Of a DNA stretch of 40,689 bases, positions 1 through 40,689 are shown piece after piece; positions within the stretch are counted from its first letter, which is position 1; each line of letters begins with the position of its first letter. Below the pieces are notes generated by a model. That model searched no databases. It saw nothing but the letters and a program-made list of their open reading frames with translations, and was not told where the DNA came from. The stretch covers positions 1 through 40,689 of the forward strand of contig JAADVB010000173.1 of assembly GCA_023334545.1 (NCBI GenBank), written 5' to 3'. Both the position numbers and the translations under genes were made by a program. The DNA is from Salisapilia sapeloensis CBS 127946. Lineage: Eukaryota; Protista; Oomycota.

Positions 1-200
1 CTGAACACCACCGACATCTTGTAATCTGCACCACAACGTCAGTAAGTAAACCTCATACAAACCAAAAGTACGCATACCGAGCAGGTCGTCCAACGCAGCA
101 TTCCCCGTCACCCACCCGAGCTGTCGACTAGGACTCATCGCAATGTTAAGCTTATTGTGTACGAGTATCTTACATGAGTAGTGAAAGCAGTTGTCGCTGC
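1..200 (-). CDS. 5' exons of a spliced gene running off the left edge; product unassigned, upstream boundary approximate
   Basis: Clear 52-nt minus-strand intron at 26-77 (GTATGC donor, TTACTGAC branch at 38-45, TGCAG acceptor). A further GTAAG donor lies near 171-175. The reading frame cannot be fixed: either ...QLGWVTGNAALDDLL|DYKMSVVF or ...GECCVGRPAR|LQDVGGVQ. Confidence 0.35.
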
Positions 201-552
201 CCCTCGTTCATCCCGATTATCACTATACATAGGTAAAAAGTAAGGTCATATAGATCGTCCTTGCTGTAAATATGCTAGTGTGCGCTCGATCGTTTACTTT
301 CTGAATGATAATCTGCCGAGCCATTTACGGCACATGTAGTACGATCGAAGTTTCCATTCAGCACAAACAACAAAACGATCAAAAACAAAACCTCCCTATA
401 GTTGAAGAATTATCAGCTTCCAAACGCACGCTTTCTCCTGCTCAACGTAAATCTTCTTGTGTGCAATGGTATATGAACTGTATTTCAATGCCAAGACGAG
501 CGGAATGATTATACGATGAGAGCAAACATGGAACGTTGTTGTGCGGGCATTT

Positions 553-1257
553 CTATTGCTGTTTCTTAATTTCCTCTTCGGCTGTCGGGTCGCTATCTCC
601 ATGAAGCAGAAAAGCGACACCGACCAAAATGGCCGTCGCCCCGACGAACCATTGAGCTGGCAATGGTTCTTGGAAGAGTATGTAACCACTAGCAGCCTGC
701 AATAAAGATAAGTATAAGCGGAATATCCAACTTAAAGAATCGAGAGACGTACAGAGAGGATAAAGTTCGATGCAGAGCTCGTGACGGTGGCTGTGAGCGA
801 GTCCGTTTCATGCAATCCGTTAACAAAAAAGCGAAGCATGACAGCGTTTGAAGCCAGCATCAACCCAACGCATGCTACGCGAGTGATTGCAGCAATCTAT
901 GGATTTTATGAGCTTGATAGCATATCGTGCCGAGAGAGAGGTGTACCGTGTCACATGATACACTGATAGCAGTGGCACTCGCGAGTGTGGTGCATTGATC
1001 GACTACGATATCCAGAAATGATGTGCTGCCATCAGCTGCGAGCTGAGCAACGAGATTAGTTACAAGAGTATCTTGGCGTTGCGAGGAGCTGCTGCACCTT
1101 GCCAAACGTGCCGCCGAGAGCGCCGCATGCGCCAGCGAGAGCACTAGAATAGCCGCGTGTGAGCTAATTGGACCGACTAGATGTATGGAATATGGAGCTC
1201 GGAACAAGCGACGTCGTAGCGCATCAGCACGAGCGTGCTTACCAACCTTGATCGCAT
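553..1257 (-). CDS. TMEM42: TMEM42-like small multi-pass membrane protein (DMT/EamA-related), 154 aa, 5 exons
   Basis: Exons 1243-1257, 1098-1163, 947-1042, 753-896 and 553-696 join in frame through GT-AG introns of 79, 55, 50 and 56 nt. Translation MRSRLLTRGYSSALAGACGALGGTFGKLAADG...RVACVGLMLASNAVMLRFFVNGLHETDSLTATVTSSASNFILSAASGYILFQEPLPAQWFVGATAILVGVAFLL matches the TMEM42 pattern (AG..GA...FGKLA; NAVM..F; LF.E.L...W..G..LIL.G). The gene is absent from the ORF track. Confidence 0.85.
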
Positions 1258-2443
1258 TATCGTTTATTGTTGTCGTTTGAAGTGTCCGAGGAATTGTGAA
1301 TGGGTTCAGTAGGAGCTACGCCGCGACGTCTGAAGGATACGCTGCTTTAAGAGACGTAGAGGTATTCTTACAGCTCGCCTTGGTTGCAAGAAATATGCAT
1401 CGCATGTGTATGCTGTGGATGATACGGATGCACAGGAAGGCAATGTAGCAATATCTGAATGGATAGGCACTCGTACAAAGAGGTGCATACAGTAAAGTGG
1501 TGAAAGGAGCTAAACTCAGCTGGAATAAGAAAGGCGCAATGGAACGAGGAAAGAAGCGAGAGTCGCTGACGACAGAACCAGTCTTGGGATTGTGTGACCG
1601 TCGAAGCGGTGAATATTTGTTTGCATGCGAAATGCACGCGAAAATGGTAACTGGGTGTAAATTGACGTGTTTGCACGTGATGGCCTGTTAGAAGGAACGC
1701 GAAGACCCATGTAACTGGCACGCGCAGCATTGTAGCAGCAAGGACAAGCGAGAAAAGATAACGGTCGCCCATTGTAGCTGCTGGATTGCTGTATCTTGCG
1801 ACGATTCACAGTGCTGGTTGTTCATTGGTTATTAAAGCATTGGACGCCAGTGATTGGACTGCGTGGCTTGAGTGGCTCTGGGCAATACCAAGAAATTATT
1901 CAAACCGTAAAAAGCAAAGGGCGCCTGCATGGCAGAGGTCTCTTCGAGAAGTAGCGTCAATTTTATGTGTGTGGTAGAGTTTGTAGCCTGTATATCTTCG
2001 GAATTCTCGGCTAAGGATCTCTGATCCAGAGTTATGCTTCAACCGTGCATCTCTCTACATCCGCGGCCGTAGAGCAAGTTATGGGCGCTTAGGGATCGTT
2101 TTGGATGCCTCTTTTGGCGTGAAAAAATGGTTTTCAAAGTGCTCTCCATCCAGACCAGCGCTTTTGTTCCCAGCGTACGAATCTTTCCCGTGCAACTGGG
2201 TTCGAAGCGCCAAGAAACGTAGCGAGCATAGATGTATGACATCCTCTAATTTTTTAACGTCGTGTCCACGAACTTCGAATAAATATTACCCTCCACAAGC
2301 TCTGTGACTCGATGCAAGAGCCGCGCGTCGTTCGCTTCGATCGCTCTTGGCCTTGATAGGAAGAAACGTCTGGCCTCCTCGTAGCGCATCTTAAAATTAG
2401 CTAATTTGTCCCGCTTATTGACCAGTCACATACTGAGCGCCAG

Positions 2444-2458
2444 TCACTCCAAGTTTAC
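2444..2458 (+). promoter_or_regulatory. Candidate oomycete initiator (Inr, YCAYTYY) with FPR-like downstream element for the zf-PARP gene
   Basis: TCACTCC followed by AAGTTTAC, 119 nt upstream of the ATG at 2563. The motif is short and could occur by chance. Confidence 0.3.
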
Positions 2459-2562
2459 CAATCCATCCGATGGTCCGTCCCATATGCTTTTGGCTCTTGT
2501 AGGCCGGGACGAAGCTCACTTGCAAATTTACGCCGCATTGGATCACCCGTACTGCCTCCAGG

Positions 2563-2910
2563 ATGTCAAGCCCAGATGCACGCACGCCATCGCCTTGGAA
2601 GAAAGACGGGACGTACATTGTCGAACCGATCAAGAAGCACACGAGTGCCTGCTGCCGAGCCTGTGAAGCTGCATTGGACGTCGGCCAATTGCGCGTTGGT
2701 GTCGTCTTCCAGCATCGCAACGGTTTCGTCTGCATCAACTGGTACCACATTGAGTGCTACGGCCCGCACTTGCGAAGCATTCCTCTCCAGAACTTGGAAG
2801 GCTATGATGAGCTAGACGCCGCGCAGAAAAAGTTACTGGAAAGTTACCACGCCTCGGCGTCCAACGCGACGGATCGATGTCTGCCTCACCCACCTACATG
2901 CTCGGCATGA
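2563..2910 (+). CDS. Stand-alone PARP-type zinc finger protein (zf-PARP), 115 aa
   Basis: YIVEPIKKHTSACCRACEAALDVGQLRVGVVFQHRNGFVCINWYHIEC fits the zf-PARP pattern: Y.VE......C..C...I..G.LR.G......WYH..C, followed by LEGYDELDAAQKKLL (canonical ..GF..L...DQ..I). No other domain. Confidence 0.85.
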   Translation: MSSPDARTPSPWKKDGTYIVEPIKKHTSACCRACEAALDVGQLRVGVVFQHRNGFVCINWYHIECYGPHLRSIPLQNLEGYDELDAAQKKLLESYHASASNATDRCLPHPPTCSA

Positions 2911-3218
2911 GATTCATTTTTGGACCAAAGATGATGCTTTCTTAGATGAAGAAATTGCCACATACATGTATTTAAAGCAGTGACTGATAGTCGAGGCCCA
3001 TACTCGAATGAAATATATCCCATTTTCCTTCCCACCTACCGCGTCGTCTCGTTGCAAAAGTTTGTTCAAAATTCGTTAGAAACAGGCACAGACGACAAAG
3101 TTTCGACCAAGTCGCGACGTCGAAGTCGAGTTAGTTGTCATCGAGTCTACTGCGGTCGATCGCGCACCTACGTCTTGTTCCAACGCAAGACTATACACAA
3201 ACGGGATCTCCAAGGCGG

Positions 3219-3804
3219 ATGGAATCGCTCGGCAGCGGTTCACGAGCTGATAAATTGCACGCTTACAACGATGCGCTGGTCCATTCCGCGACGTGCTCGG
3301 ACTCACACTGCCAAGCCTACAATGGTCGGTGTCATAAAGTAAAAGTTAGCCGAAAGCACTTCGTCGAGTGCTACGGACCACGGCGAAATTATTCACCTGT
3401 CGAAAGGTACGGCATGCTATCCACACGAGCTTGATAGACGACTGATTTATACTGGTGCTAGCTGTGAATCGTGCTCGAAATTCTGGGGACTCTTGTGCTT
3501 CCACGCACGAACGTGTGAGGCGCCTGCAGGACAACATTGTATCGTACCGCAATGTGATTATTTGCGAGTGAAGATTGCTCGAAAGCGGAACCAGGATAGG
3601 CACGAACAGGTTCGAGCTAGGGAACAGATCCAGCAGCAGCGGGACGAATGGCCGGTGGAAAGACGGATTGCTCAAGTGGAACAGGACCGACAACAAGTGC
3701 TTCAGATCATTGCCGACATTAAAGCTAGTCGAGGTCAGCAGGTTGCTGCTCCGAACGACGAAACCCCGATGAACGCCCACCCGTCGATGATGTCCATTGG
3801 ATAA
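3219..3804 (+). CDS. Stand-alone TAZ zinc finger plus C-terminal coiled coil, paralog 1 (176 aa, 2 exons)
   Basis: join(3219-3406, 3462-3804), with a 55-nt intron GTACGG...CTGAT...CTAG that restores the frame between two ORF-track fragments. Three HCCC sites: HSATCSDSHC..C, HFVEC..CESC, HARTC..CIVPQC. Confidence 0.88.
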
Positions 3805-6529
3805 TACAGCTACGTCGACTTGCATTCATAGAAGCTTCTGAAAGCATATAGGCGAGCATAGTTAGCATTGTGCTGGCGCACCGTCACGGTTGGCACCACC
3901 CGCTAACACATAATACAATCCAGCGTTCTTACTAAGCATACAGAAAGCAAAAGCAGTCGTTCGGTCACGATTAGATACTAATCATGCTATTAAACTCATA
4001 CAAACAGTACCCGAGGTGATGGCCGACGTTTACAACAGAGAAAAGGAAGCTCAAGGTTGAAGACAGCCGAAAGGATGGATGCTTGAACGCCTTCTAAAGA
4101 TCAATAAGAGCTTTAGTGGTTTAAATGCAAGTCGAAGCGAACTTCAATCGAGAATGGAAACGATAGAAGAAGCCCTATCGAGAAACTGCTTGTTCTTTTA
4201 CTTATACATTCTTCAACGTTTTCTTATGAGCTCTAAACGCCCAGAACATGGACAGTACGAACTGATCGGCCTAGTGATATGATCTTCATCACGACCACAG
4301 AGTCAGTACGTCAGATGCGTACAGTATCGTTACTACTTCTCGTATATATCTTGAAGAGTTTTGATTTTGCATCGTGGTGATACTTCCCCATATCCGATTT
4401 GCATTTTATTTTATTTTAAAGAGTGAAAGATACAAGATCTGGCATATACCCATTCCAGATACCGTTTCTCTGATATACTTCCTTTCGAAAGGTACACAAG
4501 GGAAGGACGGGAAGAGAGGAGGTGTAACTGTCACAGGAGAGAAAGCAGGAACAATAGGAAGAGCTTGTTCGTATTCTCCTCTGCCAAAGCTCATTTGAAA
4601 ACGGCAAGCCGTTTCCTCCCACCTAGAATTGATGTTAAACAAATGATATCTGAACAACCAAGTTTTTTTGGTATTGACGTTTGATGAAAGTAGCACGAAC
4701 AGTAGCTTTGTCAAGGTAGCGTGTTGCATCAGCTGAAGCTACGAGCAATGGAGTACTCCATCTTCTTTTTGTATAATATAGAGTAACACCGAGGTAGATG
4801 ACGAAGCGAGTCTCCAGATTATATGGTCGTACTCGACCGAGCAATATAATTTAGCGCATCACAATCTTTTGCAAACTCTTTGCAATTCATATGAAGAGAT
4901 GAGCTTGCGCCTGAGTCAAAGATGATCAGAAAACGCTTTCATACTCTGAAGACTTCCATGGCAGAATCATAGCAGTCATAGGTATACCTCTGCCATTGTA
5001 ATAGTTAGCCTGTATACTGGGACACCATTTTCTACGACTTTCTACCATGCGAATACCAAAGTTACTTCCTATACCAAAAGTGTTTATAGCATGTGCATGG
5101 CCAGTACCCATCTGTCGTTTCTTTAAAAGAAACCTGCGGACGAAGACCGTCCTATGTACACTTCGGAACTGTGTACCGAAGCGGGAATTTAACAATGAAT
5201 CACCAAAACAAGCATACAGCTAGTGCTGTATGTTGTTTTCTAAGCAACATCATCGTGTGTGATGATTGGTTAGCACTCCTTTGTGTTCTTTAGGCCTGCA
5301 TCTTCATTGCAATGCTATTTCCTCTTTTAGGGCTCGCAGCACTTTGAAAATGCACATTGTGCCAGATCACGAGTACTGGAGTGGTTACTTGTCTGCATCA
5401 ACCGATTCATTTCGCCTTTCAACTGTAAGATTGACGATAGAGATACACAAAAGAGATCACATCGTCGAGTATTTTGCAGTTTGATTCTCATTGACGTTAT
5501 GGAAATCTAGAAGATGGTTTCGTTCCAACTTCAACACAACTTCAAGAAAACTGTACAGATAGTTTTCCAAGTATTGTCATTCCCGTTTAAATTCACCGAC
5601 TACCGGGTATTCTAAGCGAAAAAAGAAATCTGGCATCCATACTGGTCTCCCGTATGCGCTCGACAATATATGAGTGTAGACGGCTACGCATATCTGCAGC
5701 ACACGTGCCGCATAGCTTTCCGCCCACATGAATCCCTCACAATACCGCCGACGTCCCTTTTTCATATGCATATCTCCAATGGCCGTGCTTTAGCGCTCGC
5801 ATATCTTCGCTCTGTGCATCTTCTTCTGTTCATTTCGGTCGTCGAAATGTCCGTTGTCAGCTGCCTTTGTATGTCGGCTCCTTTACGTTGCCTTGCCAGA
5901 TTTGTTGAATGCAAGCTATTTCAGTCATACTTCGAGCTCCCTCCGGCTGACCGGCACGCGTTGACGAAGGAGTGACCTCGAGGAAGACCCGGCCTCCCCG
6001 GAGGTCTTGCACGCTGAGCGCGGATTGCTTCTGTTCGGTTGCGCACTATGAGGAATCGGAGAATGAGCAGTTTTGTTCAAGGCTTGAAAGAAAGGATGTG
6101 ACATTAGGCTGGAAGGGTAGCCAAAAGGTCCGAGACGACTACGATGGATAATGTAGATAGATAAGAGAAGATTGAAGATAACCAAGAATCAGCACTGTCC
6201 AACGCGAAAAGTCTCTACACTGCAGCCATATTCCTCTTTCATTCATCACCCTTCATAATATATCGAGAAACTAAAAAGATTTTCTTACTGCTACCGTTCC
6301 GAAAACTTCTCCGGAAAGTCCTCTTTGTATTCTATTTCTCGATAATTCATTTTTGGCAGTCTAAAATGTACATTTAAGAGGTCTGGCGATTCGAGTCTGG
6401 CGATTCAATGAACCGCTGTAGGAAAGTTTGAGTAGAACCAACAATAACTTTGTAGCTGCTCACATTCGGGAAGCACTTTTGAAATCAAACCACCGGCCTT
6501 CCTCCCTTCACTTTCGCTTCCGTGGTAAT

Positions 6530-8292
6530 ATGGAGCAAACAGGTCCAGTATTCGTCTCTAATTGATGACGTAGCTAAATTTGTCACTGCCTTCCTTAATC
6601 TACGAGTATACCCATTTTAAAAGCGAGTACATATTACTCGATATATCTTCTCCAGCGATGGTGCATCCTCGCCGAGTGCTCTGGCCCTCGTGATGAGTGG
6701 GATGATGTAGTCACCAATGCTTCCAAAGATGGTCGCTTCGACATGGTTGCTACTCTTCATATCTTTCGTCCAAAATGGTACCTTCCACTACAAACAATGG
6801 AAGCTGTTGCCATCCACAGCTAACTGGCCTTAGCTCAATGGATATATGCCAATCGACCGTTGAAGTCTTTTACCTACCAAGGCATGGATAACGCAGCAAT
6901 AGGAGGCTATATAATAACAATTCAGTGGCTCCATTTACTTGGAGATGATGACGGCGGAGGCGCTACACGCCATGCGATGGACAATGCTTGCACCGAAGGT
7001 TGTCTGGAGCTATCTGAATGGCTCCACCAGAATCGAAGTGAATAATGTACGACAAGTGCTCTGAATGGGGCTACAACGAATGGTCACTTGAACGTATTGG
7101 AGTGGCTAGAAGGAAGCCGAACGGAAGGTTTTACGATTGACACAATGAAGGGACCAACTCTTAACGACTATATTTGCATTCTCGAGTGGTTATCTACTCG
7201 AAAGATGAAGCGAGGTCCTAAAACGTCACCTCACATGCTCGAACTGGTCGCCCGGAACGGTTATATGTAAACAATCAAGTGGTTGTTGGTCTATCGAGAG
7301 GAAAAGCTAGCGAGAACAAATGCGATTGATGAGGCTGCTGGGAATGACCACTTAGAAATCGTTCAATTTATATTTGAACGAGCTTCAGCGTACAAGCTGA
7401 AGCAATTGATCAAAACGTTGTTGCGTAGAATCGGTTTCATAACGGGCGTGAAGGTACTGCGTTGGCTATTGCCCAAGGGTGCCTATCAGAAGTTTTCCGT
7501 TAAGCTTGGACTCGAGAAGTATATTTGTTTGGGTGGCCTCGAGTGCGTTCGTGTACTGCGTGAGTACTATCCGAAACTATTTGAGCGAAACGAGAAAAGA
7601 ACGGCTGCAGTTGCAGTCAATCATGGTCAAGTGCGTGCCGCAGTATACCTCCTAGGTCTGTTGCAGGACGACTCAGAAACCTATGGTCAGTTGGAAGTAG
7701 CGGAATGACTGCACACTATAAGCCCATTTGCGAACACAGATAGAGTGCAAGATGTAGTGATACGAGATGGTGACATCGAAACAATTTCTTTTCTTATGGA
7801 AACAGGAAAAGTGGATGCGGCTACATGTACTCGAGACGCAGCTAGTTGCGGTCATTTAAAAATGATTAATATTTCTTGGAGAAGCCATTTATCGAAGTGG
7901 ACGACTAACTTATGCACATGGCAGCGGAATATGGACACATGAGCATCGTCAAGTGTCTGCATGAAAATCGACCGGAAGGATGCGACCAAGATGCGATGGA
8001 CAATGCGATAGAAAGCGGATGAACCAATATCGTCAAGTTTCTCAATGAGAACCGGACGGAAGGATGCTCGGAGCATGCAATTAAATATGCGGCCTTTAAT
8101 GGACAGTTAAATACGCTCATCTATCTCCATCACCACCGACCAAAAGGATATTCAGTGATCACGATTCGAGTGAGTATAGAGGCGTGCCAAGACGAAGTGA
8201 CGCATTGGCTCAAGAAGCATAGCCCGGTCTTTGCTGAATGTCGGGAGTGTCAACGAGAGGTGAGATCGAATAAGATGCGCCGTCGAGGATGA
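6530..8292 (+). pseudogene. Ankyrin-repeat pseudogene (oomycete-expanded 'AMDxAAxNGHLxVVxWLHxNRxEGC' family)
   Basis: ORFs 6860, 7088, 7283 and 7745 are in one frame; in-frame stops lie at 6821, 7043, 7268 and 7706. A frameshift follows near 7860-7920, with another stop at 8020. Repeats include MDNAAIGG..IQWLH, AMDNACTEGCLELSEWLHQNRSE*CTTSALNGATTNGHLNVLEWL and AAEYGHMSIVKCLHENRPEGCDQDAMDNA. Confidence 0.88.
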
Positions 8293-9168
8293 GGTTGTGG
8301 AGAAAGAACGAAAGAAGACCAGATTAGTTTTAATTTCGAATACATAGCGATGTTTTATTTATTTTAATTATTTCAGATGAGTTAATTTTAAATCACCTTC
8401 AAATAGACTATATTCATTACTGTGATATGAATGCAACGACGCAGCTACACAGTAATTCAGAGCTGAGACTACTCTTTCTTGTAAACACTGCTGTCTAATC
8501 GCATTTTTGAGTTAGGTTATTTGATTTGCTTCTATCCTAGTCGTTCGTTTAGCATCATTGACTAGAACCGGTTACCATGGATCTGCATTTATATGTCGTC
8601 ACATGCTGAGAAGAAAAAATAAGCTTCTGGCGTGTGTGATGGAAGAAATTATGCTGCTCTATGTTGTGCTAGTAGCTAGAAGTTCATCTACGTACTCAAT
8701 GTTATAAGAGGAATCCTTCCTTTATCCGACACCAAAATCGTTTCACTGGAAGGTACTGGGACAAAATGGTGACATTAGTAGAGAGATAGCTGCTATTACA
8801 CGAACTAAACTGTCTAGACAAAATTTGCTACGACTTGCTGCGATCCAGACTTTAAGGTTACTTTCCAAAATCAGCCCAAGTTTCAATATGTAGGTGACCA
8901 GGATTGCCCTATCTCTTCAATTATAAACTTCGGTACGAATAGCAGCCATTTTTATATGGTATCTTAGCAGTCGATGGATGCAAGAATGGCGACTCGAAGT
9001 ATCCCAACGTACCGTTTTAGTCGTCATCTGATGAAGTCAAGTTGCGTCGCCGAGTGTCCGTGTTTTACCCGCGTTCCGATTTACGGTAGCTACAAGAACA
9101 AACTTTTCAAGATGAAATAGTGCGCACAAAACGAGATTCCCCGTGGAAAACAACAAACGGCATTCGAA

Positions 9169-9687
9169 ATGACGGAGATGGAGGTCGAAGCGCAGGCGAA
9201 CCCCGGAACGAAGGACCGGTCAGCTGATCTAAGCAAATGGAAACTATATAATGAAGCGCTCATCCATTCTGTTTCATGCTCGAACCGTGAGTGTGGTGCG
9301 TACGGAGGGCGATGCGTCAAAGTCCGCCAACTTCGACAGCATTTCGCCCAGTGTTACAGCAAGCGTCGGGCGATATCGGCACTGGATAGCTGTCCACTAT
9401 GCGCTCAGTTCTGGCAGTTGCTACAGTTCCACGCTCGTACATGTCAACAAGGCAATGGGTGCCAAGTACCACAGTGTAATTCTCTGCGGGAGAAGCTGGC
9501 GCAGCGGAAGCAAGAGGATCAACAAGAGTTGGAGCGAGCTCGAGTACAGTTGCAGAGGCAGATAGAAGAACTATCCGTGGAGAATCGAATCGCAAAGGTC
9601 GAACGGGATAGGCAAGAGGTGCTGCAAATGATCGCGCAGATCCAGGAAAAGAGACAGGAGCAAGCAACCATGATGTCCATGGGCTAA
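9169..9687 (+). CDS. Stand-alone TAZ zinc finger plus coiled coil, paralog 2 (172 aa, intronless)
   Basis: All 12 Zn ligands present (HSVSCSNREC..C; HFAQC..CPLC; HARTC..CQVPQC). Colinear with paralog 1, including RIA.VE.DRQ.VLQ.IA.I and the MMS[IM]G* C-terminus. Confidence 0.92.
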   Translation: MTEMEVEAQANPGTKDRSADLSKWKLYNEALIHSVSCSNRECGAYGGRCVKVRQLRQHFAQCYSKRRAISALDSCPLCAQFWQLLQFHARTCQQGNGCQVPQCNSLREKLAQRKQEDQQELERARVQLQRQIEELSVENRIAKVERDRQEVLQMIAQIQEKRQEQATMMSMG

Positions 9688-10987
9688 ACAAAGGGTACGG
9701 TCAAGTGCCTCGATCTACCTCGTAGCCGCTCTTGTGCTGGGATAACTGCTTTTAATACATGTCTGCTTTCTTTTATTTTTCTTTGATGAAGATGCTGTGA
9801 TCTCTGGTTGAAGATGGGGGTATCTGGCACTAGGAGAGCTATCAATTCGTTCGGACACGACCCGCCATGACTTTAGATGGCTTGATGCTCACCCGTTCTC
9901 TGGTATATCATGCTTACCGGACGCTAGGAGAGTGGGTTGTATCCGATCGCTCTCTTGATCGTAGATCATGTGTGTACGATGCAGATGGGTCTACGTACTG
10001 ATTCCGAAAACCGTCACTAGGTCCATCTCTTTCTCATTAACTCTCCCACGGCTACAACCTTCTCCAAAAACTTGATGACGAGTAGATCATCCGAAGAATG
10101 GCATGCGTAGGAATTTAATTAGAGAAGAAGCGAAATGGCTCCATCTTTCTGTAAAATTCGGTGCTGCTGATGTGGATTGTGGATTATTCATACACATTAT
10201 GGTCGCTGCCGTGATAGCTAATGTGGCTACACAGTCGTCACACCCTGGTCATGTGAAGACTGTTCCACTGGCTCGTGCATCACATTCATAACGGGTGTTT
10301 CCATCGTGCATTACACGTTTAGGACGGAGAATACATGGCGATGACCCTACGATCCACTCATGTCTCCTCAAGCTCTCCGGCGAGTACTTTTGCGTCACAA
10401 TCGTCTTTTGGATTTGATGCGCCTGTCTTTATTAGCCCTGCGATTAAATGGATCTTAAATTCTGTAAACTATACAGACACGTTACATCATCCCTGATTCG
10501 AACGACGTACGGCACTAATGACACTCTGTCTGACGTGAGGGGTCTACTTTATTAAAATTAAGACTGTAAAAAAGTCACTTACTATTGTAATTTTGTAGTA
10601 AATTTGTATTTCATAGAGCATATTTTTCGAGATCACACGACTATGAAAACGATAACATCCCTCGTTACAAATCGACGAAACCAAGTGAGCCCAGAGCAAC
10701 CGTCAGGCTGTTCACAACGAGAAAGCAGAGACGGCACAAAAGCTTGTACGGCCACGGCTTTCCTCCCTTTTATCAGGTCCAAAGGGAACGAAAGATCTTG
10801 TGTCTTATCTCTAGCCAAAGTAGCTCGAGTACGTTTTTCTCGTGTGTTTCTTTCTCATCCAATTGTTGTTCACGTCACAAAGAGCACCTCTAGACGCAAC
10901 ACATCGTGTGGCCGGTAGAACGACACGCCTCTCCCATTCCCCTTTTTTCATTCGGACTTGAGGGTCAACACTAGATAGACAAGTAAC

Positions 10988-13900
10988 ATGCCGGCGAATC
11001 CAGGCGGGACGCGAAAAGAGCGCTTGATGCGTGCTAAGATGAAGAAGAAGATCCAGGAGGAGGCATCCGATCCGACTGCATCAAGTGCTGCGCTCACGTA
11101 TGACGATATCTTGCAAATGTCCGACCTGTCGGAGAATTCGCTCTTGGAAAACTTGCGCAGGAGATACGAAAACGATATGATCTACACGTACGTAGGTCCG
11201 ATCCTCATTGCGATTAACCCGTATCAGGGCATGCCAAAGCTCTATAGCGAGCGGCGGATGACCGAGTACTACGGTCGAGAGATCGGATCCTTACCTCCAC
11301 ATGTATTCGCACTCGCTGACTTTGCCTACCGTCAGCTCATCCAAGGCGGTGCAGTCGATCCACAGAACCAGTCGATCATCATTAGTGGCGAGTCCGGTGC
11401 AGGAAAGACCGAGACGACAAAGATCATTATGCAGTACTTGGCACGCGCCACGAGCTACAAGCGTCCTCCAACCGCGAATGGCGTCGAGCCAGACCATGAG
11501 CCGATCAACGGCGACGCACCCATGTCCGGGACTCTAGGCAAGCTAGAAGAGCGTGTGCTCGAGTCGAATCCGTTGTTGGAATCCTTTGGTAACGCCAAGA
11601 CGCTACGTAATGACAATAGTAGTCGATTTGGTAAATTTATCGAGATCCAATTCAACCATCACGGCAAGATCGTCGGTGCGGAGATCATGAACTTCTTACT
11701 GGAGAAGACGCGCATCGTGTCGCAAAGCATTGGTGAACGGAACTACCATATCTTTTACCAGCTACTGGAAGGAGCAGACGATGAATTGAAAACTCGATTG
11801 CGACTCCAGACGGTGCATGACTATGAGTACTTACGTCATAGCGAGTGCTTTACGATCCCAGGATGTGACGACGTCGAGGACTTTGCCACGACAAAAAAGT
11901 GTATGGAGACGATTGGTCTTGACGCTGGTAAGCAAGAGAACGTGTTTGAACTTCTTGCGGCGGTTCTGCATTTGGGTAATTTGCGTGTGGAACAAGAGAA
12001 TGAGACGGCGAAGCTTGCAGATGAAGAGTCGGAGCAGAGCATCATGTTCGTCGCGGAGCTGCTGCAAGTGTCTGGAGACGCGCTTCGGAAAGCCTTGTTG
12101 ACACGACAGTTACATGTTGGTGGGAAAGTGATTGAGCAGCAGCAGAATGTGGATCAAGTGGTGGATAAGCGAGATGCATTAGCGAAAGGCATGTACTCTT
12201 CGTTATTCATCTGGCTCGTGCAAGAGTTGAATCGTACGATCTCTCGGCCTCGTGACAAGTGGGGATTCATCGGTGTCTTGGACATTTACGGCTTTGAAAA
12301 GTTTGACTGGAATACGTTCGAGCAGTTGTGTATCAACTATGCGAACGAAAAGCTCCAGCGACACTTTAACCAGCACATGCTCGAGGTGGAGCAAGAAGAG
12401 TATGAGAAGGAAGGAATCGACTGGACACACATTGACTTCCAGGACAATCAGCCATGTCTAGATTTGATTGAAAGCAAGTCGCTGGGGAAGCCTGGCATCT
12501 TCATTACGCTCGATGACATTTGGCGATGGAAAGGAGATGAAGCGAATAAGAAGTTTGTCAGTATCTTGCACGCGAACTTTGGGAAAGACACGAGCAAAGG
12601 TCCAGCGAATGCCAAATCGCAGCATCCGTTCTACATCCAACCAAACGTTGATGCAGACTTGACGTTCGGGATTAAGCACTACGCTGGAGAAGTCCTGTAC
12701 GACGCAAGTGGTTTCAACGACAAGAACAATGAGAACTTGAATGACGACATGAAAGACATTGTACGCGATAGTAAGAATCCGTGGATCCGAGACATCTTTT
12801 CACTCAACGTCCAGTCGCTTCAGGCCATTCCTGGTGGTGGAGCTAAGCGTCCGACGGATAATGCGTCTCGAAGACCTTCGGAGAAAGGGATGAACCGTCG
12901 GGCGTCGGACGTGAAAGGCGGAAATAAGGGTGGACGCAACCTTCGAGAAGTGTCTGTCGGAGCACAATTTCGTTTCCAGTTGCAAGAGCTCATGGGTAAG
13001 ATCAGTGCGGCGAACCCTCGATACGTTCGTTGTCTTAAGCCGAATGAGTTCAAGCGTCCTGGTGAGCTGAATGATGACGACTGTGCTCGACAGCTCAAGT
13101 ACTCTGGTATGATGGAAGCAATTCAGATCCGTCAGCAAGGGTTTGCTTTGCGGGAAGACCATGACGTGTTCTTCTATGACTATCAAGGTCTAGCTCCGTC
13201 AGCCGAAGTCATTGATGATCTCGTCAAAGTGATTTCATCAACTCTTGGCGCAGGAAAAGAGCAGTGGCAACTTGGTAAGACGAAAGTCTTCCTACGACGT
13301 GAATTCGCATTTAAATTGCAAAAGCTCGACCAGTTCCGAAGTAAAGGTGCTGCGAGGCGTATCCAGCGATGGGTTCGGTACCTCCGGATGAAGAACCAAG
13401 TCATTGTTGCTCAATCGGTCGTCCGCCGGTACATTGCACGCAGAAAGTTGAAGACGTTAAAGGCTGCTGCGAGACGAATCGTAAGTATTTTACGTGTTAA
13501 AGTTGCTGTGAGCAAGTTTGAAGCTCTGCGCTTTGAACATCGATACAAGTCGCAGCATGCGATTGTAATCCAAAGGATTGCACGGGGCTACTTAGTTCGT
13601 AAGCAGCAGCTATTAGATCCATTCGGTGGTTTAAATGCAAAGGATTTGGACGCGAAGATTAAGGAACTGGAGGCTGCAATCGCCAAGGCGGCGGAAGATA
13701 AACAGTTTGAGCTTTGCTCCAAGCTCCAAGTGGACTTGGAACCTGTCGTGAATGCACGCAAGAAAGTTCGTACGGCTAAGGAACTAGATAATGAGATTGT
13801 TCGCTTGAACAAGGCGGTGGATGAAGCTGCGGGGAGTAAGCAGTATGCCAAGTGTGCAGAGCTTCAGAAGGAGTTGGAAGAAGTGCAGGAACAGCGGAAG

Positions 13901-16900
13901 CATGTGAAGGAAGACTTGACCGAGTTGACGGCATCAGAACTGGATGAACGGATTGCACAGATGGAAGGACTGGTGAAGGAAGCTATGGATGCTCGGAACT
14001 TTGAAAAATGTGGACAGCTGCAACATGATTTAGATCAACTCGTTGCGATTCGAAAGACGAAGCAGAGTGCAGAGGAGATGGATGACGAGATTGAAGCTGT
14101 TAATCAACAGCTTGCGAATGCCATGAAGGAAAAGAACTTTGGCAAGTGTGCGCAGTTGCAAAAGGAGCTGGATGATAAGAAGAGTAAGCGATGGGAACAG
14201 TATCCTGATACGCCAGTTAAGGAGAAGCTACCGGAGAGAGAGGGACCAGTGCCGACGGCACCTACGACATCTCCTGCTGCATTGCAAGGGAAGGATGCGC
14301 CGAAGCCGACGCCGAAGAAGACGCCACCGCAGAAGGCTACAGCGCAAAAGACACCTGCAGCGCAGAAAAGTCCTGTGCAGAAGACTCCTGCGGCACAGAA
14401 GAGTCCGGTGGCGAAACCGACTGCACCTGTGCGTCCAGCGAATGGAAACCGAGTGAAGGCGAGTGTCCAGGCTCCGGCCGTGTCTCCTCCGCAAGTGGCG
14501 AGAGGACGCAAGAGCGTCGACAGTATCAGTGGCATCGGTCGTCCTCGATCCGACTCGAACGGATCGGCTGTATCGGCGTCGTCGCATGCTCGATCTACCA
14601 TCTCTATGCGCTCTACTGTCTCCAAGACGCAGCGCAAGGGAGAAGACGCATCGCGTACAGTGTCTCGCTTACGTCCGGCCAAGGCGTTGACGATGGGAGA
14701 GGACGTGACGGTCGCTGAAGCTGCTCGCGAGATGAAGAAGAAGCGAACTTCGGCGGTGCTTGCGACGAACGCCCAGGGAGCCTTGACTGGAATTCTAACA
14801 GACACCGATACGGCACGTCGTGTCATCTCCCAAGGCCTCGATCCAGATGATACGCTGCTTAGGGACGTCATGACAGGCAACCCGAGCTGCGTGTCGCTTG
14901 AAGACAGTGCGATTGAGGCACTGGACTTGATGCTCAGTGGCAAATTCCGACACTTGCCGGTGGTTAGTCATGACAATGGAAACGTTGTCGGTGTCTTGAA
15001 CGTCGCCAAGTGTCTCCATGACGCCATTCGTCGATTGGAAAAGGTCACGTCGTCTCTACAGGAAGAGCTCGAGAACTCTCCTCTGCGCAGTATGCTGGAA
15101 AAAGTACTTGCACCGACACTACGTGACGTTTTATCCAAGTCGGATGAACCTGAGACGCCAGTCGTGTCTCCAGAAGACACAGTCGCAGACGTGACGCTGC
15201 TAATGGCCAAGGATAAGAAACCAGCGCTTGTTGTGTCGGAGATGGGAGAATTAGTCGGTATCTTTACACCCAAGGATCTCCTCCATCGTGTCATTGCAGC
15301 AGGATTAAGCGTCGATGATACGCTCGTGGAAGAAGTCATGACAGAGCATCCAGAGTCTGCTTCTCCCGACACGACTGTCCTCGATGCTTTCCACATTATG
15401 CACGACGGCAAGTTCCTCAATTTGCCAGTGGTTGACCAAGAGACTGGTGAGATCTTCGGCATTGCAGATGTCCTCTCTCTATCCTCGTCTGCTTCCCTAG
15501 AGCAAGGAGAGTCTGGACAGCTCTGGAGCGCAGCGTTAGAGTTACCGACACAAGGAAAGGATGTCTTCGATGACACGGCGTCCATGTCGTCCTTTACCAG
15601 TCGAGCTCGACAGCGTAAGGAGAAGGAGAAACCTTCTCGAGCTGTCTCGAGCTTACGTCCGACGGCTGCAGTGACTGTATCCTCCCAAGGCTCTGTCGTC
15701 GATGCAGCTGTGCTCATGAAGCAAAAGCATACGGACGCGGTGCTTGTAGTGGACGATTCGAGTGGTCTACTCGTTGGTATTCTTACAGATACAGACGTGT
15801 GTCGTCGTGTGCTTGCGAAGGACCTGGATCCGGAAGCTACGACCGTCGCGGATGTCATGACAGGTGACATTCAGTACGTTGCGCCGGAAGACAGTGCCAT
15901 CGATGCGCTGTTGACGATGCAAGACGGACACTTTCGACATTTGCCGGTCGTGGAGAGAGACAGTGGGACCATCGCAGGTGTGTTGAACATTGGCAAGTGT
16001 CTTTATGATGTATCAAAGCGTCTGGAGCATGCATCCGAGTCGACGGAGCAGATGAAAGCGTCACTCGAGTCCCAAGGCAGTGCCGTCCAAAAGGTACTTG
16101 GTCCTATGCTCCAGCGCATGGCGGATCCGACCATCGATTCGATCCTCCAAGCTCAACGGAAGAAGGGAGATGCCGGCGCTCCGACCGTCACGCGCAACAT
16201 GACAGTGTCTCAAGTCGCGAAGCTCATGGGAGAAAGCAAACAAGCAGCTCTTGTCATTGAGAATGAAGTGACAAACCGACTTATCGGTGTCTTCTCTCCT
16301 TATGAACTAGCGATGAAAGTGATTGCGCAGGGTATGGACCCAGAGACGACACTTCTTCAAGAAGTCATGCTCACAGACCCGGATGTCGCGACACCTCAGA
16401 CGCAGGTGGTGGAAGCGCTGCAGATTATGCATGAGACTCAATGCCTGAACCTTCCTGTCGTCCAGGATGAAGGCAGCAGTCGTGTCGTTGGTCTTGTCGA
16501 CGTCCTGGCGTTGAGCTACGGTACGATCGATGCGTTGTACGGTCAGAACCGAGAGCAGATGGAAGAGTTCTGGAGCGCAGCGTTGACGCTAGAGCAACCT
16601 TCCCAGCCTGGTGGCAAGGCGACGCACAAGCGTACACTAGCAAAGGTCGCGGATAAGGAGAAGAGCCGGACGGTGGAACAGCTGCGTCCGTCCAAGGTGC
16701 TGACGATTGAAGAGCACGCGACTGTTGATGAGCTGAGTGTCATGATGGGTCGTAGTCGATCTGATTGTGTCCTTGTGGTGTCGGACGATGGAATGCTCGT
16801 GGGTATCGTCACCGACACGGACTTGGCGCGTCGTGCCGTGGCGCAGAATCTACCGACGGATATCACGACGGTCGGGCAGGTGATGACCAAGGACCCGGCG

Positions 16901-19900
16901 TTCGTATCGACTGCCGACCCGGCCATTGACGCGCTCTTCCGGATGCTTGAAGGCAAGTTCCGACACTTGCCTGTGGTCGAGACACCAGAGAACGGCGGAG
17001 GTGTCGTGGGTATCCTCAAGATCGACCGCTGTCTATACGATGCAATTCGGAAGATGGAAAAGATGGAGGCATCGACGTCTCAAATGCGCCAGACGCTCGG
17101 AAAGCGAGGCAACTTGTCAACGCTGCTAGGTCCGATGGTCGATCGCATGTTCTCTCCGAACGTCCAGACGATTGTGAATGGAGACACAGCGGCACCGCGT
17201 GTCCAGCCTTATACGAGTGTGTTGGAAGTCTCGCGGCAGATGGCGAGTACAAAGAAAGCAGCACTTGTCGTGAGCAATCGTGGACAGTTCTTTGGTGTCT
17301 TTACACCGCAGGATCTCGTGGACAAAGTTTTGTCGAAAGGACTGCCGGTGCACACGACACCTGTGTGTGAAGTCATGACGGAACCGACGCAAGCCCTCGT
17401 GTACGCTGAGAACACGGTGTTGGATGCGCTGCATGTGATGCACGACCAACGATCTCTCTACCTTCCAGTCCTCCAGTCGGAGCAGTCGCCTACAGCGGTT
17501 GGTCTCGTGGACGTGCTGTCGCTAAGCTTTGGATCGTTCGCCAAGGGCGATCCGAGTGACTGGCGTGAGTTCTGGAACACGTCGTTCGAAGCTGCGGGCG
17601 ATGATGACGAGACGTCTTCGCACCATAGTCTCCAGAGCTCTTTCTCCATGAGTCGTGTGACGGGGAATAAGGAGCCTCGTAAGGTCCAGACCGTCACGGG
17701 AGACGCTCGACCTGTGTCGAAGCTGCGTCCGAGTAAAGCTGTGACGATCTCGGAGAGTGCGACAGTTGCGGATGCAGCAGCCGAGATGGGCAAGACCCAC
17801 ACAGACGCTGCACTCGTGATTTCGAGCGACGGAATGCTCAAGGGTATCTTGACCGACACAGACGTGACGCGTCGTGTCGTTGCGCTCGGGAACGATCCGA
17901 ACTTTGTGAGCGTAAGTGCTTGCATGACACCGAATCCGAAGTTTGTGAATGAAAAGGATAGTGCCATGGATGCCATGTTCACTATGCTGGATGGTAAATT
18001 CCGACACTTGCCTGTTGTCGATACGCAAGGTCTTGTCGCCGGTATGCTTCGTATTCAAAAGTGTCTCTATGACTCGATTACGCGTTTAGAAAAAGCACAA
18101 AAGACATCTAGTAGCTCTTTACGAGAGAATCTAGAGAAACAGCTCATGTCGTCTGGATTCGGACAAGGCCTCGGGAAAGGACAAGGCGCTTTGGATGAAC
18201 TCGTGACGCCGATGATTGAGAAACTCTTGTCGCCGACGTTGGATACGCTAGTCAGTCGAGAGGATATGCCGCCGCTTGTCCATCCTACGGTCACGGTCAT
18301 GGAAGCTGCAAGGCAGATGGCATCTACGAGGAAAGCTGCGTTGGTCGTAGAGGACTTGGAGCTCGATGGAGACCTCGACCGACGCTGGAGTAACGCTAGC
18401 TCTGCTACTGGCAAAAGACTCACTGGTGTGTTTACACCTAAAGACCTTCTTCTTCGAGTCGTTGGAGCCGGACTGGACCCTGCCATGACGCTTGTCAAGG
18501 ACGTGATGACGTCTAATCCCGAGACCGTGGCGCCTAGCACGTCGCTTGTGGATGCACTGCATATTATGTACGAGCATACGTTCCTGCACTTGCCAGTAGT
18601 AGAAGACGGATCGAGCACGATCATGGGCTGTGTCGACGTGCTGTCGCTTTGCTACGGCACCTTTGCCACTGGCGCAACGGAAGGTGGAGGCGACTGGCGC
18701 GCCTTTTGGGATATGTCCCTCGCACTTACCAAGGACGATGATGAGCGCAGTAGTGTCAGTCGCAGTGTCGCTGGGTCTCGACGTCCGGCTGCTAGTAAAC
18801 GCGGAGGTCGATCACGCAGTCACACGGCGTCGTCTGCTGGTAGTCAGAAGAAGGAGGAAGTGAATCGCCCAGTGTCCAAGCTCCGGCCGAGACGTGTCAC
18901 GCAGATCGACGAGTACTTGACTGTCTCGGAAGCTGCGAAACGTATGCGAAAGGCACGTGCGGATGCTGTCGTGATCACAAATGAAGACGGGGAGCTACAT
19001 GGTATCCTAACCGATACGGACATCACGCGACGTGTACTTGCACGGAACTTGGATCCGGATGTGACAGATGTATCTGCAATCATGACGGTGCATCCGAGCT
19101 GCGTACGTAGTGATGAGCAGGCGATTGAAGCTGTCACGAAGATGCTGGAAGGACGCTTTAACCATTTGCCAGTGACGTCGCCGGAAGGTGTCATCCAAGG
19201 CATGCTGGACATTACCAAGTGTCTCTACGATGCGATCAACGGGATGGAAAAGGTGCAACAGAGTACTGAGGCAGCTGCATCGGAGCTGTCGAGAGACTTG
19301 GGGCCGAACGCTTCGAGCTTGAACAAGTTGCTTGGACCGATGATGGATAAGATGGTGCGTCCGACTGTCGGCACAGCGTTGGAAGGAGAGAAGATGCCTC
19401 CGATTGTGGATCCTCAGACGTCTGTGAGTGAAGCTGCGATGCTCATGGCAGAGACGAAGAAGGGCGCCGTGGTACTGGATGACGGAGAGCTCGTGGGTAT
19501 CGTGACACCCAAGGATTTGCTCCGCAAGCTTGTTGCGAAGGGTCTGACTGCAGACGAGACGGCTGTGGAGGAGGTCATGTCCGTCGACCCAGAGTACGTC
19601 TGTCCGGACGCTCGTATCCTCGACGCTTTGCGACTGATCCATGACTCTGGTCAGCTCTTCGTTCCGGTGCTGCATGAACAGAGTAGGCAGGTGATTGGCA
19701 TGGTAGACGTGCTTTGTCTTAGCTATGGTCAGTTCGCTTCATCTTCTGGTAGCTCTGGTGGAGACTGGCGCCAATTCTGGCAGACAGCGATGCATGCGCA
19801 GGATGAAGCGCAAGGCATGTTTGATCATGATGATACAGTGTCGGTTGGTACGATTGAAGAGTTTGAACGGAGCGAGATGCAGCATGAGATTGGATACGCT

Positions 19901-20563
19901 CGTGCGCCATCTCAGACCGGATACTCGGAGCTTGGCGAAAGTGTGTCTGTTGTTAGTGGCGCGCAGTCGATGGCAACGACAGCCATGGCTGCACAGATGC
20001 GTGACGACCAGTTCATCTTCAAGGTGAGTGATCGAGCGACGGGGAGTTACCATCGTCTGATGAGCCGCTTTGACTCGCTCGATACGCTTGTGAAGCAAGT
20101 TCGAGCCAAGGTGAGTGCCACGGCTGACGATGAAGTTCGACTTAAGTACGAGGATGATGATGGCGACCTCGCTCTCTTGACGACGGACGAGAGTTTGATT
20201 GAAGCTGTTCAAATGGCCAAGAACGCTGGGTGGAAACGCATTGTTCTCTTGGTCGACATTGTCAAGTCTGGTGAAGACGACAAGCAGTCGAAAGGCAAGG
20301 GTAAGAGCAAACGTAATCGGAAGCTTACGGCTGTGGAGGAAGATGCAGATGAGAGTTCGAGCTCGGAAGACGAGAGTTCGGATGAAGAGGACCGAAAGCG
20401 ACGGAAGAAGAAAGGAAAGAAAAAGGGCGGGAATCGCAGTAGTTGGGGTGAAATGTGGGGCCGAGGGTCGTTTGGTGACAAAAAGTCGCTCTTGATCGCC
20501 GGTAGCTCGGTGCTGGTTGGCATCGGGTCGATGGCAGCGATGTTCATGCGAAAGAAGAATTAA
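10988..20563 (+). CDS. Myo29: Unconventional myosin, stramenopile CBS/PB1 type (class XXIX-like), 3191 aa, single exon
   Basis: Motor motifs GESGAGKT, NDNSSRFGKFI, LDIYGFE, CINYANEKLQ, DALAK and YVRCLKPN. 3-4 IQ motifs (about 13350-13610), 4 UVR-like repeats (13637-14195), a P/A/K-rich linker, and five four-CBS modules starting about 14654, 15638, 16667, 17708 and 18866. Then PB1 (FIFKV...LKYEDDDGDLALL, about 20010-20270) and a C-terminal hydrophobic helix plus RKKN. The class label is from recollection of myosin classification, not from a tree. Confidence 0.95.
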   Translation: MPANPGGTRKERLMRAKMKKKIQEEASDPTASSAALTYDDILQMSDLSENSLLENLRRRYENDMIYTYVGPILIAINPYQGMPKLYSERRMTEYYGREIGSLPPHVFALADFAYRQLIQGGAVDPQNQSIIISGESGAGKTETTKIIMQYLARATSYKRPPTANGVEPDHEPINGDAPMSGTLGKLEERVLESNPLLESFGNAKTLRNDNSSRFGKFIEIQFNHHGKIVGAEIMNFLLEKTRIVSQSIGERNYHIFYQLLEGADDELKTRLRLQTVHDYEYLRHSECFTIPGCDDVEDFATTKKCMETIGLDAGKQENVFELLAAVLHLGNLRVEQENETAKLADEESEQSIMFVAELLQVSGDALRKALLTRQLHVGGKVIEQQQNVDQVVDKRDALAKGMYSSLFIWLVQELNRTISRPRDKWGFIGVLDIYGFEKFDWNTFEQLCINYANEKLQRHFNQHMLEVEQEEYEKEGIDWTHIDFQDNQPCLDLIESKSLGKPGIFITLDDIWRWKGDEANKKFVSILHANFGKDTSKGPANAKSQHPFYIQPNVDADLTFGIKHYAGEVLYDASGFNDKNNENLNDDMKDIVRDSKNPWIRDIFSLNVQSLQAIPGGGAKRPTDNASRRPSEKGMNRRASDVKGGNKGGRNLREVSVGAQFRFQLQELMGKISAANPRYVRCLKPNEFKRPGELNDDDCARQLKYSGMMEAIQIRQQGFALREDHDVFFYDYQGLAPSAEVIDDLVKVISSTLGAGKEQWQLGKTKVFLRREFAFKLQKLDQFRSKGAARRIQRWVRYLRMKNQVIVAQSVVRRYIARRKLKTLKAAARRIVSILRVKVAVSKFEALRFEHRYKSQHAIVIQRIARGYLVRKQQLLDPFGGLNAKDLDAKIKELEAAIAKAAEDKQFELCSKLQVDLEPVVNARKKVRTAKELDNEIVRLNKAVDEAAGSKQYAKCAELQKELEEVQEQRKHVKEDLTELTASELDERIAQMEGLVKEAMDARNFEKCGQLQHDLDQLVAIRKTKQSAEEMDDEIEAVNQQLANAMKEKNFGKCAQLQKELDDKKSKRWEQYPDTPVKEKLPEREGPVPTAPTTSPAALQGKDAPKPTPKKTPPQKATAQKTPAAQKSPVQKTPAAQKSPVAKPTAPVRPANGNRVKASVQAPAVSPPQVARGRKSVDSISGIGRPRSDSNGSAVSASSHARSTISMRSTVSKTQRKGEDASRTVSRLRPAKALTMGEDVTVAEAAREMKKKRTSAVLATNAQGALTGILTDTDTARRVISQGLDPDDTLLRDVMTGNPSCVSLEDSAIEALDLMLSGKFRHLPVVSHDNGNVVGVLNVAKCLHDAIRRLEKVTSSLQEELENSPLRSMLEKVLAPTLRDVLSKSDEPETPVVSPEDTVADVTLLMAKDKKPALVVSEMGELVGIFTPKDLLHRVIAAGLSVDDTLVEEVMTEHPESASPDTTVLDAFHIMHDGKFLNLPVVDQETGEIFGIADVLSLSSSASLEQGESGQLWSAALELPTQGKDVFDDTASMSSFTSRARQRKEKEKPSRAVSSLRPTAAVTVSSQGSVVDAAVLMKQKHTDAVLVVDDSSGLLVGILTDTDVCRRVLAKDLDPEATTVADVMTGDIQYVAPEDSAIDALLTMQDGHFRHLPVVERDSGTIAGVLNIGKCLYDVSKRLEHASESTEQMKASLESQGSAVQKVLGPMLQRMADPTIDSILQAQRKKGDAGAPTVTRNMTVSQVAKLMGESKQAALVIENEVTNRLIGVFSPYELAMKVIAQGMDPETTLLQEVMLTDPDVATPQTQVVEALQIMHETQCLNLPVVQDEGSSRVVGLVDVLALSYGTIDALYGQNREQMEEFWSAALTLEQPSQPGGKATHKRTLAKVADKEKSRTVEQLRPSKVLTIEEHATVDELSVMMGRSRSDCVLVVSDDGMLVGIVTDTDLARRAVAQNLPTDITTVGQVMTKDPAFVSTADPAIDALFRMLEGKFRHLPVVETPENGGGVVGILKIDRCLYDAIRKMEKMEASTSQMRQTLGKRGNLSTLLGPMVDRMFSPNVQTIVNGDTAAPRVQPYTSVLEVSRQMASTKKAALVVSNRGQFFGVFTPQDLVDKVLSKGLPVHTTPVCEVMTEPTQALVYAENTVLDALHVMHDQRSLYLPVLQSEQSPTAVGLVDVLSLSFGSFAKGDPSDWREFWNTSFEAAGDDDETSSHHSLQSSFSMSRVTGNKEPRKVQTVTGDARPVSKLRPSKAVTISESATVADAAAEMGKTHTDAALVISSDGMLKGILTDTDVTRRVVALGNDPNFVSVSACMTPNPKFVNEKDSAMDAMFTMLDGKFRHLPVVDTQGLVAGMLRIQKCLYDSITRLEKAQKTSSSSLRENLEKQLMSSGFGQGLGKGQGALDELVTPMIEKLLSPTLDTLVSREDMPPLVHPTVTVMEAARQMASTRKAALVVEDLELDGDLDRRWSNASSATGKRLTGVFTPKDLLLRVVGAGLDPAMTLVKDVMTSNPETVAPSTSLVDALHIMYEHTFLHLPVVEDGSSTIMGCVDVLSLCYGTFATGATEGGGDWRAFWDMSLALTKDDDERSSVSRSVAGSRRPAASKRGGRSRSHTASSAGSQKKEEVNRPVSKLRPRRVTQIDEYLTVSEAAKRMRKARADAVVITNEDGELHGILTDTDITRRVLARNLDPDVTDVSAIMTVHPSCVRSDEQAIEAVTKMLEGRFNHLPVTSPEGVIQGMLDITKCLYDAINGMEKVQQSTEAAASELSRDLGPNASSLNKLLGPMMDKMVRPTVGTALEGEKMPPIVDPQTSVSEAAMLMAETKKGAVVLDDGELVGIVTPKDLLRKLVAKGLTADETAVEEVMSVDPEYVCPDARILDALRLIHDSGQLFVPVLHEQSRQVIGMVDVLCLSYGQFASSSGSSGGDWRQFWQTAMHAQDEAQGMFDHDDTVSVGTIEEFERSEMQHEIGYARAPSQTGYSELGESVSVVSGAQSMATTAMAAQMRDDQFIFKVSDRATGSYHRLMSRFDSLDTLVKQVRAKVSATADDEVRLKYEDDDGDLALLTTDESLIEAVQMAKNAGWKRIVLLVDIVKSGEDDKQSKGKGKSKRNRKLTAVEEDADESSSSEDESSDEEDRKRRKKKGKKKGGNRSSWGEMWGRGSFGDKKSLLIAGSSVLVGIGSMAAMFMRKKN

Positions 20564-20685
20564 GACTGGCGGATTAGAATTGCATAGTTGGTTTTTTGAC
20601 TTTTAAGGCACACGCACGTCGAGTGGAAAGGTGTGGTAGAACAAGGAAAGGATGAAGACCTGACGATTGTTATCTAGTATGTAGT

Positions 20686-21654
20686 CTAGACGCTTTCACT
20701 AGCAGTGTCGGACATGCTGTCTGAATGCTCTTGTTGCTTTTCATGTGCAATGTCGTCGGATGTGGTAGGCGAATCGGAGTGGAGAGAGATTTGGGAATGG
20801 CCGCGACGAGTCTTCTTTTTGAGAAAGCTGTCTTGGATCCAGAACTGGATGGCGTTCATCAGACACGGACATACGATCATGACGATCGCGAGTTCAAGCT
20901 TTGGGTACGGTATCAATGGCTCGAATAGCCATGCAGCAGCGGCTTCCAACGGAGAGTCGAAGAGGACGATGAATGATGCGATGATGAGTTTGGCGATGAA
21001 GATGATCACTAGCCAAGATACAAGCTGTAGTAACCATGCACTAGGACATGAGATAAGTCACGTTACACTATAAAACTGTGTACTTTTTGAGAAGTACCTG
21101 ACTTGTACGGGCTGACCGTAGTCGCCAGGCTTGGTCACTGAATGCCACTGCATGTTCAGTGCAATGTACGAGAAGAGCGAGAGGAGTGCCCAATTGAGCA
21201 CCACACCGATTGTTGTATCCAGTGTAAAGTTTACAAAGTACAGAGCACACTACAATGTAGACACAGTTAGAAGAGCTTTGAACATAGCGTCTTGTAGACT
21301 GTACCTGATCCGCTCCACCTGTGACTGCCCCGAGCTGGTCAGGATGACCTCTCTGATAGAGCACAATGGCAATGAATAAGTTGACAACATGTGCAAAGCC
21401 TGCACCGATGAGCTGCTTAGCTGCATCAAACGACCATATCTAGAGCATCCAAGATATCACTATGAACAGCAAATGCATGTGAACCGGCGTTTGAATATAC
21501 GTACGACAAGTGGCCGACGAGGTTCTTCCAGATATCGCTTGAGTACGAGGACAGAGATGGCAATGAGACCCAAGGCTAGTTGCACGAGAGCTGCAAAGCC
21601 TCCACTGAGCAACTTGCAGTCTCCTTCCGCAGCCACTTCGGCACTCCACCACAT
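20686..21654 (-). CDS. STIMATE: STIMATE/TMEM110 (yeast YPL162C-like) multi-pass membrane protein, 263 aa, 4 exons
   Basis: Exons 21505-21654, 21305-21439, 21098-21249 and 20686-21040; introns 65, 55 and 57 nt. Family motifs CKLL.G.F...VQ..LG.IA...L..KR..E.PRRP..IW.FD..KQ.IGA.FAH, C..YF.N..LDTTIG, GDYG.P, W..Q, LEL..VM.V.P..MN.IQFWI.DSFLK. Confidence 0.9.
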
Positions 21655-21768
21655 GAGTTCGCTTTCGTGTTGTATTACGTTGTCAAAAGAAAAGAATATC
21701 AGGCACGTCAAATTCTTTCATCCTCTATTTCGCTATGAACTATTTTCCAGTACTTGAGCATTTTGTGT

Positions 21769-24325
21769 CTACCGAACGACCTCTTCCATCGACACACTTC
21801 GTTCACAATTCGCCACCTCCGTAGTACACTTACTACTGGACGAAGATGACGAGACAGATTTGGAAGACGAGGGCGAAGTGTCTTCTTCCAGTCGAGTCAT
21901 CGGATCAAAGTACGATTGAAGGATCTCAAAGTTCGAGGCGATTGTGCCACCCAAAAAACCACCCACGGAGCCAGATGCACCCAGATTCTGTCGGCTTGAA
22001 TCGCTCTTCGGCACTGGCGTTACACTTACAAGCACCCCGTCATCTTCCTCGCCATCCTGTTCATGCACAAACATGCCTTTCGAGTCGTCTGTAAAGACCT
22101 GATTTTCCAATGCCGAACGCAGCTTTGCGCTCTCTTCCCTCAACGTCTCGAGCTCAGACTCTAGGTTCGAGTTGTACTCCACTTGAGACGCCAGCTTCTG
22201 TGTTGCTGACTGGAGCTGGTCTTGCAATTGCCTCTGATTCACCTGCACTTCTTTTGCCCATGCATCCTATCGTCACATAGGTAAATATATTATTACTCCG
22301 TGGACATGCCTATAATACGAACTTGAGATACCCGAGAATCGTTGGATTCGAGAGATCGAAGGTAAAAGGTCGTCCAGATCGCGAGAAAGCTCGTGTGCCA
22401 CTTGTACTGAAGAACGCGAGGAGATCGATCGGACCCATTGTCGTCGTCCACTGGCAGTATGAAGAACGGATTGTAGAACTCTGCTGCCTGTGGATGAGCA
22501 CGTAGTAGTGTCCAAGCTGTTAGACACCTCGAATGCACTTTGGCATGCACCCGAGCCTGTTCACAATCGTAGAGGAACGTCGCGCTCTGTTTCGCGTACA
22601 CTTCATCCAACAAAGCAATGAGGAAGCGTTCATTGAACTCAAACGAACAAGGAAATTGACGCATGAGCTGCCACACGGCGTCTATAAACTGCATAAAGAC
22701 AGGAGATGATCGTTCATCTTCCCAATATGCACCGTTCTCATCCGTCAGTCCTGACCGTGATCGGAATTGATATCCGAACGCAAGCCACTCCTGCTCCACT
22801 AGTACTTGGAACCCTTTTAACGTTCGATAGTAAGGATCTAAACAGAGTTTCGTCAACGCAACGATCTGTGCTGTTCGGTCCCACCCGTCAGAGCAATGGA
22901 TAACAAGACTAGACTGTTCCTCCGCTACTTTCGACACACAATTGGAGCTCGCGACAAGGACGCTCCGAACGTGTTCCAGCCATCGCGTGCTTTCGAGACA
23001 TGACCACCATTTGGCACGTTCTTGCCCTCGGACTTCGTACTTGACAAGATCAAAGAGCTTACGTAAGGAGTCACGCATTGAATGGATGTTTTCAATGCCC
23101 ATGAACATCATACTAGTGTTTTTATAATAGTCAAGAGATTCAAATCCGCCACCAAGTGCAACGTTGCCATAGGCACTCGTCTGGCTACGACAATCGACGA
23201 ACACGAGTTTCCCCGTAGCAGAACGAAGCGCTTTAATCAGTGCTTCATCTTGCGTACATCGACGACGACGGATACCGACGAGCGGTTGGGCACATCGAGC
23301 GATGATGGCATTGTTGATGTGGCGATATGTAACGGCTGGGACGCGTCCTCTCGCCCGAAACTGTGCGATTTTACGCAACTCGCCATCGTTGACGGCCGTC
23401 GGGACGACGATGGAGCTTGGGTAGGTAGAGCAGAGTCTGTAGTGTTCATTGGCAGAAGAAAGGCGGAAGCCACCGAGAGATGTGGAGCTGTTACGGAGGT
23501 TGAGTCGAGCAAATTCTGCTTGGGCGTCAAAGAGCGACCAACCGTCCACGTCTGGTAACTGCTGCGACTGTGGGAAGACGAAAGCAGTTTCAGGCTGAGA
23601 CGTGTGGAGGATCTGATTGACTTGGACGTACACTTCACTATGGAGACTTTTAGCACGAAATAGGTGCTTCATGACGGTGAGGACGTACCTTGATGCAGAT
23701 TCGGACGGGAAGTTAAATCTGATAATTTCAAAGTTTTTGCACGAGACTTCCAGTTGTGATTGGATCGAGAGAGAGCCATCTCCAGACGTAGATATGGAAG
23801 GAGTGATTTCGGCCATTTCGGCGATGGCATGTAAATTAATGCTCACGAGTTCCTGTACTTGTTCATTCTCTTCTCCTTTCTACAGCTTCTTCAGCGATAT
23901 GACTCACTAACCATTACGACAGTTTTACGTACATGAAAGGAGAGGAAGAGTAGACGTTGGGATGTGAGGAAGAGCGTGCCGTGGTGAGAAGCACGAGGGG
24001 CGGCCGAGACACCAACTAATCCTGTCGTCGACTTATCGCACAATGCGTATGCCTTGAAGTGGACACTCTCCCCTGCGTAGAGGGAAGTCGTGGGGTCTTC
24101 CATGACCAAGTACATATTGTCCGAAATGTACGTCGTCTATTCCCATGCCACATTTGTTCTTTATCAGTCCAGACGTTCGGAACACGTATCTACCGAATGA
24201 CGAATATAGAAAGATCAAGCACGTACAGCCATATCGAGTTCTTGATGATCGACGGACGTCCAGGAGTCATCATCATACTTTCTCGACCAAGATCGCGTAC
24301 GGCTTTTCGCCATCGGCGTCGCCAT
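21769..24325 (-). CDS. Myotubularin-family PI3P/PI(3,5)P2 3-phosphatase (PH-GRAM, catalytic domain, coiled coil), about 785 aa, 4 exons
   Basis: Exons 24227-24325 (less certain), 23933-24136, 22323-23879 and 21769-22266; introns 90, 53 and 56 nt, all phase 0. Intact catalytic signature VIHCSDGWDRTAQ (about 22865-22905), plus Y.LC.TYP, FR.RGRVP, ENIH.MR.S, LDPYYRTLKGF.VLVE.EWL.FG and FPCSFEFNE.FL. A coiled coil lies in the last exon. Confidence 0.92.
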
Positions 24326-24503
24326 CGTCTGCGTCTGTACAAGTTTTTCGTTGTTTCGTGTTTTGCATGCAAATGGTTTGGATGGTTGCAAAGCCTGGCC
24401 GAATTAACTTAAACTTTGTATAGAATACAGAATGTCAGATCTGAGAATATACACAACTTCAACTTAAATACAAAAAGGAAATCGAAGGGATCTTAAAGAG
24501 TCT

Positions 24504-25484
24504 TTAGGCGCCAAACACAGCTTGGAGGGCTGGACGAACACGCACTTCCATGTTGTCGTCTTGCTCGCTTTGAGGAAGAGGAGGGATGACGTTGAAACTG
24601 CGCAGGATCTCTTCCTTGGCTTGTGAGAATGCGTTGAAGACAGTGTCATCGATGCACACGACACCGATTTTACCGGTCCATTGCGTCGCTCGGACACTAT
24701 TTTGCATCGTTCGGAGTCCGACATGTGCCGATGCAATTGCAGGCACGCCGAGACTACCAGTAGAAATGGATGTCATGGCTATGCACTCTAATTCTTCATC
24801 CATAGCTCTATTTACGATATTCGCATACGTATCACGTAGCAACTCGTAGCACTCTGGTCTCCAGATCGAAGGACCGATGCAATGTAGCAGACGTCGGACA
24901 CCAGCATTGAATCCAGGTGTGACGACGACATCACTCCTTTGCCGAGGTCGTCGATACTCTGGCTGTTTCAGGTACTCGACTAGCTCATAGCCAGCACGTC
25001 CGAAGACAGCTCCAGCGGAGCCGATTCGAGGGTTCATCAAATGAGATGCGGTCGGGAAGGCAATTCCGTCAATCGGCTGATCGTCAATGACTTGTATCTT
25101 TGCCAGGTTGCCTTTAATCACTTGAAAGGTCGCATTAAAGCAGGACCTTTCATCACCGGACCGGAGGAACTGATGCAATTCGTTGCAAATTCCAGCTTGA
25201 TCATAGCTCATCCAAGGCCGTGGCTGTTCAATATATGTCATGTGCTGTAAGTACTCTGGCAATGGTCCTCCAAAATGCTGTACGAGCTGGTCTTTCCAGA
25301 ACACGTGATCGAGTAGGATGGGATTGCGAGTGACGTGAAGAAAGACGAGTAGGCTGTCAATCGAGTCAAAGTCTAGGTACGACAGCACATTTCGGTTGAT
25401 CTCTTGGACTTGCAACAGGTCTAACAACGATCCCATCGTCTCGAACGTACTCGTACGCAGTCGTTTCGCTTGTGGCTCTGCCAT
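24504..25484 (-). CDS. F-box-like N-terminus fused to a divergent macrodomain (MacroD/Appr-1''-p-like fold), 326 aa
   Basis: Basic AKRLR, then LLDLLQVQEINRNVLSYLDFDSI...LLDHVFWKDQLVQHF (F-box-like, weak). Then FQVIKGNL...DGIAFPT...GAVFGRAG...VVVTPGFNAGVRRLLHCIGP...LLRDTYANIV..A....LECIAMTSISTGSLGVP...SAHVGL, which follows the macrodomain motif order. Confidence 0.8.
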   Translation of the reverse strand: MAEPQAKRLRTSTFETMGSLLDLLQVQEINRNVLSYLDFDSIDSLLVFLHVTRNPILLDHVFWKDQLVQHFGGPLPEYLQHMTYIEQPRPWMSYDQAGICNELHQFLRSGDERSCFNATFQVIKGNLAKIQVIDDQPIDGIAFPTASHLMNPRIGSAGAVFGRAGYELVEYLKQPEYRRPRQRSDVVVTPGFNAGVRRLLHCIGPSIWRPECYELLRDTYANIVNRAMDEELECIAMTSISTGSLGVPAIASAHVGLRTMQNSVRATQWTGKIGVVCIDDTVFNAFSQAKEEILRSFNVIPPLPQSEQDDNMEVRVRPALQAVFGA

Positions 25485-25678
25485 GCTTGACGAGAAATGC
25501 TCGAGCGACCGGAGGTGGGTACGACTGCAAGTTCGGCACGACGACTATGACCAAAAGAGGGTACAAAGTGTCGAAGAGGAAGGGGTAAATGTATCTCGAT
25601 ATGGCGAAATCGTGGATAGACTTGCGATTTGTATACTTGCGGCGCAACTTGATTGTCATCGAACAACCTATCGCGTCA

Positions 25679-26394
25679 ATGGTCTCGATTCGCGCTGCCC
25701 GAGTACGTGATAAACGACATTTACATGTGTATACGTGTGTACTAGTGACTGCATGTACTCATAAGAAGATGAGTAGGTGGATGACATCCTTTCGATGCAA
25801 CACACCAACTTGTGGTGTCTGCCGGAGAACTACCAGATCAAGTATTATTACTACCATATCACGACCTGGCCGCAGCTCCTCCAAGTAGCGGAAGATCACA
25901 ATGGTAAAATCGTCGGCTACGTCCTTGCCAAAATGTAACATCCATCTACTATTTCTTACCCGTACTGTATTCACAAGTTGCTGTAGGGAGGAGGAAGCAA
26001 CGGTTCCGCATGGACACATCACGTCCTTGGCTGTCCTTCGCACCCACCGCAAGTGTGGCATTGCGACGAAGCTCATGAAAGCAGCTCGTATGTATACATG
26101 TTATTTTTGTCTATTTACAAAGTCTCATTCCTTATAGAACGCGCCATGGTCGAGAGTTTCAACGCCGAATACGTCTCTCTTCACGTTCGTGAATCGAACG
26201 TCGCGGCCTTCCACTTGTACCACAAGACACTTGCGTACCAGATCTACGACATTGAGAAAGGATACTACGCTGATGGCGAAGATGCTTATGACATGCGCAT
26301 GCCGTTCACGGACAAGTGTCGTCAAGCCTTTGCTTCCAACGTCCAAAAGTATGAAAAGATTTTGGCGGACAAACAAGCGAGTAAAGCCAAGTAG
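25679..26394 (+). CDS. NAA10: N-alpha-acetyltransferase 10 (NatA catalytic subunit, ARD1), 179 aa, 4 exons
   Basis: join(25679-25702, 25777-25934, 25987-26087, 26138-26394); introns 74, 52 and 50 nt. [59 protein letters not shown]...[23 protein letters not shown]...[13 protein letters not shown]...[12 protein letters not shown]. Confidence 0.97.
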
Positions 26395-26580
26395 ACGACG
26401 TACAGACTTGAATACAAAGCTCCATGTGGAAGCAATAGTTAATACTGGTTCTTGTTTCTTCCGAAGGAACTTGCTTCGCATGATAAAACGTCCAGACGTC
26501 CTAGAACCTCGGCGGAACGAGAGCTATTTACACAAATTCACACACATACAAGCTACTTGGCACAACGGATGGACAAGTGG

Positions 26581-28149
26581 CTACTTGGACAAGAGACTCG
26601 CTCGATCGACGTCATCAATGAGCGTCTGCCGGACGGGAAAGTCGAGCATCGGCATGCTGTCCTGTCGACTGCGACCGGTTTCATCTACTAGAATGACGTC
26701 ATCCACTTCATCTTCTTCTGCCTCATCCTCCTCCATCAACACGTTGGCGCTGTCTCGAGTTAGAACGTCCATGAGCGATGGATTGAAGCGCATGCGAGGG
26801 GAATCACCGTCGAAAAAGTCGGATTCTTCGCTGTCCGTATCGAACTCGTCACTATTTGTAGACGGACGCTGGGTCGTTGGGCCGACGTCACTGTGCATCG
26901 AGTGACTCGCATCATCTCCGTCTGAACCACGACTGGTAGCTAATTGACAGGCGTTAGTTTCTTCAGCATGGTTCGAGGTGAAGAAAAAGTTACCATTGCC
27001 GTCTATACCTTCGTCGCTATGAGCTCGACTACTGTAGCGTGCAGAGAAGACAGAGGATTCGCTAGCTTGGAGGATACTCAAGTACTTTTGATCTGTCCGT
27101 CGACTTGCTCGTTGGGTAGGACGAGAGGATGCGTATGAATTACGCGTGCTTTCATCTTCTGTTGTCGCCGTGTCCTCTTCTATGGCTTGTGCATTTTCAC
27201 TATCGTTACTCGTTCGTTCCTCTGTCAAGTCCTTACAAGGTCCGGTCTCTTTCTCTGCTGGTACCTCACTCTCTATCGAAGCTTTCGAGTCGACATAGGA
27301 GTCGACAGACAGATTGACAACGGACGGAGGCGGCTCTTCATCTATACTGTAGGCCACAGTGGGCTCCTCGTCTGTCTGTTCATTCGGTTGATTCACTTTG
27401 GACCGACTGAGTCGACTATCTACTTTTGCCTGCCTAGCTTTATACTCCTTTTGAGATAAGGAGAGCATCCGCATCTGCAGTCGTAATTTCCCTGCTGATT
27501 TTTTACCAGCCTTGAGCTCCACCCACTTATCTACGCTTAAATCATCCAAATCTCGTAACGATATGGCACAGGCACCAATGGCCGGTGTCGTCATTAGCCT
27601 CGCGCTCTTCACGCGTATCGATAGAATTTCATTTGCAGGGTCTGATACCGGTATCTCGAACTTTTCATTCCACATCGGATTCCGCTTTCCTGGTGGCTGT
27701 GTCCCTGTCTTTCGAATATGGTATCGAGAGCCATTACGATGTGCGTCGTTGGGTAGATGCACTTCACCTGATGCTGCTTTCGTGTCCGGCACAGGTTCTA
27801 ATAACAGCATTTGCTTGAGGGAAGAACGACTGCCACGGGTCATGTCATGATCCGTTACGTAAATCTTACAGTACGTGCCGTGGGAACTGACATGCCTGAG
27901 GTTTTCTGCGGAATGGATGCGAAGTAGGAGCCGATACTTCATCGCGTCACTCGACCGACGTCGCGATGGCGAGTCCATACTCGCGCGTGGCGTGGATCGA
28001 AAGCTAAAGTAGTCTCGAAAGGACGAGGTGGTATCTACGGGGAGGTTCTGCACAGGGGAGGTTTCCGGAAGGGAAGACGCGCTCTCTGTGGCACTAGTAG
28101 ACGCTGTCGGCTTGCTACCCGCTTTCGAGACGCAGCACAAGAATGACAT
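26581..28149 (-). CDS. C2-domain protein with long acidic/Ser-rich disordered tail (C2 paralog 1)
   Basis: Beta-strand pattern YRLLLRIHSAENL...YCKIYV...NPMWNEKFEIPV....EILSIRVKS....IGACAISL......DKWVEL....SAGKLRLQM. Likely start is MSFLCC at 28149; the ORF track starts at 28188. Confidence 0.85.
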   Translation of the reverse strand: MSFLCCVSKAGSKPTASTSATESASSLPETSPVQNLPVDTTSSFRDYFSFRSTPRASMDSPSRRRSSDAMKYRLLLRIHSAENLRHVSSHGTYCKIYVTDHDMTRGSRSSLKQMLLLEPVPDTKAASGEVHLPNDAHRNGSRYHIRKTGTQPPGKRNPMWNEKFEIPVSDPANEILSIRVKSARLMTTPAIGACAISLRDLDDLSVDKWVELKAGKKSAGKLRLQMRMLSLSQKEYKARQAKVDSRLSRSKVNQPNEQTDEEPTVAYSIDEEPPPSVVNLSVDSYVDSKASIESEVPAEKETGPCKDLTEERTSNDSENAQAIEEDTATTEDESTRNSYASSRPTQRASRRTDQKYLSILQASESSVFSARYSSRAHSDEGIDGNGNFFFTSNHAEETNACQLATSRGSDGDDASHSMHSDVGPTTQRPSTNSDEFDTDSEESDFFDGDSPRMRFNPSLMDVLTRDSANVLMEEDEAEEDEVDDVILVDETGRSRQDSMPMLDFPVRQTLIDDVDRASLLSK

Positions 28150-28248
28150 GAAGGCCTTTCCGCTGCGTCTAATATTTCGGAACTGCATCTAGAAACGGCA
28201 GAATGCGGTTTTTATAATGGTACTGGGCGGGTAGCTGTTCGGAATTAG

Positions 28249-28253
28249 CCAAT
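28249..28253. promoter_or_regulatory. CCAAT box in the short divergent interval upstream of C2 paralog 1
   Basis: AGCCAATGGG about 100 nt upstream of the ATG at 28149. CCAAT is a known oomycete promoter element, but a 5-mer is weak evidence. Confidence 0.3.
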
Positions 28254-28295
28254 GGGCGGACCTCGTCGAAAGGGAGCGCTGGATACTCACGGCAG

Positions 28296-28661
28296 ATGGA
28301 GGATGCCAACAGCCAAGTCTTCGTTGACAACGACAGCGAAGTACCGACTATGGTAGTGTTGTCAGGTCTCGTTGCTCAATTGCCAGACGCTTTTAGTTCG
28401 ATTGAAACGGGCCACATCTTGCTATGGGACGCGACCGATAGCGACAAGTTAGACCGGATGAAGGGGCGCTCGGCCGTTCAGACGTATAGGAATACGGCGA
28501 GTGGAAACTTGCACAAAATTTCCACGCATCCGACTGAATTACCCACGATCGGACGCAAGCACGTCTTTCACCCAAGAAGCCAGCGATTCGATCAGAATGG
28601 AGAGTGCCTGCAGCTATCTAGGCCAAGCTACTGCACAGAGCCAGATTGGATTACGGCGTAA
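28296..28661 (+). CDS. Hypothetical 121-aa ORF (possible gene fragment)
   Basis: True ATG start, divergent from C2 paralog 1 across about 150 nt. No recognisable motif. Confidence 0.2.
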   Translation: MEDANSQVFVDNDSEVPTMVVLSGLVAQLPDAFSSIETGHILLWDATDSDKLDRMKGRSAVQTYRNTASGNLHKISTHPTELPTIGRKHVFHPRSQRFDQNGECLQLSRPSYCTEPDWITA

Positions 28662-29072
28662 TCGCTTTCACCGGTGCGAAAGTCCTGCCGATTTGGACGG
28701 CCCTTCTCAAATAAATACAGCACGCTGATACCATCACACAGCTCGTTTCGTCACCTCTGCTGACACTACAGCAAGGGCTCAGAGCGTGAGTTCCAGAGTT
28801 GTATCGCGGTGATAATGGCATGAAGCCACAGCACAGGTCGATTAAGATCCTCTCTCAGTGCATAGACGCTACTAGAGATACAGTATGAATCTGAGTCATT
28901 GAAAATACCACACTTATCTATTCCGAAACGAAACAACGATTGAGCAGGATTGTTTGGTAACCTCGCAGCTTGACATTACGTTTATGTCTCATTTGACTAT
29001 CCCAAGGCAATTTCAACTACTACCTACTTCCTCTATATCTCTGGTCAAGCTGCAAGTATAGCTTCCATCAGT

Positions 29073-30878
29073 CTAGGCATATTCAGCTGTAGCAGCAGCT
29101 ACTGTAATCGTTCCAGCTTCAGAAGAGTAGCCGATAGCTGAATCAGCTGTCATGACCATCGTCTTCGACACATCGAAGTAGCATTCGCTTCCTGGCGTCG
29201 AGTCGCCACTACGTGCCACTAGCCCACCTTTTGTCGTTGCGTAGTAGAATCCTGCCGTTTCTACAGTTGACACATCCTTCACATCGCCTCGAATCACCAC
29301 TTTCGCATCATTTCCAGACTCATAGTCGGCGAGCACACCCATGGGCTTTCCATAGTTTTCAACAAGTGCCATACCGTTGTAAGCGTTCTTGCCGCGCTTG
29401 CCGATGTATCCAACCATGACGCTGTCATCAGCAACGTTCAACGAGTCTAGCGTCACAGTGCCTGCAGGCGAGTCATCCGACTTGGCAATCGTGAGCGAGA
29501 ACGTCTCGCTTCCGATCGGTAGAACAGGAGTCAGAGTTTTGAAAGCCATCGTACTTGGCGAGTACTTAAGCAGACGGGTGCATGGCTTTCCGTTCATGGA
29601 TGGATTGAAGAAGGATACAGCGATTCGGTTACCACTGAGCATACGTAGGCTAGGCATCGTGTTGAATGGATACTGACCAAGTCCGAACTCAATCTCGCCA
29701 CGGACATCCGAATCGACGTACGAAGCTCGGAAACGTACACTATCGTCGGTGCTAGATAGCTCGATGACTGAAGTCGTGAGTGCATGATTCTTCATCTTGT
29801 CATGATACGACACAGCGACTGCTTCGGTGGACAATGGAAGGACGCCCAAGTACATGTCTGGACTGACATTTTCATTGCACGTTCCTTCTGCAAAGGTGCT
29901 AAACTCATTTTTGGTTTGCGAATAAGTCGAAGTGGTGATGCAAAGTCCAGAGCCTTTGCTAGTATAGTAAGCGACAGCGACCAGCTTATTGTTATCTGGA
30001 AGTACAAAAGGTCTCGAAAACGTAGTCTGTCCATTTTCTCCTCCGTTTTCCGGGCCAAAGGTCTCGCTGTCTCCGAGGCTAATGCTACCGGAAGCAACTT
30101 TACCGGCAACAATCCTTTGGCCGTACGGACTGGGATCATAATATTCATAGTACGCTACGGCAAACACATTGGTGTCGACTTTGGAGATGAAGTTTGCAAC
30201 GGATCCGACAGCTACTGTAACCTTTTCGCCTAGCTTCAACGTAACCGTCGCTCCATCGATGTCTACGGGAGCAACGTAGACAGTATAGGTAGAATCTACA
30301 ATGAGAATGACCGCAGTGTCATCCGAGAGGGTCACAACGCCACGAATGACTCCATCGGATACGATATTGGAGTCTGGGATGGATTCTTCTGGATCAACGG
30401 ACTTGTCGGCATTATTCAAAGCCATCGTCGTCACAACACACTCCGTTTTACTATTCTTCGTTCGGCAGTATGTAACTAAGCCGCGAGAGTACGAAGTTTG
30501 GGAAATACCAAGCGGAGCCATATTCATGTACGAGTACTCGTAGTCAGAGCTAAAGGTGGTAGCATCGAGGTATCCGGTAGTACCAGCGCCATTACGGAGT
30601 ACTGACATACTGTTGAAACTGACGGCATCTCCGGTGGTTGGAGACACCGATGGCATTTCCTCGAACTTGGAAAAGGTGAGCTCTGCTCTACCCGATGGCT
30701 TGTCGGTAAAGTGGATGATGTACAATGCGACGAGATTGATCATGATCAACGCGCAGACCACGATGGCGATCATGAAAGTGGAGCATGAACACCATGTTTT
30801 GGATTTCGGAGTATCTTCAGGTGCTGCAGCTCCGAGATTGATCTCAGCAGAGTCTACGGGTTTCGACGGTGGACCCAT
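29073..30878 (-). CDS. Type II single-pass membrane protein with predicted beta-propeller ectodomain and phage-like C-terminal beta domain, 601 aa, intronless
   Basis: One TM segment (FMIAIVVCALIMINLVALYIIHF, aa 35-57). Recurrent blade-like motifs LSDDTAVILIVD, VDTNVFAVAYY, DNNKLVAVAYY, LSTEAVAVSYHD, LSGNRIAVSFFN and VADDSVMVGYIG. The ORF is long and unbroken. Confidence 0.85.
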   Translation of the reverse strand: MGPPSKPVDSAEINLGAAAPEDTPKSKTWCSCSTFMIAIVVCALIMINLVALYIIHFTDKPSGRAELTFSKFEEMPSVSPTTGDAVSFNSMSVLRNGAGTTGYLDATTFSSDYEYSYMNMAPLGISQTSYSRGLVTYCRTKNSKTECVVTTMALNNADKSVDPEESIPDSNIVSDGVIRGVVTLSDDTAVILIVDSTYTVYVAPVDIDGATVTLKLGEKVTVAVGSVANFISKVDTNVFAVAYYEYYDPSPYGQRIVAGKVASGSISLGDSETFGPENGGENGQTTFSRPFVLPDNNKLVAVAYYTSKGSGLCITTSTYSQTKNEFSTFAEGTCNENVSPDMYLGVLPLSTEAVAVSYHDKMKNHALTTSVIELSSTDDSVRFRASYVDSDVRGEIEFGLGQYPFNTMPSLRMLSGNRIAVSFFNPSMNGKPCTRLLKYSPSTMAFKTLTPVLPIGSETFSLTIAKSDDSPAGTVTLDSLNVADDSVMVGYIGKRGKNAYNGMALVENYGKPMGVLADYESGNDAKVVIRGDVKDVSTVETAGFYYATTKGGLVARSGDSTPGSECYFDVSKTMVMTADSAIGYSSEAGTITVAAATAEYA

Positions 30879-30928
30879 GAGTTTGGTGACGCGCGATGTC
30901 CTGAGGTGAGTACAAGCGAGCGGAAACT

Positions 30929-30935
30929 GGAATGA
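30929..30935 (-). promoter_or_regulatory. Candidate Inr (TCATTCC) with adjacent AGTTTCC, upstream of the propeller gene
   Basis: Minus strand reads GGTTCATTCCAGTTTCC about 55 nt upstream of the ATG at 30878, matching the oomycete Inr YCAYTYY. Confidence 0.4.
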
Positions 30936-32323
30936 ACCGAGTCATGGTGGTTTGATGCTTGTATATTTTTATTCACCCGTTTCGTAGAATGGAAACCCCT
31001 CATTTATAAAAATAACTTTGTATGATCCTTTGCTGGGAAGGACAAGAATAAACTCTACAGGAGCTCGGGAGAAAGTAGGCATTTACATCATATTCATCCG
31101 AAATCCATTTCATATCAGTATTGGTTACACTAAAGTTGAATGCTCTTTAATGATGTACCGGATAGAGCTACCAGCATATTTGTAAGAACAATTACCATGT
31201 ATCATTTGAGAGATAACGATCGGTGGATGTATCACATACAATTGCTGAAAATAAGCCCTACATAGTCGATTCAACGGCTTGCCAATTAAAGATATAAACT
31301 ATCGAAGACATTCTGCTTAAATGGTAAATGCAAGTCCGTCAATCCTTTCATTGGTATTGCTCAGAATCAAAGTCGGTGCCAAAATAGACAGTGTTCTTGA
31401 TCTTAGCTTTTTCGAGGATGATAGCTTTTTATTGTGTTGCTAGGAATAATAAGATCTACGTATATATTCCAAGCCAGCTATCACTCTAGAATAAATACTA
31501 TTCGTTGCGTCGATAACGCTTCCTATACTAGTGAAAGTAGGCGAATCGTATCTGAGTACTCGAAGGATAAGGATGTTAGCTAACGATAAAGTCATCAAGA
31601 TAAGAGGAGTCGAGCACCGAATGACGCAAACAGCATTTAAACCTTCTTGGCTATACAAGACGCACACCATTCATCAGGGCGGGTTTCATGCTAGCTAGCT
31701 TCGCAGTCACCTTACCTATCCAACAAGCGTATATTAGCAAATACAACTGACTATCTATTTGTAATTATACAAGCATTCGGAGATCAGGCCAGACTTGCAA
31801 AGTTGATGGGAGCTACAACCAGCTATCCACTAGAAACACATTTCCCGTGTGCCATAGAGCATAGCTACAGAAATTGGAAGTGTACACTACCGAATACAAA
31901 TGTTTATCTATCTTGATGAATAAAATTTATTGCACTACTTTTAGTATCTTCTTATCTAGCAATTGCATGATGCAAAATCCACACTAGTTATTCGACTCAA
32001 CGAATATCATTAGGCTCGAACATCATGATACCACGTTGTTTCACCTCCGCTTTAATTCTTCCTACCGATCTATCAATGTGACGATCAGGTCAAGTGAAAG
32101 GTCAAGAGTAGCTTCAAGATGGCACCATCCGCCGTCTGGCAGCACTAATTTCACGGCATGCATCCTATCCGCACTCTATTTTCCTATACAAAAGTGGCGC
32201 TTTGAATAGACATGCTCCTATTTTCCACTTGAGCACGAAAAGCCCAAGTGACCAGGAAAAACTGGACGTTCGACACCTCTTCTACCATTACCATACGAGC
32301 AGGGAAGAAGAAGAGTAGTTTAT

Positions 32324-34030
32324 ATGTATACGACCTCTCCTCATCAAGGTCGCGGATCGACCTACAACCAACGGACGTCCGTCTCGCAGCCGAGCTTCCA
32401 CTTATACGTTCGTGTCCACAGCGCTTTTGGGCTTAAAATCTCATCTCAAGGCGCGTATGCGAAAGTGTACTTAGCCGACGGTAGCATGGCCATGGGCAGT
32501 CGAGCTGCCGTCTCTGCCGACCCGCACGCACGTGCGCCAAGCTACACGTTCCACACGCGCGTCGCGCCACCGAGCCGGGACCCTCGACGAGCATCTCCGA
32601 TATGGAACGAAAAGTTCCAAATGGCTCTACCATCCGACCGTCCGTTCGATCAAGTCTTGACGATTCGTGTGAAAAACCAGCACTTGCTCTACTGTCCGAC
32701 GATTGGCACGTGCTCAGTCTATATACGTGAATGGACTATTGGCGAGCTAGGCGAAAAATGGGTCCCGCTCACGGATAAACACGGACGAAAGGTCGGACAA
32801 TTACGTTTACAATATCTATTGGAGCGCTCGGAAAATATGCAAACGCCAAATATGCCGACGCCAAAGCCTTCGTACATGTCGACACCGACGACCCCGAATA
32901 TGCCGACGGGAGGACGTCGTTCGAGTGTCCAAGCCAGTCCGTCTGGAGCGCCACCAGGAGAGTACTATGGTGCAATCGACTACACACCGTCCAAACCGAC
33001 GTACACAAGTACGTATGATAGTTCCTGGTCTGGCGTCAGTGGTCGCAAGTGGAATAAACCTCAGGGCGACTCTTATCGACAAGACACGGGGGAAAACTGG
33101 AGTCAAGAGCAAGCTCTTGCAGAACATTTCGCCAGTACAAAGCAGCATTCAGGAGATGATCTATCCCAGTACCTGGCAACAGCATCCTTTGGTATTAATT
33201 CGAACAGCTCCGGTTCAAGGGATGGTCGAGCCAGATCTGTCGCGCCATCCAGCACGTATAAGAAGTATCCAGGTCCTTCCGTACGACGGAAGACGACATC
33301 ACACGCCTCGAGTGATGAGAGGAGTACGCCGTCTTATTCACCTACGAGTGACGATCATGAATACACGCGTCGAAGCTTAGCAGGCGCAGTGGACGCAGAC
33401 GTCTCGAACGTCATGATCGACAATCTCCCGTCATCAGACGAGGAGAGCGACTCGGACGAAGAAGCCGCTGCGTGGCTACGACGGCGAAACGAAAGTTTAC
33501 AGGCAAGACAGAAGGGTTCTCGTCAGGAAACGAATGTGTCTGGTCTGACGTCTCCTTCGATCTCCGTCTCGTCAGAAGATCGAGTCGGAAGTGGACGGTC
33601 GCAAGAGTATAATGTACCGCCACCAGCATATGAACGCGTCAAGAACGAGGCGTTGGCACAGAGCCATTTCTTTGGCGAATACAATCCACCGTCTCCTCAG
33701 CCATCTCAAAGGAGTGATGGGTCTCTTGCCTTTCGCATGTCGAAAGGAACGGACCTGGCAGCCACGGCACCTGTGCGAGCTGAGAGCACGGATGACGTTC
33801 GTCGGACGAGAAACTCGACCGCGTCGTCAGATAGTTCGCGAGGTCTCTCATTATCGTCGAGTGACTATGGGGACAAGTTGTCAGGCGATGAGTATGCGGA
33901 GGCAGAGGTGATTGAGACTGCACGAGAGATGGACGGACTGAAGGTGGATGAGAGGGATATTGATGCCGAGGTCGGAAAGCATGGGCATGACTGGTGGCCT
34001 CATTCGAATGGGAAAGAGGTGACGTTGTAA
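32324..34030 (+). CDS. C2-domain protein with long Ser/Pro-rich disordered tail (C2 paralog 2), 568 aa
   Basis: FHLYVRVHSAFGL...AYAKVYL...SPIWNEKFQMAL...QVLTIRVKN....PTIGTCSVYI......EKWVPL.....VGQLRLQY, alignable strand by strand with paralog 1. Confidence 0.85.
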   Translation: MYTTSPHQGRGSTYNQRTSVSQPSFHLYVRVHSAFGLKISSQGAYAKVYLADGSMAMGSRAAVSADPHARAPSYTFHTRVAPPSRDPRRASPIWNEKFQMALPSDRPFDQVLTIRVKNQHLLYCPTIGTCSVYIREWTIGELGEKWVPLTDKHGRKVGQLRLQYLLERSENMQTPNMPTPKPSYMSTPTTPNMPTGGRRSSVQASPSGAPPGEYYGAIDYTPSKPTYTSTYDSSWSGVSGRKWNKPQGDSYRQDTGENWSQEQALAEHFASTKQHSGDDLSQYLATASFGINSNSSGSRDGRARSVAPSSTYKKYPGPSVRRKTTSHASSDERSTPSYSPTSDDHEYTRRSLAGAVDADVSNVMIDNLPSSDEESDSDEEAAAWLRRRNESLQARQKGSRQETNVSGLTSPSISVSSEDRVGSGRSQEYNVPPPAYERVKNEALAQSHFFGEYNPPSPQPSQRSDGSLAFRMSKGTDLAATAPVRAESTDDVRRTRNSTASSDSSRGLSLSSSDYGDKLSGDEYAEAEVIETAREMDGLKVDERDIDAEVGKHGHDWWPHSNGKEVTL

Positions 34031-34072
34031 AGTTGGAAACGAAGAAAAGTTTACTTGGTACGTGTTATAGTG

Positions 34073-34789
34073 TTAGACATGGAAGCTAGATCGTTCTGGA
34101 CTATGGACGGTCGACTGGTTTCCATCCAAGTGCTTATAAGAAGATGAGTTGGTCACGTCGGAACATCGGTTGCCGCCTCTGGAAGGTTTTGCCTTTCGTT
34201 CATACTTGTCTACGAGTTTCTGCATCGCTTGATGCGGATCATACTTGATGATGTTGGCGGTTCTAGATGTGGCGTTGAGATGGTCGTTGGAGTGGTTTCT
34301 TGCATGCACTTCATCCTGGTTCGAGTGCATGTGTGAACGATATTCATCGGGAGATACGATCAATTGTATCTGGACTCGACCTACGACGTGGGTATCCTTG
34401 TCCAAGACGTCCATCCACTGCATGGCTTGTTTGCCGAGACGGAGACCACATAAAGAAAGAGCACAGGAACCTAATGTCTTTCTAATCAACAGTCTGGATG
34501 CCTTTTGTTTGACTCGAATGGCGACGACTTTGCTATCTGGTTCCGTGACACCGACATCAAATGTGTCTTGCCATGTTCTCGTATGAGGTGGCAATGGTTT
34601 TGTCGACGTCCGGATAACACCTTCCGAGAAACGGCTGACTGCCGGTCGATGTTGGTCCGGTTCGCCCATGTTGACGATGCGCAGGTCGCAGTACGTGTTC
34701 GTTAAGTCGATCTCATGCACAGGGTCAAAGCGGATGACTCGAAGGAACAGCCGATAGTGCTTATGGCGAAGGTAGGCATGTCGAGCCAT
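34073..34789 (-). CDS. Divergent C2-domain protein (C2 paralog 3), about 238 aa
   Basis: YRLFLRVIRF...TYCDLRIV...TWQDTFDVGV....KVVAIRVKQ....KTLGSCALSL......MQWMDVL.....VVGRVQIQLIV. ATG at 34789; the ORF track uses an alternative start at 34822. Confidence 0.75.
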   Translation of the reverse strand: MARHAYLRHKHYRLFLRVIRFDPVHEIDLTNTYCDLRIVNMGEPDQHRPAVSRFSEGVIRTSTKPLPPHTRTWQDTFDVGVTEPDSKVVAIRVKQKASRLLIRKTLGSCALSLCGLRLGKQAMQWMDVLDKDTHVVGRVQIQLIVSPDEYRSHMHSNQDEVHARNHSNDHLNATSRTANIIKYDPHQAMQKLVDKYERKAKPSRGGNRCSDVTNSSSYKHLDGNQSTVHSPERSSFHV

Positions 34790-34982
34790 ACGCGTTCGAG
34801 TGAGTAGGATGAAAAGTGACAAGGAGCGGAACTTCCCAGCACAACTTCATGTCGCTTGATGCGCATCACCGTTAGAAAATTTAATGATGAAACCTCATGG
34901 GAAAAGAACCAAATTTTTATCAGATTCAGCTTCAAGCTGCGAAAAAGAGTATTTCAATGGCATCATGTTCCGTTTGTCCTCT

Positions 34983-36977
34983 CTATTCCTTGCTGGCTGC
35001 TTTCTGGCGCCGTCCTTCTGCTATGGCGTTAAGTGACCCACGCAGCTCCTCCATGCGACGGTCAAAGTCTATCCAAGTCCAAGTTTTGTTTAACACATAG
35101 CTGTCACGAAAGCGAAATGGGGTGCATAAGAAGCATCACATACCTTTAAATACACTTGGGGAATGGAGTGGCCGCTGTTTATTACGTGTTTTGGATGCGT
35201 CGGATTCATGATCAGTGGATATAGAGCGTGATTTTTTGACATTCGGTTCATCTTGCTTGTCAGTGCTTTTGGAAGCTAAACTTGATACATGCCGGTCCTT
35301 TCTACCACTCTCTCGGCTGTTCTGGACATTGCTACTCGATTTGTTCGAGAGACGAGACAGAGCTAGTGACTCGCTTTCGTCACTATCCGTAGACTTGAAG
35401 TTGTCGGTCTCTTTCTTTCTACTGCGCTGCTCCTCCTTACCTTCTTTGCTAGCATCCGATTTAGGCGGTCGATTCGAAGGCGATTCAACTAACTTGCTTC
35501 GATAGTTATCACTGTTCTTTGTTTCTTTTTCACGCATACTTGACTTTCGACTGAAACTTGGCGCTGGTGCATCGTCTAGTGGTGCCTTTGCAAACTTTTT
35601 CGCCAAAACCTGGTAACTGCTTCGTAGCTCACTTAGATCTGAAAACACTTGAGAAGCACGACGCTCCGCTTCTTCAATCATGCCCAATTTGAGCTGTGGA
35701 ATGCCAGTTGCCGGATCGGATTTGAACGAGTCACGATGGGCGTCGATCATTTCGTCTGCCGCGCCAAACACATCTCGCATTCGCTTACGAAATTCATATA
35801 ATTTTTTGCGCAGTGCTTCGGCGTCACTTTCAGTAGCTTGGTTGGATAGAGAATAACGCGAATCGCCACCTCGGACCGATCGGGGATGACTTTGATTAGA
35901 CGCTAATGACGCGTTTGAGCTCGCTCGGGAAATGCTCGAGTGACTAGTAGTGTTTTGTTTCGGTCCACCCCAATTTTCTTGTGCACTTGAAGCTGAGTGC
36001 GTCCCATCAGCTTCGTACTTGGATCGATTGTTGCTTTCGACTGAAGGACGTTCAAGCGAGCCATCATGACGAGACTTGCTTGATTTGTAGGAAGAATTTG
36101 GACTACTTGCACGGTGAATACTTTCTTGCGACTCTCGTAGTCTTGAAAAAGAATCCTTTTTACGTCCAAGGCTCGATTTCTTATATCTTCTAGCAGGTGA
36201 ATCAATAAGATCGTGGTTTTCGCTATGCAAAGGCGATAGTTCTAGTGTATCTCGACGACTAAGGCGCGCATGCTTCTCCTGGGTGCTAGAACTATAAGGA
36301 GAAGCGTTTTCGGAAGCTTGAGAACTTCGACGTGACCGGTAGGGTGGAAGCTCTCTAGATGGGGTGACTTGTTTTGCTCGTACGTCCTCATCGGTATCAC
36401 CATCCATGGTTTCATATCTGGTATATACTGCTTTACCAGACTCATCGAGATGGATATCTCTCTTTGGGCGCCGTTCATCGCTTGGACGGTAGGCCCGATC
36501 TTTTTGCACAGAGTCCTCCTTCCAAGTAGATAAAGGGCTTGTGTGTCTATCGTCCTTATGCCGGCGTCGATACGCAGTTGCATAGTCATCGTCTGGATCG
36601 GGCTGTCGAGTTTCTTTATCTTTGAAACCTTGTGAAGGACGCTCATGCGGTGAATCAGAGTAGTTCATACGATGATCACTTTCGCTATGCTTTGTGTTCT
36701 TGCTGTATGGTTTTGGCGAAGATGCTTTGTACGTCTGGAACGAGTCAGACATTGGTAGAGGGCGTTCCATCCTTGATTTTCGGTCACAATTGTATTCAAC
36801 CTCGTCGTCGAACTGATTGGAAATATATCTATCCGATAGTGATCGCGAGGAGTACGTGGACATATTGCGTCGTGATGAATTCGTATTGTCTTTTATTGGT
36901 TCTTGCTGAGAGGATAAGTCAAGTTTCCGAGGTATCGGACGCCTCATCGAGCTGTCATCTCGTTCAATCGCTGGCAT
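34983..36977 (-). CDS. Uncharacterised S/R/D/E/K-rich disordered protein with a short helical domain, about 639 aa, 2 exons
   Basis: The 613-aa ORF ends at a GTATGT donor (35143). A 75-nt intron to a TAG acceptor at 35069 gives the last exon DFDRRMEELRGSLNAIAEGRRQKAASKE*. Helical block AEALRKKLYEFRKRMRDVF...LSELRSSYQVLAKKFAK. Confidence 0.75.
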
Positions 36978-37163
36978 GCTTTCCTTGGATGAGGTTAACG
37001 TACAATGTACTAGAACTAGAGGCTAAAAACTTGATCTGGTAACCAACTAGTGACTCTCCACGAAGATCACAACGTCTCACATATGCAGCGAGAAGTTTCA
37101 AGTATTGTTTTCGTCTCATAACGTTTATTTAAGCTATGCCTATGATACCCTTCAATCAATGTG

Positions 37164-40100
37164 TTAGAAGGATCCACTGCTTTCCGCCAGACTACGTTAT
37201 CAATAAATTAGCGTTGACGAGACTCAAGCTATCAAGTTCTCGTAGTATACATACCTTGATTCGGCAAATGATCCCCCAGATAGTTCCTGTGCATCATCCG
37301 AATCTGCAAAAGATTGATCGTCTTGTGTCTGAAACTCTGCTTCAAATCGCTCTTTCTCTTCTTTCTCTCGCTGTTGCTGCGCTTCTACCTCTGCTAAACG
37401 CTGTTTTTCTGCAGCTTTTCTCTCGAGAACACGCTGACGATATGCAGCCATGACGTCTTCATCCTCTTTCTTCTTAGCCTCCTCCTCATTCTGCCTCGTT
37501 TCTGCTTCGAGCTCTTCCGGAGTTTTGGTACTGATCACTTCAGGACTATATTCTGTTGCTGTTAGAACCTCCTCCGCCGGAAGACTAGTGTCAACCACAG
37601 TATCTGAGGCTTTGTTTTCGGCGATAGCTTCGTCTTCGTCACTGCCCGGTATATCGATTGCTTCCGAGCTACTAGGGGCATCAAACACGGATTCGTCTGG
37701 ACTCTTCTCTTGTGCATCTGGCTTATAACCATGGTCATCGACATCCTCCATGCTATTCACCTTTCCTGATCTTTCATTCTCGATTTGAGCGATGCCAGTC
37801 TCTTCGTCTTTGTTCACTTCGTCATTTACTAGTATTTCTTGAACAATAGATTCTACTTGTTGCTGCTCATCTTGCGCAATGCGCTTTTCATAATTGTTTT
37901 CCTCGTCTGCAGACACCATGAATCGATCTTCCTTGCTTTGAGTAGACTCTAAATCTTGTGCCTTTTCACTCTCAACTTCTTTATCAACGCTCACGTCAAC
38001 GGAGGCATGCACTTGATCAACATCAATATTTGGGTTCTGGACATTACTTTTAGCAGTGCTATCATCCACTTTGCTTGTAGTATCCTCGGGTCCTCGGGGC
38101 TTTGTAGAAATGTCTTCAATTGGATTATTGTTGTCCTTGTGCCCATTAATAACCTCCTTTTTCTCACTGTCACGGATTGCATAAAGAAGCTCAGACTTTG
38201 GATCAAGGATAGATGGCTCAGTGACTGCATTTACATCATCTTTGCGTTTGCTATCAACCAGTTTCATTTCTGTTGAGTTTACAATGTGGTCTTTACCACA
38301 TGGCATTGGAGCTTTCTGCGTGACGATATTTAGCGATTGTCTGCTTTCTAAATTACTTGGTTCTTGCGAAACAGGTATTTTAGCTTCATTTCTAACAACA
38401 TGGTCTGCAGCACGTTTTTCCTGCTTTTCGTCGAACAATTTTATCTCTTGATGATTTTGTTCTTGCACTCTAATGTCTTCATGTCGTCGGCACTCCATAT
38501 CTTTATCCACATTCCGCCTTTCACCATTGTACACCTGATATTCGCGCCTCTCTCGAGCCTGTCGATCGTCTTCTTCACACCGATAGTAGGGTATTTCTTG
38601 AGAGTACTGCATGGGTTGATTTGGATAATGACGCTCTTCATACCTCATGACAGGTCGGTAATCTCGACCAAAAGTCCCCATCATCTCCATCATTTTAAGC
38701 AACAATGTTCTCTCAGATACGCTGTCGCTTCTGTCACTTGTATGTCGTCGATGACTTGACGGACGATCTCGCCACTCACCAAATTTTGCATGAATCGATG
38801 ACTGTGCTTGCGATAATAGCGTCGTTAAACTAGCAACTTCCTGCTGAAGTGACTTAACACGAACATGCTCGTCTTCATATTGACTACGATATCGCTCCAT
38901 AGAAGCTTCACTCGCCGTTGCACGGTCCTGCGCATCTCTCCATTTGAAATACAGCTCTTCTTCCTTATCACGAAATTGCTTCCGTTCATCCTCTACAAGC
39001 TGTATTAGGCGTTTTCTTTCTGCTACAACTGCATTCCCTTCTGCCATCTTCAAAGCCACAATTTCGTCTTGCAACGACTGTATTTGAGCACTAGATGATT
39101 GAGTTTGCTTTGAACGATCACTGCTTTCGTTCATAAGTCGATCTACCTCTTCTTTCAATCGCGCATTCTCTGACTGAAAGTGTGCAACTTCGACCTTCAG
39201 GTCATAAACTAATTGCTGCTCCGTTTCGATTTGACACTTTTTGTCGTGTACTTCATCTTCCAAGCGAGCTTTCTCTTGAGATACTTGGGATGCACGTAGT
39301 TGTGCATCACGATAGTTACTTTCTGCCTCTAGCAACGTCGCTTCGAGCTTTTCCCATTCGGATTGAAGATGCTTCCATCGCTCTGTCTGTCGTTTTAACG
39401 CCTCTCTCTCTGCACTAACTTCAGCTTCTCTGTTGGTCAACTCTACGTCCCGATTATCCACGTCTTTCAATAGTTTTTCCCGCTCCAACTGCCACTCCTG
39501 TTCTTTTACTTTAACATTCTTGTCAATCATCGCTTGTATGTTATGCTCCTGTGTGTCTAGACGTGCTTCCCATAACTCCATCCGCTTTCTTTCATTCTCA
39601 AAATGCTTACTATCAGCTTCGTCTTTCTTCCGCAATTCATCCTCTTTCTTTCGACAAGTCTCCATCTCCTGAAATAACGATTGTCTAGTACTAAATAGCG
39701 ACGACTCGACATCTGCATGCTTCTTCTGGTAACATCGATCCAGCTCTCGTTCTCGATCTTGTAGCTGAACTACTTTACTCTGATGCTCCTTAAGTAAGGA
39801 AGTTCGATACTCTTCTATTTCATGTTCTACTTTCTTACGTTCTTCTCTCCGGACGCTTTCGATTTCTACATTACGAAACCTTTGGAGCTCTGACTGTATC
39901 ATTTGCTTCGCTTGTGCATCACATTCTTGTTGGTATTGAAGCATCCTCTCTTCGATCGAGAGTGTTGGACGCTGATTGTCTATCGATGTTTTACTCAAGT
40001 AGATATTCTCGACTCGACGCAGTTGGTTCTCAAGTGCGAAACGATGGTCTCCTATATCTACGGATGTCTGTGTGCTCGATGTCATCGAATGGATGTTCAC

Positions 40101-40589
40101 ACGACGAAGTAGCTCGTCCATGAGAATGTCGAGTAAAGATGCTCCTTTATAAAGTTTTGCTTCCATCTCTTGATGTTGTGTCGGAGGAATATGGAGCATG
40201 GATAACAATGCATGAGATGACATTTGATTCGCAGTGTGACCTGACTCGGGTGTAAAGACTGCAAGTGTATGCTCTAGTCGATGACTTTTTAAATAGTCTG
40301 CTAGTAATCCATGAATAAGCTCCTTTGCTGTAGCACAAGGTTGTCTATCCGAGCCTTTTGTCACTTGATTCGAAGTACTTTTAGCTTTACGAAGTTTCAT
40401 GATAAACTCGCGCCGAACTTGTGCCTACACAAAGGTAATTTATCATTCGCATGATCACCAATGTGGTGAGAAAGCGCTTACTTTAATGGAATTGACAGCA
40501 CCGGTATCTACTAGATGCCGTAACATTCCTTCTTGAAGCTTGTCCACAGAGACTTCCGTACCATCGTTCAAGGCCTTCCAGTCTGACAT
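37164..40589 (-). CDS. OFD1: OFD1-like centriole/basal-body protein (N-terminal LisH, long coiled coil), about 1101 aa, 3 exons
   Basis: Exons 40482-40589, 37255-40424 and 37164-37191; introns 57 and 63 nt. The N-terminus KLQEGMLRHLVDTGAVNSIKAQVRREFIMKL...LIHGLLADYL.....EHTLAVF.PESG, then LENQLRRVE and SIEERMLQYQQECD...ELQRFRNVEIESVRREER, follows the OFD1 layout. Confidence 0.82.
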
Positions 40590-40689
40590 CTTTCAGTCTT
40601 CTGGACGAAGACAGGAATGCAGTATCGAATGGTGTGATCGAGAGTCGGCCGCTAGTAGTCACTAGCTCCTTTGAAAGGTCGCTCGACGC

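Follow-up and report, generated by a model that had tools for sequence, protein, structure and literature searches.

Myosins that attach themselves to membranes are known from classes unrelated to the one considered here. Animal Myo19 attaches by its own tail to the mitochondrial outer membrane, and fungal class-XVII chitin-synthase myosins carry transmembrane segments; the tails of both are likewise unrelated, and contain neither CBS or PB1 domains nor a C-terminal tail anchor of the kind described below. [quoted passage not shown] The name myosin 29 (Myo29) is used in a diatom phylogeny (PMC9724779). In the literature searched we found no experiments on these myosins, only the 2007 classification and the diatom phylogeny.

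A second group of described proteins resembles only the tail. These are the stand-alone proteins of the CBSCBSPB/NAS1/Mug70 type, in which one four-CBS module is followed by PB1 and by a terminal helix ending in basic residues, the arrangement also seen at the end of the Myo29 tail. The Arabidopsis locus At3g52950 corresponds to AtCBSCBSPB3 (PMC2694836), which has been called a homologue of soybean GmNAS1, or “NAS1-like” (PMC11526089). GmNAS1 and GmNAP1 are described, by two papers that cite the original work, as mitochondria-localised, AMP-responsive energy sensors (PMC11022614, PMC11720000).

Gene structure and class assignment

The window, i.e. the whole stretch of DNA analysed (40,689 nt of contig JAADVB010000173.1 of the oomycete Salisapilia sapeloensis CBS 127946), contains a long myosin gene, whose features are listed in Table 1. 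Neither the list of open reading frames nor the translation revealed an internal stop in its 3191-aa frame, and the N-terminus of the encoded protein is polar. The gene is transcribed: contigs of the RNA-type runs X2 and X5, which also carry a spliced neighbouring gene, cover positions 15400-20596 colinearly and without a joint. All of the parts recognised by a first-pass annotation of this DNA (the motor, five four-CBS modules, PB1, an acidic/basic stretch and a terminal helix ending in RKKN) were found within this one frame.

Table 1. Features of the myosin gene of S. sapeloensis (positions in the window; aa, residues of the encoded protein)
Feature	Position	Strand	Basis
Complete single-exon gene, 3191-aa myosin assigned to class XXIX	10988..20563	+	ORF and translation, stop codon included
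Myosin motor domain, aa 39-770	11102..13297	+	Pfam Myosin_head PF00063, E 3e-223
P-loop	11387-11410	+	Motif located in sequence
Switch I	11609-11635	+	Motif located in sequence
Switch II	12281-12298	+	Motif located in sequence
Neck with IQ motifs, aa 786-882	13343..13633	+	Pfam IQ PF00612, E 2e-5, two stretches
Four helical repeats of ~45 aa, aa 884-1070	13637..14197	+	Read directly from sequence
Low-complexity linker, Pro/Ala/Ser/Lys/Thr-rich, aa 1075-1222	14210..14653	+	Composition count
CBS module 1, four CBS, aa 1223-1530	14654..15577	+	Pfam, 4 stretches; module HMM positions 1-320
CBS module 2, four CBS, aa 1551-1881	15638..16630	+	Pfam, 4 stretches; module HMM
CBS module 3, aa 1894-2216	16667..17635	+	Four CBS by alignment, three by Pfam
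CBS module 4, longer inserts, aa 2241-2593	17708..18766	+	Four CBS by alignment, three by Pfam
CBS module 5, four CBS, aa 2627-2948	18866..19831	+	Pfam, 4 stretches; AlphaFold pLDDT above 90
PB1 domain, type AB, aa 3006-3095	20003..20272	+	Pfam PB1; model pLDDT above 90
Disordered acidic-then-basic linker, aa 3096-3166	20273..20485	+	Sequence; model pLDDT below 50
Probable tail anchor: helix, aa 3167-3187, and predicted luminal RKKN (+3)	20486..20560	+	Top hydrophobic segment; conserved

By its sequence the motor is catalytically intact, all three motifs (P-loop, switch I, switch II) being preserved. In the neck, IQ-like motifs lie at aa 792, 811 and 861; two of them pass the Pfam threshold and the third was recognised by reading the sequence. 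Each of the four helical repeats that follow contains an invariant Cys within the motif F/Y-x-x-C-x-x-L-Q. A UVR domain was considered for these repeats and rejected, since they gave no Pfam UVR match at E <= 1 and only sub-threshold, coiled-coil-like matches.

With Myo29 motors of oomycetes the motor shares 59-75% identity, in contrast to 26-39% with myosin paralogues of its own genome. The closest relatives (72-75% identity in the motor and 57-64% in the tail) come from Globisporangium, Pythium, Lagenidium and Phytophthora, which places the protein among stramenopile hosts, and the 35 long relatives found include proteins already named “myosin 29”, from Plasmopara halstedii and Albugo laibachii. 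In a maximum-likelihood tree of Myo29 motors and 19 own-genome paralogues, the motor fell within a 13-row Myo29 clade (support 98/96), outside of which all 19 paralogues were placed. The tail has the IQ motifs, short helical regions, numerous CBS domains, PB1 domain and C-terminal transmembrane helix by which class XXIX was defined. The protein is thus almost certainly a class-XXIX myosin orthologue. From its motor clade and IQ neck, through the short helical repeats and numerous CBS domains, to the PB1 domain and C-terminal helix, it agrees with Myo29 of stramenopiles and does not differ from described Myo29 proteins in any essential respect. The first-pass annotation regarded the fusion itself as not new, which is correct, as such an architecture defined the class in 2007 (PMC2375034). 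A correction is needed for the tail anchor, which is not a new observation either: a C-terminal transmembrane domain already forms part of the same definition. The architecture is therefore a known one, here represented by an orthologue from one more oomycete.

The CBS modules and their stand-alone relatives

A Pfam search with the whole protein recognised CBS domains (E 1.5e-142) in 16 stretches, and a module-by-module search identified 18 (4+4+3+3+4). Our count is 20, because two units in modules 3 and 4 align with CBS domains of the other modules, and because the AlphaFold model of module 5 shows four CBS domains. The figure of 20 given in the first-pass annotation is therefore upheld, with 18 domains detectable by Pfam and the other two visible only by module-to-module alignment. 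The five modules share 38-47% pairwise identity and could be aligned across their full length of ~320 aa.

Without exception, the 29 oomycete relatives recovered, whether they have both motor and tail or are fragments of the tail, carry five modules. Other stramenopiles have three to four, and in diatoms and other ochrophytes these were duplicated independently. Twenty CBS domains are the oomycete norm, in agreement with the published maximum of 18 when the sensitivity of Pfam is taken into account. An unusual expansion in S. sapeloensis was considered and ruled out, since every oomycete orthologue recovered, and every fragment of one, has the same number. In the module tree, each module position formed a clade of its own, extending from Saprolegniales to Peronosporales, which indicates that the five-module layout is older than the oomycete radiation.

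A likeness of the distal tail to plant and fungal proteins with a CBS4-PB1-TM layout had been proposed from the initial reading, and the comparisons bear this out. The last 592 aa matched plant CBSCBSPB3 over about 80% of the length with 33-36% identity (E 1e-58 to 1e-67), and fungal CBS-PB1 proteins of the Mug70 type with about 30% identity, and 109 of the 120 stand-alone relatives matched end in a TM helix. Moreover, the CBSCBSPB/Mug70 type and the Myo29 tail have in common the site motifs of CBS1 and CBS3, and the Lys and OPCA columns of PB1. These alignments show homology between the tail unit (four CBS domains, PB1 and anchor) and the stand-alone plant and fungal proteins of the CBSCBSPB/NAS1/Mug70 type. 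The relation is one of tail homology and not of membership: the stand-alone proteins are of about 540-750 aa, motorless and built on a single module, whereas Myo29 combines five modules with a motor. What is new here is the connection of the Myo29 tail with plant proteins for which mitochondrial AMP sensing has been reported, together with the likeness of the module model to AMPK gamma and the restriction of the canonical Asp to CBS1 and CBS3, both described below. No stand-alone copy of the CBS4-PB1-anchor unit was found in the genome or among the oomycete matches, and the short oomycete matches are apparently pieces of Myo29 gene models.

The terminal helix and its possible target membrane

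The terminal helix (aa 3168-3187) provides the most hydrophobic 19-mer of the entire 3191-aa protein (Kyte-Doolittle 1.96). The second-best 19-mer (1.48) lies inside a CBS strand and the others, which score lower, within CBS folds, so that the helix is the sole strongly hydrophobic segment outside the folded domains. It comprises 20-21 uncharged residues with a GRAVY of 1.8-2.0, and only RKKN stands between it and the stop codon. A single TM helix within about 30 residues of the C-terminus, in a protein that has neither a signal peptide nor a second TM segment, is the arrangement expected of a tail-anchored protein. The helix and its basic end were found in 33 of the 35 long relatives; the two exceptions, P0029 and P0030, have a C-terminus that is fused or cut in the gene model. 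Such retention indicates that this is not a chance feature, and the outcome that the first-pass annotation had named as a refutation, a helix missing from orthologues, did not occur. The tail after the helix comprises 2-6 residues (up to 9-10 in a few non-oomycete relatives) with a net charge of +2 to +4, and in stramenopile and plant members it nearly always contains at least two adjacent basic residues.

These observations also bear on the possibility that the segment is a buried or amphipathic protein-interaction helix, in which case the myosin would be soluble and recruited by an adaptor. Such a role would suit the composition of the helix, 47% of which is Gly, Ala or Ser in S. sapeloensis, and the low confidence of its model. 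It fits poorly with an uncharged stretch that tops the hydrophobicity of the whole protein, with the constant position of the helix so close to the C-terminus in stramenopiles, plants and fungi, with the disordered linker before it and the basic residues after it throughout these groups, and with the transmembrane domain described for class XXIX (PMC2375034). Furthermore, the helix varies in sequence and retains its hydrophobicity, as would be expected of a lipid-facing helix. We consider a soluble myosin highly improbable, and the terminal helix very probably a genuine tail anchor. Class-XXIX identity and tail-anchored topology, taken jointly, can also be held with good confidence.

The choice of membrane is more difficult, since the targeting rules for tail anchors come from mammals, yeast and plants and the host here is an oomycete. 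The RKKN end fits the dibasic motif of the plant outer mitochondrial membrane (PMC4154396), and in mammalian cells a test protein whose tail had a charge of +2.9 went to mitochondria (PMC5450235). Alternatively, the same protein might be inserted via the GET pathway into the ER, the nuclear envelope or an ER-derived compartment, which would make ER or vesicles, and not mitochondria or peroxisomes, what it moves or tethers. The ER tail-anchored proteins of yeast exceed a GRAVY of 1.75, and a sufficiently hydrophobic helix can outweigh the charge of the tail (PMC5450235); by this rule the helix described here, and still more so those of Aphanomyces (GRAVY about 3, up to 3.2), would be sent to the ER. 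The oomycete average is 2.18, and the fungal relatives combine a GRAVY of about 2.4 with a tail charge of only +1 to +2. The short basic tail kept in all stramenopile and plant members, its agreement with the plant dibasic motif, and the mitochondrial location reported for GmNAS1 and GmNAP1 all argue against the ER, which we regard as an unlikely destination. By analogy with the plant homologues, which are only about 35% identical to the tail, and in view of the moderate hydrophobicity of the helix and its dibasic end of +3, the mitochondrial outer membrane would be the most likely target, an assignment that we make tentatively and at a little under an even chance.

Other localisation data on the relatives are few. 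The only localisation found for a member of the plant CBSCBSPB family is that of OsCBSCBSPB4-GFP, in the nucleus and cytoplasm; it is uninformative, because the C-terminal GFP would mask a tail anchor. In the literature searched there were no localisation data for Mug70 or the Arabidopsis CBSCBSPB loci, and CBSCBSPB genes are absent from the main-text list of a paper on plant tail-anchored proteins.

Predicted nucleotide sites, the PB1 domain and a possible mechanism

The canonical ribose-binding Asp motif, G-h-h-T/S-x-x-D, is kept in only CBS1 and CBS3 of each module. Among modules from stramenopiles, plants and fungi, the Asp of CBS1 was present in 86 of 86 units (in the form G-I-h-T-D-T-D), and the corresponding position of CBS3 was occupied by Asp in 66/86 and by Glu in 14/86. 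The motif Asp is replaced by Lys or Arg in CBS2, a substitution which we take to resemble site 2 of AMPK gamma, and by Ser, Cys or Ala in CBS4 of oomycetes. Since only CBS1 and CBS3 retain the Asp motif, two canonical adenine-nucleotide sites are predicted per module, which would give the molecule about 10 and not 20.

In a Foldseek search with the model of module 5, the best matches were MJ1225, SSO3205 with AMP, and AMPK gamma, with a target TM-score of about 0.7 (0.66-0.76) at 13-15% identity. The archaeal ribosome-hibernation factors Sri and Dri matched the model equally well. A sequence search of the PDB with module 5 plus PB1 found no close solved relative, only generic CBS proteins (PH1780, E 2e-9; CBSX1/2). 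From the model, we infer that each module folds as an AMPK-gamma-like disc of four tandem CBS domains. AMPK gamma and archaeal MJ1225 are four-CBS adenylate sensors, and have this fold in common with the modules of Myo29. However, AMPK gamma uses three sites, in comparison with the two canonical ones predicted per Myo29 module, and the Myo29 modules are without a kinase partner, lie five in tandem and would be tethered to a membrane.

By this analogy, and from the likeness of the tail to the GmNAS1-type proteins of plants, energy sensing is a plausible function of the array. The CBS domains might instead form a structural or scaffolding tail, providing spacers, dimerisation surfaces or docking sites for proteins or other ligands, in which case Myo29 would be a constitutive organelle tether and not a motor gated by adenylates. 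NAS1, which is reported to dock NF-YC, offers a precedent for docking; one CBS unit in two is without the canonical Asp; Sri and Dri, which are four-CBS proteins with other partners, resemble the model as closely as AMPK gamma does; and five separately kept module lineages would fit five docking roles as well as five sensors. The invariance of the CBS1 Asp throughout the 86 modules, a degree of conservation typical of ligand sites, speaks against a purely structural role, as does the AMP responsiveness reported for the homologous plant proteins. We consider a scaffolding array doubtful. Regulation of the motor by adenine nucleotides is possible, and we put it forward with considerable caution.

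The PB1 domain was matched by Pfam at aa 3029-3090 (E 3e-9). It contains both a beta1 Lys (in F-K-V, aa 3011-3013) and an acidic OPCA motif (Y-E-D-D-D-G-D, aa 3054-3060), which identifies it as type AB, with both interaction surfaces. Among 51-62 relatives, the Lys column and two Asp columns are invariant, and the Tyr and further Asp columns are kept in at least 90%. A prediction of PB1 self-association scored 0.00 for a chain (20021-20332) that began at Lys3012, had lost the first half of beta1 and was folded without an alignment; these conditions probably spoiled the fold, and the score speaks neither for nor against self-association. The acidic/basic stretch of the linker that follows occupies aa 3117-3147; a related organism has an in-frame 3-nt deletion at position 20411 of this disordered region. 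The genome also encodes a separate paralogue composed of PB1 plus anchor (C700), which is under purifying selection. Among 2598 word-sharing candidates no further stand-alone PB1-plus-anchor protein was found at E <= 1e-5, which, for a word-based search with a short query, is weak evidence that none exists.

These elements can be arranged into a possible mechanism. The tail anchor would bring the protein post-translationally into the membrane of an organelle, with about 3150 residues remaining on the cytosolic side, and with such direct insertion the motor would need no cargo adaptor. Occupancy of the two putative adenine-nucleotide sites of each AMPK-gamma-like disc might alter the conformation of the tail or its PB1-mediated self-association, and this change could set the strength of organelle movement or tethering on actin. 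In its most complete form, the hypothesis holds that Myo29 is a self-anchored mitochondrial myosin with five NAS1-like AMP sensors in series, whose engagement or PB1 clustering would be set directly by local adenylate status, so that stramenopile mitochondria (or peroxisomes) might be steered or parked on actin according to energy demand. C700, which has no motor, would share the membrane with Myo29 as its partner or its competitor. As a whole, this scheme is speculative and rather unlikely to hold in every part.

To conclude, conservation of class-XXIX myosins extends over the sampled oomycetes and diatoms, and the link to plant AMP sensors turns what was a list of domains into a concrete hypothesis, that of an organelle motor equipped with an anchor and an energy sensor of its own. 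If this holds, adenylate sensing would be coupled directly to organelle positioning, a solution unlike the adaptor-based recruitment used in animals, fungi and plants. Oomycetes include major pathogens of crops and fish, and class XXIX is absent from their hosts, which gives these myosins practical interest as well.

The class-XXIX myosin and its domains

The open reading frame, the Pfam matches, the alignment of the modules and the hydrophobicity of the terminal helix all agree with the first-pass annotation, which had read this gene as a motor followed by four-CBS modules, a PB1 domain and a terminal helix ending in RKKN; that description is therefore correct for the coordinates given. In the motor, the P-loop and both switch motifs (I and II) are intact (motif inspection). 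The neck contains IQ motifs (Pfam), then helical repeats, in which Pfam recognised no UVR domain at E <= 1, the coiled-coil-like matches that it returned being below threshold, and these are followed by a Pro/Ala/Ser/Lys-rich linker. The five modules can be aligned end to end (38-47% identity). The twenty CBS domains originally counted are recovered in part: a module-wise Pfam scan gave 4+4+3+3+4 = 18, and the remaining two (modules 3 and 4) were recognised only because they align with CBS units from other modules. The protein ends in 24 residues made up of an uncharged helix (20-21 residues) and RKKN; no 19-mer elsewhere in the protein is as hydrophobic as that of the helix (1.96; the runners-up, at <= 1.48, lie inside CBS folds).

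Features of the myosin (myosin gene and neck repeats in window coordinates, domains in residues) and of the paralogue of its C-terminus
Feature	Position	Strand	Basis or remark
Myosin gene	10988-20563	+	one open frame, 3191 codons (ORF list, translation)
Myosin head	aa 39-770		Pfam, E 3e-223
Four helical repeats of ~45 aa, neck, after IQ motifs	13637-14197		invariant Cys in F/Y-x-x-C-x-x-L-Q (sequence reading)
CBS domains	tail of myosin		Pfam, E 1.5e-142
Starts of modules 1-5	aa 1223, 1551, 1894, 2241, 2627
PB1 domain	aa 3029-3090		Pfam
Paralogue of myosin C-terminus	C700:138083-138916; L006:1168-1845	minus	ORF, 226 aa from first Met

When the last 592 aa of the myosin were used as query in a word search limited to long proteins, 35 relatives were obtained. 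Twenty-nine of these are oomycete proteins of ~2000-3350 aa with a myosin head, CBS and PB1 domains, or tail fragments of such proteins; two carry the source name “myosin 29”, which is also listed in a diatom study (PMC9724779). The source genome, although its assembly amounts to only 22.4 Mb (1365 contigs), has ~21 myosin motor loci. The motor of the window is closest to those of oomycete Myo29 proteins (59-75% identity), less close to ochrophyte relatives (43-45%) and least close to the paralogues in its own genome (26-39%). The motor-domain phylogeny that the first-pass annotation had called for (maximum likelihood) placed it inside a 13-row Myo29 clade (98/96), which contains none of 19 own-genome paralogues. 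The gene belongs, as an orthologue, to class XXIX, a known class of myosins for which about 18 CBS domains and a transmembrane domain at the C-terminus were published in 2007 (PMC2375034); the tail anchor is thus already known, as part of the definition of the class.

One relative from a public assembly, P0035 (2442 aa), has three CBS modules, a PB1 domain and a tail anchor, and a motor just 29% identical to that of the window, which forms a very long branch outside the Myo29 clade. Either this tail occurs in a second lineage of myosins, or the gene model is a poor one.

Conservation and transcription of the tail

With a profile made from the modules of the myosin, five modules were detected in each of the oomycete relatives, against three or four in other stramenopiles. 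In the module tree each of positions 1-5 forms one clade, from Saprolegniales to Peronosporales, which indicates that the five-module layout is older than the oomycete radiation and that each module has been retained since. Ochrophyte modules group by lineage, not by position.

In 33 of the 35 long relatives the C-terminus consists of a hydrophobic helix and, after it, basic residues; in the other two the gene model is either joined to a neighbouring gene (P0029) or truncated within a further repeat (P0030). The anchor claim, which a lack of conservation of the helix in orthologues would have refuted, withstands this comparison. The oomycete anchors have a mean helix GRAVY of 2.18 and a C-terminal segment of 2-6 residues (net charge +2 to +4).

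The likeness of the tail to the CBS4-PB1-TM layout of plant and fungal proteins is borne out by alignment with its last 592 aa: identity is 33-36% to plant CBSCBSPB3 proteins (E 1e-58 to 1e-67) and ~30% to fungal “CBS and PB1 domain” proteins. The same type of helix with a basic end terminates 109 of 120 proteins among the matches listed. The short oomycete matches, at least two of which share C-terminal residues with a full-length Myo29, look like pieces of Myo29 gene models. Besides the myosin, no four-CBS module or stand-alone four-CBS/PB1 gene was detected in the source genome. In oomycetes this ancient CBS4-PB1-anchor unit seems to exist only as a myosin tail, as judged by word-based searches and a 22-Mb assembly of unestimated completeness.

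Contigs of the sequencing runs X2 and X5 are colinear with window 15400-20596 (three mismatches, no joint). Both skip 57 nt bounded by GT..AG, on the minus strand, in the neighbouring gene (window 21040-21098), which the DNA-type run X1 keeps. In this X2 and X5 act like RNA, so the myosin gene is transcribed unspliced in its 3' half, anchor codons included (the evidence being assembled contigs, and the run type a software guess). The same intron shows expression and splicing of the convergent gene downstream. In runs of a related “organism B” (95-99% identity), 3 nt are deleted in frame at window 20411, within the charged linker of the myosin, and 2 nt at window 20592, just past its stop codon; transitions make up most of the remaining listed differences.

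Anchor destination and a motorless PB1 paralogue

Hydrophobicity analysis gives the myosin the topology of a tail-anchored protein, and the terminal helix with RKKN is consistent with the tail-anchor layout originally proposed. The evidence on mitochondria versus the ER points both ways: the yeast threshold (GRAVY above 1.75) and the very hydrophobic helices of Aphanomyces speak for the ER, whereas RKKN (+3, dibasic) fits the plant outer-mitochondrial-membrane motif, which favours mitochondria or a shared mitochondrial/peroxisomal location (PMC4154396). Also in favour of mitochondria, a tail of +2.9 sent a test protein to mitochondria in mammalian cells, those of +4.9 and +0.9 directing it to peroxisomes and the ER, respectively (PMC5450235).

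The PB1 domain combines the Lys of beta1 with an acidic OPCA motif, both of which vary little or not at all among 51-62 relatives, and it is by sequence of type AB. In other families such domains form head-to-tail oligomers. The paralogue on contig C700 consists of PB1 only (Pfam E 5e-11), a charged linker (Ser/Arg-rich, acidic/basic) and a tail anchor ending in RRKHKD; upstream lie stop-filled frames and no CBS modules. It is 53% identical to the last 279 aa of the myosin, the PB1 being much closer. Saturated synonymous sites (pS 0.64-0.78) and a dN of 0.18 in the PB1 region point to an old duplication and to purifying selection on the copy. On the same membrane, this could partner the myosin through PB1 without a motor of its own. 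A word-based search with this short query, which is weak, found no similar short proteins elsewhere.

The CBS modules as candidate adenylate sensors

Both folded parts of an AlphaFold model of module 5 and PB1 have pLDDT above 90. Its best Foldseek matches include MJ1225 (an archaeal AMPK-gamma homologue), SSO3205 bound to AMP, many AMPK gamma chains (target TM-score ~0.7) and also the archaeal ribosome-hibernation CBS factors Sri/Dri. The Asp of the motif G-h-h-T/S-x-x-D is usually read as the mark of a competent CBS ligand site. In the 86 modules compared, all CBS1 units keep it and most CBS3 units have Asp or Glu there; the position is always Lys/Arg in CBS2, and Ser/Cys/Ala in oomycete CBS4. 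This pattern predicts about two competent sites per module, i.e. about ten per molecule and not twenty.

The plant family includes At3g52950, which is AtCBSCBSPB3 (PMC2694836) and is called a homologue of soybean GmNAS1 (PMC11526089). GmNAS1/GmNAP1 are reported to retain NF-YC10a on mitochondria, and this binding to be inhibited by AMP (PMC11022614, PMC11720000). Though known at second hand, they offer an experimental precedent, in a homologous stand-alone family, for both the organelle membrane and the adenylate gating proposed by the first-pass annotation.

The idea of a self-anchored, adenylate-gated motor is strengthened by the conserved anchor, the AMPK-gamma-like modules with their conserved site motifs and the homology to reported mitochondrial AMP sensors, and narrowed to about ten predicted sites. 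The hypothesis of an organelle motor and energy sensor is now concrete and cheap to test.

What the first reader, a model, noticed from the sequence alone, without database searches (positions are those of the whole stretch)
29073..30878. Intronless membrane-anchored protein whose ectodomain looks like a phage tail beta-propeller plus phage C-terminal beta domain
Seen in the sequence: an N-terminal TM anchor, then about six repeats of the form L[ST]xxx[VI]AV[AS]Y. The last ~90 aa (29073-29352) read KPMGVLADYESGNDAKVVIRGDVKDVSTVETAGFYYATTKGGL...AIGYSSEAGTITV. From recall, many bacteriophage (e.g. marine phage) virion/tail proteins combine blades like LSSTKVVIAYRD with a terminal motif like IGIA...G.TV.V...G.V...SGLT.G..YY....G.L...G.A.S.T.L.V, related to DUF2190-like/cement beta-clip domains. 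Inference: a virion adhesion or trimerisation module was acquired horizontally and refitted with a eukaryotic signal-anchor as a cell-surface adhesin or lectin. The missing introns and the Inr-like element upstream fit a domesticated, expressed acquisition.
Basis: partly seen in the sequence, partly recalled or inferred. Interest (0 to 1): 0.78.

Follow-up and report, generated by a model that had tools for sequence, protein, structure and literature searches.

The report
Eukaryotic membrane protein with phage-tail-like ectodomain
This oomycete-type gene encodes a membrane-anchored protein whose whole outer part (a seven-bladed propeller plus a small end domain) is distantly but detectably related to tail-fibre-region proteins of marine bacteriophages, and the same protein family turns out to be old and scattered across several eukaryotic groups.

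Summary
The 601-aa intronless ORF at 29073-30878(-) is real and transcribed at a low level. It encodes an N-terminal TM anchor, a 7-bladed beta-propeller (about aa 65-510) and a 90-aa C-terminal beta domain.

No Pfam, PHROG, PDB-sequence or BLAST match exists. Profile methods nevertheless link it to a large family of uncultured marine phage proteins, typified by Lentibacter phage ICBM2 gp49 in the tail-fibre module:
- C-domain: hhalign 96%, P 2e-9.
- Propeller alone: 92%, P 6e-7, blades in register.
- Full length: 457 colinear columns.
- A whole-database HMMER search with the oomycete profile reached phage-family members at E 1e-5.

Some phage C-domains pass Pfam's threshold for Phage_cement_2 (DUF2190). 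The fold search for the window's C-domain is headed by phage capsid cement proteins, at low Z.

A recent domesticated acquisition is not. The gene has a paralog in its own genome and orthologs in Phytophthora and Lagenidium. More distant TM-anchored relatives occur in Blastocystis, Mallomonas, Capsaspora and Dracoamoeba, and all of these group together against the phage proteins.

Any transfer was ancient, and its direction is inferred rather than shown. The function, probably a surface glycan-binding receptor or adhesin, is untested.

The parts
29073..30878 (-). Complete intronless ORF, 601 aa plus stop
   Evidence: ORF list. Full-length alignment with 4 homologs. Colinear contigs.
30783..30878 (-). 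Short N-terminal, presumably cytosolic, tail (aa 1-32), with a KPVDS motif shared with P0001 and P0004
   Evidence: alignment. pLDDT below 50, disordered.
30705..30782 (-). Single transmembrane signal-anchor helix (aa 33-58)
   Evidence: AlphaFold2 helix 33-58. Hydropathy maximum 2.95. Present in all complete eukaryotic relatives and absent from the phage relatives.
29349..30686 (-). Seven-bladed beta-propeller (aa ~65-510), with blade motifs at aa 184, 234, 295, 349, 414 and 482
   Evidence: Model. VIA Z 24-29 to 7-bladed propellers. Foldseek BFVD best hits are marine Caudovirales proteins, E 2e-15. hhalign against the phage propeller gives 92%, P 6.4e-7.
29877..29942 (-). Invariant cysteine pair C313 and C334 within blade 4-5, a possible disulfide that would fit a lumenal or extracellular location
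   Evidence: Invariant columns in alignment A1. The disulfide is inferred.
29076..29348 (-). C-terminal beta domain (aa 511-601), a remote relative of the phage cement (Phage_cement_2/DUF2190) type, with a ~25-aa insertion relative to the phage version
   Evidence: Domain model pLDDT 85. hhalign against the phage C-domain gives 96.2%/P 2.3e-9 and 95.6%. The insertion is visible. VIA top hits are phage cement or decoration proteins at Z 3-4.5.
29061..31024 (.). Span covered by low-depth transcript-like contigs in four runs of one study
   Evidence: table 8. There is no coverage at 31031-31600.
30929..30992 (-). Two Inr-like heptamers (TCATTCC at 30929-30935, CCATTCT at 30986-30992)
   Evidence: Function as a start site is not shown, because contigs reach 30969-31024.
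30844..30945 (-). Out-of-frame upstream ORF (33 codons) overlapping the main start codon, lying inside the contig-covered leader

Best explanation
The gene encodes a type II (N-in, C-out) single-pass membrane protein. It belongs to an unnamed eukaryotic family found in oomycetes, Blastocystis, a chrysophyte, Capsaspora and an amoebozoan. The complete ectodomain, a 7-bladed beta-propeller followed by a small cement-type beta domain, descends from the same ancestor as a large family of tail-fibre-module proteins of uncultured marine tailed phages, typified by Lentibacter phage vB_LenP_ICBM2 gp49. In the eukaryotic proteins the phage N-terminal virion-attachment segment is replaced by a cytosolic tail plus TM anchor. 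Shown: the architecture, the homology, the eukaryote-only anchor, vertical inheritance within oomycetes with an old duplication, and low-level intronless transcription. Inferred: the module came from the phage world, because the C-domain's wider superfamily (Phage_cement_2) is phage-specific and the phage family is far more diverse. Also inferred: the capture was ancient, and the protein now displays the propeller at the cell surface or in an endomembrane lumen as a glycan- or ligand-binding receptor or adhesin, in the way a phage receptor-binding protein binds host surface polysaccharide.
For: Architecture. Eukaryotic family and paralog. Tree: eukaryote/phage split at SH-aLRT 100 and oomycete clade at 99; the window protein groups with the Lagenidium subfamily (98) and the paralog with P. 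ramorum (96). Link to phage, from several lines. (1) Whole-database HMMER with the oomycete profile hits P0069 (E 1.4e-5) and P0086 (3.4e-4), and both are clear phage-family members (E 6e-52 and 1e-140). (2) P0086 matches ICBM2 gp49 by tblastn at 8e-5. (3) hhalign gives 96.2%, P 2.3e-9 for the C-domain, against a best score of 14.8 versus 52.4 in 31 controls. Full length gives 96.6% over 457 colinear columns. The propeller alone gives 92.1%, P 6.4e-7, with the in-register alignment best and controls at or below 18 versus 59.5. (4) Foldseek BFVD best hits are the same phage proteins (E 2e-15 to 6e-13, including ICBM2 A0A3G2YRE6), against about 1e-8 for PDB propellers. (5) Atlas feature and shape searches point to Uroviricota clusters, some with PF09956. 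Phage context: gp49 lies between tail-fibre-assembly genes in the region the Cobavirus paper calls the tail-fibre module (PMC6775973). Other members sit downstream of capsid and adaptor genes, and there are 22 IMG/VR loci. Phage C-domain as Phage_cement_2: 9 of 24 hit the model and two exceed the gathering score. Transcription.
Against: No direct BLAST, Pfam, PHROG or PDB-sequence match of the window protein to any phage protein. Homology rests on profile-profile scores with self-made alignments, on weak HMMER hits that could partly reflect blade-repeat composition, and on predicted structures. Fold similarity of the C-domain to solved cement proteins is low (Z at most 4.5), and Foldseek BFVD found nothing for it alone. 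The direction and timing of transfer cannot be read from an unrooted tree. Topology, localisation, ligand and oligomeric state are untested, and the trimer job gave no verdict. That the runs are RNA is only the tool's guess, supported by one spliced joint in the neighbouring gene.
Confidence: 0.72

Rival explanations
1. The resemblance to phage proteins is convergent or a compositional artefact. On this view the protein is an ordinary eukaryotic beta-propeller membrane protein with an unrelated small beta domain.
For: Propellers are very common, with 788 PDB chains at Z>=8. There is no direct sequence hit to phages. The C-domain fold match is weak, and hhalign of the shallow profile against a single gp49 sequence found nothing.
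Against: Two domains match independently and in the same order, with blades in register. Controls score far lower. The whole-database HMMER search reached phage-family proteins. Phage proteins outrank all PDB propellers in Foldseek by about 7 orders of magnitude.
Confidence: 0.07
2. This is a recent, lineage-specific horizontal acquisition from a phage into this genome, or phage or bacterial contamination of the assembly.
For: The ORF is intronless. GC content is ordinary for the window, so composition does not argue either way.
Against: A 33%-identical paralog lies on another contig. Orthologs in Phytophthora and Lagenidium sit on Mb-scale scaffolds. The window protein nests inside a well-supported oomycete clade. 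The flanking genes are eukaryotic, and one has a spliced intron. The best phage similarity is only detectable by profiles.
Confidence: 0.02
3. The homology is real but the route differs. Either the module passed from eukaryotes or eukaryotic viruses (giant viruses, polinton-like viruses) into phages, or it reached different eukaryotes several times through such viruses rather than by one ancient capture.
For: The eukaryotic distribution is patchy and the tree does not follow the species tree, since Blastocystis groups with Capsaspora-type sequences and not with oomycetes. Giant-virus proteins appear among the structural matches. A paper reports a long ORF with DUF2190 affinity in polinton-like viruses of a green alga (PMC10675990).
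Against: Phage_cement_2 is a phage capsid and decoration family, and the phage propeller family is much larger and more diverse: at least 296 clusters in one word search. All sampled eukaryotic members share a TM anchor and a C-domain insertion and form one group.
Confidence: 0.13
4. The ectodomain works as an enzyme, such as a polysaccharide lyase, glycosidase or lactonase-like activity like many propeller tailspikes, rather than as a passive binder.
For: The top structural neighbours include a rhamnose-glucuronate lyase, sialidases, lactonases and a glycoside hydrolase. Several charged or polar residues are invariant in the oomycete alignment: R95, E146, D186, D360, R418, D485 and E507.
Against: Lectins (PLL, BP39L) score equally well. 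No catalytic motif of any known family is matched. The invariant residues have not been mapped to a pocket.
Confidence: 0.2

Closest known systems
Lentibacter phage vB_LenP_ICBM2 gp49 (AYP28108.1, UniProt A0A3G2YRE6) and its family of uncultured marine phage proteins (P0126-P0245)
   Same: Both have a colinear beta-propeller plus a C-terminal cement-type domain. They share a blade signature (hydrophobic V-V-A-Y-x-D/E, then G-T-V-S/x-G-x-I-x-F/S-G) and a C-domain motif (P/N-x-G-I ... G-x-V ... L-x-x-G-x-x-Y-Y/F ... G-x-L ... G-x-A-x-S ... L-x-V).
   Different: The phage proteins have no TM segment. They start with a virion-attachment type N-terminus, lack the ~25-aa C-domain insertion, are encoded in tail modules next to tail-fibre assembly genes, and often carry duplicated propeller units of ~850 aa. 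Identity to the window protein is about 15%.
Phage_cement_2 / DUF2190 (PF09956) capsid cement and decoration proteins. Solved examples are Mycobacterium phage Adjutor 8saj_3, Patience gp22 8giu_1, HFTV1 8qsy, Pam3 8hdt_G and TW1 5wk1_X.
   Same: A small all-beta domain of ~80-100 aa. These proteins head the fold search for the window's C-domain. The phage intermediates reach the Pfam threshold.
   Different: The window domain does not match the Pfam model at any E-value up to 10. Z is only 3-4.5. It is a C-terminal domain of a membrane protein and not a free capsid-bound protein.
Seven-bladed propeller lectins PLL (5c9o) and BP39L (6gxr), and other 7-bladed propellers (CylK, Sec12, YncE, lactonases)
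   Same: The same fold, with Z 25-29, 300-330 aligned residues and rmsd ~3 A.
   Different: Only 7-10% identity and no sequence-level relationship. This is fold-level analogy only.
Paramyxovirus attachment glycoproteins (measles H, Langya G)
   Same: Type II membrane anchor followed by a propeller head that binds a cell-surface receptor. They appear among the Foldseek matches.
   Different: They are six-bladed and lack a cement-type C-domain, and there is no evidence of common descent. They are offered only as a functional analogy.

Membership tests
Phage_cement_2 / DUF2190 (PF09956) | Match to the Pfam model at or above the gathering score (24 bits) | tested here: not met
   No PF09956 hit for the window protein, for its C-domain, or for any of 57 eukaryotic C-domains. 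A six-frame scan of the whole genome gave none at E<=10.
Phage_cement_2 / DUF2190 (PF09956) | Profile-level homology to sequences that are themselves members | tested here: met
   Eukaryotic C-domain profile against phage C-domain profile: 96.2% and 95.6%. Nine of 24 phage C-domains hit PF09956, two above the cut-off at 26.1 and 25.7 bits.
Phage_cement_2 / DUF2190 (PF09956) | Fold like that of solved cement or decoration proteins | tested here: inconclusive
   The top 12 VIA hits are almost all phage capsid cement, decoration or head-fibre proteins, but Z is 2.7-4.5. Atlas TM is 0.55-0.62 to viral cement-type clusters. Foldseek BFVD found nothing below E 0.2.
Phage_cement_2 / DUF2190 (PF09956) | Free-standing ~100-150-aa protein bound to capsid threefold sites | tested here: not met
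   Here it is the C-terminal domain of a 601-aa TM protein in a eukaryotic chromosome.
Marine phage tail-module propeller proteins (ICBM2 gp49-like, unnamed) | Propeller followed by a C-terminal cement-type domain, colinear | tested here: met
   hhalign gives 457 colinear columns. The propeller alone aligns in register. The BFVD alignment covers most of both proteins.
Marine phage tail-module propeller proteins (ICBM2 gp49-like, unnamed) | Encoded in a phage structural or tail module, with a phage-type N-terminus and no membrane anchor | tested here: not met
   The window gene lies between eukaryotic genes, one of them spliced, and has a TM anchor.
Eukaryotic TM-propeller-C-domain family (unnamed; P. 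ramorum KRP23_6975, Lagenidium N0F65_004550, Capsaspora CAOG_04254, Blastocystis BLSTO_02023) | Full-length alignment with N-terminal TM, the LRNGAGTT-type first strand, the propeller, and the C-domain with insertion | tested here: met
   33-37% identity over 92-99% of the length, E 1e-84 to 1e-100. Alignment A1. Nested in the oomycete clade.
Seven-bladed beta-propeller fold | Structural superposition on solved 7-bladed propellers | tested here: met
   Z 24-29 over aa ~97-511. Predicted model only, pTM 0.74.

The most novel reading that the evidence does not exclude
A phage receptor-binding protein, made of a tail-fibre propeller plus a cement-type tip domain, was captured early in eukaryote evolution or spread among eukaryotes by their viruses. 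It was given a signal-anchor and has persisted for hundreds of millions of years as a cell-surface receptor that recognises bacterial or cell-wall glycans. It now survives in oomycetes, Blastocystis, chrysophytes, filastereans and amoebozoans. That would be a previously undescribed, phage-derived family of eukaryotic surface receptors.
Probability: 0.25. Interest if true: 0.8.

Novelty: new variant of a known kind. Interest (0 to 1): 0.6.

Why it matters
Neither the eukaryotic family nor the phage family is in Pfam or PHROGs, and a search for the named members' accession numbers found no paper that mentions them. If the homology holds, three things follow. First, a large, uncharacterised class of marine phage tail proteins gains a recognisable domain plan. 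Second, the capsid-cement domain is seen reused at the end of tail proteins and then in eukaryotic membrane proteins. Third, oomycete pathogens, the gut protist Blastocystis and Capsaspora, a close unicellular relative of animals, would share a surface protein of phage ancestry. Its ligand could matter for interactions with bacteria or host surfaces. The family is also experimentally tractable, because the ectodomain can be expressed and the protein tagged.

Tried and rejected
- **Direct sequence searches found nothing usable.** This covers Pfam, PHROGs and PDB sequences with the protein and with family profiles. tblastn of the ectodomain against 50,697 phage genomes gave no match at E<=10. 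The PF09956 model over the whole genome gave none. The weak fvmX2, choline-binding-repeat and WIV_2 hits were treated as chance.
- **hhalign of the 5-sequence profile against the single gp49 sequence failed** (0.8%). The signal appeared only with deeper alignments.
- **Locus and word searches were unproductive.** The word search with A2 gave only 6 hits, all already of the eukaryote type. P0118 against phage genomes gave no match.
- **Foldseek BFVD with the C-domain alone** found nothing below E 0.2.
- **Homotrimer prediction of the C-domain** (3 copies) returned 'no answer', score 0.00. It is not evidence either way.
- **Several Pfam hits on the phage proteins were disregarded.** The PF18050, PF21992, PRY and Agenet hits are short partial blade matches with no significant single stretch.
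- **The ~100-aa 'stand-alone' C-domain proteins** in the big search were first considered free phage cement proteins. The one contig examined shows an internal-Met call inside a longer open frame on a short, eukaryote-like contig.
- **A literature search for the named homologs' accessions** found nothing.
Full report
**Observation.**
- GC content there (0.49) is ordinary for the window.
- A hydrophobic stretch at aa 37-55 (Kyte-Doolittle 2.95) is modelled as a helix at 33-58.
- The rest is all-beta.
A loosened form recurs at aa 184, 234, 349, 414 and 482, and by eye at about 295.
- The AlphaFold2 model (5-sequence alignment, pLDDT 73.8, pTM 0.74) superposes on solved seven-bladed propellers with Z 24-29 over aa ~97-511. 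These include CylK, Sec12, YncE, the PLL and BP39L lectins and lactonases.
- The last ~90 residues fold as a separate small beta domain. Modelled alone with a 57-sequence alignment it reaches pLDDT 85.

**Expression and gene structure.**
- Contigs of four runs from one study lie colinear on 29061-31024 at low depth (3-7).
- There is no coverage in the intergenic stretch 31031-31600.
- The same runs show a 54-nt spliced joint (GT..AG on the minus strand) in the neighbouring C2 gene. That supports these being RNA, and supports the target gene being transcribed without introns.
- Two Inr-like heptamers lie 57 and 114 nt upstream of the ATG.
- The contigs run past the proximal one, so its role as the start site is not shown.
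- A 33-codon out-of-frame upstream ORF would then lie in the leader.

**What the standard searches say.** Nothing.
- There is no Pfam, PHROG or PDB-sequence match for the protein or for family profiles.
- tblastn against 50,697 phage genomes finds no match even at E 10.

**The eukaryotic family.**
- A word search found four full-length homologs at 33-37% identity, one of them from Lagenidium giganteum.
- The window's own 22.4-Mb genome has a second copy on another contig at 33% identity.
- An exhaustive HMMER search with the family profile against 1.84 billion representatives gave 91 hits, 28 of them below 1e-30.
- Named members include Phytophthora ramorum (Mb-scale scaffolds), several Blastocystis strains, Mallomonas annulata, Capsaspora owczarzaki CAOG_04254 and Dracoamoeba.
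- Every complete eukaryotic member has an N-terminal TM segment.
- In a maximum-likelihood tree the oomycete-type sequences form one clade (SH-aLRT 99). The window protein sits in a subfamily with Lagenidium (98). Its paralog pairs with P. ramorum (96). The duplication is therefore old and the gene is vertically inherited.
- This rules out a recent acquisition or contamination.

**The link to phages.** Several lines agree.
1. Foldseek against predicted viral structures ranks uncharacterised marine Caudovirales proteins first, at E 2e-15 to 6e-13. One of them is A0A3G2YRE6 of Lentibacter phage ICBM2. The best PDB propellers reach about 1e-8. Atlas feature and shape searches likewise point to Uroviricota clusters, some carrying PF09956.
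2. The whole-database HMMER search with the oomycete profile reached two non-eukaryotic proteins through the blades: P0069 (a TARA 0.1-0.22 µm sample) at E 1.4e-5 and P0086 at 3.4e-4. Both are unambiguous members of the phage family (E 6e-52 and 1e-140 against a phage-family HMM). P0086 also matches ICBM2 gp49 by tblastn at 8e-5.
3. A word search with gp49 retrieved at least 296 metagenomic relatives.
4. Profile-profile comparison of the eukaryotic and phage alignments gives consistent results:
   - C-domain: 96.2%, P 2.3e-9, 70 columns across the whole domain. A reversed alignment and 30 column-shuffled controls scored at most 14.8 against 52.4. The tool's own hhalign gave 95.6%.
   - Full length: 96.6%, 457 colinear columns.
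   - Propeller with the C-domain removed: 92.1%, P 6.4e-7, 347 columns. The in-register alignment is clearly best (59.5 against 37.9 for a blade-shifted one), and controls scored at most 18.

**Are those proteins really phage tail proteins?**
- In ICBM2, gp49 is flanked by genes that match tail-fibre-assembly PHROGs at E 1e-16 to 1e-18.
- It lies in the region that the Cobavirus paper describes as encoding tail fibres, connectors and assembly proteins (PMC6775973).
- Two metagenomic members sit downstream of major-capsid and SU10-adaptor genes, in tandem with paralogs.
- Twenty-two IMG/VR contigs encode relatives of one short form.
- The family itself has no PHROG or Pfam model.

**The cement-domain question.**
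- Nine of 24 phage C-domains hit Pfam Phage_cement_2 (PF09956). Two are above the gathering score, at 26.1 and 25.7 against 24 bits, and cover profile positions ~21-92 of 103.
- The window's own C-domain never hits that model.
- Its structural search is nevertheless headed almost entirely by phage capsid cement, decoration or head-fibre proteins: Adjutor, Patience gp22, HFTV1, phiCD508, BB1, Pam3, XM1, E217, phi29 gp8.5 and TW1. The Z values are low, at 2.2-4.5.
- I therefore call it a remote relative of the cement superfamily by transitive profile evidence, not a Pfam member.
- Relative to the phage version, the eukaryotic domain carries a ~25-residue insertion.

**Interpretation.**
The evolutionary story needs changing.
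- The nearest relatives are vertically inherited eukaryotic proteins. The family is patchy but spans stramenopiles, a filasterean and an amoebozoan.
- All eukaryotic members share the TM anchor and the C-domain insertion, and they group together against the sampled phage proteins.
- A capture from the phage world is the more economical direction, because the cement superfamily is phage-specific and the phage family is far more diverse. This is inference.
- Transfer through eukaryotic viruses is a live alternative. Giant-virus proteins appear among the structural matches, and a paper reports a long ORF with DUF2190 affinity in polinton-like viruses (PMC10675990).

**Mechanism.**
- Shown: a signal-anchor, an all-beta ectodomain and an invariant cysteine pair in the oomycete alignment.
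- Inferred: N-in/C-out topology, with the propeller displayed on the cell surface or in a lumen as a ligand-binding (probably glycan-binding) module, like a phage receptor-binding protein. I put this function at roughly 35-40%.
- An enzymatic role, such as lyase or glycosidase, is the main functional rival. The structural neighbours include both enzymes and lectins.
- Whether the C-domain drives oligomerisation could not be tested, because the trimer job gave no verdict.

**Novelty.**
- Neither family is curated in Pfam or PHROGs.
- A search for the named members' accession numbers found no paper that mentions them.
- The building blocks are known kinds (a 7-bladed propeller and a cement-type domain), and phage-to-eukaryote gene flow is known in principle.
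- I therefore class this as a new variant of a known kind, of moderate to high interest.

Noticed in passing
window 26940-26993 (minus-strand gene 26581-28188): Contigs of all four runs skip 54 nt with GT..AG ends on the minus strand. The 535-aa C2-protein ORF therefore contains an in-frame 18-codon intron that a plain ORF reading retains. This gene is covered about 30-fold deeper than the target gene.
   Followed up: partly
window 28287-28941: The stretch between the C2 gene and the target gene is covered by contigs at depth 6-41. In run X2 it is continuous with the C2 gene contig up to 28931. This means either a long 5' leader of the C2 gene or a separate small transcript overlapping the 121-aa ORF at 28296-28661(+).
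   Followed up: no
window 30844-30945 (-): An out-of-frame upstream ORF of 33 codons starts 67 nt before the main ATG and overlaps it. It lies inside the contig-covered leader and may affect translation.
   Followed up: partly
G000:C590:30672-32447 (L002 1303-3291): A second copy of the family in the same genome, about 615 aa from the likely Met and 33% identical to the window protein. It is closest to Phytophthora ramorum KRP23_6975 (45%).
   Followed up: partly
L007 (MF431616) 1198-6879: Lentibacter phage ICBM2 has three consecutive large genes: a 'tail protein', an SGL/lactonase-like propeller of 403 aa, and gp49. Each is followed by a small gene annotated as a tail assembly chaperone. The two tested (gp48, gp50) match tail-fibre-assembly families. 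This suggests three different fibre or receptor-binding proteins, each with its own chaperone.
   Followed up: partly
L003 10001-12409 (JGI contig Ga0309772_1007113): An 802-aa metagenomic protein contains four tandem matches to the phage propeller profile. It sits on a 29-kb contig full of small unknown ORFs, plus a DNA methylase, a phosphofructokinase and a nucleoside phosphorylase. The nature of the replicon is unclear.
   Followed up: no
L005 1956-2717(+) and 3-302(-): A 4.5-kb metagenomic contig carries two copies of the eukaryote-type C-domain on opposite strands. The 103-aa 'protein' called there is an internal-Met call inside a 254-codon open frame whose upstream part does not match the propeller profile.
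   Followed up: partly
L011 10001-14017; L012 10001-17957: Uncultured marine phages carry two or three tandem paralogs of the propeller and cement-domain protein (485+851 aa; 850+864+844 aa), downstream of capsid and SU10-adaptor genes.
   Followed up: no
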